The notes under the pieces were generated by a model. It saw nothing but the letters and a program-made list of their open reading frames with translations. It did not search any database and had not been told where the DNA came from. From NCBI GenBank assembly GCA_018238545.1, contig JABCTC010000011.1:28340-92339 (forward strand): a stretch of 64,000 bases of DNA, read 5' to 3'. Within the stretch, counting starts at the first letter, position 1. The number at the start of each line of letters is the position of its first letter. The DNA is from Candidatus Heimdallarchaeota archaeon. Its GTDB lineage: Archaea; Asgardarchaeota; Heimdallarchaeia; Heimdallarchaeales; Heimdallarchaeaceae. The position numbers and the translations under genes are program-made. Shown in pieces: positions 1-64,000 of this stretch.

Positions 1-14
1 TACTTTTACTATCT

Positions 15-707
15 ATGAGCGTATTTCATATTGTAGGAAATGAATTGATTCCAATCACGGAGCCTTATCAGTTTCTTAATGGTGATGTCTATATTATTGA
101 AACAAAAAACAATCTGTGGATATGGTTAGGTTCTAAATCTTTTGCTGATGAAAAATTTATTGGTTCTTGGGGAGCAAAGAAAATCGAAAGTCAAAATAAG
201 GAGCTGAAAATTGAAACCATCAATCAAGGTTTCGAGCCTGCAGAGTTTAAGGAACAGATTGCCTTTGAAATTGTTGAAGGAGATACCTTAGGTTTTCTCA
301 AATCAATTGACACAAAATATGAGAAAGATTTCAGATTGCTTCAGATTAAGGAGGATGATGAAGGAGCAGTGATAGTTTCAGAACTACCTATTGAACACAA
401 ACACTTTCAATCCGATGATGCTTTTGTTCTAGATGCTTACAGCGTTCTTTATGTCTGGATTGGTAAAGATAGTCAGGTTAAAGAGAAATATGAAGCTGGA
501 AGAATCACTAGACTGTTAGAAGTAGAGAGAAAAAGATTTCCAATTATTTATGTAATCGAAGAAGAGAACGAACCTGATGGTTTTCGTGAGCTTCTCTACA
601 AATTGGGATTAAGGGATGGAATTATGGAATTAAGAAGGACAGTGAAAAGAGTAGACGAGAAAAAAGGTTCTACATCCAAAAAATGGTGGCAGTTCTGGAA
701 AAGATGA
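15..707 (+). CDS. Two-domain gelsolin/villin-like protein (Asgard 2DGel type) with C-terminal KKWWQFWKR tail
   Basis: Two gelsolin repeats: FLNGDVYII..LWIWLGSKS..EK..QGFEPAEF and FQSDDAFVLD..LYVWIGKDS..EK..EEENEPDGF. Confidence 0.85.
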   Translation: MSVFHIVGNELIPITEPYQFLNGDVYIIETKNNLWIWLGSKSFADEKFIGSWGAKKIESQNKELKIETINQGFEPAEFKEQIAFEIVEGDTLGFLKSIDTKYEKDFRLLQIKEDDEGAVIVSELPIEHKHFQSDDAFVLDAYSVLYVWIGKDSQVKEKYEAGRITRLLEVERKRFPIIYVIEEENEPDGFRELLYKLGLRDGIMELRRTVKRVDEKKGSTSKKWWQFWKR

Positions 708-828
708 TTCTTTTCCTCCTTCTCAAAACCAAATGCTTCCTAAATAAGAATAAAACGCAATTTCGTAAAGCTATTTAAACCGAAATATTTTCTCTGTTTT
801 TATATGGAAAAGTCATTTTACTTATGAA

Positions 829-1029
829 ATGATGAGCGAACTTTTTACTGAACAACATGAAATTGCAGAGTGTAGTGTAGATGGAGAAAAATGGTTTGAC
901 ATCTCAGAAACAGCAGCTCTGTTCTCCATAAATGATCATTATCTTTTGAAAGAATTGGATGCGGTTTTAAATCATTATAATAAAGGACACATTGTTCCTG
1001 TCGAATACATTCTATATCGAAAAAAATAG
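829..1029 (+). CDS. Small hypothetical protein (start uncertain; frame stays open upstream)
   Basis: Protein-like composition; fills the gap between gelsolin and the convergent GNAT gene. Confidence 0.45.
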   Translation: MMSELFTEQHEIAECSVDGEKWFDISETAALFSINDHYLLKELDAVLNHYNKGHIVPVEYILYRKK

Positions 1030-1041
1030 CTAGAATTCTTT

Positions 1042-1566
1042 TCAGAAAATCTTTGAGACGTCCTCCCACACATAGCCTACTTCTTCGTATACAATGCCCC
1101 ATTTCTCAACTCTTTGAGTTTCTTTTGGCATCCCACCTAATTTTTCATAAAAAAGGCTGTTGGTGTTTCCTTTCAGAATCCAGACTATCATTGATTTAAA
1201 ACGCTTATCAACAAAGAAATCTACTATTTGTTCAGTTAATCTACTTCCCAATTTCTTTCTCTGATATTCCTTCAAGATATAGATTATGCTCAAATTGCAA
1301 TCATAACGAAAGATTCTATCGTCATTTTTTCTTCCTGCTGCGATGCCTACAATTTCCTTGTCATCATTTTCTGCAACAAGAGCTAAGCTTGTATAGGTTT
1401 TTGAGATACTATCAAGGTTTCTAGCCCACCTTGTGGTTTCTTCTTCAACTGAAAGATTATCCAGAACTTCATCTGGAAATAATCCCTCATAGGTCGTCTT
1501 CCACGAATTCACTTTTACTTTGGCTATTCCAGCTGCATCAGCTGTTGTCGCTTCTCTAATCAACAT
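1042..1566 (-). CDS. GNAT family N-acetyltransferase
   Basis: MLIREAT..DA N-terminus; IYILKEYQRKKLGSRL acetyl-CoA motif A; N..FYEKLGG. Confidence 0.9.
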   Translation of the reverse strand: MLIREATTADAAGIAKVKVNSWKTTYEGLFPDEVLDNLSVEEETTRWARNLDSISKTYTSLALVAENDDKEIVGIAAGRKNDDRIFRYDCNLSIIYILKEYQRKKLGSRLTEQIVDFFVDKRFKSMIVWILKGNTNSLFYEKLGGMPKETQRVEKWGIVYEEVGYVWEDVSKIF

Positions 1567-1610
1567 TGTTTACTTTAAGTATTATAATAATAAAAAGATG
1601 ATGCATGATT

Positions 1611-2249
1611 TTATTCATCATTAAATTGATATCCACTTTTCTTCCAGGTTTTGTACATAGTAGGGTTTTTCTTCAGAAATTCATCCCTTTCTTTCTTTGG
1701 CACTCGATTTAAAATACATGAGAAGTTCACGCAATCCTTGCAAACATACAGTTGAATAAAAATATACCATAGTGTTATACCGAATATTGTTATGCCTAGA
1801 AAAATCCACAATTGCCCTATTGTCAGAAATACCATTGGAATCAAGAAGATAAGATTTGCACCCACAAGAAACTGTGCATTCTCGAATTTACTCATAGGAC
1901 CTGGTTTAAATTTAGATGTTTTCAAAAATCCATAATTGATTGAGCAATGCAATGTTTTGCTCTTACCTTCAGCATAATACGGACAATGAGAACACAGTAT
2001 TTGAGGTTCCCATACAAGGAAGAAAAACATGATATAACCCACCCAAGAGAGTATAGATATGAGATTCAAAGGAAATCCTAAAAGTATCAAACCTACAAAT
2101 GCAGGTATAAATGCAATTGAAAAAGGTATACCAAATATTATCTAATATTTAATATTCATATGGCAATGTAATCTACCTTTCAATCCACAATCAGAACAAT
2201 TTTCTTTACTCTCCCAAATGCAAATGTCGTGAGGATTTTTGATTGTCAC
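1611..2249 (-). pseudogene. Cys-rich multi-pass membrane protein interrupted by one in-frame TAG at 2142-2144
   Basis: The track ORF 1611-2090 extends in frame to GTG at 2249: VTIKNPHDICIWESKENCSDCGLKGRLHCHMNIKY*IIFGIPFSIAFIPAFVG-LILLG. Confidence 0.7.
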
Positions 2250-2341
2250 GATAATGAAATACTGTCTGAATTTTTAAGTATTTGTTAAAATTATTTAGAA
2301 ACATATTTATTAGCTGATAGGGGTATATTACATGTTTACAG

Positions 2342-3376
2342 ATGAATAGATATTATCTAAAACGCCTTCTCTCAGCAGTTTTTATAATTGCTATCATCGT
2401 AGGGGGAGTTTTTATTTCGTATGATATTGTTGGAAATACTTTTAGGTTTTATTATTTCCTTTTCTATGTTGTAGGATGCATTATAATTATCCCCACTCTT
2501 TTGAGAATTTATTGGTACATTAAGTTAAAGAGAGAAACTCGTAAACCTTCTAAATTAACTGAAGTCTATATCGATCATGCTAAGGAACTAGTTACAGATA
2601 AGGAAAAGATACTTACAAAAATCGTATCCACTATTAGAGAACTTGGTGGAGAGATTATAGAAAAATATCTTGATCAAGTTCCTAGAGTAATTTTTTATTT
2701 CCCAAATGAACATAAATACAATTTTTTTCATAGAACAACAGTAAAGGTTCTTTCAGTTAATGAACTAGTTATAGATACGATGATGAAAGCAGATTATCCT
2801 TTGGCTTTCAGTATTAAGCGGAAAAGAGGAATGAAGAGTGATACTGGTGATGATGTTGATTTACCTAGTTCCAGTGAATTCTACATCTTTCATTCAAATC
2901 ATCACTCATTCTATGAGACTCTACTTGAAAAAGAAGAAATTAACAAAATGCTAATCGACATGAAAGAAGATTTGAAGCAATTTACACTGAATCGTAAATT
3001 TGCAGAAGCACGTATCAGAAACAGTGAAAAGGTATCAACATACCTTGAACTTCTTGCTAAGTTGTATGAAGAGCTTCTACTAAAGGACTTCGATGATTTG
3101 GAAGTTGAAGAGATTCTTTGTTATCAGTGTGATAGTGTTTTTGAAGCTAATGAGGAGACTTGTAATCAATGTGATGCTCATAGACCAACATGTAAAGTCT
3201 GTTTACTTGACTTAAAACCTTCGGAAAAGAATATTGTTGTTAAAACACCTTGTTGTGAAACATACGCACATAAAAAACATCTCATAACATGGTTGGAGCT
3301 GAACAGTAAGTGTCCTAATTGTAAAACTGACTTATTCTTATGGTTAAGAGGTTTAAAGCAAAATAATCAAGGATAG
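2342..3376 (+). CDS. Membrane-anchored protein with C-terminal zinc ribbon and RING finger (putative E3 ubiquitin ligase)
   Basis: Two N-terminal TM helices; CYQC..CNQC; CKVC..PCC....HKKHLITWL....KCPNC RING pattern with conserved Trp. Confidence 0.8.
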   Translation: MNRYYLKRLLSAVFIIAIIVGGVFISYDIVGNTFRFYYFLFYVVGCIIIIPTLLRIYWYIKLKRETRKPSKLTEVYIDHAKELVTDKEKILTKIVSTIRELGGEIIEKYLDQVPRVIFYFPNEHKYNFFHRTTVKVLSVNELVIDTMMKADYPLAFSIKRKRGMKSDTGDDVDLPSSSEFYIFHSNHHSFYETLLEKEEINKMLIDMKEDLKQFTLNRKFAEARIRNSEKVSTYLELLAKLYEELLLKDFDDLEVEEILCYQCDSVFEANEETCNQCDAHRPTCKVCLLDLKPSEKNIVVKTPCCETYAHKKHLITWLELNSKCPNCKTDLFLWLRGLKQNNQG

Positions 3377-3429
3377 CAGAATTTTCGATTACTTTCTACA
3401 TCCATAAAAGAAAAAGAGGAAATAAGATT

Positions 3430-4446
3430 TTAATTAGCAGCTTTCTTACTGGTAGATTTCTTCTTATCACCATACTTGATTTTTTCGTAATTAGCTTCTA
3501 ATATACGAGTGAACTCTTCTGCTAAGTGGAGTAAAACCTTAGGGTCAAGAACTGTTAGACTTATCAAGTATCTTCTATTCAGCCTATCTCGTTCATATAT
3601 CATCCAATCTACTTCATCATCGATATAGTCCTTGAAATCTTCACCAGTTTCCATAATTGCTGCTACAGCATGAGAGTGACGATCATCTGAGTGAGTAGCC
3701 CACTTCACAGGATATACGTAATGAGTTTCTTTGACTTTTTTTCCATACAGAAACAAATGAGATATCCCATCTTTCTCTGTTTCAAAGCGCTCTACTTTAA
3801 TATTAAGAACTTCCTCTTCACGTAGTTTGTCTGTAGGTATAACTGCTGTTGTTTTGTTAGGTTGAAGGATCGTTACAAAACTTGTAGAGATACCTGTTAC
3901 AACACCTTCAATATTCATATCATTAATAATCAGATAATCACCAACATTGTGGTGTTTACTTAGTACAAGATGTAATCCCGAGAATATTTGCCCTAAGGAC
4001 CTTGATGCAGCTAAGCCAAAAGCAGCACCCACTGTTGCCGCAACTCCTATGACTGCACCTACGAAATTTTCAAATTTGGTCATATAAGCGATACCGAAAA
4101 ATAGAATTACTACAAATCTGATTAAAACGCGTATTGTATTCTCTATATCATCAGTTATTCTTTCTTTGAAAGTTCTAAGAATTATTTCAACAATCCAGAC
4201 GATAAGGAAAGCGATTAAAGTATAAATGAAGAATGAATCAACAAATTGAATCAACATTTCTTGGTAATTCAATGATTCTTCAACTCCAGCATCGTAAAAA
4301 TTGTCATCATACCATTTTTGTATAAAATTAGTTTCTGTAAAACGACTAATGAAGTAAAATGTGACTATTACAATGAAAATAACTATTAGCAATATATATA
4401 AAATGTGTTTTTTCTTAAATTTTGATTTAGTTTTATTTGTATTCAT
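3430..4446 (-). CDS. Small-conductance mechanosensitive channel (MscS family)
   Basis: TM helices, then GLAASRSLGQIFSGL...VGDYLII....GVVTGI....T.I......VIP. Confidence 0.8.
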   Translation of the reverse strand: MNTNKTKSKFKKKHILYILLIVIFIVIVTFYFISRFTETNFIQKWYDDNFYDAGVEESLNYQEMLIQFVDSFFIYTLIAFLIVWIVEIILRTFKERITDDIENTIRVLIRFVVILFFGIAYMTKFENFVGAVIGVAATVGAAFGLAASRSLGQIFSGLHLVLSKHHNVGDYLIINDMNIEGVVTGISTSFVTILQPNKTTAVIPTDKLREEEVLNIKVERFETEKDGISHLFLYGKKVKETHYVYPVKWATHSDDRHSHAVAAIMETGEDFKDYIDDEVDWMIYERDRLNRRYLISLTVLDPKVLLHLAEEFTRILEANYEKIKYGDKKKSTSKKAAN

Positions 4447-4524
4447 AATACCACAATATGCTTTTTGAGTTATATAAGAGAGGTTAAAAATAAAACTATC
4501 GCTTGGGAGTTGGTAAGAAGAGTG

Positions 4525-5424
4525 TTAATTTCTCTTCTCAAACCATGGGATAAATGAGGATACTCTTGATTTATAGTCATTATATCCCGGATATTTCTTC
4601 TTCAGTCTGTTCTCCATCAACGGGATACTTATTGCCAAGAATAATATTGTCATGCATATAGGTCCTATTACCACCCATAGAGTAGATACACCATTTGCTA
4701 TTGCAAAGAAAAACATACCCCACCAGAAACTAACTTCTCCAAAGTAGTTGGGGTGTCTTGTAACTGACCAAACTCCTTTTGTCATAAATTCATCTTTTTG
4801 CTTTGTCTTGACGAAGTTTCTGAGTTGTTCATCAGCTACTGTTTCTAATATTGTTGCGCCCAAAGCTACTATTATCCCAATTATATCAAAAACTGTAAAA
4901 GTTGCGCTTGTTGAAATTATGCTATAATAAATAGGAATACAACCCAAGAATACTATCAATGTAGGCATCATTTGTAATCCTGTGAAATTTATGAACCAGA
5001 ACAAACTAGGTTTCTCTTCTCTAAATTTAGCATATCGCCAATCTTCATGATTTAAACCTTTCCAACCTCTAACCCAGTTAAAAGTTAACCTTCCACCCCA
5101 AATGATTACAAGTGCTAATATCACTATCTGTCTGATTGTTATTGTTGGGAAATTATCAGCTGTTATTAACCAATACAATATGATGGGTATTGGAATAAAA
5201 CTCCAGTAGGGATCGTAAAGGCTAGTATTCTTAAAGAAGACACTAATGCTGAATATTATCATGGTTGCTATTACATCAACAATAAAAGCTGTCAGAATTG
5301 GATGGAGCAGAGGATGTAATACAATTCCGATACCTATAGCAGCTCCAATTGCTAAAGTATAGGATATAAAGCATAATAATAGAGATATTAACTTGTTATC
5401 CTTGTAAGTTTTATTTTCACTCAA
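4525..5424 (-). CDS. DUF1295 / steroid 5-alpha-reductase-like membrane protein
   Basis: D.YWS, WGGRL, EDWRY, ETVADEQL, GVWSVTRHPNYFGE motifs. Confidence 0.9.
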   Translation of the reverse strand: MSENKTYKDNKLISLLLCFISYTLAIGAAIGIGIVLHPLLHPILTAFIVDVIATMIIFSISVFFKNTSLYDPYWSFIPIPIILYWLITADNFPTITIRQIVILALVIIWGGRLTFNWVRGWKGLNHEDWRYAKFREEKPSLFWFINFTGLQMMPTLIVFLGCIPIYYSIISTSATFTVFDIIGIIVALGATILETVADEQLRNFVKTKQKDEFMTKGVWSVTRHPNYFGEVSFWWGMFFFAIANGVSTLWVVIGPICMTILFLAISIPLMENRLKKKYPGYNDYKSRVSSFIPWFEKRN

Positions 5425-5711
5425 AGTAAATTCACCATTTATTTAGGACTTTGGAATTTCAAGGTTTTACATAAACCTTACCTCATACAATTCAAAATAG
5501 TTGACTAGAAATGCACGTTAAAAAGAAAGAACCATCTATAGATTAATGCACGTATACAGCTGATATGGTAGAGAAACTACAAGATATCTATAAAGGGATT
5601 GAAGAAAAGTAGAACTTTGTTTATCTAATCAACATTTTACAGCAATTCTTAATACCTATTGGAGCATGATATTAACTGAAGCTGTTTAGAACAAGATTTC
5701 CAGGTGTCAGA

Positions 5712-5858
5712 ATGAAATGCCAGAAATGTGGTAAGTTTTTAGTCAAAATAGGAGAAAATAAACAATACTGTAAAGTTTGTAATCTACTCTACTATTTTCT
5801 AGTACCTGGCATGTTCCCTAGGATTTTCAAAATGAGTGAAAATTCTGTGAAAAGTTAA
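5712..5858 (+). CDS. 48-aa zinc-ribbon microprotein (absent from ORF track)
   Basis: MKCQKCGKFLVKIGENKQYCKVCNLYYYFLVPGMFPRIFKMSENSVKS*; two CxxC pairs; AGGTG RBS at 5702-5706. Confidence 0.7.
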   Translation: MKCQKCGKFLVKIGENKQYCKVCNLLYYFLVPGMFPRIFKMSENSVKS

Positions 5859-5948
5859 ATTTAGCAAATAATAGCTTCAATTTTTTAGTGTTTATTCACT
5901 AAATGTAAGACGCTGTTTTTACTTTGGTTTAAATACAAATCTTACCAT

Positions 5949-6341
5949 ATGATAGCAGGAGAGAATTTATTGCCGGGAAAAATAACTCATGTAGTAATAG
6001 GTGAAATTATTGGTTTATCGTTGGTAGGATTAGCATATTACTTCTTTACTTCAGAGATTAATTACTTCACATTAGCACTGATTTTGGCTTCCTCACTTGT
6101 ATGTATATTTCTAGGAGCGATATTGCCAGATCTAATCGAGCGCCCAACTAATCCAGATCACAGAAAATTCTTTCATTCTTGGTTCATCTTTGCAGTAACT
6201 TTTATCGTATCTTTTGTTATGGCATTTGTTGTTATTCCGCTCTATGACCACCTTTTTTATGTATATCCCATTTTTGGTTTTTGTCTAGGATACTTCAGTC
6301 ACTTATTATTGGATTCTACAACAAAGAGAAGTTTGACATGA
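5949..6341 (+). CDS. Membrane-bound metal-dependent hydrolase (YdjM-like)
   Basis: TH...GAILPDLIE...HRKFFHS...SHLLLD motifs. Confidence 0.85.
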   Translation: MIAGENLLPGKITHVVIGEIIGLSLVGLAYYFFTSEINYFTLALILASSLVCIFLGAILPDLIERPTNPDHRKFFHSWFIFAVTFIVSFVMAFVVIPLYDHLFYVYPIFGFCLGYFSHLLLDSTTKRSLT

Positions 6342-6416
6342 TCAACACAAATCTGAAAATCGATTTTTTTGTGTGGTTTTAATAGTATATGGTTCACAAA
6401 TTATCAGTGATAATTC

Positions 6417-6704
6417 TTGGTTAAGATAATTCTACTTTTCGAATCAACTTGTTCTAAATGTGGAGCCAAAGCTAGATACTATTGTTCTAATTGTGGTAAA
6501 CCACTCTGTGGGCGATGCTTAAGTAGAGAGAAGAAAGAATTAGTTTCAAATATTATTATTCCAGCTGGTTTATGTAGTATGTGCGTAGAAGTAAGAATTG
6601 ATAATTATAAGAGAGGTGAGATGAATCCTCTTTCTGAAGCTGTCACTATTTACGTCACTGATCCTATTTTTAAAGAAAAAATCGTTAATAACTCAGATTT
6701 ATGA
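6417..6704 (+). CDS. Small Cys-rich zinc-finger protein
   Basis: CSKC..A.YYCSNCGKPLCGRC...CSMC. Confidence 0.7.
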   Translation: MVKIILLFESTCSKCGAKARYYCSNCGKPLCGRCLSREKKELVSNIIIPAGLCSMCVEVRIDNYKRGEMNPLSEAVTIYVTDPIFKEKIVNNSDL

Positions 6705-6748
6705 GTAAAGCATTTATTTGGGGAGATTAAGGTAGATTTGGTTTTCAT

Positions 6749-8125
6749 ATGACTGAATCTTCACTGAATAAAGAAATACAGAAGAAAATACTTACTGATC
6801 CACTGATGTGGAAGTTTCGGTTATATGGATTCTTTAAGAATCTGAGGTTTTTTGAACCGTATCTTATTGTGATGCTCCTCATATATTTAGGTGATTCTGA
6901 TTTTCCATTACTAACTATCGGAACTCTTTTCCTAGTTCAAGAGGTATTTACTTATCTTTTTGAGATCCCTTCAGGAATTCTTGCAGACAAGTTTGGAAGA
7001 AAGAATGAACTGTTATTATGTTTTCTTTTCTATGTCTCATCATTTGTGTTATACTTCATTGGTTTCAGTTTATCGTTTGATTTCTTCTTTGTCTTGTTTA
7101 TTGCAGCAGCTCTATACGGTTTGGGAGAATCGTTTCGCTCCGGAACTCATAAAGCCATGATCTTGACTTGGATGGACAAAAATAACTTTAGTGAACATAA
7201 AACGTTTGTTTATGGAAGAACTCGCTCATGGTCATTAATAGGTTCGACAGTTAATGGTATAACATCAATTTTCCTAGTTCTCTTTTTACCAAATGCACAA
7301 TGGGTGTTTTTAGTGGCCATTATTCCATATATTTGTGATTTTGTCCTTATTGCAACCTATCCAAAATACATGAATGAGCATAAACCAAGAAAGACAACTT
7401 TTTGGAAAGAGATGGGGAAAGGGTTTAAGGACATATTTGTAGCATTTAAAGATAGAAGATTAAGGAAAGGAGCATTTTCATCAGCTTCTTACGATGCAAT
7501 ATATAAGAGTCTTAAAGATTACATACAACCTATCATCAAAATCTATATTATAGTCATCTTAGCTAACTTCGGTCTAGCTAATAACTCTTCCATTTTAACA
7601 CCAGATAACTTAATAATAATCATTTTAGGAAGCATGTATTCACTTTTTTATCTACTTTCGTCTTTTTCTTCAAGATATGCATACATTGTTAGAAACTGGT
7701 TCAAGAGCGTAAAGAATTCTATGGACATCTTATTCTATTTATTTGCAGGTGTTCTTATTTTAAATGCGATTTTCATATCCGTTCGTTTACCTATTGTTGT
7801 GGTTTTTCTTTATCTTCTAATATACATCTTTCAAAACGTAAGAAGACCGTTTTGTGTTGATTATCTAGGAGGTATAATGAAAAAAGAGGAAAGAGCCACT
7901 GTTCTTAGTGCAGAATCCCAGATTAAATCGATATTAGTTTTTGTATTTGCACCGTTGTTTGGTTTTATTGCAGATTTTGCAGGTCCATTAGTTGGATTAG
8001 ATTCTTATTACTCCATTCCTATTTTATTTGTTCTAATTGCTATTGTAATGGTTGTAGTAAACCTTTTTCTACTAAGTGGAGATACTAAAATAATAGAGGA
8101 ACAAAAAGTAGGAAATAGCAAGTGA
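6749..8125 (+). CDS. MFS transporter
   Basis: About 12 TM helices; FEIPSGILADKFGRK motif A. Confidence 0.9.
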   Translation: MTESSLNKEIQKKILTDPLMWKFRLYGFFKNLRFFEPYLIVMLLIYLGDSDFPLLTIGTLFLVQEVFTYLFEIPSGILADKFGRKNELLLCFLFYVSSFVLYFIGFSLSFDFFFVLFIAAALYGLGESFRSGTHKAMILTWMDKNNFSEHKTFVYGRTRSWSLIGSTVNGITSIFLVLFLPNAQWVFLVAIIPYICDFVLIATYPKYMNEHKPRKTTFWKEMGKGFKDIFVAFKDRRLRKGAFSSASYDAIYKSLKDYIQPIIKIYIIVILANFGLANNSSILTPDNLIIIILGSMYSLFYLLSSFSSRYAYIVRNWFKSVKNSMDILFYLFAGVLILNAIFISVRLPIVVVFLYLLIYIFQNVRRPFCVDYLGGIMKKEERATVLSAESQIKSILVFVFAPLFGFIADFAGPLVGLDSYYSIPILFVLIAIVMVVVNLFLLSGDTKIIEEQKVGNSK

Positions 8126-8241
8126 ACAATTTTCTAAAATGTATGTCCTTATGACTCTAATCCAAATTTTGAAAGAAGTATATATTTAATAATAACTCTA
8201 CACAAGCTAAAGGTGAAGTCAAAACTGACCCAACATTTCAC

Positions 8242-8769
8242 ATGGTGAATAACTTGAATGAAACATTAATTGTTTATGGAACTAGATATGGCGCAACTCC
8301 AGAAGTATGTGCCGAAATCCAAAAAATATTAGAAAAAGAGTATAAAATAGTAGTAGAGATATGGAATCTTAAGGATTACAGAGCCTGTCCAGATTTGGAA
8401 GAGTTTGATAATATTATCTTAGCAAGCGGTATCGAACATGGGAAATGGACAGAAAATACAAGAAAATTCCTTACAAAAGATTTGAGAGACAAAAATGTTG
8501 CTGTTTTTATTTCTTCTAGTTTTGCGGGAGAAAAAGAGCTTTATGATTATGCTTACAAAAATTTCTTAGAAGATGTTCTTGCAGAATATCCTGAAGTGAA
8601 TATTGTGACCAAGGCAGCTTTTGGTGGTAGAGTTCCAAAGAAAGAATTACCAAATATCGCAAAAAATGCAATCGTTGCCCGATTGCCAGAATTTCAAGAA
8701 GACAATAGAAATTGGGATAAAATCACAGAATGGGCTCATGAAGTAGGAAAAATATTTGCTAATAAATAG
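8242..8769 (+). CDS. Flavodoxin-domain protein (HemG-like)
   Basis: LIVYGTRYGAT FMN-binding loop; FGG; D.RNWDKI..WA. Confidence 0.85.
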   Translation: MVNNLNETLIVYGTRYGATPEVCAEIQKILEKEYKIVVEIWNLKDYRACPDLEEFDNIILASGIEHGKWTENTRKFLTKDLRDKNVAVFISSSFAGEKELYDYAYKNFLEDVLAEYPEVNIVTKAAFGGRVPKKELPNIAKNAIVARLPEFQEDNRNWDKITEWAHEVGKIFANK

Positions 8770-8871
8770 ATTTTCTCGTAAAATCTTGATTTATTTAATA
8801 GATCTGTAACATGACCACTTTTCAAATAATCCCATAAAATATAACATACTTTTTGTACATTTTTTTGGGTG

Positions 8872-8879
8872 TTTAAATA
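8872..8879 (+). promoter_or_regulatory. Putative archaeal TATA box
   Basis: TTTAAATA about 23 nt upstream of the structured element beginning near 8902. Confidence 0.45.
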
Positions 8880-8901
8880 GGGTAGTGTAGTTTGTACGTT
8901 G

Positions 8902-9052
8902 AAGGATTGTAGCTATGCACCACTTTCTTGGTGATCCTTGGGGTTACATCCAACAAACAAACATCCAAAAGCGAACCGTAAGCAACTTTGTAAGATGTGG
9001 GCGGTGTAGGAGGGGATGTGACAGCCCCATGATGTGTCTTAGGCACTTCTAA
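8902..9052 (+). ncRNA. Candidate structured RNA of unknown family, overlapping a 45-aa Cys-rich ORF (8915-9052)
   Basis: GC-richer island; nested stems 8902-07/8934-39, 8918-22/8929-33, 8940-51/9014-28, 8961-65/8994-98, 9034-38/9042-46. Confidence 0.45.
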
Positions 9053-9120
9053 AGAGTTTGTACAAAATTCATGTCATATCTATCCTAGTTTTTAAAAAGT
9101 GATTGTGAAATATAATAATA

Positions 9121-10515
9121 ATGAAATTTCTACAAAAAACTGCAAACAAGGTAATTTTTTATGGTATAATCGGAGTAGTCCTTATTTCCTCAACAGCACT
9201 ATTAGTTTATTTTGGAATTGATCAAACACCTCCAACTGTTGAATTTAGTTCGCCTCTTAGTCTAGATATTGTTTCGGGAACATACAATATTGAATATACA
9301 ATGGCAGATACAGGTGGATACACAGCGAAAATTAAAACAATCGAGTTATATATCGATGAATCTCTTGTTTCAAATAATGTAAGCTATGCTTGGGACACAA
9401 CTGAATATGATGATGGATATCATACATTATATGTAAAAGTCGCAGACGGAGCAGGGAATATTGCAGAAGATACGATTGTAATTACAGTTGATAATTTTCT
9501 TGATTCAGCACCCACAGATTTGTTCAAAATTCTCAATTATAACGTCTATGAAAGTGGTGTAAATCCAGAATGGAAGGATGTTGTCAAAGCTGAAAATCCA
9601 GATATTGCTGTATTCGTAGAAACAGGGGATTGGGACAATAGTGAAAATAAACAGTTAGATGCCTATGTAAATGAATTCAACGGCTACTTCTATGATGAAG
9701 CCCCATATATTGGATATACAACACAAGGAATAAAATGGAACACCCAAGGGGAGGCTATTCTAAGCCGCTATCCTGTTCTAGAGGTTTATCAAGCCGAAAT
9801 TCTCCATGCCGATGATGATTCAACTGTAGATTTAACACACGCTCTACTCCATGTTGTTGTTGACATAGAAGGAAATGAAGTGCACATTATTGCAATTCAT
9901 TTAAAAGCTGGTCAAACACTAGGGGAAAGAAATACACGGGATAGAGAACAAGAAGCTATTATTAATTATATGGATGAAAACGTTGGAGATGCGCCCCTAA
10001 TCTACATTGGAGATTTAAATTGCAATTCACCAGAGGACATTGGTGCACTTGAAGGTGATAAACATGATGAATTTGGTATAGGACCAGTAACTATGATCCT
10101 TTATCCTGATGACCCAATTTATGGCAATTATTCTTCAGAATATCACAACTTCACTGATGTTTTCAGAACTTTAAATCCATCAGATCCCGGATTCTCCTTA
10201 CACATACCATCTTTAACAACTAGGATTGATTATATTTTTGTAAACCAACATTTTACAAATGCTTTCATTAATTCTGGAATAAAAAGTAACACAGAATTTG
10301 ATGATATAGGTTCTGATCATTATACTGTAGATGCATTAATATCGATAGAAAACATAACAATGCTATCAATTTCACCCAAGTATTTCGCAGTAACTGAAAA
10401 TACAGAGGAGTGTTTCAACAGTTTTTCACCTTTGAGTAAATTATCAATGACTGAAAAATTTGCACAACAGCTTGTGAGTGTTTTTACTCCAAACTTATTA
10501 AAAAAGAAATTATGA
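9121..10515 (+). CDS. Membrane-anchored Ig-like domain plus endonuclease/exonuclease/phosphatase (EEP) protein
   Basis: N-terminal TM; WDTT...DG.HTL.VK..D.AGN Ig-like; ILNYNV, PDI...E, IHL, GDLN, RIDYIF, SDH. Confidence 0.85.
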   Translation: MKFLQKTANKVIFYGIIGVVLISSTALLVYFGIDQTPPTVEFSSPLSLDIVSGTYNIEYTMADTGGYTAKIKTIELYIDESLVSNNVSYAWDTTEYDDGYHTLYVKVADGAGNIAEDTIVITVDNFLDSAPTDLFKILNYNVYESGVNPEWKDVVKAENPDIAVFVETGDWDNSENKQLDAYVNEFNGYFYDEAPYIGYTTQGIKWNTQGEAILSRYPVLEVYQAEILHADDDSTVDLTHALLHVVVDIEGNEVHIIAIHLKAGQTLGERNTRDREQEAIINYMDENVGDAPLIYIGDLNCNSPEDIGALEGDKHDEFGIGPVTMILYPDDPIYGNYSSEYHNFTDVFRTLNPSDPGFSLHIPSLTTRIDYIFVNQHFTNAFINSGIKSNTEFDDIGSDHYTVDALISIENITMLSISPKYFAVTENTEECFNSFSPLSKLSMTEKFAQQLVSVFTPNLLKKKL

Positions 10516-10614
10516 GAGCCCTTTTTCTTTCCTTTTTCTTTGTACAGCACTTGTAAGGGCTAAATTTGCATAACATCTATATACTTGTTTGCGCTTCTAT
10601 TGTTGGGGATATAT

Positions 10615-11265
10615 ATGTCGTCTGATGATTCACCATCTGACATATCGAATACAATTGTATATTGTGCAGTGTTAATTAGTGATACGATGGTAAGAATGGC
10701 AGACCTTGTTACGCTAACCTTGCTTTATCACCCGGGGATGGAAGAAAGAGTCGAAATGATGGAATCACTGTATGAAAATATAGTAAATTTCATTGATGAT
10801 ATCACAACAACAATTTATGCGCCCATGGATCGATATGAATTATCTATCAATCAGTATGACCCTATTTTTTCTAATCTAAAAAATGTTTCAAAGATGATGG
10901 TTGACCTTATTTCACAGCTTTCTCAACAGCATATAGAGATGCAACTTCAAATTCTGGAGTATCTTTACAACTTAAACAAATCTATTCTGGGAGCAATAAC
11001 TGAATTTAGTTACCTTGTTCATGCAAATAATAATGACATTCAAGCTTATGACCGAAAGAGAATTACAGATATCGAAATAGTAGGGCATAAAATCTATCGT
11101 ATGTTATTAAAGGAAATAAGTGAAAATTCTAATGATTGGAAACAAGGGTTTATACAGAACGTAGTAACTGAGAAAATGAGTTCAATTATCTATTACACTT
11201 GTGAGGCAAGTAAGAAGATTTATGCTGCTAAGCTTGCAAATATTGGTATTTCAAAAATTAAGTAA
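10615..11265 (+). CDS. Helical-bundle protein, DUF47/PhoU-like
   Basis: All-helical; TIYAPMDRYEL and ITDIE..GHKIYR.LL resemble DUF47; ATG 10615 follows GGGGA. Confidence 0.5.
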   Translation: MSSDDSPSDISNTIVYCAVLISDTMVRMADLVTLTLLYHPGMEERVEMMESLYENIVNFIDDITTTIYAPMDRYELSINQYDPIFSNLKNVSKMMVDLISQLSQQHIEMQLQILEYLYNLNKSILGAITEFSYLVHANNNDIQAYDRKRITDIEIVGHKIYRMLLKEISENSNDWKQGFIQNVVTEKMSSIIYYTCEASKKIYAAKLANIGISKIK

Positions 11266-11310
11266 AAATAAAGTCTTTTTAATATCAATGGTTTTGTAAA
11301 ACTGAGCTAA

Positions 11311-12078
11311 ATGAAGATTTCTCAATATAATATCTCTCCAAACCTAAAGATAATCGATTCTTTACCTATTTTGTTCATTCAAGACGAGAGAATATTAGTA
11401 ATTGCAGATCTTCATTTAGGTATTGAAGCCATTATGTCTAGAGATGGTACATATTTACCTCATAACCAAACCCAAGATATAATCGAACTAATTTCACATT
11501 ATCTTAAGGAAATAAAACCAGATGAACTAATTCTAAATGGAGACGTCAAACATAGTTTTCATGAACCAACAGAGATAGAAAATAGAGATGTTCAGAGGTT
11601 TCTTAGAGCAATTTCCCCTCTTGTAAGTAAGATATCAATAACTCAAGGAAATCATGATGTTTTTCTAAGTTGGGCCACAAAAGGCATGGATAATGTTTGT
11701 ATTTACAAAAACCATTATACAAAAGGTAAATATTTTTTCACTCATGGTGATAAGGAATTACCTAAGGTACTTCCGGAGAAAACAAAGTATATTATTATTG
11801 GTCATGAGCACCCAATTCTTGAAGCTAGAATCAATAAATTGCAGAAAATTAGAGCTCCAGCTTTTGTAGTTGTCCCCATGAAGAAGAAGGATATAAAATT
11901 AATAGTTTTGCCAGCTTTCTCTGCATATTCTTCTGGAACGCCAATCAATCCAGATTCGAAAAATAATCTTTTATCACCCATTCTACGAAACGATGTTAAT
12001 CTTTCTGAATGTCAATTATATGCTCTGGATAAAAACAAAGAAGTCTTTCATTTTCCTTCCTTTAAGGAATGGACATAA
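11311..12078 (+). CDS. Calcineurin-like metallophosphoesterase (ICC/PdeM-like)
   Basis: ADLHLG, NGDVKH, GNHD, HGD, GHEHP, LPAFS. Confidence 0.9.
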   Translation: MKISQYNISPNLKIIDSLPILFIQDERILVIADLHLGIEAIMSRDGTYLPHNQTQDIIELISHYLKEIKPDELILNGDVKHSFHEPTEIENRDVQRFLRAISPLVSKISITQGNHDVFLSWATKGMDNVCIYKNHYTKGKYFFTHGDKELPKVLPEKTKYIIIGHEHPILEARINKLQKIRAPAFVVVPMKKKDIKLIVLPAFSAYSSGTPINPDSKNNLLSPILRNDVNLSECQLYALDKNKEVFHFPSFKEWT

Positions 12079-12155
12079 GATATTTCTCCCCAAAGTTAAT
12101 AAATCTTATAGAAGTATTTTATTCAATTAGATATAATCAACTGAGTGGATTTTAA

Positions 12156-12434
12156 ATGTCTAAAAAGGAAAGCCTAAGGCCTACAATCTGTATGTTCCCT
12201 TGTCCAGTTTGTGCAATAGATACAGATGTAGATCTTTTTGAAAAATCTACTCGTTCAACATTTTACTGCAGGGTTTGTGCAAGAGTATATATTTGTAAGC
12301 TTCCTCTTGGTTCAATTCAAGTCGGGGAGAATATTCGATATATTTGTCCTATTGATCATACTGAATTAGAAGAATCTCCTTTTAGAGCAAAAGAAATTGA
12401 ATTGCTTATCGAAAAGGCTAAAGAAGGTAAATAG
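12156..12434 (+). CDS. Small zinc-binding protein
   Basis: CPVC..CRVC..C..CPID motifs. Confidence 0.65.
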   Translation: MSKKESLRPTICMFPCPVCAIDTDVDLFEKSTRSTFYCRVCARVYICKLPLGSIQVGENIRYICPIDHTELEESPFRAKEIELLIEKAKEGK

Positions 12435-12449
12435 AACATCACTCTGAGA

Positions 12450-13424
12450 TTGATGAAATCAAAGAAAAACAAATATCCTAGAGTTACTCCAATCGATATA
12501 AAAGACAAAGATTCTATTACTGATCTTATTGCAGAATTTCACTCTTCTGGAGTTTTTGGTCCAGGTAGAATTGCTAAGGCTGTTGACATCTATACAGAGA
12601 TGATAAAACAAAAAGCCACAGTTTTCCTCGGCATAGCTGGAGCTTTAGTACCAGGGGGCATGAGAAAGATTTTGACAGATATGATCACAGAAGGTATGGT
12701 AGATGTTATTGTATCTACAGGAGCAAATGTCACCCATGATTTGATTGAAGCCTTTGGAGGAAAACATATTCGACACGTTCCTTATGAATCAGATCAAGAG
12801 TTACGAGACAAATCTATCGATAGGATATATGATGCATTCGTTGCTGATGAATCATTTATGAAATTGGAAGATAATCTGCAACCTATATTCAAAGAAATAT
12901 GGGAGAATAATAAGGATGAAACAAATACTTTGGTAATCTCAACATGTAAACTAATGGAACTAATAGGAGAAAAACTAGATGACGAGGGGTCATTCGTTAA
13001 AGCTGCGTATGATAACAAAGTACCAATTTACGTTCCAGCATTAGCTGATAGTGTCGTAGGACTTCAATTATGGTTATTTTCCCAATTAAATAGAACACTT
13101 ATAGATGATATGGATGACTTAGGTTCAATTCAAAGACTTGCATGGGATTCAGAAAAAGCAGGAGCATTTTTCCTTGGAGGTGGGGTTCCAAAAAACTACA
13201 TTTTTCAATCTCGTTTAATGTCTCCAAAGTCATTTGATTATGCAATACAAATTACGATGGACCGTGTAGAAACAGGGGGTTTATCAGGCGCATCACTAGA
13301 AGAAGCAGTCTCTTGGGGAAAAGTAAAATCAGATAGCAGAATGATCAATGTTGTATCAGATATCACAATTGCCTTGCCCTTGATTTTTCAAGCAACATTG
13401 ACCAATCTGAAAAAAGCTGACTAG
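12450..13424 (+). CDS. dys: Deoxyhypusine synthase
   Basis: GALVPGGMR, STGAN..HD, RIYD, GGGVPKN, GGLSGA..EAVSWGK with catalytic Lys. Confidence 0.93.
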   Translation: MMKSKKNKYPRVTPIDIKDKDSITDLIAEFHSSGVFGPGRIAKAVDIYTEMIKQKATVFLGIAGALVPGGMRKILTDMITEGMVDVIVSTGANVTHDLIEAFGGKHIRHVPYESDQELRDKSIDRIYDAFVADESFMKLEDNLQPIFKEIWENNKDETNTLVISTCKLMELIGEKLDDEGSFVKAAYDNKVPIYVPALADSVVGLQLWLFSQLNRTLIDDMDDLGSIQRLAWDSEKAGAFFLGGGVPKNYIFQSRLMSPKSFDYAIQITMDRVETGGLSGASLEEAVSWGKVKSDSRMINVVSDITIALPLIFQATLTNLKKAD

Positions 13425-13469
13425 TACAAAAGTAAGATTATTAATTGAACAATACAAATTTAAGAATAG

Positions 13470-14273
13470 ATGACCAAAAACAATATCTCAACTTTCGTCT
13501 CAACTGAACGTTTATCAGATTTTTTAGTTGACGAAAATTACAAGATACTTGATCTTCGTACTCAAGAGAAATTTGGTCAAGGACACATAGTTGGTTCTAT
13601 TCATGTTGACTCAGAATTATTCATAAAAAGGGATGATGAAGGAATCAACATAGTTCCTGAAAAAGGAGTAATTCTTACTGTTTTAAGGGAGAAGGGGGTT
13701 AATAAAGATGATACGCTTATCCTTGTTGATGATGTTTTTAATCTGAATTGTTCTATTGCAGTTTGGGTTTTTCATTACTATGGTTTTTTTAATGTACAAC
13801 TGTTAGATGGAGCTTTATCAAAATGGGAAAAGGAAAACAGACAATTAACAACAGAAGTAGCTTTTTATCCCCCTGGTAATATTGATTTCACTGTTGAAAA
13901 TTCTTCAATTATTATCACAAAAGATGAAATACTCATGAATATTTATTCGGAGGATTATATATTTGTTGATAATCGATCAGAATATGCCATAAAATATGAT
14001 CAACAGGGAGGAACCATTCCTGGTGCTAAACAATTCTTTTATCTTGACATCTTTGAAGAATATCCTGATTATTTCATACTAAGAGATCTTAAAATCATAC
14101 ACAAAGAGTTACACGAGAAAGAAATAAATGAAGATAAAACTATTATTCTTTTCTGTGAATCAGCACCTCAATCTGCCTTGTTTTATCTGGTTATGAAAGA
14201 ATTGGGTTATCCAAATGTTAAACTATATCTAGCTGGATATGAAGAATGGCGAATTATATGCTCGTTTCTCTAA
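13470..14273 (+). CDS. Tandem-domain rhodanese / sulfurtransferase
   Basis: DLR...GHIVGS, LLDGAL.KW, DNR, G.IPGA, FCES, VKLY.AGY.EW. Confidence 0.85.
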   Translation: MTKNNISTFVSTERLSDFLVDENYKILDLRTQEKFGQGHIVGSIHVDSELFIKRDDEGINIVPEKGVILTVLREKGVNKDDTLILVDDVFNLNCSIAVWVFHYYGFFNVQLLDGALSKWEKENRQLTTEVAFYPPGNIDFTVENSSIIITKDEILMNIYSEDYIFVDNRSEYAIKYDQQGGTIPGAKQFFYLDIFEEYPDYFILRDLKIIHKELHEKEINEDKTIILFCESAPQSALFYLVMKELGYPNVKLYLAGYEEWRIICSFL

Positions 14274-14285
14274 AACTAACGTTTC

Positions 14286-16118
14286 TTACCTGTTTTGACC
14301 AAAGTATTTTGCAAGAAAATCTTGACGTAATCCATATATTTGGGTAATTTCTGAATCAATTTCCGCTTCAATTTCTAAGATTTGAGGTTCTATGCCGTCT
14401 TTCGATTTGTCGAGTAATGAAAGAATTTGTCTTACATACTTAGATACTATAGCTCTTTCACTTATTGGTGGTATGGGAATACCCTTCAATGGAAAGCTGA
14501 AAAATTCTAGCATTTTCCCTTTTGTTTTACCTGCTTCCCTAAACCAGAAATTAGTAAAACTACTATTGAGAATTCCTAGGATAGCTAAGGTATCTTTCTC
14601 ATCTTTAGGAACTATAGCATAGATATCAGTTGCTCCAAAATGCCTCTCCGTATCTAAAGAGAACCTTGGTAATAAGCTTCTGTAGGGACACAGTATTTTT
14701 GTTTGTGATTTGACAAAGGTAGATAGGTTTCGATATACGCTATAATCAAACCATCGTATCTTGTTCTTTTCCATTAGACGTTTTCTATCTGGTCCCATCG
14801 TTAACAATGATTTGTTTCTAGTAAGATATTTCTGAGTGTTTGGATAATCTGACAATTCAATTATTCTAGATGGCAATATGGCCCTCAATTCTTTCTTTTT
14901 TGAGATTAACCATCTTTGAACATGTCTATTTGTTACGAAAGGAACTAGAACCTCTTCTTCAATATTATTAATTTTCAGTTCATGTTGATTTAATACAAAA
15001 ACTTCTTTTACTCCTGGTGAAAGTCCTTGTGCAATCTTAGCAATATTGCCAAGTTTATCGAAATTGCTATTATTACTAATTTCTTTAATTATAGATAGAT
15101 ATCGGGATAGAACCCATTTTGTAGCACTGAGTTCGGATGGATTAATAGAAAGATGTTTTGGCAATAACCTACTCGATTTCTTGAGTTCAAAGAAATTTTT
15201 AGGAAGATTCTTTACAAAGTTAAAGTTCTGATTTGGTGGCCTATTCTGTATTGTAAGAATACTTGTCGAGACATTAAGCCATCGACCTTCATCTTTGAAG
15301 ATTCTAATACCTTCTAGGTTAATGATTTCCAATATTTGATAACGCAAAATCTCAGATCTTAACAAATCTGCATATTGATTTTCTATCCAATAATTTGGTG
15401 TAATCAAAGAGACAATACCATCGTTTTTTAACAAACTGAGGGATTTCATAATGAAAAAATAATATATGTCTGAAGATGCACGAAATAGATGTTTCCATCG
15501 CTTAGAGGTCTTCAAATAATCAAATAGAAGTTGTGTATCCTCTGTTCTAGTCTCAATTTTTTTTAGATTGAAATATGGCGGGTTACCAACAATTACATCA
15601 AAAGAGTCTATATCACTAAAACTCTCCTCCCAAGAAAACGGTTTCATCTTTGAGATTTGAGTGCTCGAAAACATTTCCTTAGCATCAATATCGACAATAC
15701 TATTACCACATTTCAAATTACCAAATGATTCACCTTGAAAAATGGGATAAGTTTTGGAAATCCGGGTTTTGCATATTTCTAAAGTGTTAGAATTGAGTTC
15801 AACACCATAAATATTACTTGTTACAAAACGATAAAAAAAGTCCATTTTCAATTTTCCGTCATATTTAGAATAAGATCTTAAAACATTCCAGAGCCATTTC
15901 AACAACCCTAAAATAAAATTACCAGTTCCAATTGAAGGATCACAGAAACGTAATTTAGAAAGTGTTTCGGTAAATTGTTTATAGTTGCCCAGCTCTATCC
16001 TTTTAGATGAGATTAACTGATTAAATACCTGCTCTATCATAAAATCTACCACTGGAGAAGGTGTGTAGAATTCACCAGTTTTCTTTCTGTGATTCTGATT
16101 AAGATTCATAGGTTTCAA
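14286..16118 (-). CDS. N6-adenine DNA methyltransferase (TaqI/Eco57I-like); no adjacent restriction enzyme
   Basis: GEFYTP, DPSIGTGNF motif I, FDVIVGNPPY motif IV, C-terminal GILNS target-recognition region. Confidence 0.9.
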   Translation of the reverse strand: MKPMNLNQNHRKKTGEFYTPSPVVDFMIEQVFNQLISSKRIELGNYKQFTETLSKLRFCDPSIGTGNFILGLLKWLWNVLRSYSKYDGKLKMDFFYRFVTSNIYGVELNSNTLEICKTRISKTYPIFQGESFGNLKCGNSIVDIDAKEMFSSTQISKMKPFSWEESFSDIDSFDVIVGNPPYFNLKKIETRTEDTQLLFDYLKTSKRWKHLFRASSDIYYFFIMKSLSLLKNDGIVSLITPNYWIENQYADLLRSEILRYQILEIINLEGIRIFKDEGRWLNVSTSILTIQNRPPNQNFNFVKNLPKNFFELKKSSRLLPKHLSINPSELSATKWVLSRYLSIIKEISNNSNFDKLGNIAKIAQGLSPGVKEVFVLNQHELKINNIEEEVLVPFVTNRHVQRWLISKKKELRAILPSRIIELSDYPNTQKYLTRNKSLLTMGPDRKRLMEKNKIRWFDYSVYRNLSTFVKSQTKILCPYRSLLPRFSLDTERHFGATDIYAIVPKDEKDTLAILGILNSSFTNFWFREAGKTKGKMLEFFSFPLKGIPIPPISERAIVSKYVRQILSLLDKSKDGIEPQILEIEAEIDSEITQIYGLRQDFLAKYFGQNR

Positions 16119-16400
16119 ACAGTTCCTTATCGGGAGTTAACATATTCAATAAAAAAAGGTTTGTTCTCCCTCCCAAAATCCGGTGTATGAAGCTGTGCCA
16201 CGAAGTGGAGAGCCATGTCCAAGAGAAGGGAAGATTGATTGCTTTAAAAACCGGTGAATCTAATTGCATTAAGATTGCATATTTTGTCACTTTCTTTACT
16301 TGGGGTTTTTATAGTTTCGTAGAAAAATATCCCCTATTATATCGTTTACATGGAAAATTAATTATCTAAAGTTACTGAACTAAAAAAGAATGGATTAGGT

Positions 16401-18488
16401 TCAGCAGCTTGCTAAATTAACTAATCTTTCCCATCTTTCGTCTACTGTTTCTTGAATCTCAATTAATTTCTTCTTCCATTCAGGTTTGAACAGATGTCTA
16501 AATCTTCCTTGAAGCTTAAGATAATCCTCAACTGGGACTTTTCTATCAGGATTCTTAGCAATTCTTGCAGATTCTCCTGTTAAAATCCATTCTCCTAGGT
16601 AAGTTCCGTATAGTGGGAAGAAACAAGATTTTACAGCAATTTTAGTGGTTTCTATAGAGATTTCAGGTGCATATCGTTGGCCAAGATTACAAGGTGAATC
16701 AACTAACAAGAAAGCTGAACCATCGTGTTTCAAGCCAGCTTGAACTTTAGCCATTAAATCTCTGATATAAGCTGGACTTGCAGTAAAAGCAGGAATTTCA
16801 TGAGCAGCCATAATTTCAGCCAAAGGTTTAGCCCATTTAATCTTACCAGGGATGACCTTTCCAGGAGGACTTGTTGTAGTAGCAGCACTTTGAGGAGTAC
16901 CTCCAGAGCGTTGGATTCCTGTGTTGTGAACTACTATACCATCTGCAATAAAATTATGTTCGTCCTCAACCCTAAGATCAATTGTAGGCTCTTCTCGAAT
17001 GAAATTTATAGAAACTATTTTTTCAGTTTTAAAATTAGGATTGTCAGCGAGGAAATCTCTTTGTTTTATCTGTGAGAGGTACTTTCCTACATTTGGTTCC
17101 TTTTTCCTACTGAAACAGATATATCCATAATTACTATCCTCAAGTAACTTTCTGTACACCACAAACGTACCCTTTTTCTTTTGTTGTTTGTGTATTTTTC
17201 CTACACGATAATTCATTGTTTGAAGAAGCAATCTCATTGTTTTTAATAGTTCAATGCTTGCAGAAACGTATCTATTGCTTTTGCCGATTGTATAGCCATC
17301 TGATTGTAATAATCCTTTAATCAGGCCTTCTTTTTCTTCCAATGGAAGAGTAAAAATCCACGAAGGAATTTTTTTATTTTTAGCACCCTTTCCAATATCT
17401 AACGAATCTATAAATTTCGCTAGATTCACTGAATAGATATAGACATCATTTGGATTAACTTCGCTAGGTGTTATTCCAAAAAGTTTCTGAGTAAGTTCTA
17501 TCAATCTTTTTCTTTCTTTTGTATCTTTAGGAATTGAAAAACCAATTTCTGTTTTATGAACTCTAACCCATCCATCACCAATAAATAACCCAAGAAACTC
17601 CATGAGTTCAGGATTGCTTTCTTTTGGTAAAGCAACTTCATTTAGTTTGTTTACTTTGTAATCACCTAATTTGGACATTTTGATTGTTTCAAAAGTATAA
17701 CTATTTCCTTCCGCTAAACTTTTTAACACAACTATTTCATCCCCCACATTTAGCTCCCCTAATGTTTTCCAAATTAACTTGTTTTCAATGTTTTTTCTAC
17801 TTCTTTGAACTATTAAAAATGGATGGTTAATTGTGGTACGAATTGTGTGATGAAGTGTGTTTAATTCATATATTTTTTTGATTCCATTATCAAATATCCC
17901 ACTACATTCTTTTAGCACAAGTTCCCCAGATTTTTGGTTAAACGCATAAACTTGGTCACCTATCTTGATATCCGTTACCCGTTTAAGTCCCTCTTCTGTC
18001 ATAATATGAGTATCTAAACTTAAGCAATTCATGTAAGCTCCATTGTTGTAACAAACGTAGAGGAAGTCATGACCTCGTTCTATAGCTCCAGATAGACTCT
18101 GTAAGCCTATATCATATGTGCCCCCATCACCTCCAAAAATAATCATATTCACATTTCTATCAGGTTTGTTTTGCTTCCTTCTCATAGCTTTCATTGCTTC
18201 AATTGCCCCAGAAGCTGTAGCAGGTGCATTTTCGAAAGCATTATGCAACCAAGGAGCATTCCATGCTGTATAAGGATATATGGTTGTTGCTACTTCTAGA
18301 CAACCTGTGGCATTAACAATCATTATTGGGTCACCTAGAGCTTTTGCAGCTAATGTGACTTGTCTTGCCATTATTCCAGCACCACAACCCGAGCATAATC
18401 GATGACCACTTGTTAATACTTCACCTAGCTTTGACCATTCTTGTAAGTCTTTCACAGATATACTTGGTAATTCTAACATTTTCTTCAC
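16401..18488 (-). CDS. porB: Pyruvate/2-oxoacid:ferredoxin oxidoreductase beta subunit, intein-containing
   Basis: [32 protein letters not shown] motif, N|TGIQRS; 327-aa extein. Confidence 0.93.
16923..18026 (-). mobile_element. Intein (368 aa) with LAGLIDADG homing endonuclease in porB
   Basis: Starts CLSLDTHI; TINHPF block B; FLGLFIGDG and [10 protein letters not shown]; ends [19 protein letters not shown], followed by Thr. Confidence 0.93.
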
Positions 18489-18489
18489 C

Positions 18490-19671
18490 TTAACTCCTAT
18501 ATCCTATCCACTCTTGGGTTAATGTTTTCCCTTCTTCGTGGTAAACTTTTGCTTTTTCATAAGCTTCGATAATTTGAGGTAAAGTTAATACTCTTCCACC
18601 CAAACCATTGATGAATCCATGCAAAGTTGGAACATCTTTTTTACCATATAATGCAGTTGCTATGTCTCCTTGCACAATAGTTCCTGGAGACCCATAAGTT
18701 GCAGATCTATCGAGAATTGTTGCAGATTTTATTCCCTTCAAAGCATCATAAATATCGTCGATTGGGAATGGTCTATGTAATCTGATTTTTAGTGCTCCAA
18801 CTTTTTCTCCTTTCTCTCTTAACTTGTTTACTACTGCTTTAGCATTTCCAGCTGTAGCACCATAAGAGATGAAAGCATGTTCAGCATCTTCGAGCTGGTA
18901 TTTCTCGACAATTTCCATTTTTCTTCCAGTTAATTCTGTAAATTCTGCCATTACCTCTTTTGTTACTTTATAGGCATTCTGCATTGCTTCTTCTTGTTGT
19001 CTTTTTATTTCCATGTAGTAATCTTGTAAAACTAAAGATCCAAAAGTCATAACTTCATCAGGACTAAATTTATACTTAACATCTCTTTCAGCTGGGAGAA
19101 ACTCCTCAACATCTGTTTTACTCATTGTTTCTACTCTTTCTAGAGCATGTGTAACAATGAAACCTTCAATTCCAAACATTGTAGGTAATTGAACATCTGG
19201 GTGTTCACCTATTTTGAAAGACATTATTGTTTCATCATATGCTTCTTGTGCTGATTCTCCAAAAAGTGAAACCCATGAAGCATCTCTACATACTAGTTGA
19301 TCAGTACATTCTCCATGAATGTTTATTGGCGCACTGAAAGCTCTGTTTGCAACTGCAAGAACAATTGGGCACCTCATTCCTGAAGCAACATATAGAATTT
19401 CATACATCAATGCAAGCCCTGCTGAAGCTGTTGCTGTAAAAACTCTTGCTCCTGTCATTGATGCACCTACACAGGCTGACATCGCGGAATGTTCAGACTC
19501 TACAGGAATAAAACTTGTATCTACTTCACCATTATTGACAAAATCACTGTATCTTTCAACGATTATTGTTTGAGGAGTAATTGGATAAGCTGCTAGTACA
19601 TCAGGATTAACTAATTTTACTGCGTATGCAACTGCTTCATCACCAGTCATACCTCTAACTTGTTTTAACAT
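18490..19671 (-). CDS. porA: Pyruvate/2-oxoacid:ferredoxin oxidoreductase alpha subunit
   Basis: [33 protein letters not shown]. Confidence 0.95.
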
Positions 19672-19677
19672 CCATCA

Positions 19678-19998
19678 TCACCTTGTTAATCTCTTTAATT
19701 CTATTGCATCTGCGGGGCAATGTTTTGCACATATTCCACAGCCTTTGCAATAATTTACATCAACCATCGCTTTCATATCCTCATCCATTTCTATTGCTGC
19801 ATCAGGACAGTAATAAAAGCAATTCATACAGCTAATACATTTCGATTTGTCAATTATAGCTTTGAAAGCTGACCAATCACCTGTCTTATATTCATATGCA
19901 GTATGGAAAGGGACCGTTCCACCAATTGGCAGATTTTTGGTTCCCCATTTTTCACTTACCCATTTCTTCAGTTCTTTGGGAGCTTCTTTCTCAACCAT
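19678..19998 (-). CDS. porD: Oxidoreductase delta subunit (2x4Fe-4S)
   Basis: KTGDW, CISCMNC..YCPD, YCKGCGICAKHCP. Confidence 0.95.
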   Translation of the reverse strand: MVEKEAPKELKKWVSEKWGTKNLPIGGTVPFHTAYEYKTGDWSAFKAIIDKSKCISCMNCFYYCPDAAIEMDEDMKAMVDVNYCKGCGICAKHCPADAIELKRLTR

Positions 19999-20559
19999 CT
20001 ACTCCACCTCTTCGTATGCTCGCTTGATTGCTACAACATTTTTTTCTCCCAATACTCCAGGGAATCTTCTAGTTGTCACATCGAGTAAACTTTCTAATTT
20101 GACTAATTTTGTTACCTTAATTAATGCCCCTAGCATTACGAGATTTGGTACATTGCGACCAATTTCTTCCATAGCTATTTTTGAACCTGCAACTTTGTAT
20201 ATGTTAGCATGACATCCTTCAAAAAACCTCATTAATGATTCTTTCAGCCCTTCATAATTTACAACAATTGTACCTCCCTCTTTTATTCCATCAGCTACTG
20301 GAACATCATCTAACAAAGTGGGGTCAATAACCACAACAATATGTGGGTTATATACTTCAGTTTTTTCCGTAAAAGGCTCTGAACATATACGAGCATATGA
20401 GGTTACAGGCGCCCCTGCTCTCTCTGGTCCAAAGTTCGGAAAAGCATGAACATATTGATTTTCTAAGATTGCTGCTTCAGCTAAAAGACGTGAAGCTGTC
20501 ACAGCACCTTGCCCTCCTCTACCATTCAGTCGGACATCAGTGATTTCTACCAATTTCAT
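19999..20559 (-). CDS. porC: Oxidoreductase gamma subunit (PorC/PorG)
   Basis: GRGGQGAVTA, FPNFGPERAGAPV; start moved to ATG 20559, which follows a GAAGGTG RBS. Confidence 0.93.
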   Translation of the reverse strand: MKLVEITDVRLNGRGGQGAVTASRLLAEAAILENQYVHAFPNFGPERAGAPVTSYARICSEPFTEKTEVYNPHIVVVIDPTLLDDVPVADGIKEGGTIVVNYEGLKESLMRFFEGCHANIYKVAGSKIAMEEIGRNVPNLVMLGALIKVTKLVKLESLLDVTTRRFPGVLGEKNVVAIKRAYEEVE

Positions 20560-20674
20560 TACACCTTCAATAAATGAACTTCTTATAAGCACGACAAATA
20601 CGTATAAATTAAACCTTATGCTATGTATCTAAGAGCAATACATCTAGAAGCTTAACATAAAAATCAAAAAGAGG

Positions 20675-21229
20675 TTAGGATAATTCAGCTTTAATAGATT
20701 TTTCAATCATCATTCTTGTAATTTCGTAATAGATATCATTGATATTCTGACCATTTTTTGCAGAAACTTCATAATAAGGGAGAGTCTTCAACTTAAATTC
20801 TTTCCTTTTCTTCTCTGCATATTCTAAGATATCTTTCTTTTCGACTTCTCTTTGTTCTTGAACATCAGTTTTATTTCCTATCAAGATAGCTGGTAAAATA
20901 TCTTCACACACATCATATACTTCTTTGAACCACTTATCCAGTTGCTCAAAGGATGTTCTATCTGTTATGTCACAAACAACAAGCACACCATAGGACCCCT
21001 TGTAATATAAAGGTCGTACATACGAAAAACGGTCATGTGATCCTGTATCCCAAGTTTGTAGCTTCACTTTGTTTCCATCAACTTCTATGTCCTTAACAGA
21101 AAATTCTACTCCAATTGTTGGTAGATATCTTTCCCTAAACATACCTGTAGCGAATCTCAAAGTGATAGATGTTTTTCCCACTCCGGGATTTCCAACTATA
21201 ATCGTTTTGAACAGGTAGTCAAAAAGCAC
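20675..21229 (-). CDS. Rab-like small GTPase
   Basis: FDYLFK, GNPGVGKTS, PTIGVEF, KLQTWDT, YYKG, NKTD, EVSAK. Confidence 0.92.
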   Translation of the reverse strand: MLFDYLFKTIIVGNPGVGKTSITLRFATGMFRERYLPTIGVEFSVKDIEVDGNKVKLQTWDTGSHDRFSYVRPLYYKGSYGVLVVCDITDRTSFEQLDKWFKEVYDVCEDILPAILIGNKTDVQEQREVEKKDILEYAEKKRKEFKLKTLPYYEVSAKNGQNINDIYYEITRMMIEKSIKAELS

Positions 21230-21390
21230 AGTTATTCACTGATTATTTCTATCTCGTTCCTACTTAAATCTATCTAAAGTTGTAGCTAGATAAATATTAC
21301 TAGAGTAGTTTTAAGAACGTTCTAAACGTCTCTTATAGATACTTAGTTTATTTCAGATAGGTTTAAATTTTAAAAACCGCACATTATTTT

Positions 21391-21954
21391 GTGAGATTCA
21401 TAATCATATTTGGTCCTCCTGCGGTAGGAAAAATGGCAGTGGGGAAAGAGCTGTCTAAACGAACCGGTTTCAAACTTTTACACAATCATATGACCATCGA
21501 ATTACTAATTCAACTCTTTGACCATGGAACACCAAAGTTTCTCAAACTAAACTCTGAATTTCGAATGAGAATTTTTGAAGAAGCTGCAACTAGTGATTTA
21601 TCTGGGTTTATTTTTACATATGTCTGGGACTTAAGTCTACAAGAAGAGAAAGATTATGTCGAACTTATCAGTAATTTATTTCTTAAAAATAAGTGGGAAG
21701 TTTATTATGTTGAGTTAAAGGCATCTTTAGAAGAGAGATTAAAGCGGAACAAAACCAAGGTTAGGCTTATAGAAAAACCTTCTAAACGTGACACAAAACT
21801 ATCAGAAGAACGATTAATTGCTATGGATGCTAAGCATAAAATGAACACAGATGGAGAATTCTATTATCAAAATAATTATTTGAAGATAGTCAACACAGAT
21901 CTAACTGTAGCAGAAACAGTAGAAAAAATTGTAAATGCATTTGGTTTCAGTTAA
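21391..21954 (+). CDS. P-loop kinase (shikimate/nucleotide-kinase-like)
   Basis: FGPPAVGKM, HNH, ERLKRN....R...KPSKRD. Confidence 0.8.
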   Translation: MRFIIIFGPPAVGKMAVGKELSKRTGFKLLHNHMTIELLIQLFDHGTPKFLKLNSEFRMRIFEEAATSDLSGFIFTYVWDLSLQEEKDYVELISNLFLKNKWEVYYVELKASLEERLKRNKTKVRLIEKPSKRDTKLSEERLIAMDAKHKMNTDGEFYYQNNYLKIVNTDLTVAETVEKIVNAFGFS

Positions 21955-22730
21955 AATGCATCATCTTCATAATAGGGAAGAATCTTTCCGCTAATGAACT
22001 CAAATAAAACAGGCTCTCCGGTTAGTTCAGGTTTTCCTTTTACGTTAATTACTTTAACTTCAGTAATTGGGCGATCCGCTTTGGTTTTGGATTGTGATAC
22101 TCTAATTGTGACATCACAATTATGTTCTATCGCTCTAACTAATATCGGGTCATGTGCATCTTGATGTAATGTAAAGACCGTCACTGAACCATCTTTTTTA
22201 TTTGCAGCCAATCTGTTCTGTAAGAAAGAGAATAATATTTTCTTGCTTTCATCAGCTGCATAAATAATTGACGACAAAGATATGACAATCCCTCTTTTTA
22301 GGATTTGTTGATTTTGCACATGCAAAAATGATCTTCTTATTGTCTCGTTTATTTCTCTTGGTTTAGCAAGATCTTGGATAGAATATTGGTGGGTTGTTTT
22401 CAAATCTGTATATCCAAATGGATTGCTGAAAGCATCAATGAACTTCAAACGCCCAGTAGCTTCTAGCATTTCAGGATTAATACCAAGCCCATTCAGCATT
22501 TCATTATAAAATTCGTAAGGATGCTCTGTTGAGAAAATATATCCATACTCCCCAGTCTTCAACCCTTCAGCTAGAAATTGTAAAACAAAGGGATCAGCTT
22601 CAGCACCAATTTCATCTTCAATCAAAACATTGGAACCAGCTGCGACTCCTCCACCTAGAATTTCATCGAGTGTTGGGACTCCAAAAGAAAATAGCCTTTT
22701 CTCAGATGTTGCTGGACTATTATTAAACAT
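21951..22730 (-). CDS. KaiC/RAD55-like RecA-fold protein with degenerate Walker motifs
   Basis: FGVPTLDEILGGGV..GS.VLI, then EDEIGAEADP instead of GxxGxGKS/T. Confidence 0.8.
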   Translation of the reverse strand: MFNNSPATSEKRLFSFGVPTLDEILGGGVAAGSNVLIEDEIGAEADPFVLQFLAEGLKTGEYGYIFSTEHPYEFYNEMLNGLGINPEMLEATGRLKFIDAFSNPFGYTDLKTTHQYSIQDLAKPREINETIRRSFLHVQNQQILKRGIVISLSSIIYAADESKKILFSFLQNRLAANKKDGSVTVFTLHQDAHDPILVRAIEHNCDVTIRVSQSKTKADRPITEVKVINVKGKPELTGEPVLFEFISGKILPYYEDDAF

Positions 22731-22800
22731 AAATTATCATCTCATTTATTCTATACGATTCTGTGTATTAACAGATATTTAAGATTTCGTGCAGTGCACG

Positions 22801-23127
22801 TCACTTTGACTTTCTATTCAGTTTCTTTCTGAATTTTTGGTCAACATTAGCATTTGTTCTATAAACATAACTGGGAAATTGCCCTTTTGGGTTCTTAGAC
22901 CGGGGGCTTTGTTCAGTTTTAATGGGGCGGAGACATTCACCTGAATCACCTAGTTTCCTCTCTCTGCAATCTGCATAGCTACACATGTAACCTAAACATT
23001 CAGAATCATCTAAACGACAAATAAAACTCTTATTTCCTCGATCTTGTTTAATTCTTAGCATTCTCTTGCTACATGAAAAAGATTTGCAAGTAAGTTTGCA
23101 CATTCTATCTTCAGATTTAATAGTCAT
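22801..23127 (-). CDS. Cys-rich hypothetical protein
   Basis: Eight Cys in the N-terminal two-thirds; basic tail. Confidence 0.65.
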   Translation of the reverse strand: MTIKSEDRMCKLTCKSFSCSKRMLRIKQDRGNKSFICRLDDSECLGYMCSYADCRERKLGDSGECLRPIKTEQSPRSKNPKGQFPSYVYRTNANVDQKFRKKLNRKSK

Positions 23128-23211
23128 TTTGTAATCTTACCGATTTTAACTAAAAGTATTAAACCAAATTTTCTTATAAGTTTTTCTTATAATCATAATA
23201 ATTAACCGACT

Positions 23212-23739
23212 CTACCAAGGTACATCCTTTATTTTGAGTGAGTACGCAAGAACATTTGTTCCTATATGCAATAATGGAGCGAAAACCAGTAATGATAGCC
23301 AAAATTCCCATGGGAGTGTTCCAAATACTGGCCAACTCCAGAGCAATCCAAATAAGATATATCCTACTTGATCAAAAATGGGAAAACTTCCCCCTGATGA
23401 AATATTAATTCTTCGTTTCACAAAAGATCCAAACATATCCCCAAAATTGCACCCAAAACCCATGAGAGCACCTATCCAGAAGGGATAATTGATACCGTAT
23501 TGTACCATAAATAAATCAGAAGCTAAGAACCATACTATTACCCCAATTAGAAAACCGGATAAGATTCCATAGAATAATCCCCATAAGGTTTTATTATCAC
23601 CTAGCATTCTTTTACCATCTTTTAGAACTTTATATCCATCTACGGGATATCCACCACCCAAAATGGCTGGAACGGCATTGGAAACTAGAATCGGTAGAGC
23701 AAAAAGAAATGATACACCAACATCTGTTATAAAGACCAT
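23212..23739 (-). CDS. carS: CDP-archaeol synthase
   Basis: N..P....GG.PVD......DG.R.LGD.KT..G, GDMFGSFVKRR, P..DQ. Confidence 0.92.
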   Translation of the reverse strand: MVFITDVGVSFLFALPILVSNAVPAILGGGYPVDGYKVLKDGKRMLGDNKTLWGLFYGILSGFLIGVIVWFLASDLFMVQYGINYPFWIGALMGFGCNFGDMFGSFVKRRINISSGGSFPIFDQVGYILFGLLWSWPVFGTLPWEFWLSLLVFAPLLHIGTNVLAYSLKIKDVPW

Positions 23740-23868
23740 TTATTGAACCTTCTGAATAAGAAATTGAACAAATTTACATGTATATAAAACATTTGACACT
23801 AGGAAACCATCACAATTCTTGATGAAGTGACAAAAAGATTAATTTTAGAATCTGTTTACTATAGGCTA

Positions 23869-24921
23869 ATGATAGATTTAGCTGTTATTTATTCCGAGTT
23901 ATTTAAAAAACACAAAATGGATCGAGTACACCCTGAATCACCCGCAAGATTAGATGAGATTATTAAAGGAGTGAAAGAGCTTCAGTACGAGATCAAGAAG
24001 GATATTGAATTTTATAAACCACAATATATTTCAGAAAAAGAACTTGTATCAGTTCACGTTGTGGATTTGATAAGAAAGGTTCAAGCGATATCAGAAGCAG
24101 GAGGGGGAATGATAACTATCGACACAACGCTTAATCCACACACATATGATATTGCTAGATTAGCAGCTGGAGCAACAAAACAAGCTGCAGAGATAGTTGA
24201 TAAAGGAGAAGCAAAAAGAAGTTTTGCGATCGTTCGTCCTCCAGGTCACCATGCAGAATCAAACTCAGCGGGGGGGTTCTGCTATTTCAACAATATTGCT
24301 ATAGCAGCTGATTGGTTAGTAAACGACAAAGGTTACAAAAGAGTAGCAATTATCGATATTGATCATCACTTTGGGAACGGAACGTCTCACATTTTTTACC
24401 ATCGCAAAGATGTTTTCTATTTTTCGATTCATGCTCATCCAATGTATTCGTACCCAGGTTCGGGATATCCAACAGAAATAGGTGTCTCTGAAGGAAAAGG
24501 ATATAATGTTAATGTAGCATTGCTACCCGGAGTTACATCTAGCGATTGGTTGAAGTCACTAGAATTTGGTCTAAATATTCTAAAACAGTACAAACCTGAA
24601 ATCATTTTGGTTTCAGTAGGCTTTGATTCTTTAGGGGGAGATCCTGTTGGAATAATGAACATCGCTCCGAACGCTTTTTGGGGAGCTGGACACTTGCTCA
24701 ACCAATTTGCTGAAGAATATTGCAATGGAAAAATCATTTGTACTTTGGAAGGAGGATACAAATTAGATCAACTAAAAGACGTTAGCAAGAAATTCATTTT
24801 AGGATTAATGGGAGAGAAACTAATAGTTTTAAACAAGATAATGAGCAGAGAGATGACTGAACAAACGAGAAGTATGATAGTTCAAACTAAGAAAGCATTA
24901 AAGGAATATTGGAATTTCTAA
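23869..24921 (+). CDS. Histone deacetylase family (Zn-dependent) protein
   Basis: HPESPARL, RPPGHHA, GGFCYFNN, DIDHHFGNGT, GFD...GDP, LEGGY; likely start ATG 23869. Confidence 0.92.
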   Translation: MIDLAVIYSELFKKHKMDRVHPESPARLDEIIKGVKELQYEIKKDIEFYKPQYISEKELVSVHVVDLIRKVQAISEAGGGMITIDTTLNPHTYDIARLAAGATKQAAEIVDKGEAKRSFAIVRPPGHHAESNSAGGFCYFNNIAIAADWLVNDKGYKRVAIIDIDHHFGNGTSHIFYHRKDVFYFSIHAHPMYSYPGSGYPTEIGVSEGKGYNVNVALLPGVTSSDWLKSLEFGLNILKQYKPEIILVSVGFDSLGGDPVGIMNIAPNAFWGAGHLLNQFAEEYCNGKIICTLEGGYKLDQLKDVSKKFILGLMGEKLIVLNKIMSREMTEQTRSMIVQTKKALKEYWNF

Positions 24922-25040
24922 ACATACTGCTAATTTGTTGAAGAGGAAAGAAAATCTTTGTTAACCCACAGGAAGTTTTTATAACTGTTATCTTTAAAAG
25001 ATGGGAATAGTTTTTAAATATCTATTTTATTTCCAATTCC

Positions 25041-26435
25041 ATGTCTGAAGTTATTGAAGAAGAGGTTGAAATAGAAACTAAAACATCTAAATACAACGTC
25101 TTCAAATGGTCAATGTACGATTTAGCAAATACAGTATATTCGATGATAATTGTTAGTTTGATAATCAATCGTTATGTATTGGTGATAGGACAAGTAGAAC
25201 ATGGAATGACTTATGGTGAAGCCAGTTTCGTTTATGGAGTCGTAGCAGCTGTTATGCAAGTAATCACTGCAATTGGTATGCCCATTATGGGAGCTTTAAG
25301 TGACACTACTGGTAAAAGAAAACCATTTGTTCTTGTTTTAACCGGAGTAATTCTATTATTCTCTAGTCTTCTTGGTTTATTCCACAATATTACAGTAGTA
25401 TTGATTCTCTATGTAATTGCTAATATTGCTTATCAATGGAGTCTCGCATTTTATGATGCAATGCTACCTTTTATAGCTAATCCAAAAGATGTCGGTAAAG
25501 TTGGAGGATTTGGAGTTGCCTTTGGTTACTTAGGTACAATAATCTCTTTGTTAGTAATGTTTCCATTAATTTTGATTTACGGTGATGTTGTAAGTAAAGA
25601 TGCTAATATAGCTAATCTATCATATGGTTATACAGGTTATTGGTGGATATTTGTTGTCCCAATGGCTCTTTTCCTTGTATTTGGGATTCCTTTGATTTTC
25701 GTTAAAGAAAAGCAGAAAAAAGTAAAATTATCGGAACAGAAAGATGTTCTTAAAAATACCTTTAAACAGCTTGGGACGACTTTTAGAGATATAAGAAAAC
25801 ATCGTCAAATGTTAATCTTTGTGATAGGGTATTTCTTTATTGCAGATGTTGCAAATGTTATTGTAGCTTATATGACTCCCATAGTAACTGATGCGCTTCA
25901 AATCGAAGGTGCGGATATTTCAACAGATCTTTTTGCGATAATTTTCATAATTATTGCAACTGTTGCAGCTGTAGCTTTTACATATTTCATTGGTAAATTT
26001 GCAGAAAAATATGGTGCTAAAAACGCTTTCTTCCTAGTTGGAGGATTATGGGGTCTTGCTTTGATTATAGGAATCGTAGCAATATTCGTATGGGCACCCA
26101 TAACAATTGGATTTAATTTTCCATTTATCATGATACTTCTAATGGGATGTTCTGCTGGTGTAGCTTTAGGAGGTACCTGGACAGCTCAAAGGGTTATGGT
26201 TGTGGAATTAGCTCCCAAAGAGAAATTTGGCGAATATTTTGGATTCTCAAAACTAAGTGGGAAGGTTTCTTCAGCATTAGGACCAATTATTTTTGGAGCA
26301 ATACTACTAGCTTATGATCCAACAATCGGTTTCAAATCATATGGAATAGCCATGGCTGTTGTTGGTGGAATAATGTTATTTGGTTTAATAATCATAGCTT
26401 TTATTCGACCTGATAAATCTGCAAAGAATTACTAA
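25041..26435 (+). CDS. MFS transporter, UMF1/ATG22-like
   Basis: W.MYDLAN, P.MGALSD..GKRK, FYDAML, G...GYLG, EYFGF. Confidence 0.88.
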   Translation: MSEVIEEEVEIETKTSKYNVFKWSMYDLANTVYSMIIVSLIINRYVLVIGQVEHGMTYGEASFVYGVVAAVMQVITAIGMPIMGALSDTTGKRKPFVLVLTGVILLFSSLLGLFHNITVVLILYVIANIAYQWSLAFYDAMLPFIANPKDVGKVGGFGVAFGYLGTIISLLVMFPLILIYGDVVSKDANIANLSYGYTGYWWIFVVPMALFLVFGIPLIFVKEKQKKVKLSEQKDVLKNTFKQLGTTFRDIRKHRQMLIFVIGYFFIADVANVIVAYMTPIVTDALQIEGADISTDLFAIIFIIIATVAAVAFTYFIGKFAEKYGAKNAFFLVGGLWGLALIIGIVAIFVWAPITIGFNFPFIMILLMGCSAGVALGGTWTAQRVMVVELAPKEKFGEYFGFSKLSGKVSSALGPIIFGAILLAYDPTIGFKSYGIAMAVVGGIMLFGLIIIAFIRPDKSAKNY

Positions 26436-26449
26436 TCTTTTCCTTTCTT

Positions 26450-27679
26450 TTAATAAATTAGAAGGAAAGGATTATTTTTCCTCTTCCTTTTTTTTCCATT
26501 TCTGTTATTTCTAACTAATCCTGCAAAGCCTATTATTATCACAATTGATAGGATAAGCATTGAAATTAGTGAGACAGATAGTGACGTATTGAACAGAATA
26601 AATACTAGACTTACTATGAAATACAACAGATTTCCTATAGATGAATAGATTGAGACAATAGTAGCTCTAAGATCCGAAGTAGCTTTCCTTTGTATCATAG
26701 TTGATATTATGGGTGCTCTTCCTCCTCTTGCTAATTGTACTGCAAACATGGTAGTTAGAATTATCAAAGAATCAAAGTACCATAGAACGAATATGCTAAC
26801 TATTTCTAGGATCATGAATCCTAGTAACAGGAAATCTTCGTGGTGTTCCTTTATCCTTGCAAATAACCAGCTACCTATTGCAGCCACTAAATTCATCCCA
26901 GCAAAGATTAACCCAATATGCAGCGAATTTAACCCATTGCTAAATAGTTTTGGCTGATATGCCCAGAAAGCCACTCTTTGAGCTACTGAGAAAGCAATGA
27001 AAGCTAATAGTACACCTATAAGGAATTTCGATTTGAACAACGTTTTTAGTGCTGACTTCGTTGCCTTTTGTATACTCTGTGATTTCGCCCTTTCTTTCTC
27101 TTCCATTAGTAAGCTTATCACAACTTTAATTCCGGAGATTATACCAATTATGAACAAAGGCCATCTAAGTGAGTATAGAGCAATAACACCAGAAATTGGT
27201 AAAGAAACCATTGCAACTATAAAAGCAAGAGTTGAAGATTTTCCGATGATTTTCTTAAACCTATCTTCTTTTCCATAGTATGCAAGAGTGTCATACAACA
27301 ATCCTGTATCAGATCCGGATATAGCAGCTAAGCCCATTCCAAATACTGCTTCACTTATTGCGAAAGCTGCAAAACTTCTACCTAATCCATAACATACACT
27401 TGCTATTGCTATTAACAGGTAACCTCCAGCAAGTACGTATCTACGTTTGAATGAATCGGATAAAGCTCCGCTTGGTATTTCAAAGATAACTACCGATAAA
27501 GCAAATATCCCTTGAAGGAACAGCATTTGACTGAAATCAAGACCAGCTTCGCCCCATATTTTAACAGCTACAGGAATAACCATAGCTATGAAATCTAGTC
27601 GTAACAGAATGAATAGTAAACTATTCTTTCGAACTTCATCCACTTGTGAACTATTTTTTTGTGTAACTTGCGATTTCAT
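26450..27679 (-). CDS. MFS transporter
   Basis: FEIPSGALSDSFKRR, SGSD..LLYD, RAT..S. Confidence 0.9.
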   Translation of the reverse strand: MKSQVTQKNSSQVDEVRKNSLLFILLRLDFIAMVIPVAVKIWGEAGLDFSQMLFLQGIFALSVVIFEIPSGALSDSFKRRYVLAGGYLLIAIASVCYGLGRSFAAFAISEAVFGMGLAAISGSDTGLLYDTLAYYGKEDRFKKIIGKSSTLAFIVAMVSLPISGVIALYSLRWPLFIIGIISGIKVVISLLMEEKERAKSQSIQKATKSALKTLFKSKFLIGVLLAFIAFSVAQRVAFWAYQPKLFSNGLNSLHIGLIFAGMNLVAAIGSWLFARIKEHHEDFLLLGFMILEIVSIFVLWYFDSLIILTTMFAVQLARGGRAPIISTMIQRKATSDLRATIVSIYSSIGNLLYFIVSLVFILFNTSLSVSLISMLILSIVIIIGFAGLVRNNRNGKKRKRKNNPFLLIY

Positions 27680-28070
27680 ATTATATTTTCTCCTTTTTGA
27701 TAAGAGAAATTGCCAATAATTGGTGAAAATTCGATATTTTCCAATAGGAGTGATAGAATAAAACCTCAGAATAGAATCTCAGAAATGACCCCAAAAAGAA
27801 TGATAACTGAATTATAAGTGAGTTATGGGATTGGTCATTCTGATGTTCATCTAATCGGACCAAAAGCGACAGTATCCACTAAAAGTATATACCAATTTGT
27901 TGTATTTTGTCGCTCATTCTTGAACATCATAACTCTAAAATCTATTTTTCTAATTTGTCTTAAAAAGGTGTCGATAAACAATATACTCTTCAGAATAGGT
28001 CAGTACTCGCTTTTTAATTTTGAATGTTCTATGATAAAAGTTATAATTTTGCATTACTCTTTTATAACTG

Positions 28071-28958
28071 ATGTCTAACTCCGACAACTCATATATTGAT
28101 GTTTTTGAGAATGTGCAGAAGCTAATTGTGGGTAGGAAAAAAGAACTACGACTAATGATAAATGCTGTTAGCAAAGGGCTGCCAATAATTATTGAAGGTC
28201 CTGTGGGGACAGGTAAGACTGAGATGGCTAAGGTTCTTGCTCAATCTCTTGAAAGACCTTTTGTTAGGGTAGATGGTGACGATAATCTTACCTCAATTAA
28301 GTTGAAAGGTTGGTACGACCCCCCATTAGTTCTAGAGAAGGGTTTTTCCCGCGAAACGTTCATTCCTGGACCTCTAACTCATTCTATGGAAAATGGAGGA
28401 ATATTCTTTTATAATGAAGTTAATAGAGCTCCCTCCGAAACGATAAATGCAGTTCTAACCGCACTAGACGAGAAATTAATTACCATTCCTCAAATTGGAG
28501 AAATTGTCGCTAAAGAAGGATTCATCTCAATTTTCACATATAATCCTGAAGACACGGTGGCTACGAACCCACTGCCTAAAGCATTTTATGATCGATGTAT
28601 TTGGATTCATGTCTCTCATCAAACATTTGAAGAAATGAAAGAAATCGTATTTCTAAGAACAGGTTCCTCCGATAACTTGATGATTTCCATTTCTTGTGAA
28701 ATTGTTCAAGCCACAATTAATCATCCAGAATTGGAAACAAGTTCTACTGTTAGAGGAGCTATTCATTTAGTTGAACTATATGAAGATCTAGAGACAATTG
28801 ATGAACAAACACTAATTGAAAGAGCAATAGCTGTGCACTCTCGAAAAATCAGATGTAAAACAACAAGTAGTAAAACAGAAAGTGAAATTATCGAGGAAAT
28901 TGTTTCGAAAATTCTGTCTAGATATGAAGATGACCGCATACTCCGAAAAAAAGAGTAA
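28071..28958 (+). CDS. MoxR/CoxD-like AAA+ ATPase
   Basis: GPVGTGKT Walker A, FIPGPL, FFYNEVNRA Walker B, TYNP, LP.AFYDR, STVRG. Confidence 0.9.
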   Translation: MSNSDNSYIDVFENVQKLIVGRKKELRLMINAVSKGLPIIIEGPVGTGKTEMAKVLAQSLERPFVRVDGDDNLTSIKLKGWYDPPLVLEKGFSRETFIPGPLTHSMENGGIFFYNEVNRAPSETINAVLTALDEKLITIPQIGEIVAKEGFISIFTYNPEDTVATNPLPKAFYDRCIWIHVSHQTFEEMKEIVFLRTGSSDNLMISISCEIVQATINHPELETSSTVRGAIHLVELYEDLETIDEQTLIERAIAVHSRKIRCKTTSSKTESEIIEEIVSKILSRYEDDRILRKKE

Positions 28959-28996
28959 TTGGTGACCCTACACTCAGTATTGTAGGGGATGAGCCA
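28946..28996 (+). promoter_or_regulatory. Candidate -1 programmed ribosomal frameshift signal
   Basis: A_AAA_AAA in the ATPase frame (28946-52); 7-nt spacer containing the TAA; stem CCCTACA/TGTAGGG; the -1 frame is the vWA frame. Confidence 0.6.
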
Positions 28997-28999
28997 TTC

Positions 29000-29986
29000 T
29001 TGACCTTTCCTTCCAAAAATGCTGGTCGTATGATAATTAACGAAATACAGATGGAATTAGGTAAAAGACAAGAAGATATGGCTAAAATTTTTGAGTTAGC
29101 TGAACAAGCTGCTGAAAATAGAAATTTGGATGCTCTTAGATTAATTGCCACTAATTATCCAACGTTAGCTGCAAAAATCATGAACAACATGGAAATTAGT
29201 GACATAATTTTGGATCAACTTAGAGGGGAAGATTTAATCCAATTATATTCAAGAACTAAGAAACATCTAAAATATCAGCTTCGAAAAAGGATGTTAGATA
29301 GGCTTATACCTTTTATAACAGAACAAGCAAAAGCTATTTACCGGAGAGGAGTATCTGCATCAGTTTCAAAATACATTAATTATGAACCAGGACTTGATTG
29401 GGAACTTGAAATGACTATAGAAAAAATGATGAGTACTGGCAAATTATCACCTGATTATGATAGCATTGTCTCAAAAGAGCCTATTAAGAAGAAGAGGAGC
29501 ATTGTTGTTTGTATCGATAAAAGTTTGAGTGTTTTGCGACTTATTCATCAAATCGTTCTGATGGCATCAGTTTTATCTTTATCAGTCAAGAAAGAAAATT
29601 TTTCTATTATTGCATTTGATTCTGAATCAGCTATTCTGAAACACATGAACAAATACACCGACCCTGATGAACTTGTAGAACTTATTTTGAATATCGAAAG
29701 CGGTGGAAAAACCAATCTCGAAGATGCGCTTAAACTTGCCTTAGACCAACTCAAACAAAGTTCCTCTAGAGAAAAAATTGTCTATATGATAAGTGATCTT
29801 GAGAGAACGATTGGAGGTAACCCTCTTCCTATTATTCAAAATATAGAAGATTTAAGAGTAATTTATGCTCGAACTTATCGCCGGGTTTCTTTTGTAGATG
29901 AAGTTATCTCGCTCTCTAATGTTTCCTTAATAGAATTAAACTTTGACAGTGACTTAGTGGAAATAACTACAAAGTTGATTTCTTAA
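29000..29986 (+). CDS. vWA-domain protein (CoxE-like partner of MoxR ATPase); frame open from 28934
   Basis: MIDAS DKSLS, GGKTNL..AL, MISD; DWELEMTIE precedes the vWA domain. Confidence 0.88.
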   Translation: MTFPSKNAGRMIINEIQMELGKRQEDMAKIFELAEQAAENRNLDALRLIATNYPTLAAKIMNNMEISDIILDQLRGEDLIQLYSRTKKHLKYQLRKRMLDRLIPFITEQAKAIYRRGVSASVSKYINYEPGLDWELEMTIEKMMSTGKLSPDYDSIVSKEPIKKKRSIVVCIDKSLSVLRLIHQIVLMASVLSLSVKKENFSIIAFDSESAILKHMNKYTDPDELVELILNIESGGKTNLEDALKLALDQLKQSSSREKIVYMISDLERTIGGNPLPIIQNIEDLRVIYARTYRRVSFVDEVISLSNVSLIELNFDSDLVEITTKLIS

Positions 29987-31332
29987 TCATCTTTTTGTAT
30001 CACTTTTTTCTTCTTAGGTAAATCTATTAGTTGATCTACAGTGATTAATGTTACACCAATCAATCCCATTACAAGCCCTTCAATTTGTGCTTCATTTCGC
30101 AAGAAAGTATAATTTATTGCAATTGTTGCTTCATAGTAGAATGTTTCAGAAATGTTCCATTGACTAACAAAAGCAATAACATAATTATTTTCAACGGCTG
30201 TTGTTTCATTAAGTAATATACTGATCCCTGCAGAATTTTCCTCGTGAATTAATTGTTTAACGAAGTAACTCTCCTCTACTATGGGGTTTGTCAAAGAGTT
30301 GTAACTAACAATCATGTTTGCATAAGTTATATTCTGATCATAATACTGTAAAGTCAAATTATCAAAAGCATTGAAGAAATCAAAGAAAGTGTTGTTATTT
30401 GTTAACACTACAGTAGTGTTATATGGAGTAAGACCGTACTCACTTTGAAAAATCAGTTCTGTTGAAGATTGTGGTCTATTAGTAAAAACAAGTCCCAAAG
30501 TTGGATCAAAATAATTCTGCGTATTAACATAATTAGAAGAAACTTGATAATTAACTACTCTTTCCTGTCCAATTACTGGTCCAAGTAACAAACCTGCGCC
30601 AATAAAAAATAACCCAATTAAAGTCATTTGTTTAGAAATTCTTTTCCAAGTAATCTTCAATATCCTTCCAGTTTTATTTGGTTCATTCTTCTTTTTCCTT
30701 TTCTTCCTCTTAAAGACTGGTAGCACTATTACAACTAACCAAGTAATCATAATAATCAGATGAAGTCCAAATTGCTCAATAGGCAAATCCCAGTAATTGC
30801 CCACAATCTGACTTCTCTCAGCTTGTGTTAAATCCACAAAAAACATGCCTGTCCCTTCTTGAAAAGAGTAGATTCTCCAATCTGGAATAATTCCAAGGAA
30901 GGATAAGGGAAAGAATAACCATGGCTGGTTTTCGAATCTAAGATATACTGATAATTCATAGAAATTTGTATCTATAGGCCAGAATAGAAGTATTGGATCC
31001 CAACCTAAATCTAGACCTATATGTAATAACCACATGATTGAAGCAAGTTTGAAAAATCTGATAATTCTTTTACCTCTTTCATCAAAAGAATTAGTTCGTT
31101 TATTGATTAAACCTATAACAATAAAGCTCAATAAAACAAATGCCGGTGGGATTATACTGTGTGTATACGACCGATGCGTCCCAATTAGCAGGTCTATATC
31201 AGGGAAAATAGCAAAAACGTTTATCAGGAGAAATTCCCATCTATGTTCCTTATAATATTCTCGGTTTTCCTTAGACAACAATAACCAAACAATAAGACCT
31301 TGCAATGCTAGGTGTGTAAAAGTATAAGTCAT
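29983..31332 (-). CDS. Membrane protein: YdjM-like metal-dependent hydrolase domain plus large extracytoplasmic C-terminal domain
   Basis: TH..PDID...HRSYTHS...HIGLD; later TM helices flank a domain rich in N-x-S/T sequons. Confidence 0.75.
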   Translation of the reverse strand: MTYTFTHLALQGLIVWLLLSKENREYYKEHRWEFLLINVFAIFPDIDLLIGTHRSYTHSIIPPAFVLLSFIVIGLINKRTNSFDERGKRIIRFFKLASIMWLLHIGLDLGWDPILLFWPIDTNFYELSVYLRFENQPWLFFPLSFLGIIPDWRIYSFQEGTGMFFVDLTQAERSQIVGNYWDLPIEQFGLHLIIMITWLVVIVLPVFKRKKRKKKNEPNKTGRILKITWKRISKQMTLIGLFFIGAGLLLGPVIGQERVVNYQVSSNYVNTQNYFDPTLGLVFTNRPQSSTELIFQSEYGLTPYNTTVVLTNNNTFFDFFNAFDNLTLQYYDQNITYANMIVSYNSLTNPIVEESYFVKQLIHEENSAGISILLNETTAVENNYVIAFVSQWNISETFYYEATIAINYTFLRNEAQIEGLVMGLIGVTLITVDQLIDLPKKKKVIQKDD

Positions 31333-31562
31333 TCTATCACTCGTTTTTTCTTAAAATTTATAGCACTCTATTCATTAAGTAGTTTCTTATTTTCACATTT
31401 TGCACAAAATTTCACTTAAAAAACATAATGGATCGCTAGTTAAAATGATTATTAGTTTATATACTAAAAGTTCTTTATATTAATGGGAGTAAAATTTAGG
31501 CTTGTTGAAGTAAGACTTATTATACTGAAAGAAATGAGTCTGTAAGTAGTAAGGTTGACAAA

Positions 31563-34500
31563 ATGCATGTTGATATGACCTCCACTCCAGTTGAAAGATT
31601 CCGCGAATTCTATCAAGGTTACCAGGATGAGAATGGGAAGCATATTTACATTGAACAAGTTCAGAAAATGTCTCTTGAGGGGCTTTCTTCAGTAATTCTC
31701 AATTATGATGATCTGTTAAGATACGACCCAGAACTTGCAAGGCTTCTCAGAGAGAATCCTGAGGAAACTATCAAAGCAGCTGATGATGCTTTAGTTGAAG
31801 TTCTTCGTGTTGAAGATCCTATTTATGCTTCAAGTGGAGAAGTGTTTCATGCACGATTTATCAGCATTCCAGATATAGTGGATCTAAGAAGATTAAGATC
31901 TGTTCATCTTGGTCAATTCATCTCTGTTGAAGGGATAATTATCAGACAAAGTGTTGTCAAACCACTTTTAGTTCAAGGTGTATTTCAATGTGCGATATGT
32001 GGAGAGGTGCATTATATCAACCAAGAGGATGGGATGTATGCCGAGCCCTCTAGGTGTGTTAATCCCAATTGTGGGAAGAAAGGACCCTTCAAATTATTAA
32101 CTGAAGAATCAACCTACACCGATTTACAAACTGTAACTGTTCAAGAGAAACCAGAAGAATTACCTCCTGGACAAATCCCAAGATCACTGCCTTCAAGATT
32201 AGTAGGAGATTTAGTAGACTCTGTTAGAGCAGGTGACAGAGCTATAGCTTCAGGTATCCTAAAAATGCGTCCATCTCGTACAGCTCAAGGTAAAAGTAAA
32301 ACAGCGACATTTGATCCATGGTTAGATGTAAACTTCATATCGTCTAAAGATAAAGAATATGAAGACATAGAAATCGACCCTGAAACAGAGGAAGAAATTA
32401 TTAAACTTTCCAAGGATCTTAATATTCATAGAAGGATAGTGCGATCAATAGCACCTTCAATTTATGGGATGGAAACAATAAAGGAAGCACTAGCTTCAGT
32501 GTTGTTTGGAGGAGTATCAAGAGTTGCACCAGATGGGATGAAACAAAGAGGAGATTCAAATGTACTGTTAGTAGGTGATCCTGGAGTCGCAAAGTGTTGT
32601 CATGGTGAGACTGAAATCCTTGAAGTTAACGGTGTGACCACAACTATTGAGAAAATTGTGAATAAACAGCTGGCTATTAATTCTACAAAGATTGACGATG
32701 GCTATTATGCCGAAGGAACCTTACCAATTTTTACATTAAATATGAATGGTAAACTAGAAAAATCAGTTGCAAACATTTTCTGGAAGAGAGAAGCACCAAA
32801 AATCATGTTTAAAATTAAAACAAATTTAGGGAACGAAATTACAGTAACTCCTACACACCCATTTTTTGTAACAGAAAATTGTGAAATAGAGAGCAAGAAA
32901 GCGAAATTATTAAAAGTTGGGGATTTTATTGCATCACCTCTAGGTGTACAAAATGAATCAGAGTCATCGATAGACATCGATATTAAAAAAGGTCTAACAA
33001 CTGCACAAAAGGTAAATATTCCAAAGAAGATTACGCCTGAGCTAGCTAGATTGTTAGGATACCTCTGTGGTGATGGATGTGTATATGAAGCTAATACTTC
33101 TTATGTAACATCTTTCACCAATGCTGATAAAAAGCTGATAGATGACTACATATACTGTTTTGAACAATCATTTAAGAACATTAATTTTTATCAAGAAAAT
33201 AAAATAAACAGTCCTCAAACCAGAGAGATTCGTGCTTATTCCATTGAATTAGGTAGGTTTTTCCAGAAACTAGCACCTTCACTTCTGGAAGGGTCGGACA
33301 ATAAACGAGTTCCGAATGCAATAATGAAGGCACCTAATGAATTATCAAAGGAATTCTTAAAAGGATACTTTGATGCAGATGGAACTGTAAATAAAAAACG
33401 AGCGACGATTTCTGCAACATCTTCCAGTGGGAAATTACTGTCAGATATTCAATTGCTACTTAGAAGACATAATATTGTCTCACAGATAGGTTATACTCAT
33501 TCTAAAAGTCAAACTTCTAAGAAAAAGAAATATCATAGATTGAAAATTACTTCTATTGTCAATTTTAAGAATTTCAAGCATGAAATCGGGTTTAGTTCCA
33601 TTAAAAATGAAAGATTAGATAAAAACTTTTATTCTAACACAAATATTAACGTGGTACCTGGACTAAGCCAATTCCTATTAGAACTACGAGAAGAATATGG
33701 ATTATCTCAATATGAGATGGGAATTACAAGAAGTACATACCAACACTATGAAAAAGGAGATAGAAATCCCTCAAGGGGTAAATTAAGAGAAATTATTCTA
33801 GAAATTAGTAGAATCAAACAAAGTATAAAAATAGAACAACTGCAAAAGTTGATCGATGCGGATATTTTTTGGACAAGAATCGTATCAATCAAAGAAATTA
33901 TTCCAGATTTTGAATGGGTTTATGATTTACAGGTTCCGGAAACACACAACTTTGTTGCTAATGGTATATTTGTTCACAATAGCCAAATGTTGCAATATAT
34001 AGCGCGATTAGCTCCTAGAGGATTACTAACCTCTGGAAAGGCAAGCTCGGCCGCAGGACTTACCGCAGCTGTCGTTCGTGATCCCGATTCAGGCGAGTTT
34101 ACTTTAGAAGCTGGTGCGTTAGTATTAGCAGATAGGGGTGTTTGTCTTATTGATGAATTCGATAAGATGAACCCAGTCGACCGTTCTGCGATACATGAGG
34201 CGATGGAGCAACATACGATCAGTATTGCGAAAGCAGGGATAGTTGCTACGCTTAATGCTCGAACCTCTATCATTGCCGCTGCTAATCCTCGTTTTGGTAG
34301 GTATGAAGACTCTCGTCCTCCCAATGAAAATATCAATCTTCCCCCTACTATTCTATCTCGTTTCGATTTGATTTTTGTTATCAAAGATATACCTGACGAA
34401 GATAAAGACAAAAAAATGGCTAGACACATATTAGAATTGAGAAGAGGGCATATTACTGAAGCTGTAGAACCTGTTATTCCAATGGAGTTACTTCGAAAAT

Positions 34501-35015
34501 ATATCAGTTATGCAAAACAACAAGTTGAGCCAGCTTTAACTGATGAAGCTATGGAAAGAATTGAAGCCTATTATTTAGATTTAAGGAAAACTTCAGATGA
34601 GAATACAGCTATAGCTATTACACCCAGATATCTTGAAGCAATTATTCGTTTATCTGAATCTCAAGCAAGAATGGCTTTGAAAGATGAAGTTACAATTGAT
34701 CATGTTGAAGCTGCTATAAATCTTCTAAGATCTTCTCTAGAACAGGTAGGAAAAGATCCAGTTACAGGTAAAGTTGATATTGACTTCTTACTTTCAGGAA
34801 CAACTAAGGCTACTAGATCAAAAATGCAAACTGTTATTGATTTAATTAAAGAGGAATCTCGAAAAGGAACCGTTGACATAGTGCCAGTTAGGAAAATCAA
34901 AGAGCTTGCCAAAGAGAATAATATCGAAGAAGATTTTGTAGATAAAGTTATAGAACAACTTCGAAGTAATGGTGAGATATATTCACCAAGAGATGGTTAC
35001 GTTAAGTTAGCATAA
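31563..35015 (+). CDS. mcm: Replicative helicase MCM, intein-containing
   Basis: C4 zinc finger, QEKPE, SIAPSIYG, GDPGVAK|SQ, AGLTAAV, IDEFDKM, HEAMEQ, SRFD; 688-aa extein. Confidence 0.97.
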   Translation: MHVDMTSTPVERFREFYQGYQDENGKHIYIEQVQKMSLEGLSSVILNYDDLLRYDPELARLLRENPEETIKAADDALVEVLRVEDPIYASSGEVFHARFISIPDIVDLRRLRSVHLGQFISVEGIIIRQSVVKPLLVQGVFQCAICGEVHYINQEDGMYAEPSRCVNPNCGKKGPFKLLTEESTYTDLQTVTVQEKPEELPPGQIPRSLPSRLVGDLVDSVRAGDRAIASGILKMRPSRTAQGKSKTATFDPWLDVNFISSKDKEYEDIEIDPETEEEIIKLSKDLNIHRRIVRSIAPSIYGMETIKEALASVLFGGVSRVAPDGMKQRGDSNVLLVGDPGVAKCCHGETEILEVNGVTTTIEKIVNKQLAINSTKIDDGYYAEGTLPIFTLNMNGKLEKSVANIFWKREAPKIMFKIKTNLGNEITVTPTHPFFVTENCEIESKKAKLLKVGDFIASPLGVQNESESSIDIDIKKGLTTAQKVNIPKKITPELARLLGYLCGDGCVYEANTSYVTSFTNADKKLIDDYIYCFEQSFKNINFYQENKINSPQTREIRAYSIELGRFFQKLAPSLLEGSDNKRVPNAIMKAPNELSKEFLKGYFDADGTVNKKRATISATSSSGKLLSDIQLLLRRHNIVSQIGYTHSKSQTSKKKKYHRLKITSIVNFKNFKHEIGFSSIKNERLDKNFYSNTNINVVPGLSQFLLELREEYGLSQYEMGITRSTYQHYEKGDRNPSRGKLREIILEISRIKQSIKIEQLQKLIDADIFWTRIVSIKEIIPDFEWVYDLQVPETHNFVANGIFVHNSQMLQYIARLAPRGLLTSGKASSAAGLTAAVVRDPDSGEFTLEAGALVLADRGVCLIDEFDKMNPVDRSAIHEAMEQHTISIAKAGIVATLNARTSIIAAANPRFGRYEDSRPPNENINLPPTILSRFDLIFVIKDIPDEDKDKKMARHILELRRGHITEAVEPVIPMELLRKYISYAKQQVEPALTDEAMERIEAYYLDLRKTSDENTAIAITPRYLEAIIRLSESQARMALKDEVTIDHVEAAINLLRSSLEQVGKDPVTGKVDIDFLLSGTTKATRSKMQTVIDLIKEESRKGTVDIVPVRKIKELAKENNIEEDFVDKVIEQLRSNGEIYSPRDGYVKLA
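32595..33980 (+). mobile_element. Intein (462 aa) with LAGLIDADG endonuclease and XRE-type HTH, inserted in the MCM Walker A
   Basis: Starts CCHGETEI; VTPTHPF; LLGYLCGDG, FLKGYFDADG; ends VYDLQVPETHNFVANGIFVHN, followed by Ser. Confidence 0.95.
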
Positions 35016-35026
35016 TTTTGTGATGT

Positions 35027-37276
35027 TTGATGAATATTGCAGATCTTCCCATCCCGCAAATTGTGAAAGATAAATTAGCGAAGGAAGGAATAATTTCTCT
35101 CTACCCACCTCAAGTAGAGGCCATAAACAAGAAACTACTTGATGGGAATAATCTTGTTGTTGCTATACCTACAGCTTCTGGTAAAACACTTTTAGCAATT
35201 TTAGCAAGTTTGAAAGTAATCGCTGATAAAGGGTTAAAAACGCTATATCTTTCACCTCTGAGAGCTCTTGCTTATGAGAAATTTATTGAATTCAAAAACT
35301 ATCTAGACTTGTTAGGTAAAAGAACTATTCTACTAACTGGTGACTATGATGGAGAGGATAGTAATGCAAAATATGCTGATGTGATCATTGCAACAAATGA
35401 GAAGATTGATTCCGCAATTCGACATCAAGCTAAGTGGATTAGTAAGATTGGTTTGGTTGTAGCTGATGAGGTTCATCTCATTAATGACTCATCTAGAGGT
35501 CCTACATTAGAAGTTGTTTTAGCGCAACTCAGAAAATTAACAAAAGCACAGATTTTAGCTCTTAGTGCGACAATAAGAAATGCTGATGAAATCGCTAGAT
35601 GGTTAGAAGCGGAACTCGTTTCTAGCGATTGGCGACCGGTTAAATTGAATGAAGGGGTTCTCAATGGCAATCAAATAATCTATGAAAATCACACAGCTTC
35701 TATACCATTAATCTATAAAAACAGTTTCAATAATCTAATCACACATATATTAAAAAAGAAAAAACAAGCCTTGGTTTTTGTTACAACAAGAAATATGGCA
35801 GAATCAACAGCAAGGAATCTAATTAACAACGTGAAAAAAACACTTACAAGAGAGGAACAAGAACAATTGCTTTTAGCAGCAAAAAAAATAACTACCTCAG
35901 GAGAACAAACTAAACAAGCCAAAAACCTTGCTCAATTAGTTCAAAATGGGGTCTCATTCCATCATGCTGGATTAAGTCCAACCCAAAGAAGAATAATAGA
36001 GGAGAATTTCAAAAAAGGTTTCATCAAAATCCTTAGTGCCACTCCAACTCTTGCTGCGGGAATCAATTTGCCAGCTCGATATGTTATAATAAAAAGCATC
36101 TATCGATATGATGTTACATTGGGTAGTTATCCCATTCCTGTTTTAGAATTTAAACAACAATCTGGAAGAGCTGGAAGGCCTCAATATGATAAAGAAGGAG
36201 ATGCTATAGTTATTGCAAAGAATGATTACGATGCTCAAAACCTTCTAGAGATGTATATTACAGCTGATACTGAAGATATAGATTCTAAAATAGCTGCAGA
36301 ACCAGCACTACGGCGTATAGTTTTAGGTCAGATTGCGACTGATAACACTCAATCTTTAGACGAATTACACGAGTTCTTCGGCCAGACTTTTTATGGCTAT
36401 CAACAAGATCCAACAAGTTTAAGCACAATTCTCCGAAAAGTCATCAAATTTTTAAGAGAAGAAAGTCTTATTACAAAAGATCCAGATTACTTAATTGCTA
36501 CAAATTTTGGTAAACGCGTTAGTCAACTATATATTGACCCTCTTAGTGGAATAATTATCAGGCAAGGGTTGATAAGAGCAAAACCAATGGCTAAAGGTTT
36601 ACTCACAGACATCAGTTTTCTTCATTTAGTCTGTTCAACACCAGATGTTAGATTTACAACTGTCAAAAAAGATGACCAATTCAGATTAATTAATTATGTA
36701 AGTGATCACGAAGATGAATTTCTATTAGACCTTCCCACAACATCTTTTGAATTAGAATTATTTATGAGTCAATTAAAAACTGCATTAATTCTTAAAGATT
36801 GGATTGCTGAAACACCAGAGGATACGATGTTAGATAGGTATAAAATTGGTAGTGGTGACATATATTCAGTCGTAGCAAATTCAGAATGGTTGTTATATGC
36901 AACTGCTGAAATAGCTAAATTGTTGGGTCATAAGGAGATAGCAGAACGTACAAATATCCTGCACAACAGGATTGTAAACGGAATAAAAGGAGAGTTAGTT
37001 GACCTCGTAATGATTCCAGGTATAGGTAGAGTAAGAGCAAGAATGCTTTTTGATAAGGGTTACAAAACAAGGGAAATATTGAAGCAGACTAAACCCTCAG
37101 ACATAATGAAACTCTCAGGGTTTGGAAAAGAACTAGTCAAATCTATTTATTCTCATCTGTTGGGAGAAAAGTTTGTCGAAAGAGAGATTGGTCCAACAAG
37201 TGAAGAAGAGAAAACTGATTCAGACATTTTGAATTCAATCCCACAGAAAAGTTTAGATGATTTTTTCTCCAAATGA
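35027..37276 (+). CDS. hel308: Hel308/Hjm Ski2-like DNA helicase
   Basis: LYPPQ, PTASGKT, DEVH, SAT, FHHAGL, TPTLAAGINLP, GRAGRP, C-terminal HhH. Confidence 0.93.
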   Translation: MMNIADLPIPQIVKDKLAKEGIISLYPPQVEAINKKLLDGNNLVVAIPTASGKTLLAILASLKVIADKGLKTLYLSPLRALAYEKFIEFKNYLDLLGKRTILLTGDYDGEDSNAKYADVIIATNEKIDSAIRHQAKWISKIGLVVADEVHLINDSSRGPTLEVVLAQLRKLTKAQILALSATIRNADEIARWLEAELVSSDWRPVKLNEGVLNGNQIIYENHTASIPLIYKNSFNNLITHILKKKKQALVFVTTRNMAESTARNLINNVKKTLTREEQEQLLLAAKKITTSGEQTKQAKNLAQLVQNGVSFHHAGLSPTQRRIIEENFKKGFIKILSATPTLAAGINLPARYVIIKSIYRYDVTLGSYPIPVLEFKQQSGRAGRPQYDKEGDAIVIAKNDYDAQNLLEMYITADTEDIDSKIAAEPALRRIVLGQIATDNTQSLDELHEFFGQTFYGYQQDPTSLSTILRKVIKFLREESLITKDPDYLIATNFGKRVSQLYIDPLSGIIIRQGLIRAKPMAKGLLTDISFLHLVCSTPDVRFTTVKKDDQFRLINYVSDHEDEFLLDLPTTSFELELFMSQLKTALILKDWIAETPEDTMLDRYKIGSGDIYSVVANSEWLLYATAEIAKLLGHKEIAERTNILHNRIVNGIKGELVDLVMIPGIGRVRARMLFDKGYKTREILKQTKPSDIMKLSGFGKELVKSIYSHLLGEKFVEREIGPTSEEEKTDSDILNSIPQKSLDDFFSK

Positions 37277-37319
37277 GCAATACTTTAAAAATATTAGAAA
37301 TACTGTCGAGTTGGTAATA

Positions 37320-37874
37320 GTGAGTTCAGAAGAATTAGTTTTGAAAGAGCTTGAAAGAATTCAATTTGATTTCGAAAATAAAGACATTTCTGTCAAATGT
37401 TTGAAGAATCTTGAAGAATTCGACATGGGAGACAGGAAAATTAAGTTGCTAAAAGGAGTTAGAATAAAGGTTCCCTTCTGGCTTGCAATTTTTCTGGAAA
37501 AAGATGGTTATATTGAGTTTGAAGAAAAGAATGAAATGAATTTTCCTATTTTATATAAATTGTCAAAGAAAGAAGGAGATAACATTGCCCTTCAAGAGCT
37601 AAGTTCCTATTTTTATATTGCTATGAGGAAGACCTACGAGGAGTTTAAAGATAAGAAGAAATCCATCCCTTATCGTCAAATTGAAGCAATTGATATGAAA
37701 TTAAGAGAACTTATGACTATGAGGCTTTCCAAAATAATAAAAATTGCTGAAAAAGGGAGAAATATTACCACTAAAACACGTAATTTCACACCAGAAGAGC
37801 GATGGTTGTTCGAATTTGTTTCTGAAGCAATTGAAAAATGGAAGGCTATAGTTAAAGTTTCAGATATAGAATAA
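37320..37874 (+). CDS. GINS subunit (Gins23 / Psf2-Psf3-like)
   Basis: VPFWLAIFL B-domain followed by helical A-domain (R..KI, NFTPEE); near mcm; start GTG 37320 inferred. Confidence 0.8.
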   Translation: MSSEELVLKELERIQFDFENKDISVKCLKNLEEFDMGDRKIKLLKGVRIKVPFWLAIFLEKDGYIEFEEKNEMNFPILYKLSKKEGDNIALQELSSYFYIAMRKTYEEFKDKKKSIPYRQIEAIDMKLRELMTMRLSKIIKIAEKGRNITTKTRNFTPEERWLFEFVSEAIEKWKAIVKVSDIE

Positions 37875-37924
37875 GATTGATATTTAGTAACAAAATTTAT
37901 ATCATAGTTTTCCTTTTGCTTTAT

Positions 37925-39538
37925 GTGCCGAAGTATATCTTTGTTTGTGGAGCTTTAATTTCTGGATTAGGGAAAGGAGTTGTAACATCTTCAATAGGGA
38001 AGAATCTCCAAGTACGTGGGAAAACAGTTAATGTTATCAAAATTGATCCTTATCTTAACATTGATGCAGGAACTATGAATCCTTATGAACACGGGGAAAC
38101 GTATGTAACAGCTGATGGGTCGGAGATAGATGTTGATTTCGGTCATTATGAACGCATACTAAATTTAGAAATGAGCGGAGATCAAAACATAACAACTGGT
38201 CAAGTTTATCAATCTGTAATAGAAAAGGAAAGAAAGGGAGATTTTCTAGGGAAAACTGTTCAAGTAATTCCCCATATAACAGATGAAATCAAACGTAGAA
38301 TAAAATATATCGCAGAAAGAGTACCAAATCTAGACGCTCTAATCATCGAGGTAGGTGGAACAATTGGTGATATTGAAAGCCAACATTTCCTAGAAGCAAT
38401 TAGACAACTTCGAAGAGAAATGCCTCAAGAAGACACTCTTTTAGTGCTAGTAACGTATATTTTAGAACCTCCCAATTTAAAAGAGCAAAAAACTAAACCC
38501 ATCCAACATGCTGTAAGAGATTTGCAAGCCATGGGGTTAAAACCAGATATTATGGTCGCCCGTGGTGCTAATAATCTGACACAAAAATCAAAAGAAAAAA
38601 TTATCATGTTTTGTGATGTGCCTGCTAATGCAGTATTCTCATTACCTGATTTAGACAATGTATTATCCGCCCCATTATGTTTGGATAAACAGGGATTTGG
38701 TTCAACTCTGAATCTTAAAATGAGGTTTGAGGACATTTCTGCGGATTGGTCAGAGGAAGAGAGACTACTTGAAAAATTCTCTAAGAAAGACAAAAATATA
38801 CACATCGCCATTATTGGAAAGTATACTGAATTAGCTGATTCTTATATTAGTGTAAAGGAGGCTATTCGCCATTCTGCAGCTCATAGTGATGTTCATGCTA
38901 GCATTGAATTTATCTCAACAGAAGATTATGAAGAGAATTCAGAAAGGATTCATGAGTTAAACAAATTTGATGGCATCCTAGTTCCAGGAGGCTTTGGGTC
39001 AAGAGGAGCTGAAGGCAAAATTTCTGTTATAACCTATTGTAGAGAAAACAAAATACCTTTTTTGGGTATTTGTTATGGATTTCAGCTTGCAGTTATAGAA
39101 TTCGCACGAAATAGCTGTAACCTTGATAACGCTAACACTACAGAAGTTGACATCGAAACACCTCATCCTGTAATCGATATCTTACCTGAGCAGAAAGGAA
39201 TTAGTGATTTGGGCGGAACTATGAGACTTGGAAAACACAAAATTCTCATTGACAAAGATACACTCTTCGAGAAACTTTATGAGTCAAATATCATAGCAGA
39301 AAGACATAGACATAGATATGAGGTTAATCCCGAATATATTGAACAACTTAAGGATAAGGGTTTAATTTTCTCTGGCCGTTCTGAAGATGGTAAAAGGATG
39401 GAAACTCTTGAATTAGACAATCATCCATGTTTTATTGCTACACAATATCATCCCGAATTTCAATCACGACCACATAAACCAGCTCCACCATTCATGCAAT
39501 TTGTTATGTCAGCAACTAAGAGATCTGTACAAAAATAG
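37925..39538 (+). CDS. pyrG: CTP synthase
   Basis: KYIFV.G..SGLGKG, KIDPYLN, GGTIGDIES, KTKP.Q, GICYG, HRHRYE, QYHPE; start GTG 37925. Confidence 0.97.
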   Translation: MPKYIFVCGALISGLGKGVVTSSIGKNLQVRGKTVNVIKIDPYLNIDAGTMNPYEHGETYVTADGSEIDVDFGHYERILNLEMSGDQNITTGQVYQSVIEKERKGDFLGKTVQVIPHITDEIKRRIKYIAERVPNLDALIIEVGGTIGDIESQHFLEAIRQLRREMPQEDTLLVLVTYILEPPNLKEQKTKPIQHAVRDLQAMGLKPDIMVARGANNLTQKSKEKIIMFCDVPANAVFSLPDLDNVLSAPLCLDKQGFGSTLNLKMRFEDISADWSEEERLLEKFSKKDKNIHIAIIGKYTELADSYISVKEAIRHSAAHSDVHASIEFISTEDYEENSERIHELNKFDGILVPGGFGSRGAEGKISVITYCRENKIPFLGICYGFQLAVIEFARNSCNLDNANTTEVDIETPHPVIDILPEQKGISDLGGTMRLGKHKILIDKDTLFEKLYESNIIAERHRHRYEVNPEYIEQLKDKGLIFSGRSEDGKRMETLELDNHPCFIATQYHPEFQSRPHKPAPPFMQFVMSATKRSVQK

Positions 39539-39584
39539 TGAAAAACACATTTACTTAATATAGGATAATGTTTACATAACTATT

Positions 39585-40751
39585 GTGACCAGCAATATGG
39601 GAGTTCAAGATAAAATTGACAAGGTTATTGATGATATCTCCAAAAAGATTCAAAAATATAATGAACATAGAAAACTCTTTCAGAATCTGTTCAAACAAGC
39701 AAAAAAAACTTTGAATCCTTCTAAGTTTCCAGTGAACTTTGGCATCGTCACAACAGATAGTACATTTACTAAAAAAGTAGCTTCTACAAATATAGATGGT
39801 TTGAAAATAGCCGGTGTAGATGGTGGAGTAATTCATAGATCTCTCAATTTCTTTGATATTGCACTTATCAGAGCGGTTGGAGTTCTTTTTTACCATCGTA
39901 AAGATGATAATCCAATGGTTCGTTATTTTCCTGAAGAGCAACCCTTTCCGGATATTCTTACTAGTATTGAACCTTTATCCCAGAATGAGCTTGAAACATT
40001 GATTTCTATCTGGCGTATGCAGAAGGAGATTCGTTGTGGTTTATCTCTTTTAGAGGAAGATCAACCTGATATAATAATGTTAGATGGATCTGTCCTTCCT
40101 GTTCTAGATGGTAGGGAAGTCAAACAAAGCGAGTTTCTTTTGCAACAATATCTAAACCTAAAAGCACTTTATCGGAAACTTTATTCAAAATGTCAAAGAA
40201 ATCGAATAGCGTTATGTGGAATTGTTAAGGATTCTCGTTCCGCTATTCTTACAAACAAATTAGCAGCTATTCTACCTCATTTAAGCAAATTAAAGGGTTT
40301 TGAACAATTAATTGAAATTGATTATCGCCCCATTATCAGACAACTTCGGGATACAGATTTACTGTTCCAAGTTCTAGATACAAATGAGCGAACATTTGAA
40401 TTTCTACTCACTAAATTCAATGATGAAACAGATAAAGGTTTACCAGATTTTGAAATTCATTGCTTTTATCAAAAAACAGCTGAATTTGATACACCTTTAA
40501 GAATTGAATTCCCAGTATTAAATATTGCAGAAGGTAATATAGTAGAGAAAATCTCATCTTTAGTTAATGCAGTATCAAAATACAATCCTGAATATGGACT
40601 GCCAAATGTTATTATAGAAGCAGATGCAAGAGCACGAATACAGGAGACAGATGCTGATATCCTTGTAGATGAAATAGCAGCAAAGATTGGTTACTCAAGT
40701 TTCTCGTTACAAAAACGAAGAAGTAGGGGACCATTTAAAACAGGTGTCTAA
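39585..40751 (+). CDS. nurA: NurA 5'-3' nuclease
   Basis: AGVDGG, E, MLDGS, GIVKDS, YGLP...EAD..A; immediately upstream of herA. Confidence 0.9.
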   Translation: MTSNMGVQDKIDKVIDDISKKIQKYNEHRKLFQNLFKQAKKTLNPSKFPVNFGIVTTDSTFTKKVASTNIDGLKIAGVDGGVIHRSLNFFDIALIRAVGVLFYHRKDDNPMVRYFPEEQPFPDILTSIEPLSQNELETLISIWRMQKEIRCGLSLLEEDQPDIIMLDGSVLPVLDGREVKQSEFLLQQYLNLKALYRKLYSKCQRNRIALCGIVKDSRSAILTNKLAAILPHLSKLKGFEQLIEIDYRPIIRQLRDTDLLFQVLDTNERTFEFLLTKFNDETDKGLPDFEIHCFYQKTAEFDTPLRIEFPVLNIAEGNIVEKISSLVNAVSKYNPEYGLPNVIIEADARARIQETDADILVDEIAAKIGYSSFSLQKRRSRGPFKTGV

Positions 40752-42245
40752 ATGTCAAAAAAGAGTATAGGTACAATTATAGTAGATGAAGATCATTCGC
40801 CTAATCCAACACAATTCAGTTTTGTTTTAACCAAACCTGAAGATGAATTTAAAATGCAAAAGGGGATGTTTATTGTTGTTCCTTCTGAAGAAGGAGAGGT
40901 TATTTCAGTAGTTAATGAGGTCTATAAGACAAACAGATATTTCTCGTCCCCATCAGCTGTAAGAGCTTATGAAACAAGTGGAAAAACTTTAGCTTCTATT
41001 TTTCCAGCTGATAGATGGGAATATATCATTGCAAAAGCAAAACCTTTGGGTATTATAACCGAAACGGGCATTCAAAGATTGATGTATCCAGTATCTCCTG
41101 GTGAAACGGTATACTCGCCTGATAAGCAAATATTAACTAGATTCCTTGGTTTACAGAGTGTAAAAGGATTGAATATTGGAGTAATTGGACAACACGAATT
41201 AGAGGTGAGGTTGAATTTAACAAGATTCTTGCAGAAACACGCAGCAATTCTAGCAATTTCAGGTGCAGGTAAATCTTATACAGTTTCAGTGGTCATTGAA
41301 GAGCTACTGCTAAGACAAAAAGAAGAAGGAAGAGTAGCTATAGTACTCTTTGATGTCCACGGGGAATATAAGGGAATGGCAGCTGATAAATCTCCTTTTG
41401 CTAGTTCAATAGAAGTTTTTCCTGCCGCTTTAATAGAATTTGCCACGAATTCATTAAGTGGAAGGCAGTTTGCAATTTATCAACCTCAGATGTCTTCTGT
41501 ACAAACAAGGGAATTATCCAAGATTACCTCGAAATTATATAAAGAAAAAACAAAACAAGGTATCACTTATACTATTGAAGACATTTTAAAAGAACTCGAA
41601 AAGGATGACCAAATAAATCAAAGGAGTAAAGAAGCACTAATAGGATGGCTTTATTCTTTGAAAGGAACACGATTATTTGGACAAATCGAGAATCCAAATC
41701 TTGAAAAAATATTGAAACCAGGTAAACTGATAATTTTTGATCTTAGTGAATTTACAAGTCTAAAACTCAAACAGATGATAGTTAGTTATATTCTTTTCAG
41801 GATATTCGAGCTACGCAAAAAACAATTGGTTCCTCCAACAACTATAATATTAGAGGAAGCACATCAATTTGCAAGCGAATCAAAATTAGAGATGGCAATC
41901 GCCCGACCCATTATTGAAACAATAGCACGTGAAGGAAGAAAATTTTTCACTTCTCTAATACTAGTTAGTCAACGCCCAGTAAAATTATCAACCACCGCAC
42001 TTAGTCAGTGTAACACTCACATAATCATGAAAATTCTTAATCCTTATGATCTTGATTATATTGGAAAGTCATCAGAGGGAATAGACAGGGCTACTTTGGG
42101 TTCTATTACTTCACTTGGTGTTGGTGAAGCAGTTATAGTAGGTAGTGCTGTCAATCACCCCATTTCTGTGAAAATTCGAAGACGTAAAACAACTACTATG
42201 GAAACTAAAAATCTTGAGGAATCCGCAAAAAACTTTGATAAATAG
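40752..42245 (+). CDS. herA: HerA helicase/translocase
   Basis: HAS barrel; KHAAILAISGAGKS, FDVHGEY, EEAH, IAREGRKF, SQRP, LSQCN. Confidence 0.93.
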   Translation: MSKKSIGTIIVDEDHSPNPTQFSFVLTKPEDEFKMQKGMFIVVPSEEGEVISVVNEVYKTNRYFSSPSAVRAYETSGKTLASIFPADRWEYIIAKAKPLGIITETGIQRLMYPVSPGETVYSPDKQILTRFLGLQSVKGLNIGVIGQHELEVRLNLTRFLQKHAAILAISGAGKSYTVSVVIEELLLRQKEEGRVAIVLFDVHGEYKGMAADKSPFASSIEVFPAALIEFATNSLSGRQFAIYQPQMSSVQTRELSKITSKLYKEKTKQGITYTIEDILKELEKDDQINQRSKEALIGWLYSLKGTRLFGQIENPNLEKILKPGKLIIFDLSEFTSLKLKQMIVSYILFRIFELRKKQLVPPTTIILEEAHQFASESKLEMAIARPIIETIAREGRKFFTSLILVSQRPVKLSTTALSQCNTHIIMKILNPYDLDYIGKSSEGIDRATLGSITSLGVGEAVIVGSAVNHPISVKIRRRKTTTMETKNLEESAKNFDK

Positions 42246-42325
42246 CTTGTTGAGTTCGTTAATCAAAATCTTTTTAAATATTGGTCAATCCCTCGATTCA
42301 GTAAATCTTACCATTTGGTGAAAAT

Positions 42326-42568
42326 ATGAGCAACGTTCACAGCATTCCCATCAACACCTTGCGAAAGGTTATTGGTCAATATATTGTAATCAGACTAAAA
42401 GACAACGTGAAATATAAAGGAAAACTTCAAAGCTTTGATCAATACATGAACTGTCATTTGAATGACGCAATAGAGATTATTGATGGAGAAGAAGTTTCAA
42501 AATATGGAAACATATTTGTTCGAGGGAATAACATACTTCTTGTACAATTATCAGCAGATGATCTTTAA
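42326..42568 (+). CDS. Sm-like archaeal protein (SmAP/Lsm)
   Basis: Sm1 G.LQSFDQYMN..L; Sm2 FVRGNNI. Confidence 0.92.
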   Translation: MSNVHSIPINTLRKVIGQYIVIRLKDNVKYKGKLQSFDQYMNCHLNDAIEIIDGEEVSKYGNIFVRGNNILLVQLSADDL

Positions 42569-42570
42569 TT

Positions 42571-44712
42571 TCAATTAAATTCATCTTCTACATCATCGTT
42601 CTCAGATGGATGTAGCCTACGATTTCTCTTATTCTGCAATCTTTCATCGTATTCTTCAATTTCTTTTTTGCGTTCATCTCTATACTCATCTAGTAAACTA
42701 TCTAAAATTCCCTCTTTCTTTTCTACCATTTTGATATCCAATTCCTTTTTTGCAAGTTCTAGCATTTTTTGGAGATCTTCTTCCTTAATTACAGCTATTT
42801 CATCAATTCTAATTATTTCAACATCAGTTGGTTTTGCCATAGGTATTTCTGCTTCAAATAATTTAAGTTTAGCATTGTAAGATAATTGGTCAACATTACC
42901 AATCATGCCCTTAATTCTATAAGATAGTAATTGTTCTGCTGTTTTTCCTCCTCCACCTGTACTATCTAAGATTAACACAACATCTCCAGGACCTAAACCG
43001 TAAGCTTTTTCAGTATTTTCAATTTCTTCTTGAGAAAATTTTCTTATAACTTTTAATGGAACCCACCCATCCATTCCTCGTAACAATGAAACTTTCTTGA
43101 GTTCATCGACCCTATCAGCATATCTTTCAAGTTCTTCTTCAAGGTTTTTCATCTTTTCTCTTAAGAAGGATATTTCATTTTTTTTGACTAAGAAGGCTTT
43201 TTCTCGTTGAAGAGTCTCCATATATTCAGATTTCCCTTCTAGTAACTTATCCTCTAAATACTCCATTTTTTCTTCCAATGACTGATATTCTACATATAGT
43301 TCGCTGTTTTTTCTTCGTTCCCAATCTAATTGTTCCTGTAACATAATTATCTTGGAATTTAGATCATCAGTGGAGATTGGAGGAGTATCTTCCTTTGCTT
43401 CGATTATTGTAGAAGGTTGGAATATCTCCTCAATAAACGATTGATTTACTATATTTTCAGCTTCAACTAGTGATTTTCCTTTTACAATTAAATCCTTAAT
43501 CTCATCTCTTATTGATCTGTCAAACTGATCATAGTATTTTCGTTCGATTTTTTCGAATTCATTCTTGAACTTGATATAACCCTTATATGCAGAAGCAAGG
43601 GAATCTCTTTGATGAGCATTCTTGACTAAAATACCATGTTGCATAGCTAGTTTTCTTGAGATTTCATTTTTTTCAGCGACTGTCATAACACTTCTCGGAG
43701 TATAAGTACGAGAGCTTAGTGTTGCTGCTACTTTCTCGACATATGCTGGATAAGGATAGACATCTACACATATCAAAGTTGGTTTACCATATTTTGTAAT
43801 CTCTCTGATAATTTGCCCTCTACTAGCTTCTCTATAACTTGCAATTTTCAGAATTTTCCCGTTCAAATCCATGATTGAGAGACCAATAGTTAAACCAGGA
43901 TCTAATCCTACAATCAACCTTCTGAGAGAAGATTTTATCTGAACTTGTTGAGATAAAGGAATAAATTCAACTCTTTCCTTGTTAACAGGATGAACCTGAA
44001 CTTGACATGTTTCTCCTCGTCTTCTTCTAAAAGACTTAGTAACTTCTGAGAGGGGGGCATAAACGCTAAACACCACACGTTTTGAACCAAATTTGCTTCT
44101 TGCAGTCTTCTTATCATAATCTAATCTCAATTCTATAAGCTGTGCTTCTATTTTCTTTGCTTCCTGATTTACAGAAGTATCTATTAATCTCCCATATCGT
44201 TTCTGACTCCATCCTCCTGGACCCTTTGCTCTAGATCGTGAAACAATAATTTTTGTTTCATCCTCAAAAGGTTCAATGACATATCCAAGTTTTTTGCTTG
44301 ACAAAAAACTACAGGCTTCTGCTGCATCCATTGGTGTAAGCTTAGCAGGTATTTTCATCCCATTTTGTCGCATAAGTTTAGTTAAAGATGTAAAACCGTG
44401 GATTGGTGAACCAGTTACCTGAACTAATTTTGTTTTGGGCAACAATTGAATACATAATCTTGGAATTTGTGAAGGATTCTTAACTAATTCATAAATGTTA
44501 TCAGTTGCTACATAGGAGGCCTGAGAGCTTCTTGCTAAGCCAATAATTTTCTGAAGATTCGCTTTTTTATATTTCTTGATTATCTCTTCTTTGTTGCCAT
44601 CATAAACACACACCGAATAATGAGTGGCTTTTGATGGAATGCTCTGAGGAAGAATATCTACACCGATGATTATGAAATCAGAATCTTCTTTTGATATGTC
44701 TACCACCTTCAT
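42571..44712 (-). CDS. DUF460 protein (RNase H-fold domains plus coiled coil)
   Basis: IIGVDI, ATDNIYEL, LVQVTG, GPGGWSQKRY, VGLDPG, HQRD. Confidence 0.88.
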   Translation of the reverse strand: MKVVDISKEDSDFIIIGVDILPQSIPSKATHYSVCVYDGNKEEIIKKYKKANLQKIIGLARSSQASYVATDNIYELVKNPSQIPRLCIQLLPKTKLVQVTGSPIHGFTSLTKLMRQNGMKIPAKLTPMDAAEACSFLSSKKLGYVIEPFEDETKIIVSRSRAKGPGGWSQKRYGRLIDTSVNQEAKKIEAQLIELRLDYDKKTARSKFGSKRVVFSVYAPLSEVTKSFRRRRGETCQVQVHPVNKERVEFIPLSQQVQIKSSLRRLIVGLDPGLTIGLSIMDLNGKILKIASYREASRGQIIREITKYGKPTLICVDVYPYPAYVEKVAATLSSRTYTPRSVMTVAEKNEISRKLAMQHGILVKNAHQRDSLASAYKGYIKFKNEFEKIERKYYDQFDRSIRDEIKDLIVKGKSLVEAENIVNQSFIEEIFQPSTIIEAKEDTPPISTDDLNSKIIMLQEQLDWERRKNSELYVEYQSLEEKMEYLEDKLLEGKSEYMETLQREKAFLVKKNEISFLREKMKNLEEELERYADRVDELKKVSLLRGMDGWVPLKVIRKFSQEEIENTEKAYGLGPGDVVLILDSTGGGGKTAEQLLSYRIKGMIGNVDQLSYNAKLKLFEAEIPMAKPTDVEIIRIDEIAVIKEEDLQKMLELAKKELDIKMVEKKEGILDSLLDEYRDERKKEIEEYDERLQNKRNRRLHPSENDDVEDEFN

Positions 44713-45602
44713 TTCTTTCCAACAATATACTCAACAACATCTTCAATTTCAGGACTTATAAACCATTTATTTCCAAAGTAATTAAAAAGATGATTGAAAT
44801 CTCTTTCCAGAATCAAATCCGCATCTGGATGATCTGTCGAAATTGCTTGAGGAAAATCTATTATTGTTATGGAATCTTTTTTTTCATTATAGAGGATATT
44901 ATACTCGGTTAAATCTGCATGAACAAGATTGTATTTGTTATACAATATTTTAGCGTACTCAATTACTTTTTCAAGTATTTTAATAGGTTTTTTCAGATTT
45001 TGCACTTTCACTAACTCTGTTCCCTCAATTACGTTCATTGCAATGATATGACGATTACGACCAAGTATTTTAGGAATAGGCAGTTTTGATTCTTGAAGCT
45101 TTGAAAGCACTTCATACTCTCGTTTAGAGGATAGTTCCGCTAAAGAAAAAACATTATAGTGAAACTTTCCTTTCAGTAAATCTCTTCTTTTCTTAACTTG
45201 TTGAAAACTGGCTCTCCCCGTTCGATTTATTTTCAGCATAATTTCATTTTCTTCAAAGTCTATTGCATGATAAATATCACTTTCTTTTCCAACTCCTTTT
45301 GCACGTCCAACCCCAGCAACCACTTTTTTATTATAGAGAATGTTTAAAGCTAATGCATCAAATCCTGCAAATGTAAGTGTATAACCCACAAATTGACCTG
45401 TCCACCTTCTAAGCAATTTCTTTTTATTGAGCTTAGAAACAATGAAACTTACTTCTTTACCAGTATAACCTGAATATGTAACAATTTTCTCTACTGGAGC
45501 GTATTCACCCTTCTTTAAAAGAGTTTCAACCATATTAAGAACTCTTAATTCTTGATTTGAAAGATCCTTTAGAACCCTTGCACCATATAGAGTTATAGAC
45601 AT
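44709..45602 (-). CDS. rio2: RIO2-type serine kinase
   Basis: N-terminal wHTH, GY.LT..GFD.LAL, GVGKESDIY, HADLTEYNI, IIDFPQ. Confidence 0.92.
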   Translation of the reverse strand: MSITLYGARVLKDLSNQELRVLNMVETLLKKGEYAPVEKIVTYSGYTGKEVSFIVSKLNKKKLLRRWTGQFVGYTLTFAGFDALALNILYNKKVVAGVGRAKGVGKESDIYHAIDFEENEIMLKINRTGRASFQQVKKRRDLLKGKFHYNVFSLAELSSKREYEVLSKLQESKLPIPKILGRNRHIIAMNVIEGTELVKVQNLKKPIKILEKVIEYAKILYNKYNLVHADLTEYNILYNEKKDSITIIDFPQAISTDHPDADLILERDFNHLFNYFGNKWFISPEIEDVVEYIVGKK

Positions 45603-45656
45603 TAACTACCAATCAATGGGATAACTTAAAATTCTTTTCTTTCTTATTGTTATTTA

Positions 45657-46202
45657 ATGAAAAATAAAAAATATGAAGTCAGAAGAAGATACGATGCTAC
45701 GGCTACACAGTATGATAAGAGATATTTGGATATTCAAATGACAAAATACAATGAAATATTCTCTGAAATAGAAATAGATGATTCTGAAATCATATTGGAC
45801 GTCGGTGGAGGAACAGGTTTATTACTTGATTTTATGGGAAATCAGATATCAAATGTTTTTTGCTGCGACATCTCATTTAACATGTTAAAGGAAGGGAAAA
45901 ATAAACACAAGGCAAATCATTTCATTTGTGCAGATAGTGATTATTTACCATTCAAAGAAAATATATTTAACAAAGTCATATGCATATCTGTAATCCAAAA
46001 TGTCCCTAATCCTCAAAAAACAGTACGAGAGATATATTCAATTCTTAGATGTGAAGGAATTCTTATATTAACTGCTTTAGCTAAACTATTTTCAGATTCA
46101 AAAATAGGAGAGATAACGCTCAAAGCTAACTTCTCTGTGCTCAAACTTTGGCAATTATCTATTGAAGATATCTCTGTTATAGCAAAAAAGAATGATTGTT
46201 AA
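45657..46202 (+). CDS. Class I SAM-dependent methyltransferase
   Basis: ILDVGGGTG, DIS..ML, AD...LPF. Confidence 0.88.
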   Translation: MKNKKYEVRRRYDATATQYDKRYLDIQMTKYNEIFSEIEIDDSEIILDVGGGTGLLLDFMGNQISNVFCCDISFNMLKEGKNKHKANHFICADSDYLPFKENIFNKVICISVIQNVPNPQKTVREIYSILRCEGILILTALAKLFSDSKIGEITLKANFSVLKLWQLSIEDISVIAKKNDC

Positions 46203-46212
46203 TATGTACAAA

Positions 46213-46494
46213 TCATACAATATTTAGAATGATTTTATTCACTCTTGTTTTACAGACTTTCCTGACACCATGAGCTCCAGGCTCATATCTACTATCTAAC
46301 ACCCCAGCTTTTTCTAAATACTTTATTTGAGCTGAAGTATTAGCTTCTGTCTGTTTCATTCTTTTAGCAATACTAGAAATATCCATTTCTTTGTCAAGTA
46401 ATAGCTTAACGATTTTATACCTTGTTGGCGAGGATAAGGCTTTAGCTAATTTTATTATGTTTTCTTCATCACTTAATTCTAATATCTCTGTCAT
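46213..46494 (-). CDS. ArsR-family HTH transcriptional regulator
   Basis: KALSSPTRYKIV.LL...S.IA......S.QIK.LEKAG. Confidence 0.88.
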   Translation of the reverse strand: MTEILELSDEENIIKLAKALSSPTRYKIVKLLLDKEMDISSIAKRMKQTEANTSAQIKYLEKAGVLDSRYEPGAHGVRKVCKTRVNKIILNIV

Positions 46495-46798
46495 TATACC
46501 ACCCCAAGTTTAATGCATACATGAACATTCACATAATTATATAAAACTAGTGGTTGGTTAAAATAATAATTGCTTATTCGTTTATTATTCTGTGCAAAGA
46601 AATATATAGTTGTTTCATTATTCTAATGTCGACTTTCATCTCTTTAGATAACCGAGAATCAATAGAATCATTAATTGTGAAGTAAAATCATTCTTTATCT
46701 TAAGAATAAAAGATAATTTCATCACAAATAGTTAATCTTATAGAGATTAGAAATAAAATTGTTTTAAAGCAGAAACTTTACTGGAAAGTGAGAGAAAC

Positions 46799-47917
46799 AT
46801 GAGCTCCACTGTAGATGATAAAATTCGCGATATTGAGGAACAAATAAAGCAAACTCAAAAAAACAAGTCTACTGAGCACCACATAGGTATGCTCAAAGCC
46901 AAAATTGCTAAATTGCGAAGAAGAAAGCTCGAGATTCAGTTTTCTTCAAGTTCCAGTAAAGGTTACGGATTTGATATTCGAAAAACAGGTGATGGAACAG
47001 TTGTTCTCATAGGATTTCCATCAACCGGTAAATCTACTTTAATTACTTCAATCACAGGTGCACAATCCAAAATAGGGGCTTATGCTTTTACTACCACAAA
47101 AGCTATACCAGGAATATTGTTTCACAAAGGCACTCAGATACAAATTGTAGACCTTCCAGGAATTATAGAAGATGCAAGTATAGGAAAAGGAAGAGGGAAG
47201 GAAATTCTCGCTGTAGCAAGAGGTTCTGACATGATACTTTTACTTCTTGAACCGAAAAATGCTAAGAAATACTATGATAAAATAATTATTGAATTACAAA
47301 AGGTTGCTATTCGCCCTGGTATGGTAGAACCTATCATAATAATTAAGAAAGAGGATAGGGGAGGAATTGCTCTATCAACTTTGAGAAGACTTACTCACAT
47401 GACAGAGAAAACATTCAAAGGTATTCTTAGAGAGTATAAAGTAATTAACGCATCAGTTACTGTTCGCTGCGACCCCACTATTGATCAATTAATTGACATA
47501 TTAGAAGGTAATAGGGTTTATCCAAAGATTCTTATTTTAATCAATAAAATCGATTTAATATCCAAAAAGCAACAAAAATCTCTTACTAAACAATTTCCGG
47601 ATGCAATCTTCATTAGTGCTCTAAAGGGCGATAATATTAATAAACTAAAGGATAATATTGTTGTCAAACTAGAACTAATCAAAATTTATCTCAAAAAACA
47701 AGGTAAAAAAACTGATTATGAAGAACCTTTAATTGTAAAATACAGATCCTCAATAAAAGATGTTTGTGACAAAATTCACAGAAAGTTTGCTACAGAATTC
47801 CGATATGCAGTTGTTTATGGACCGAGTGCAAAGCATGACAATCAGAGAGTTGGTCTAGAGCATATAGTTAGAGATGGCGATGTTGTCACCATCATCATGA
47901 ACAAATACAAATTCTAA
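46799..47917 (+). CDS. DRG/Rbg family GTPase with TGS domain
   Basis: NK.TEHH, GFPSTGKST, YAFTT, DLPGII, NKID, C-terminal TGS. Confidence 0.95.
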   Translation: MSSTVDDKIRDIEEQIKQTQKNKSTEHHIGMLKAKIAKLRRRKLEIQFSSSSSKGYGFDIRKTGDGTVVLIGFPSTGKSTLITSITGAQSKIGAYAFTTTKAIPGILFHKGTQIQIVDLPGIIEDASIGKGRGKEILAVARGSDMILLLLEPKNAKKYYDKIIIELQKVAIRPGMVEPIIIIKKEDRGGIALSTLRRLTHMTEKTFKGILREYKVINASVTVRCDPTIDQLIDILEGNRVYPKILILINKIDLISKKQQKSLTKQFPDAIFISALKGDNINKLKDNIVVKLELIKIYLKKQGKKTDYEEPLIVKYRSSIKDVCDKIHRKFATEFRYAVVYGPSAKHDNQRVGLEHIVRDGDVVTIIMNKYKF

Positions 47918-47926
47918 ATTTCTTAG

Positions 47927-49486
47927 TTATTCTTTGAATTTTATTTCTCCACCTACAATGGTATAAACTATATCAACATCGTGAAATTCTTCTAACAATA
48001 TTTCATCGAGATTCTTATTCAAAATAACAATGTCTGCTAACTTACCTGAGCTCAATGAGCCTTTCACATTTTCCTCTTTAGAAGCAATTGCGGGATTCAA
48101 TGTATAACACTGGATAGCTTCTTCCAATGTTAATCGCAATTCAGGATTAGGATGAAAGATTGCTCCTTTGATACCATATAATGGACCTAACGGCATTCCA
48201 TCACTACCGAATATTATCAACAAACCTTCATCTAATATCCACTTGAACGGATTATTTATCAAAGTTCTTTCTCTTCCGATTCTTTGTTCATACATGCTAT
48301 TAACATCAATCATTCCCCAACGCCAAACAAAGTTAGGTTGCATAGAAAATACTATTCCATGAGATTTCGCTCTTTCAACATCTTCTTTTCTCAGAATTTC
48401 TGCGTGTTCTATGCGATGCAGAGCTTCCTTTGATTCTTCAGGGGTAATGTTTTCTATGATTGCAGAAATGAGGTTACTGACAGCCTTGTCACCTATGGCA
48501 TGAGCTGCAAGTTGCAAATTGTTTTCATGTACTAGTGTAACCATTTCCTTCAGTTTACCTTCATCATAAAGAGCAAATCCTTTTTCTCCTGGTTTATCGA
48601 GATAATCTTCATAGACATAAGCAGTTCTTGTACTCAGAGCACCATCTGTCATCAGTTTACATGCACCAATCCTGAACCATTTATCTCCAAAATCTCGATC
48701 AAGACCAATTTTTATTGCCTCAGATATCATATCCTCATAGATGATACCATATACTCGTATAGGCAGTTTTTTCTCTTTGATAAGATGTAAATAAGCTGGT
48801 AGAACCTCATATGTAATGTTATCATGAATTGAGGTTATGCCAAGGGATAACGCTTCTTCAATACCTAATTCCAGACCTCTAATAAACATATCAGGAGTGG
48901 GTTTTATTTCTTGTTTATTAGAAAGATCAACGTCTCTCAAAATACCGGTAATCTTACCTTTTTCATCTAAATCTACACCAAGTTGGTCTTTTGATAATTC
49001 AAGACTTTCGAATCCAAGAGAATTTACAGCAACTGAGTGTCCTGATACATGACGAAGAATAACAGGATTGTCAGGACTGATTGGGTCAAGATCAGCAGCT
49101 GTAATATAGCGTTGTGTTATCCAGTTACTTTGATCCCAAGCTCTACCTATTATCCATTCTCCTTTCTCTTTTGTTACAATCTCTTCTTCAACCAAATCCA
49201 GCACTTCTTCAAGACTCTTTGCTTTTCGGAGGTCTAGATATATTCTATTCAACCCAGTCCAAGCTATGTGAGTATGAGCATCAATAAAACCAGGAAGAAT
49301 TGTATTGCCTTTAGCATCAATTATTTCTGTCCTAGGACCTATCAAAGGTTCAATTTCTTCCTTATTACCAACTTTCATTATTGTATTGGAAAAAATTGCT
49401 AAAGATTCAGATCTGGGCTTTGTTTCATCAAACGTCCAAATGTTTGCATTTGTAATTACAAGAGTTGCATGAAGTTGATTCTTCAT
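47927..49486 (-). CDS. Amidohydrolase (YtcJ-like)
   Basis: PGFIDAHTH, K...DGAL, HAIGD, RIEHAE, FGSD, GKLADIV. Confidence 0.9.
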   Translation of the reverse strand: MKNQLHATLVITNANIWTFDETKPRSESLAIFSNTIMKVGNKEEIEPLIGPRTEIIDAKGNTILPGFIDAHTHIAWTGLNRIYLDLRKAKSLEEVLDLVEEEIVTKEKGEWIIGRAWDQSNWITQRYITAADLDPISPDNPVILRHVSGHSVAVNSLGFESLELSKDQLGVDLDEKGKITGILRDVDLSNKQEIKPTPDMFIRGLELGIEEALSLGITSIHDNITYEVLPAYLHLIKEKKLPIRVYGIIYEDMISEAIKIGLDRDFGDKWFRIGACKLMTDGALSTRTAYVYEDYLDKPGEKGFALYDEGKLKEMVTLVHENNLQLAAHAIGDKAVSNLISAIIENITPEESKEALHRIEHAEILRKEDVERAKSHGIVFSMQPNFVWRWGMIDVNSMYEQRIGRERTLINNPFKWILDEGLLIIFGSDGMPLGPLYGIKGAIFHPNPELRLTLEEAIQCYTLNPAIASKEENVKGSLSSGKLADIVILNKNLDEILLEEFHDVDIVYTIVGGEIKFKE

Positions 49487-49601
49487 GAATCACCTTTGAA
49501 GTGGAGATATAATAATATTACTTCAGATAAACATCACGAAAATGTTATGTGTGTTCAGTTTTACACAAATAAAGGTTATATAGAGCGTCGACAAATTTCT
49601 A

Positions 49602-50507
49602 TTGAGTACTATGTCTGAAGTTTCTTTAGTAATAAGCCAAAACAGAGAAAAGGCAACTGTTCAAGTAATAGACCTTTTAGCAGAAAACAAAGTTCAAGGG
49701 AAAAAGGTTGTATTAAAACCTAATTTCAACACAGCAGATCCTGCTCCAGGTTCCACGGATATAGGTACATTAAGATCATTAATTGTAAAACTGAGAGAGA
49801 TGGGAGCAAAATCAATCACACTTGCAGAGAGAAGTGGTCCTGTAGATACACGAAAATGTATGGAAGAGAAAGGGATATTAGAATTAGCTGAAGAATTAGA
49901 TTTTCAAATAATTAATCTTGCTGAAGTAGGTGTAGAAGAATATATCCACATTAGACCAGAGGACAGTTACTGGAAAGATGGATTTCTATTTGCTAAAATT
50001 TATCATGATGCAGAATTTATTGTTGAAACTTGTTGTTTGAAAACCCATCAATATGGGGGCCATTTCACTTTATCACTGAAAAACGCTGTAGGGTTAGTAC
50101 CTAAAAGGGATCTAAATGGCAATTCGTATATGAGAGAGTTACATAGTTCATCAAATCAACGCAAGTTAATTGCAGATATAAATAGTGCTTTCTCGCCTGA
50201 TTTGATAGTTCTAGATGGAGTAACAGCATATGTAGATGGAGGACCAGCTGTTGGAACGAAAAAAGAAGCTAATGTTATGCTAGCGAGCAAAGATCGGATA
50301 GCAATAGATGCTGTTGGTGTTGCCATCCTACGAATATTGGGTACAACGACTGAAGTAAAAAGAGCATCAATTTTTGAACAAGAACAGATAGCTAGAGCAG
50401 TTGAACTTAATTTAGGAGTAACAAAACCAGACGAAATTGAAATAATAACAGACTCAAAAGAAGCTGAAAAATTAGCAGAGCAAATTATGACAAAACTTCA
50501 AGAATAG
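49602..50507 (+). CDS. DUF362 family protein
   Basis: VVLKPNF, LKTH....TLSLKN..G, DL...DG, D..A.D. Confidence 0.88.
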   Translation: MSTMSEVSLVISQNREKATVQVIDLLAENKVQGKKVVLKPNFNTADPAPGSTDIGTLRSLIVKLREMGAKSITLAERSGPVDTRKCMEEKGILELAEELDFQIINLAEVGVEEYIHIRPEDSYWKDGFLFAKIYHDAEFIVETCCLKTHQYGGHFTLSLKNAVGLVPKRDLNGNSYMRELHSSSNQRKLIADINSAFSPDLIVLDGVTAYVDGGPAVGTKKEANVMLASKDRIAIDAVGVAILRILGTTTEVKRASIFEQEQIARAVELNLGVTKPDEIEIITDSKEAEKLAEQIMTKLQE

Positions 50508-50581
50508 CAATCTAATTACCTTTTTCTTCCTTAGGCTAGTTACAACAATATTTTAAACTAGGAGCTGATTTTGTTAATAGA

Positions 50582-51889
50582 ATGCCTGAAATTGGAGTCT
50601 TACCAGAAGTATCATCTTTTGATTCAGCTGAAGGTAAAGGTTTCAAAGCTAAAGGATTTCTTAAGTCTAAAGAGACTAGAGAAGTGTTAGCTTTCATTAC
50701 AGCGCAATTTCTTAGTTTTTCAATCTACATGTCAGTTCGACAGCTCTTCCCCCTGTATCTTCTAGAAAGGTATGGTATTTCTGAAACTGAAGTTCTAATA
50801 AAATGGGGAATCATTGTTACAGCATACACATTTACAGGTTTAATAGCTAGGATACCAAGCGGATGGATTGTAGAAAAAGTAGGAAGAAAACCAGCTGTTA
50901 TGTCGTCGTACATTATCATGACAATAGCAGTTGGGTGCTTAGCTTTAACAGATAATACAGCTATACTAGCATTACTATTTGCCTTTCTACGTTTAACAAA
51001 CAATATTTTTGGACTTTCTAGTCGATCCTTATTATCAGACTTAAAGTCACCCCATAAAGGAATATACAACTCGTTGATTTCAAGTTCTGGTAGACTTGGA
51101 ACACTTATAGGTTCTGTTGGATTAGGCTTTGTTTTACAGTTTCTCCCCGCTTATTTTATGATAATAATTGCGTTAATTTTGTCTATTATTGGTTTAATTT
51201 CATTTAGGTTGCTTTTTGTAAAGGGGGGAGGAGAAACGGTTCATTTTATACGCAGAGTTGACGTGAAAAGTGGACATAAAGAGAAATTTGATTTCAAGGT
51301 TTTCAAATCAAGTACGTTAATTTTCTTTGTATTCGCTTTTATTTTGTTTGGATTAATTTCAGGTGTAACGGATCCTATTATGGCTCTTTATGGTAAAAAT
51401 GTTTTAAACCTTTCAGAGGGTTACATAGGTTTACTTTTAGGGTTATCACAGCTTAGTTTCATAATTGTTTCACCAATAATCGGATGGCTTATTTCTAACA
51501 AACCAAAACTAACGAATTATTTAATGGTATTTTCAGCGGTTATAATCTTAAGTAACTACCTTCTAATTTACTTCTTTTATGATAGCGTTGGGATGTATAT
51601 TGCGGCGTTATTCATAAAAAACATAGCTCACGCACTCTTCTTTCCCGTTGTGTTTACTATTCTTACATATGATTTACCAAAGGCACATTTTTCAATTTTA
51701 TACTCAATAATCACCACAGGTTTCTTTTTAGGAAATACAGGAACTTCGTATTTGTCTACGGTTCTTTACGGCTTATCGGCGCGATATCCTTGGTTAGCTG
51801 CAGGAATTATTAGTTCAGTATTGCTTTGTTTATCATTAGTATATTGTATCTATAAGCGTGTTAAGCCGCGAGAAGTACAATCTCAGTGA
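50582..51889 (+). CDS. MFS transporter
   Basis: About 12 TM helices; G...EKVGRK motif. Confidence 0.85.
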   Translation: MPEIGVLPEVSSFDSAEGKGFKAKGFLKSKETREVLAFITAQFLSFSIYMSVRQLFPLYLLERYGISETEVLIKWGIIVTAYTFTGLIARIPSGWIVEKVGRKPAVMSSYIIMTIAVGCLALTDNTAILALLFAFLRLTNNIFGLSSRSLLSDLKSPHKGIYNSLISSSGRLGTLIGSVGLGFVLQFLPAYFMIIIALILSIIGLISFRLLFVKGGGETVHFIRRVDVKSGHKEKFDFKVFKSSTLIFFVFAFILFGLISGVTDPIMALYGKNVLNLSEGYIGLLLGLSQLSFIIVSPIIGWLISNKPKLTNYLMVFSAVIILSNYLLIYFFYDSVGMYIAALFIKNIAHALFFPVVFTILTYDLPKAHFSILYSIITTGFFLGNTGTSYLSTVLYGLSARYPWLAAGIISSVLLCLSLVYCIYKRVKPREVQSQ

Positions 51890-51941
51890 TTTAGCATGTT
51901 GATTTTGCTGTGCTTATATAGCCCTCTAAATATAAAATGAT

Positions 51942-53018
51942 GTGTCGATAGAGATATCTAACTTATGCAAATCTTATACTAGAAAAGGAAAGGAAATCAA
52001 AGCATTAGATAATATCTCACTTAATATTAAGGAAGGGGAATTTGTCGGGTTACTCGGACCCAACGGAGCTGGCAAAACGACTCTCTCTAAAATTCTTTCA
52101 ACTCTTTTACTACCTACATCTGGAGAAGCATACATAAATGGCATATCCATTTTTGAGGATAAAAAAATTCGAAACATAGTGGGTTCAGTTTTTGGAGAAA
52201 CAGGTGGAAGAAGCTTATATTATCGATTATCAGTAAAGGATAATTTACTGTTTTATGGAACATTGTATGGCATTAGAAAAACAGAAATTAAGAAAAGGAT
52301 CAACTCCTTATTGAAATACTTCGATCTTGCAGAGAGAAAGGATACTTTGGTCATGAAACTTTCAACGGGGATGAAAGCAAAAGTATTATTGATTAGAGCT
52401 CTTATCACATTTCCCAAAATACTTCTGTTAGATGAACCTACATTAGGGTTTGATGCAGAAAGTTCTGAGAAGGCAAAGGATCTATTATTAGAATTTAACA
52501 GAGAATTTGGAACTTCTGTTCTCTTAACCAGTCATAATTTCTCAGAGATGGATGCACTTACCTCAAGATTGATTCTTATTGATGATGGTCACCTGATTCA
52601 AGATTGCTCTCCCGATTTATTTAAAAAATCAGCAGGTCATCAATATGTTCACATCATTTTTTCTTTACCACCTCTACCATCAGAATCTCTTCACGTTTCA
52701 AAAATGCCTACAGAGATTTTTGCGAAAATGATAAGTGATTCAGCTGGTGCTGAAATCATTTCCTTAGAACAACAAGACAATCATAATTTCATTTATGAAG
52801 CTAAAATAAAACCTATATCTTACACATTCAATGAAACAATATCGAGAATTACTGTTCTTATTCTTCGAGCAAAAGGCGAAATTTTTCAGATTGTACCTCA
52901 CATGCCTTCATTAAAAGAATCGTTTCTATCTTTTCTTGAAATTAATAAACAGAAAGAAAAAACACAAGCTATAACAATTGAAGAGATTTTTACTATACCT
53001 TTACGAGAGGAGGAATAA
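51942..53018 (+). CDS. ABC exporter ATP-binding subunit
   Basis: GPNGAGKTT, LSTGM, LLLDEPT, SH. Confidence 0.92.
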   Translation: MSIEISNLCKSYTRKGKEIKALDNISLNIKEGEFVGLLGPNGAGKTTLSKILSTLLLPTSGEAYINGISIFEDKKIRNIVGSVFGETGGRSLYYRLSVKDNLLFYGTLYGIRKTEIKKRINSLLKYFDLAERKDTLVMKLSTGMKAKVLLIRALITFPKILLLDEPTLGFDAESSEKAKDLLLEFNREFGTSVLLTSHNFSEMDALTSRLILIDDGHLIQDCSPDLFKKSAGHQYVHIIFSLPPLPSESLHVSKMPTEIFAKMISDSAGAEIISLEQQDNHNFIYEAKIKPISYTFNETISRITVLILRAKGEIFQIVPHMPSLKESFLSFLEINKQKEKTQAITIEEIFTIPLREEE

Positions 53019-53041
53019 TTATAGCTTATGATATACAAGAG

Positions 53042-53884
53042 GTGATTTCTACATTTAAATCATCGGAGAAGAATAGCAAATCAATTTCTAGAATGTATGC
53101 AATTGCAGCTGCTAGAGTTAAAATGAGTTTGAGCTACAAAAGCAGTTATTTAATCACGCTCTTTCTAAATTTAGTAACTATAACCATGTACTTCTTCTTC
53201 AGCAAACTCAACCCTGATATGGCAATATTTGGTATATCAGCATCTTATTTTGAATTTGTTTTTATCGGATTAGCTTTGCAATTCATTGTTGGAACAAGTT
53301 TGGCAACTGTAAATGGATCAATATATAATGAAATAGTTTCTGGCACTTGGTCATCACTTCTCTTACACTTTAACTTTGCAGAATATGCAATAGGAACTAC
53401 TTTAGCTGGTACTTTTCTTGCATCTTTTTCAATTTTCATTTCTTTAGGAGTATCTTATGCATTCTTTGGATTTTCCTTATCTGTATCTGTAATTCAAATT
53501 GCTCTAATTTGCCTGCTTTTCCTATTGATACTTCTCTCGCACATGGTTATATCTATGCTCTTTGCAGCCTTTACAATATATTATCAGAAAAATAGTGGGC
53601 TCGTACAGTTACTTTATCAGTTAACCAAAACGTTCAGCGGGATAGTTTTTCCAATTGCTCTCCTTAGTGGCTTTCCTACTGTTTTAGCTAGATCTTTACC
53701 ACTCACATACGGTTTGGAAGCTCTTCATAATGTTATCTTATCAGAAAACATTCAATGGGAAATTGTACAGAGAAATGGTTTGGTTCTCTTAGGTTTCATT
53801 ATCTGTATAGGAGTTCTCTCTTTCATTTTAGTATCAAAGAGCATTAAACATTCAAAGAAACACAACAAGGTGGATTGGTATTGA
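53042..53884 (+). CDS. ABC-2 type permease
   Basis: Six TM helices; E..SGT, FSG..FP...L, LP.TYG. Confidence 0.85.
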   Translation: MISTFKSSEKNSKSISRMYAIAAARVKMSLSYKSSYLITLFLNLVTITMYFFFSKLNPDMAIFGISASYFEFVFIGLALQFIVGTSLATVNGSIYNEIVSGTWSSLLLHFNFAEYAIGTTLAGTFLASFSIFISLGVSYAFFGFSLSVSVIQIALICLLFLLILLSHMVISMLFAAFTIYYQKNSGLVQLLYQLTKTFSGIVFPIALLSGFPTVLARSLPLTYGLEALHNVILSENIQWEIVQRNGLVLLGFIICIGVLSFILVSKSIKHSKKHNKVDWY

Positions 53885-54768
53885 ACTTCCCTCAAACTCC
53901 TACAGATGTCGCTCAACAATTTACAAATGAAAATGATTCTGTCTCTTTTAATAGTGGATTGAAAGCCGTGTTTATTCGTAATGTTAAGATATTATGGCAA
54001 TATAAATTCACAATAATTGTTGGTTTTGTGAATACATTTATTGCAGCTTCGCTTTTTTACTATGTCTCTCTTCTTGTTCCTCAGAATACAATTGCACAAG
54101 ATGGATATGTTGTAAGCAGTGTTTCATTCATCTTTGCTGGGGCAATACTAGTTGATATTTCCACGAAAATTCTGATGAAATCAATGAATAGTTTCACTAG
54201 CGAGATGAGACAAGGAACATTTGAAACTCTATCGTGTTTACCTTTTGGTTTAAAAAGATATTTTGTTTCAGAAATCTCATTTGAAGTTGTATATGGGTTA
54301 GTGATTTCGATAGTTCATTATGTTCCTGTATTTCTAATCTTTCCTCTCTTCATTGGATTCAACATTTCTTGGAGTTCGCTACTCACCCTACTATTGCTAT
54401 TAATCTGCATTCTCATCTTTTTCTTCTCATTATCTCTTCTCGCAGCAAACTTCACAATCCTAGTAAAAAGAGGGAGAGAGATAGCTATGGTTGTAGTAGG
54501 TTTAATTCATCTCCTCAGCGGTAGTCTTTTCCCCTTAGATCTATTTCCTCAATGGCTACAAGTAATAGCTTATTTTTCTCCAATGACTATAGCTGTTAGA
54601 GCTTGTCGATTGTGTTTATTTGGGAATGGGATGATAACTTCAAAGATAGTATGGATTGCAATAATAGCACTAATAGTAAGTTCAGCGATCATCATATTTC
54701 TATTCAATCTGACTTACAAAAAAATATACAATAGGATAAGAGAAAAGGGGACAGCTCATGAATTTTAA
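53875..54768 (+). CDS. ABC-2 type permease
   Basis: EMRQGTFE, LSG.LFP...FP.WLQ, P.T. Confidence 0.87.
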   Translation: MVLNFPQTPTDVAQQFTNENDSVSFNSGLKAVFIRNVKILWQYKFTIIVGFVNTFIAASLFYYVSLLVPQNTIAQDGYVVSSVSFIFAGAILVDISTKILMKSMNSFTSEMRQGTFETLSCLPFGLKRYFVSEISFEVVYGLVISIVHYVPVFLIFPLFIGFNISWSSLLTLLLLLICILIFFFSLSLLAANFTILVKRGREIAMVVVGLIHLLSGSLFPLDLFPQWLQVIAYFSPMTIAVRACRLCLFGNGMITSKIVWIAIIALIVSSAIIIFLFNLTYKKIYNRIREKGTAHEF

Positions 54769-54770
54769 GT

Positions 54771-55415
54771 TTAATGTAAAAGTTCCATAAACTCCTTAAC
54801 TGATTGTGAAATATCTTTTGATTGTGTTATTGCCCTACCAATGACAATGATGTCTGCCCCATTACTGAGGGCTTTAGAACTAGTTTGAAGATTTAATCCT
54901 CCTGCTACAGCAACAAGAGTTTTCTCATATTTACTCTTAATTTCTGCTATAATTTCCCAAGGATGTTCCATGTTTCCTTCTTGGTCTATTCCTCTATGAA
55001 ACAAGATTATTTCTGGTATCCTTGTTAGTTTCTCTAACAACTGAATTGGATCTTCAATATTCATCAAATCCAGAATGATGTCTATATTCATTGATTTGCC
55101 TGCTCTTAGAGAAGATTCAATTGTTTCTATCGAAGCTAACCCACTTATAGCTACAGCATTTGCTTTTTGAGTTTCTGCAATAAATACCTCAATCTCACCA
55201 ACATCTAAAGTCTTCATATCAGCAACAATATATGCTTCAGGTTGGTATTTTTTTATTTTCTTAATAACAGGTATCCCTAGACTTTTTATTAGAGGGGTTC
55301 CTGCTTCTAAAAGGATTTTTGATGATTGAGGGATTTCAGATACTATTCTGTCAACGTCCCTTTCATAAATTAAATCTAATGCTATTTGTAGATACGGAGG
55401 AGAGTTTAATTGCAT
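54771..55415 (-). CDS. hxlA: 3-hexulose-6-phosphate synthase (OMPDC/HUMPS family)
   Basis: LQIALD, EAGTPLIK, ADMKTLD.G, HRGID, VAGG, IGRAIT. Confidence 0.85.
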   Translation of the reverse strand: MQLNSPPYLQIALDLIYERDVDRIVSEIPQSSKILLEAGTPLIKSLGIPVIKKIKKYQPEAYIVADMKTLDVGEIEVFIAETQKANAVAISGLASIETIESSLRAGKSMNIDIILDLMNIEDPIQLLEKLTRIPEIILFHRGIDQEGNMEHPWEIIAEIKSKYEKTLVAVAGGLNLQTSSKALSNGADIIVIGRAITQSKDISQSVKEFMELLH

Positions 55416-56774
55416 TTATACACCTATTAGGCGTGTTGGCTCATTCTCCTTAATTAAGTTAGGTTTTGCTACATCCTTTACATATTCCATAATGTATTTT
55501 TGATTTCTTTTATCACCATGAACAAGAAAGATGTTTTTGGCACCCGAATCACCCATAATTTGTTTCAAACCGTCAACTGAAGTATGTCCAGAATAGGGGA
55601 ACTTCATGATTTTAAGATTAAGATCAACAACTTTCTTTCTTCCATAGTCTTCAAACAAAGTTACATTTGATGCTCCATCATAGATTTTCCTACCTGTTGT
55701 TCCCTCTACTTGATAACCTGAGAAACCCATAACATTATTTTCATCTGAACCTAGCAAATCTAGATATGTGTGAATTGGCCCTCCTTCAATCATTCCAGAA
55801 GTTGTTACGATTATAGAACCTTCTTTGCTTCCTGCAAGATATTTCCTTGACTGATGAGTTCGATCTGATATTGATTTTACTGGAATCATATTCTGTTTTT
55901 CAAAAGGAGAACTTAGTCCAGCATCTTTAAGATTCTCTAAGAATCCTTTGGATACCCATTTTTCGCTAAGATAATGTTCTGTTATCATATTCATTGTAAC
56001 TATCATCCCATCAATGTAAATGGGAATATCATCTAAATCTTCATCTAAAGCAAGCGTGATCAATGTTTCTTGTGATCTACCAACAGCAAAAGAGGGTAAA
56101 AGCATCTTATTACCTTGTTCTGCTACTTGTTTTGCAATTAGCCTTAATCCTACATCTATTTTCTTCCTTTCTGGGACATATCTGTCTCCGTTTGTCGATT
56201 CAGTTATAAGAACATCTACTTTTTCGCTTGGTAAATCATAACCATCGAACATAGGAGTAACACGGTCATTAATATCTCCCGTATACAAGATAAGTTGACC
56301 TTCCCAATCTAATAATATCTGGGCTGCTCCAAGAATATGTCCAGCATGGATAAATTCAGCTGTTATTCCATCAGCAACCTTGAATTTTTTATTGTAATCC
56401 TTTGTACTAATTTTATGAAAAACTCTATCTAAATCGGTTTCAGACCAGTGTCTTCTTCCTTCAATCTTTAGATGGTCTAACCACAACCTATAAGCTATGT
56501 CCTTTGTCGGTTGTGTCATATAATAATTCCCTCTATACCCTTCCTTTGATAATCTGGGTGTATATCCAGAATGATCAATATGAGCATGACTGATGAGCAC
56601 AGAATCTAATTCTTTTGCAACATCGTGAACTCCTACTGGAGCTATAGTTTTTTGTTTTGGTACGAGTTCTAAACCACAGTCTAAGAGTATTTTATAATCT
56701 CTATCGTGGATAAGAAAAGAACTTCTTCCTACGAAATCTGTGGCACCGTACGCTGTTATATTAATATCGTTCAT
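55416..56774 (-). CDS. Metallo-beta-lactamase beta-CASP ribonuclease without KH domain (aCPSF2-like)
   Basis: VGRSS, LDCG, SHAHIDHSG, AGHILG, YTGD, ESTNG, FAVGRSQE, YSGH, VHG. Confidence 0.9.
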   Translation of the reverse strand: MNDINITAYGATDFVGRSSFLIHDRDYKILLDCGLELVPKQKTIAPVGVHDVAKELDSVLISHAHIDHSGYTPRLSKEGYRGNYYMTQPTKDIAYRLWLDHLKIEGRRHWSETDLDRVFHKISTKDYNKKFKVADGITAEFIHAGHILGAAQILLDWEGQLILYTGDINDRVTPMFDGYDLPSEKVDVLITESTNGDRYVPERKKIDVGLRLIAKQVAEQGNKMLLPSFAVGRSQETLITLALDEDLDDIPIYIDGMIVTMNMITEHYLSEKWVSKGFLENLKDAGLSSPFEKQNMIPVKSISDRTHQSRKYLAGSKEGSIIVTTSGMIEGGPIHTYLDLLGSDENNVMGFSGYQVEGTTGRKIYDGASNVTLFEDYGRKKVVDLNLKIMKFPYSGHTSVDGLKQIMGDSGAKNIFLVHGDKRNQKYIMEYVKDVAKPNLIKENEPTRLIGV

Positions 56775-56939
56775 TATTTCACCGTATTAAATGTGTAGTA
56801 AAAAATTGGTGTGTTTTTAAGTCATCAATTATTTCTATTCATAAAGAACTGTTATTGGGGTTTTATAAGTTTTTATTTCTACCTAACTAAGTTCAATTTA
56901 ATTTGAATAATCTTTTATATTATAATAGCAAGTTTTTAC

Positions 56940-57683
56940 TTGATAATAATGGCCGATGAAAAGGAAAAAGAAAATCGGAAAAAGAAACCTGATTTTCAAT
57001 CTCAACTTTCTGATGCTTACAAGTCTATGGATGATGATCTTGTTAAAACTCAAGAAATTGACAAAGATTCCAAACAAAAAGTGCTTGTTAAAGGTATAGA
57101 GAAGATTGAAAAGAAAAATTTCAAGGAGTTATTAGCATCCAGGATGCTTGTAAACAAAGTATTAGAGATTAGAAAAAGAGCTGGGATGCCTCAGACTATT
57201 GGTACAGCAGGAAAAGTTAAAGCACCGACAATTTTTGGCAAAGACAAATTCAAACAGAAACTAGCAAGAGAATTGTTAATAATAGGCAATGAAGAATTAG
57301 ATGATATCGGAGGAGCAATAACAATTGCAAATCTAGTCGACTATTTTAAAGAAACAAGAGTTAACTGGAAGGTTAAAGTTGGAGATATTCTAGAGGTACT
57401 AAAGAAATTAGAAGAAAAAGAAATAATTCCTCCAAGAGTAGATATTGGGGAAGAAGATGTATTAATAAGATTCAAACCAATTGAAATGTCAACCGATTTT
57501 CAAGAAGTACTACGATTAGCAACAGGGCTACCATTTTTGACAGTTGCTAAGGTTTCGTCACATCTAGGGTGGTCAGTCGAGAGAGCTCAGAACACTTTGA
57601 CAATAATGATGAAATACGATTTAGCAATTCTAGATGAAGGTTCGGGAGATTACTATTTTCCAGGTTTAAGTGGTTTTGATTAA
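56940..57683 (+). CDS. ESCRT-II Vps22/Vps36-like (EAP30) tandem winged-helix protein
   Basis: F...LAREL...GGAI.I; P.EMSTD...VL.LA; LGWS.ERA...L; D.....YYFPGL. Confidence 0.8.
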   Translation: MIIMADEKEKENRKKKPDFQSQLSDAYKSMDDDLVKTQEIDKDSKQKVLVKGIEKIEKKNFKELLASRMLVNKVLEIRKRAGMPQTIGTAGKVKAPTIFGKDKFKQKLARELLIIGNEELDDIGGAITIANLVDYFKETRVNWKVKVGDILEVLKKLEEKEIIPPRVDIGEEDVLIRFKPIEMSTDFQEVLRLATGLPFLTVAKVSSHLGWSVERAQNTLTIMMKYDLAILDEGSGDYYFPGLSGFD

Positions 57684-57786
57684 AACCACAATTAATATTT
57701 CTTTTAATTAATTAAGCAAAGTATTGTTTAAGACGCTTTTTTTGCAGTTTACGAAGAACTTATAAACTTACAAGAGACTGTATTTT

Positions 57787-57821
57787 GGCGAGAGCAAAAA
57801 AATCTTTTATTTGCTCTCGCC
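57787..57821. terminator. Strong hairpin between convergent genes
   Basis: GGCGAGAGCAAA (57787-98) / TTTGCTCTCGCC (57810-21), perfect 12-bp inverted repeat. Confidence 0.55.
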
Positions 57822-57845
57822 CTCCCTCCCTCATTTTCCAGAGCA

Positions 57846-58673
57846 TCATAGTTTTCTATGCCAATATTTACTTCTCTTATTTGCCTTCTCTTCATCCATT
57901 TCAGATAGAATTTTTACTGCATAACTAGCTGCATTTATCGCCTCTTTTTCTCCTTTTACACCAAATTCATTTGTCACTCTATTTGCATAAACTGTACAAA
58001 TAGCTCCTGCTCTCGCATTGAAAATCTGACTTAATGTAAAGATATGCGAAGCTTCCATCTCGAAATTCAGAACACCCATTTTTTGAAGATCTGGGACAAT
58101 AGCATCAGTTTTAGAAATTTTGTAGTCTTTATAGCCAGGACGACCTTGCCCAAGATAAAAACTTGATGTTGAAGCTGCTATTCCAAGATGATATGTATAT
58201 CCTAAATCCTCACACGCTTCAATTAAAGCAAGTACAATTTCATAATTGGCTATTGCTGGATAATTTGCATGTACATAGAATGGACTAGAACCCTCCATTT
58301 TTACTGCACCTGTATTGATTATCATATCTCCTAATTCAATTCCATCTTGAATGGCTCCACACGAACCTACACGGATAAAAGTGTCACATCCAATATTGAG
58401 AAGTTCTGTTACAGCTATCTCACATGCAGGAGTTCCTATTCCTGTTGATGTTACACTGATTGGAGCACCTTTGATTTTACCCGTATATGAGTTATATTGA
58501 CGATGAGCTGCTACTAGTTTATGTTCATCCCATGTTTCTGCTATCCTCTTAGCTCGGTCAGGATCACCCGGCAACAAAACAGGCCCTAGTAAATCACCTG
58601 GTTTACATTCTATATGGTACTGTGTTCCCTCTTCAAAAACAGGTTTATCAGCTCTAATTTTCTTCTCTTCCAT
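57846..58673 (-). CDS. udp: Uridine phosphorylase
   Basis: QYHI, LPGDPDRA, STGIG.P, IRVGSCG, FY.GQ.R, NFEMEA. Confidence 0.9.
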   Translation of the reverse strand: MEEKKIRADKPVFEEGTQYHIECKPGDLLGPVLLPGDPDRAKRIAETWDEHKLVAAHRQYNSYTGKIKGAPISVTSTGIGTPACEIAVTELLNIGCDTFIRVGSCGAIQDGIELGDMIINTGAVKMEGSSPFYVHANYPAIANYEIVLALIEACEDLGYTYHLGIAASTSSFYLGQGRPGYKDYKISKTDAIVPDLQKMGVLNFEMEASHIFTLSQIFNARAGAICTVYANRVTNEFGVKGEKEAINAASYAVKILSEMDEEKANKRSKYWHRKL

Positions 58674-58720
58674 AGATTATAGATATATTACAAAAATAAA
58701 AAGATTTCACATACCTATTA

Positions 58721-59461
58721 TCAGTATATTAGTTGTTTTTTTCTGCGTTTCTCATACTTGTTCACTAAAGGTATTATTACCATAATTCCAGCAGTCATGT
58801 AATAAATTAAGCATGATTTGAACAGCGATACCCGACCCCATCCTTCTGAGATAGCGTCATAAGTAACAAAGGTCTCATTTTCAAAAACTTGCATTGTAAC
58901 AGCATTTGAAATAACATCTTGACCAAATGTCAAATCAAATTTTAACCACATTCTATATTCTCCCAAAGGCAATCTTGTCAGATTCGGTTCATTAAATAAC
59001 ATAGAATAGAAAGCAAAATCTAAGTTTATACCTGGTTTAATAATCTCTGTACCAACAGCTGGTAAAGTTGTTGGACCATACAGATAGATATATTCATCAT
59101 CACTTTGTTCAGAAATGTCATCTACAACAACGTGAGAATTATAACCGGACAAATTAGTAAATGTTACATCTATACATGGATAAAAAGTAAAAGAATAGTT
59201 AGGAGTTCTTTCATATCTTGTTAAAACTGATGGGTTCCATATCTCTAGTGTTAAGCTAAATCCAATATTTGTCTTTTCATTACCAGGATAAGACAAATCT
59301 TTAGCAGGAAATGTTACTGAACTTATTCGAGCTTGTAATCTTCCATCCAATATGAGCCACGTGCCGATAGATAGCATTGTGACTATAATAGCAATATATG
59401 TTATTTTTCTTACTCTTCTAAATTTTTTATAAGATTTATTGAAACTCTCAAATAAAGCCAT
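58721..59461 (-). CDS. Hypothetical membrane protein (N- and C-terminal TM helices, beta-rich middle domain)
   Basis: Hydrophobic termini; long intact ORF downstream of HMGR. Confidence 0.7.
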   Translation of the reverse strand: MALFESFNKSYKKFRRVRKITYIAIIVTMLSIGTWLILDGRLQARISSVTFPAKDLSYPGNEKTNIGFSLTLEIWNPSVLTRYERTPNYSFTFYPCIDVTFTNLSGYNSHVVVDDISEQSDDEYIYLYGPTTLPAVGTEIIKPGINLDFAFYSMLFNEPNLTRLPLGEYRMWLKFDLTFGQDVISNAVTMQVFENETFVTYDAISEGWGRVSLFKSCLIYYMTAGIMVIIPLVNKYEKRRKKQLIY

Positions 59462-59468
59462 TTACATT

Positions 59469-60740
59469 TCACCCTCTATCAGTTCTTTCATTTTCAAGTA
59501 ATTGCTTAGCTTCGTCATAGGTTACTATTCCGCCCTCTATTAACTTTTTAGCTACACTTTCTATTTCTTCTCCTTCTGCTCCTGCTGTCGCAGCTATATT
59601 TCGTGCATGTAAAGCCATATGTCCCTTTTGTATTCCCTCAGAAACAAGAGCTCTTAGAGCAGCCAAATTCTGTGCCAAACCAACAGCTGCTACAACATTG
59701 GCGAATTCTTCAGAGCTTGAAACACCTAGAATCTTTAAAGCAAGCTTGTAAGTTGGATGAACATTAATTGCTCCCCCTAAAATACCTAAAGATAATGGTA
59801 TTTCCATAGAACCAATTAAATCACCTTCAGCATTTTTTTCATATTTTGTAAGTGAACTGTATCTTCCCTCTTTGGCAGCAAATGAATGAGCACCAGCTTC
59901 TATTGCCCGTGTGTCATTACCTGTTGCCTGTAAAACTGCTACTATTCCATTCATTGTACCTTTATTATGAGTTGTACATCGATAGATATCACTATCAGCT
60001 AAATCGTAAGCATATAGAATATTGTTTACCACTTCTTCTCCTCCTAAGGATTCCTTACTAAAAACAGCTGTAACTTTAACAGTTCTTTTTGTTGCATGAT
60101 TCGAAATGATTCTTAGCAACACTCTACCTTCAGTCAACTCTTCTACTCTTATCTTCATAGCTTCCAACATAGTATTTACTGCGTTGGCTCCCATTGCATC
60201 CTTTACATCTACTATTAAATGAATAAGCAAATAGGAATCGAGATTTCCTTGAATAGTTTTTAATTCTATGTCCTTTGCCCCCCCACCTAATTTGATTAAT
60301 ATTTTATTTGTTGAATTAGCAATATCGAGGAGTTCAGACTTATATGCGATTAAACGCTTCTTTGCCAATTCAATATCTTTAACTTCACAGATTTGTAATT
60401 GTCCAATTGTGAAAGATCCTGAATATTCAGCTACAAATCCACCTTTTTCCCTAGCTATCTTTGCAGCATGACTAGCAGCTGCTACTACAGAAGATTCTTC
60501 TATAACCATAGGAACCAGGTAATCCTTTCCATTAACGACGAAATTTGTAGCTATTCCCAAGGGTAATGAGACCACTCCTACAACGTTTTCTATCATAATT
60601 TCGAAAATATCTTCAGCAGTTTCTTTTCCTTGCAAAATAGAGATATCTTTCTTTGAAAGAGAGAGCATCTCTGCAATTACTTTTCTTCTCTCTTCTATTG
60701 TTTTATTATAAAAATGGGGAATTCGTGAACTGAAGGACAT
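59469..60740 (-). CDS. mvaA: HMG-CoA reductase, class II (bacterial type)
   Basis: MIENVVG, EESSVVAA, DAMGAN, THNKG.MNG, ATGNDTRA.EA, GIQKGHM. Confidence 0.93.
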   Translation of the reverse strand: MSFSSRIPHFYNKTIEERRKVIAEMLSLSKKDISILQGKETAEDIFEIMIENVVGVVSLPLGIATNFVVNGKDYLVPMVIEESSVVAAASHAAKIAREKGGFVAEYSGSFTIGQLQICEVKDIELAKKRLIAYKSELLDIANSTNKILIKLGGGAKDIELKTIQGNLDSYLLIHLIVDVKDAMGANAVNTMLEAMKIRVEELTEGRVLLRIISNHATKRTVKVTAVFSKESLGGEEVVNNILYAYDLADSDIYRCTTHNKGTMNGIVAVLQATGNDTRAIEAGAHSFAAKEGRYSSLTKYEKNAEGDLIGSMEIPLSLGILGGAINVHPTYKLALKILGVSSSEEFANVVAAVGLAQNLAALRALVSEGIQKGHMALHARNIAATAGAEGEEIESVAKKLIEGGIVTYDEAKQLLENERTDRG

Positions 60741-60789
60741 ATAATTAAAATAGAAAAATAGTGGTTAAAAAGTTTACTCGATAATAAAC

Positions 60790-61008
60790 TTACAATTCTT
60801 CTAAAACTTGGATTGTTTGATCCTTGAATTGTCTCATAATACGGGTAGTATATCCAGCAATTAGGTTTCGCATTTTCTTTGACATGGGTGTGCAAACTTC
60901 TTCTACAACATGTTTGTTGTTTTGAAAATCTGTACTTAATTGATCATGAAAATCCCTTACTATTTGTTTGGATAAGCGTTTTATTTGACTGGTTCGTATA
61001 TTACCCAT
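60790..61008 (-). CDS. rps17e: 30S ribosomal protein S17e (eS17)
   Basis: MGNIRT..IKR, DFQNNK, SKKMRN.IAGY.T. Confidence 0.95.
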   Translation of the reverse strand: MGNIRTSQIKRLSKQIVRDFHDQLSTDFQNNKHVVEEVCTPMSKKMRNLIAGYTTRIMRQFKDQTIQVLEEL

Positions 61009-61085
61009 CTAATTCACTAATGTGAGCATTTGACTATTCATTTTAAATCTTACGTTAAGCGATTGAAAAAAGATAAGAAGAAACT

Positions 61086-61805
61086 TCAGAAATAAAACTG
61101 TTCTTCAGAGTAAACTTTGATCCCAGTAGATGTTATCTCAAATGGTCGCTCAACCATTTCGTGTTTTAAACCTCTCATTTTTCGGATGTTTAAACTTCGA
61201 ATAGCTACATTGTTCTGAAATTCATAATTGAGAACAATAACACCTTGAGACATAAACTCTTCTACACCAAAACGAGAAACAATTCCATCGCGCATTTCAC
61301 TTGTCAGTATTGTCGTGCATTCTAACGAAGACATGACTGCACTCAATTTCAATATTTGTTTTCTTATTTGTTGCTCTGACTCCATTGATAATGCTAAAGC
61401 TGTGATACTATCAATTACAACTCTTTCTGCTGAAGTTTTATCAATAATTTCTACTAACTGTGTAATCAGCTCATCAACGTCAACTGGTGTTTGATATCTC
61501 TCATTGGAGCTTACACCAGCTCTAGGGCTAAATCCATCTATTATTACCAATAAATTCTCTTTTTCTAGTTCACTCAAATTCCACCCAAAATTCATACATT
61601 CCTCTCTTACATGTTCTGGGTGCTCATCAAAAGAGATGAAGATACCACTTTCGCCTCCAGCTACAACACCATGATATAGAAATTGAAGTCCAAAAGTAGA
61701 TTTACCAGAGCCAGCTGGTCCAGATACAAGAATTGTCCTTCCTTTAGGAAGACCTCCAGATAAGATATTATCAAGACCAACAATTCCAGTTTCAACAAGT
61801 TCCAT
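61086..61805 (-). CDS. Single-domain KaiC/RAD55-like ATPase with intact motifs
   Basis: TGI.GLD..L.GG.P, GPAGSGKS, VVIDSI, EEF, RKMRG. Confidence 0.9.
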   Translation of the reverse strand: MELVETGIVGLDNILSGGLPKGRTILVSGPAGSGKSTFGLQFLYHGVVAGGESGIFISFDEHPEHVREECMNFGWNLSELEKENLLVIIDGFSPRAGVSSNERYQTPVDVDELITQLVEIIDKTSAERVVIDSITALALSMESEQQIRKQILKLSAVMSSLECTTILTSEMRDGIVSRFGVEEFMSQGVIVLNYEFQNNVAIRSLNIRKMRGLKHEMVERPFEITSTGIKVYSEEQFYF

Positions 61806-61966
61806 GATAAGATTTTGCTAATTTACCGTTAAAAACTTTTTCAATCTTTCTTAAGTGTGTTACAGAGATAAAAGAAAAAGAGGGAACAGAGAAAGGATAT
61901 GATATGAATATTGAACTAATTCTTTAGAGGTGATAAGGGCACATCACAATTACATTTCGAAAGTGT

Positions 61967-63781
61967 TTAACTATTTTCTTGTGGTTCCATGATTGATAAT
62001 TCCCATCCTCCAGGATTCCTAAACATTATCTTTTGTTCAGATAAAGGATCTATATGCATTATTAACTCTACATTATGCTGTTTGCGGAAGTGAGATGAAG
62101 CTTTCTTCACTCTAAATTTACCTTCTAACAGATGAAGAGAGGTTCCAAGAGAAGCTTTGGGAGTTAGCTCATTCGTTTCATCTAATATTGCTATTCTAGA
62201 GTTGATTTCCCAGTTCATTACACGAATAATTGGAATCATTTTGCCCTTCACTATTATTTGACTTTTTCCAATGCAATACAATGAAGACCTGTATTCAGCG
62301 GGCATGGAAGCAACTTTTCTAAAGTCTTTAACGAGAAATTTATCGAGATCTCTAGGTTTGTTCGTTAGCTCTAAGCTTATTTTATAACTTGTTTTAATTG
62401 TAGGGTATTTGTTCACGAAATCGCTATACATCTTTTGAATGGTTGTTTTCACTCTATCTAAGCCTGCATAAAATAACCAACTGAGGTATTCTATACTTGC
62501 AATACACATACCTTTATTTTCACTGTTTAAAGAAAGATAGAAAGTTTGTTCAAACATTAAACTTGCCTTATTCAGATTTCCAAGTTGCATGTATTTGAAA
62601 CCAAGTTGGTTGATGAATTCTATATTATCATAACCTTCAATAGTTGAGTGCTCCTCTACAGATTCTCGTTTTAGTATCACTGTAAGAAGAATCAATGCCC
62701 TAACCACATTGGCTACATCAGATCGTTTACATTGAGTACATGCTGCTTCAAAAGCTGGAGTGAAATATGAATTTAGCCTCTGGATCTGGCCTGAAAGCAG
62801 AAGAATAATCATTCTTAAGAAATGTACATCAATACCATATTCTTCAGCAGCACTACTATTCTGAAATAGTATCATCATCAGCTTATCCATATACACTCTA
62901 GCCAATTCTATCTTCTTGTTTTCAATCAAACAGATACATGCTAGATATTGGAGTCTACCCAATAACAAAAGAGATTCATTGTAAAGGTTCTGATCTTCAA
63001 TTTTATCGACAGCCAATTTCCAATCCACTAAATGGTCTGTAATTTCTCTAACTCTTGACAATAATTCATCTTCAAGCTCGACATACTGCCCCTGTAAGAA
63101 ATCCGCCTCTAGATGAAGCATATCCTTACTGATTTCCACTAGTAACTCTTGCAGTTGTATTGATTCTAATGAAAAACCATCACTCTCTTTAAGTTGAACA
63201 GCTGCTTGTTGAGTTAGTTTTTCTTCATATTCAGAACGAATTACAGAGATTGCAGAATCAAGAATTTTCTTGATTCTTTTTACAGGATCGTATCTATTTG
63301 TACTTTCCACAGAATATCTAATTTCAGCAGCAAATAACTTAGAATCTAGTTCCTTTAGAAAGGGTTCGATGTCTGTATCTTCGTTTTCTTCAATTAAGCG
63401 TTTAACAAAAGCGCTATTGGTTAAGGTTTTTATTCCTATCATTTCAGCTGTTTCAAGTAACTTTAGATCACTACTAACGATTGTAGCTTTCAATTTTGAG
63501 GCAGCGTAGATAACAGAAAGATCAGGTTTTTGTGGAAGGCTAGTTGATTGATCATGAAGTCTATCAATAAATTTCTGAAAATCCTTGTTGTTAACTGGTT
63601 CCACAGCGATGTAAGGTAAGATTTCGCGCTGAAGGAAGAATCTCATTTCATTTTTAATATGATGCGTAATATAGATATCAAGTTTCAATGTTTCAAACGA
63701 AGTAGCAAATTTGTGAAACTTGGTAGGTTGAACTTGAAATCCACTAATAAAGAAGTTAGTATCTAAAACGTATTTCCCCAT
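61967..63781 (-). CDS. PIN-domain protein with long helical (TPR-like) region
   Basis: YVLDTNFFI, E, D.SVI..A, IVSSD..L; helical repeats such as NQLGFKYMQLGNLNKASLMFEQT. Confidence 0.75.
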   Translation of the reverse strand: MGKYVLDTNFFISGFQVQPTKFHKFATSFETLKLDIYITHHIKNEMRFFLQREILPYIAVEPVNNKDFQKFIDRLHDQSTSLPQKPDLSVIYAASKLKATIVSSDLKLLETAEMIGIKTLTNSAFVKRLIEENEDTDIEPFLKELDSKLFAAEIRYSVESTNRYDPVKRIKKILDSAISVIRSEYEEKLTQQAAVQLKESDGFSLESIQLQELLVEISKDMLHLEADFLQGQYVELEDELLSRVREITDHLVDWKLAVDKIEDQNLYNESLLLLGRLQYLACICLIENKKIELARVYMDKLMMILFQNSSAAEEYGIDVHFLRMIILLLSGQIQRLNSYFTPAFEAACTQCKRSDVANVVRALILLTVILKRESVEEHSTIEGYDNIEFINQLGFKYMQLGNLNKASLMFEQTFYLSLNSENKGMCIASIEYLSWLFYAGLDRVKTTIQKMYSDFVNKYPTIKTSYKISLELTNKPRDLDKFLVKDFRKVASMPAEYRSSLYCIGKSQIIVKGKMIPIIRVMNWEINSRIAILDETNELTPKASLGTSLHLLEGKFRVKKASSHFRKQHNVELIMHIDPLSEQKIMFRNPGGWELSIMEPQENS

Positions 63782-63835
63782 TAAAATAGAGATAGAATAG
63801 TGTCATTAATAACCTTTTGTACAGAAACACACGTT

Positions 63836-64000
63836 ATGAAACTTGGTCAAACTTGCCAGAAGGCGTCTAACCGTCGTTTAAGTGGGCCCCCTCACGTGTG
63901 TTGAGGGGAAGAGATCGGAAGGAAGGAGAGTACCTGGGAGGGAAGAGATGTTATGCGCAGCGTTATCATGAGTGTTGACCATTTGACCACATTTACCACA
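63836..64000 (-). mobile_element. Right end of an IS200/IS605-family element (subterminal hairpin, probable omega/reRNA region)
   Basis: Abrupt GC rise; hairpins 63845-63872 and 63888-63908; TTCAT end motif on the minus strand ending at 63836. Confidence 0.65.
63878..64000 (-). CDS. tnpB: C-terminus of TnpB-like RNA-guided protein (partial; gene continues beyond the window)
   Basis: CGKCGQMVNTHDNAAHNI matches the TnpB CxxCG..xNAAxNI zinc-finger/RuvC-III motif; TAA at 63878-63880. Confidence 0.75.
   Translation of the reverse strand, partial: CGKCGQMVNTHDNAAHNISSLPGTLLPSDLFPSTHVRGPT

Follow-up and report, generated by a model that had tools for sequence, protein, structure and literature searches.

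A candidate programmed -1 frameshift, followed by a predicted kink-turn, linking a MoxR-type ATPase to its vWA partner in Asgard archaea

The window, by which we mean the whole 64,000-nucleotide stretch of Candidatus Heimdallarchaeota archaeon DNA that was analysed, encodes a MoxR-type AAA+ module and, adjacent to it, a vWA domain with the MIDAS DKSLS...T...D, which together constitute a MoxR AAA+/vWA pair. The features of the locus are as follows.

28071..28958, + strand: AAA+ ATPase of the MoxR family, 0-frame product, 295 aa (AAA_5, E 2e-21)
28197-28220, + strand: Walker A motif GPVGTGKT of the ATPase
28404-28418, + strand: variant Walker B motif FFYNE of the ATPase
28946..28952, + strand: slippery heptamer A_AAA_AAA, invariant in 25/25 orthologues
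28952..29986, + strand: -1 frame that a slip would enter, with linker, helical domain and vWA domain, 344 codons (VWA_2, E 8e-12)
28953..28960, + strand: 8-nt spacer that includes the ATPase stop TAA (28956-58), of the same length in 25/25 orthologues
28961..28965, + strand: non-bulged strand GG-U-GA (5n, 4n, 3n, 2n, 1n) of the predicted kink-turn
28966..28987, + strand: hairpin of the canonical (C) stem, 7 bp (28966-72 with 28981-87) and an 8-nt loop; all 7 pairs change on both sides
28988..28995, + strand: bulged strand of the predicted kink-turn, with bulge GAU (28988-90), G1b and A2b (28991-92), G at 3b and CC at 4b-5b
29030..29032, + strand: ATG, Met321 of the fusion and a possible separate start, ATG in 20/25 orthologues
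29516..29530, + strand: MIDAS motif DKSLS (DxSxS) of the vWA domain, with the downstream Thr and Asp present

The ATPase half gave Pfam matches above cut-off to AAA_5 and AAA_3 and contains both an arginine finger and sensor II; the second half matched VWA_2, VWA and VWA_CoxE, with VWA_2 and VWA_CoxE above cut-off. The 3' end of the ATPase gene reads CGA AAA AAA GAG TAA (28944-58), placing the A7 run in X_XXY_YYZ phase one codon before the stop, and the vWA frame is the -1 frame, open only from 28934 (preceded by TGA). A slip would therefore read ...RKK-RVIGD... and yield a fusion of 638 aa, compared with 295 aa for the unshifted product. An original prediction, made from the letters of this DNA, had proposed a -1 frameshift here; the in-phase run at 28946-52, the point from which the vWA frame is open and both product lengths were all confirmed. 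The flanking genes encode MFS transporters and a YdjM protein.

Orthologues were taken from 25 species-level genomes of the family (60-100% identity), which are related to each other, such that counts across them overstate independence. The A_AAA_AAA heptamer and the -1 phase of the vWA frame were retained in 25/25, with the heptamer one or two codons ahead of the stop; this conservation was among the checks that the original prediction had proposed. Synonymous change was absent from the heptamer throughout (25/25), the base preceding its Lys codons being A in 25/25, and among 288 invariant degenerate columns only three lacked such change, namely the two heptamer Lys codons and one Tyr. All 18 other conserved Lys columns varied, and AAA usage in this genome is 73%. 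Between the heptamer and Met321, stops occurred in 0/25 orthologues in the -1 frame, 25/25 in the +1 frame and 23/25 in the 0 frame; upstream of the heptamer, the -1 frame was interrupted in 25/25. Across the alignment, linker indels comprised whole codons, and variability over codons 310-320 (0.42/0.28/0.59 by position) was highest at the third position, a coding pattern within the linker. Linker residues GD and (D/N)EP were conserved, and are not independent evidence because they largely coincide with the kink-turn bases described below. Both halves are under purifying selection. In contigs from four independent studies, which are 95-99% alike, the A7 run is spanned without an indel. At 29027 and 29029, just before ATG 29030, all four compared runs read AGA where the window reads CGT (synonymous Arg).

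The original prediction cautioned that A7 runs arise by chance in this genome, and as regards this genome the caution was justified. A7/T7 runs occur at 0.5 per kb, an in-phase heptamer lies at the end of 110 of 2809 long ORFs, and six of these also have a long -1 ORF, against 8.7 expected; within this genome alone, the frameshift layout is no commoner than chance. Only two of the six have no start codon near the stop, both of them MoxR-vWA loci. It is conservation across orthologues that rules out chance.

The second of these loci is a paralogue (L031:2946-3017, G000:C68, minus strand) that ends GAU UUU UUC UAG with its vWA domain in -1, the slip site U_UUU_UUC standing directly before UAG in 19/19 members of its family. 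Together with its orthologues it uses U_UUU_UUC/A/U, G_GGU_UUU and A_AAU_UUU in the same phase. Phylogenetic analysis placed the gene studied here in clade A (support 97/99) and the paralogue in clade B (99/99), with a separate clade C. Among 160 genomes of the phylum, 99 had a member of the MoxR-vWA family, and of 108 sampled loci in -1 phase, 87 carry a full heptamer (against an in-phase heptamer background of 3.9%), 19 have only U_UUU or A_AAA in phase and two have neither, these two exceptions having an ordinary start. The slip sites differ by lineage and comprise A_AAA_AAA/C/U, U_UUU_UUC/A/U, G_GGU_UUU, A_AAU_UUU/C and G_GAU_UUU. Two Bacillota orthologues have A9/A10 runs, also in -1 phase. 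In clade C, loci L063-L066 have A9-A11 runs in -1 phase, and their closest relatives, L033 and L034, are in-frame fusions.

Downstream of the slip site, the segment 28958-29000 folds into a hairpin with an MFE of -14.6 kcal/mol (z = -2.4). Both stems noted in the original prediction are present and real; what it overlooked is that the outer stem, the GA pairs and the GAU bulge together resemble a kink-turn, in which the 4b-5b CC pair with 28962-61. In a standard kink-turn, tandem G-A pairs come after a bulge of 3 nt (PMC6298567), and this arrangement was found in 25/25 clade-A loci, 8 nt behind the heptamer. All 25 folded junctions share the same asymmetric loop (GG-U-GA, a C stem of 3-8 bp, a GAU/AAU bulge, GA and R-CC), with G2n, A1n, the L2 A, the L3 U, G1b, A2b and two outer G-C pairs invariant in clade A and the bulge codon always RAU, never RAC. 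Across the 25 junctions, 90.4% of cells were paired, against at most 58% in slid controls, and 7/7 pairs of the C stem changed on both sides. The motif keeps one codon phase within the acidic linker. A covariance model of the junction matched only this locus in the genome and did not reach clade B, no Rfam match was found at the junction, and a promoter/terminator scan found none there.

Across the phylum, a scan that demanded an RAU bulge placed the motif at 60 of the 108 junctions, with 13 Asgard families represented; the background was 1.0% for other windows of these genes and 0.4% for shuffles. In families f2, f3 and f4, where it follows the clade-B slip site, it was 91% paired, with 6/8 pairs changing on both sides, and in family f13 its polarity is reversed, the bulged strand coming first. 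The remaining 48 loci have a plain hairpin or weak structure, including all of f5 (plain GC hairpins) and the paralogue of this genome, whose structure is weak and variable. The motif accompanies 16/19 tetramer-only slip sites compared with 40/80 full heptamers, in lineages that are not independent. On these grounds we hold it very probable that the kink-turn fold is real. The original prediction had offered an H-type pseudoknot as an alternative stimulator; its helix is possible in this sequence, and we rejected it, as it was only 52.9% paired across orthologues (one pair in 3/23) and would occupy the same invariant bases as the kink-turn, leaving the kink-turn hairpin as the candidate stimulator. 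A box C/D guide sRNA was likewise rejected, as Rfam gave no match and the bulged strand is not followed by a conserved D box.

Natural versions of the gene without a frame change, which the original prediction had suggested looking for, were also recovered: there were 42 in-frame AAA-vWA fusions, of which the best three align to residues 11-638 of the predicted fusion at 35-37%. In genome G030 and a Kariarchaeaceae genome, the clade-A locus instead consists of a short intact ATPase gene and then a fused gene with decayed Walker motifs (GSGKR, QE), the pattern of chlI + chlD. The fused Kariarchaeaceae-type sequence forms a long branch whose exact place in the tree is unsure; this two-gene replacement suggests that both products are needed. 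At the end of the clade-B ATPase in seven further loci (L041, L046, L048, L052, L054 and L055 of f6, and L204 of f21), the vWA domain lies in the +1 frame. A conserved UUU UUU CGG precedes it in the f6 loci (CGA in L204), and the +1 frame reads FFGP/FFEP. These loci suggest a +1 shift of the UUU_CGN type; among the Arg codons of the genome studied here, CGG is used least (2.4%). An ATG follows the +1 site in 5/6 f6 loci and is absent in L041 and L204.

A vWA protein might also be started separately. Across the 25 orthologues, the position of Met321 is ATG in 20, TTG in one and without a start codon in four, and two orthologues have no start codon at all within 200 nt. The ATG retained in 20/25, together with a Met near the corresponding position of most clade-B loci, means that a free vWA protein may be produced as well. 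ATG 29030 would be a serious rival start and a better one than TTG 29000, which the original prediction had named, with GGGGAUGA as its ribosome-binding site, while missing the ATG; the TTG occurs in only 4/25 orthologues and was rejected. If the locus were two separate genes, reinitiation or leaderless-type coupling would start the vWA protein at ATG 29030 (or TTG 29000), and the kink-turn would be an L7Ae-bound 5'-leader element tuning the start or stabilising the mRNA, as in archaeal l7ae leaders. The retained position of the ATG favours such an arrangement, as do the known ability of L7Ae to repress translation from kink-turns in leaders as well as coding regions (PMC5539422, PMC6298567) and the resemblance of GGUGA and GGGGAUGA to GGAGGUGA, the Shine-Dalgarno read from the 16S end in this genome. 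However, these Shine-Dalgarno-like strands lie ~40 and ~65 nt before ATG 29030, no conserved Shine-Dalgarno was found ahead of that ATG in the 25 orthologues, and four orthologues have no start at Met321. Two separate genes would also leave unexplained the invariant in-phase heptamer and its exchange for other slippery sites, the fixed -1 phase and the stop-free linker of whole codons, and we judge them very unlikely.

Slippage by RNA polymerase, which would add one A in the A7 run so that A8 mRNAs encode the fusion in frame, is consistent with the A-runs of clades A and C, the A9-A11 runs of some relatives and Bacillota, and a relation between poly-A length and efficiency in chelatase cassettes (PMC3711429), and an A7 run with a hairpin could in principle operate during transcription. 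The A7 run, however, falls below the An, n>7 range quoted in the same paper, paralogues with four U (G_GGU_UUU, A_AAU_UUU, G_GAU_UUU) keep the same layout, and codon phase with a 3' structure at 5-8 nt is a ribosomal signature. Because slip sites differ by lineage, ribosomal re-pairing fits better, and the chance that polymerase slippage accounts for the locus is slimmer still. A sequencing or assembly error, or a recently broken fused gene, might be suspected from the homopolymer run and the in-frame fusions of relatives, yet is scarcely credible when identical A7 and stop recur in 25 species-level genomes, the contigs of four studies are gapless and both halves are under purifying selection. 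The frameshift could also be real and the kink-turn likeness incidental, with an ordinary hairpin flanked by acidic-linker codons (GAN ... GAU GAN) and no protein bound. In the -1 frame, the GA and GAUGA elements almost invariably coincide with boundaries of Glu/Asp codons, and the 48/108 loci with plain or weak structure point the same way. We nevertheless consider this unlikely, since the C stem ends exactly at GA and a 3-nt RAU bulge in 25/25 clade-A loci and in another 12 families whose stems and peptides differ, covariation is seen in both stems, the clade-A bulge is RAU and never RAC, f13 has the reversed polarity, and background is 1.0% and 0.4%.

We therefore favour, with a probability of about 0.88, a programmed -1 ribosomal frameshift through which one recoded gene would produce a free ATPase and an ATPase-vWA fusion, a reading built on the layout, conservation, covariation and natural fusions that we observed. 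A ribosome on A_AAA_AAA would hold tRNA-Lys in its P and A sites while its mRNA entry faced the kink-turn hairpin, 8 nt further along. In most cases translation would end two codons on, giving the 295-aa ATPase, and a fraction of ribosomes would slip back one base to give the 638-aa ATPase-linker-vWA protein; both the slip itself and its rate are what we infer. The two products most likely co-assemble because both share the oligomerising AAA+ module, and the result would be a NorQ/NorD-like remodelling ring in which a minority of subunits bear vWA/MIDAS, such that the shift may set the ratio of vWA subunits, as the original prediction supposed.

The nearest precedent is fs-chlD (Antonov et al. 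2013, PMC3711429; Kuznetsov et al. 2022, PMC9227772), where one gene likewise gives AAA+-only and AAA+-vWA subunits through an A/T-rich slip site with 3' structure, mostly by -1 and sometimes by +1 shifts, and has relatives with in-frame fusions and two-gene chlI + chlD versions. An A_AAA_AAA cassette from a chelatase gene gave a 10% shift in E. coli (PMC3711429). The present locus differs in its AAA_5/NorQ-CbbQ-like ATPase, the lack of CobN/ChlH, a ChlD score of 26 bits against 500, and the putative kink-turn stimulator, the last of these not being reported for fs-chlD in the available text of PMC3711429 and PMC9227772. Very few cases of archaeal chromosomal frameshifting are described, namely fucA1 and presumed chelatase genes (PMC8211752). 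The -1 frameshift of Sulfolobus fucA1 also combines an A-rich heptamer with a stem-loop, but occurs in few strains and gives a short product with no known role (PMC8211752), whereas the layout seen here is phylum-wide and both products look functional. A conserved Asgard family of this kind provides dozens of natural cassettes with different slip sites and both kink-turn polarities, and its +1-phase versions, in-frame fusions and two-gene replacement make the mechanism testable by comparison. On this reading, gene callers truncate and split these AAA-vWA proteins throughout the Asgard phylum.

In cardiovirus and arterivirus frameshifting, the ribosome is redirected by a complex of protein and RNA that lies downstream of the decoding site; in SECIS-SBP2, recoding is driven by an L7Ae-family domain bound to a kink-turn. 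We know of no cellular archaeal case of protein-stimulated recoding of this kind. A stimulatory role for L7Ae at the present locus would parallel both systems in its downstream protein-RNA complex, and would differ from the former, which use viral proteins and longer spacers, and from the latter, which redefines a stop codon from the 3' UTR. An L7Ae gene is encoded in this genome (G000:C94). Its leader (L151:1815-1855, minus strand) has a kink-turn-like hairpin, AAUGA ... GA, over the Shine-Dalgarno GAGGUGA, like known autoregulation.

Archaeal coding sequences contain kink-turns bound by L7Ae (PMC5539422). Those described in mRNAs (Daume et al. 2017, PMC5539422; Huang et al. 2019, PMC6298567) have a GAU bulge, tandem G-A/A-G pairs and a hairpin of either polarity, all of which recur here, as does their protein-requiring pair class (-1b:-1n = G:C, 3b:3n = A:U or G:U). 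In clade A, -1b:-1n is mostly G:C and 3b:3n is A:U or G:U; a G:C pair at -1 with a Watson-Crick pair at 3 blocks folding in metal ions alone (PMC6298567), and by these rules the clade-A kink-turns should need protein to fold. Most likely, the kink-turn is bound by L7Ae. Known L7Ae kink-turns in mRNA occlude the ribosome-binding site or repress translation, whereas the motif here lies inside a coding region, 5-8 nt behind the slip site. That L7Ae bound there stimulates the shift as a roadblock is a tentative proposal, to which we give slightly less than even odds; the protein-requiring class of the clade-A kink-turns and the excess of kink-turns at weak tetramer-only sites are hints in its direction. 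Free L7Ae, as a gauge of ribosome and guide-RNP supply, would then set the ratio of ATPase to ATPase-vWA subunits.

A literature search in which subscription journals were thinly covered found no account of a frameshift or kink-turn of this kind in Asgard archaea. One gene giving two subunits is known from chlD; the kink-turn as a frameshift stimulator is the part that was not found in any paper. If L7Ae does stimulate the shift, the archaea most closely related to eukaryotes would use a phylum-wide, protein-stimulated frameshift with a cellular recoding signal made of kink-turn and L7Ae. Should L7Ae act in this way, it would represent a new kind of frameshift stimulator, would tie chaperone composition to an RNA-binding protein and would offer a ready part for protein-switchable recoding.

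A structural model of a fused orthologue (P0003, pLDDT 86) comprises the AAA+ module, a short flexible linker, a helical domain and the vWA domain, with best structural matches to NorQ (TM 0.86 by target), CbbQ (0.80) and the NorD vWA chain. The original prediction called the system CoxD/CoxE-like; judged by modelled fold, the ATPase appears closest to NorQ/CbbQ and is not shown to be CoxD/CoxE, and the neighbouring MFS and YdjM genes carry no information on the client. In NorQ hexamers, client remodelling and metal insertion rely on the NorD vWA/MIDAS (PMC13036017). As in the NorQ/NorD and CbbQ/CbbO systems (PMC13036017), the MIDAS DxSxS-T-D is intact here, but in those systems the partners are separate genes, whereas the vWA domain here would be covalently joined to the ATPase subunit by recoding, and Walker B has NE rather than DE. 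This Walker B, FFYNE, with Asn for the usual Asp, runs across clades A and B and is found in Bacillota too. Membership among ChlD/CobT chelatase subunits was rejected: TIGR02031 gave 26 bits against 499.55, and TIGR02442 was far below cut-off for fused relatives. CobN/ChlH was not found in this genome (92% complete) or in 45/46 genomes of the order, including one single-contig genome. Because ChlD scores are far below cut-off and CobN is missing, the protein is not a chelatase subunit, and would resemble fs-chlD at the gene level only. Non-Asgard clade-A relatives, split or fused (L073, L074, L225, L226, L227), lie in cobalamin-dependent methyltransferase/mutase clusters with MtmB, MttB, corrinoid protein, RACo, MtaA-like, MutL/GlmL, DUF2284 and DUF1638 genes. 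These neighbourhoods give a lead to a corrinoid or other metalloprotein as the possible client.

Elsewhere in the window, MCM, Hel308-like helicase and GINS genes stand in a row at 31563-37874, the MCM (1150 aa) carrying a C-type intein-like insert with homing-endonuclease-like and HTH-like region, and 20675-21229 on the minus strand encodes a Rab-like small GTPase, one of the eukaryotic-signature proteins typical of Asgard archaea.
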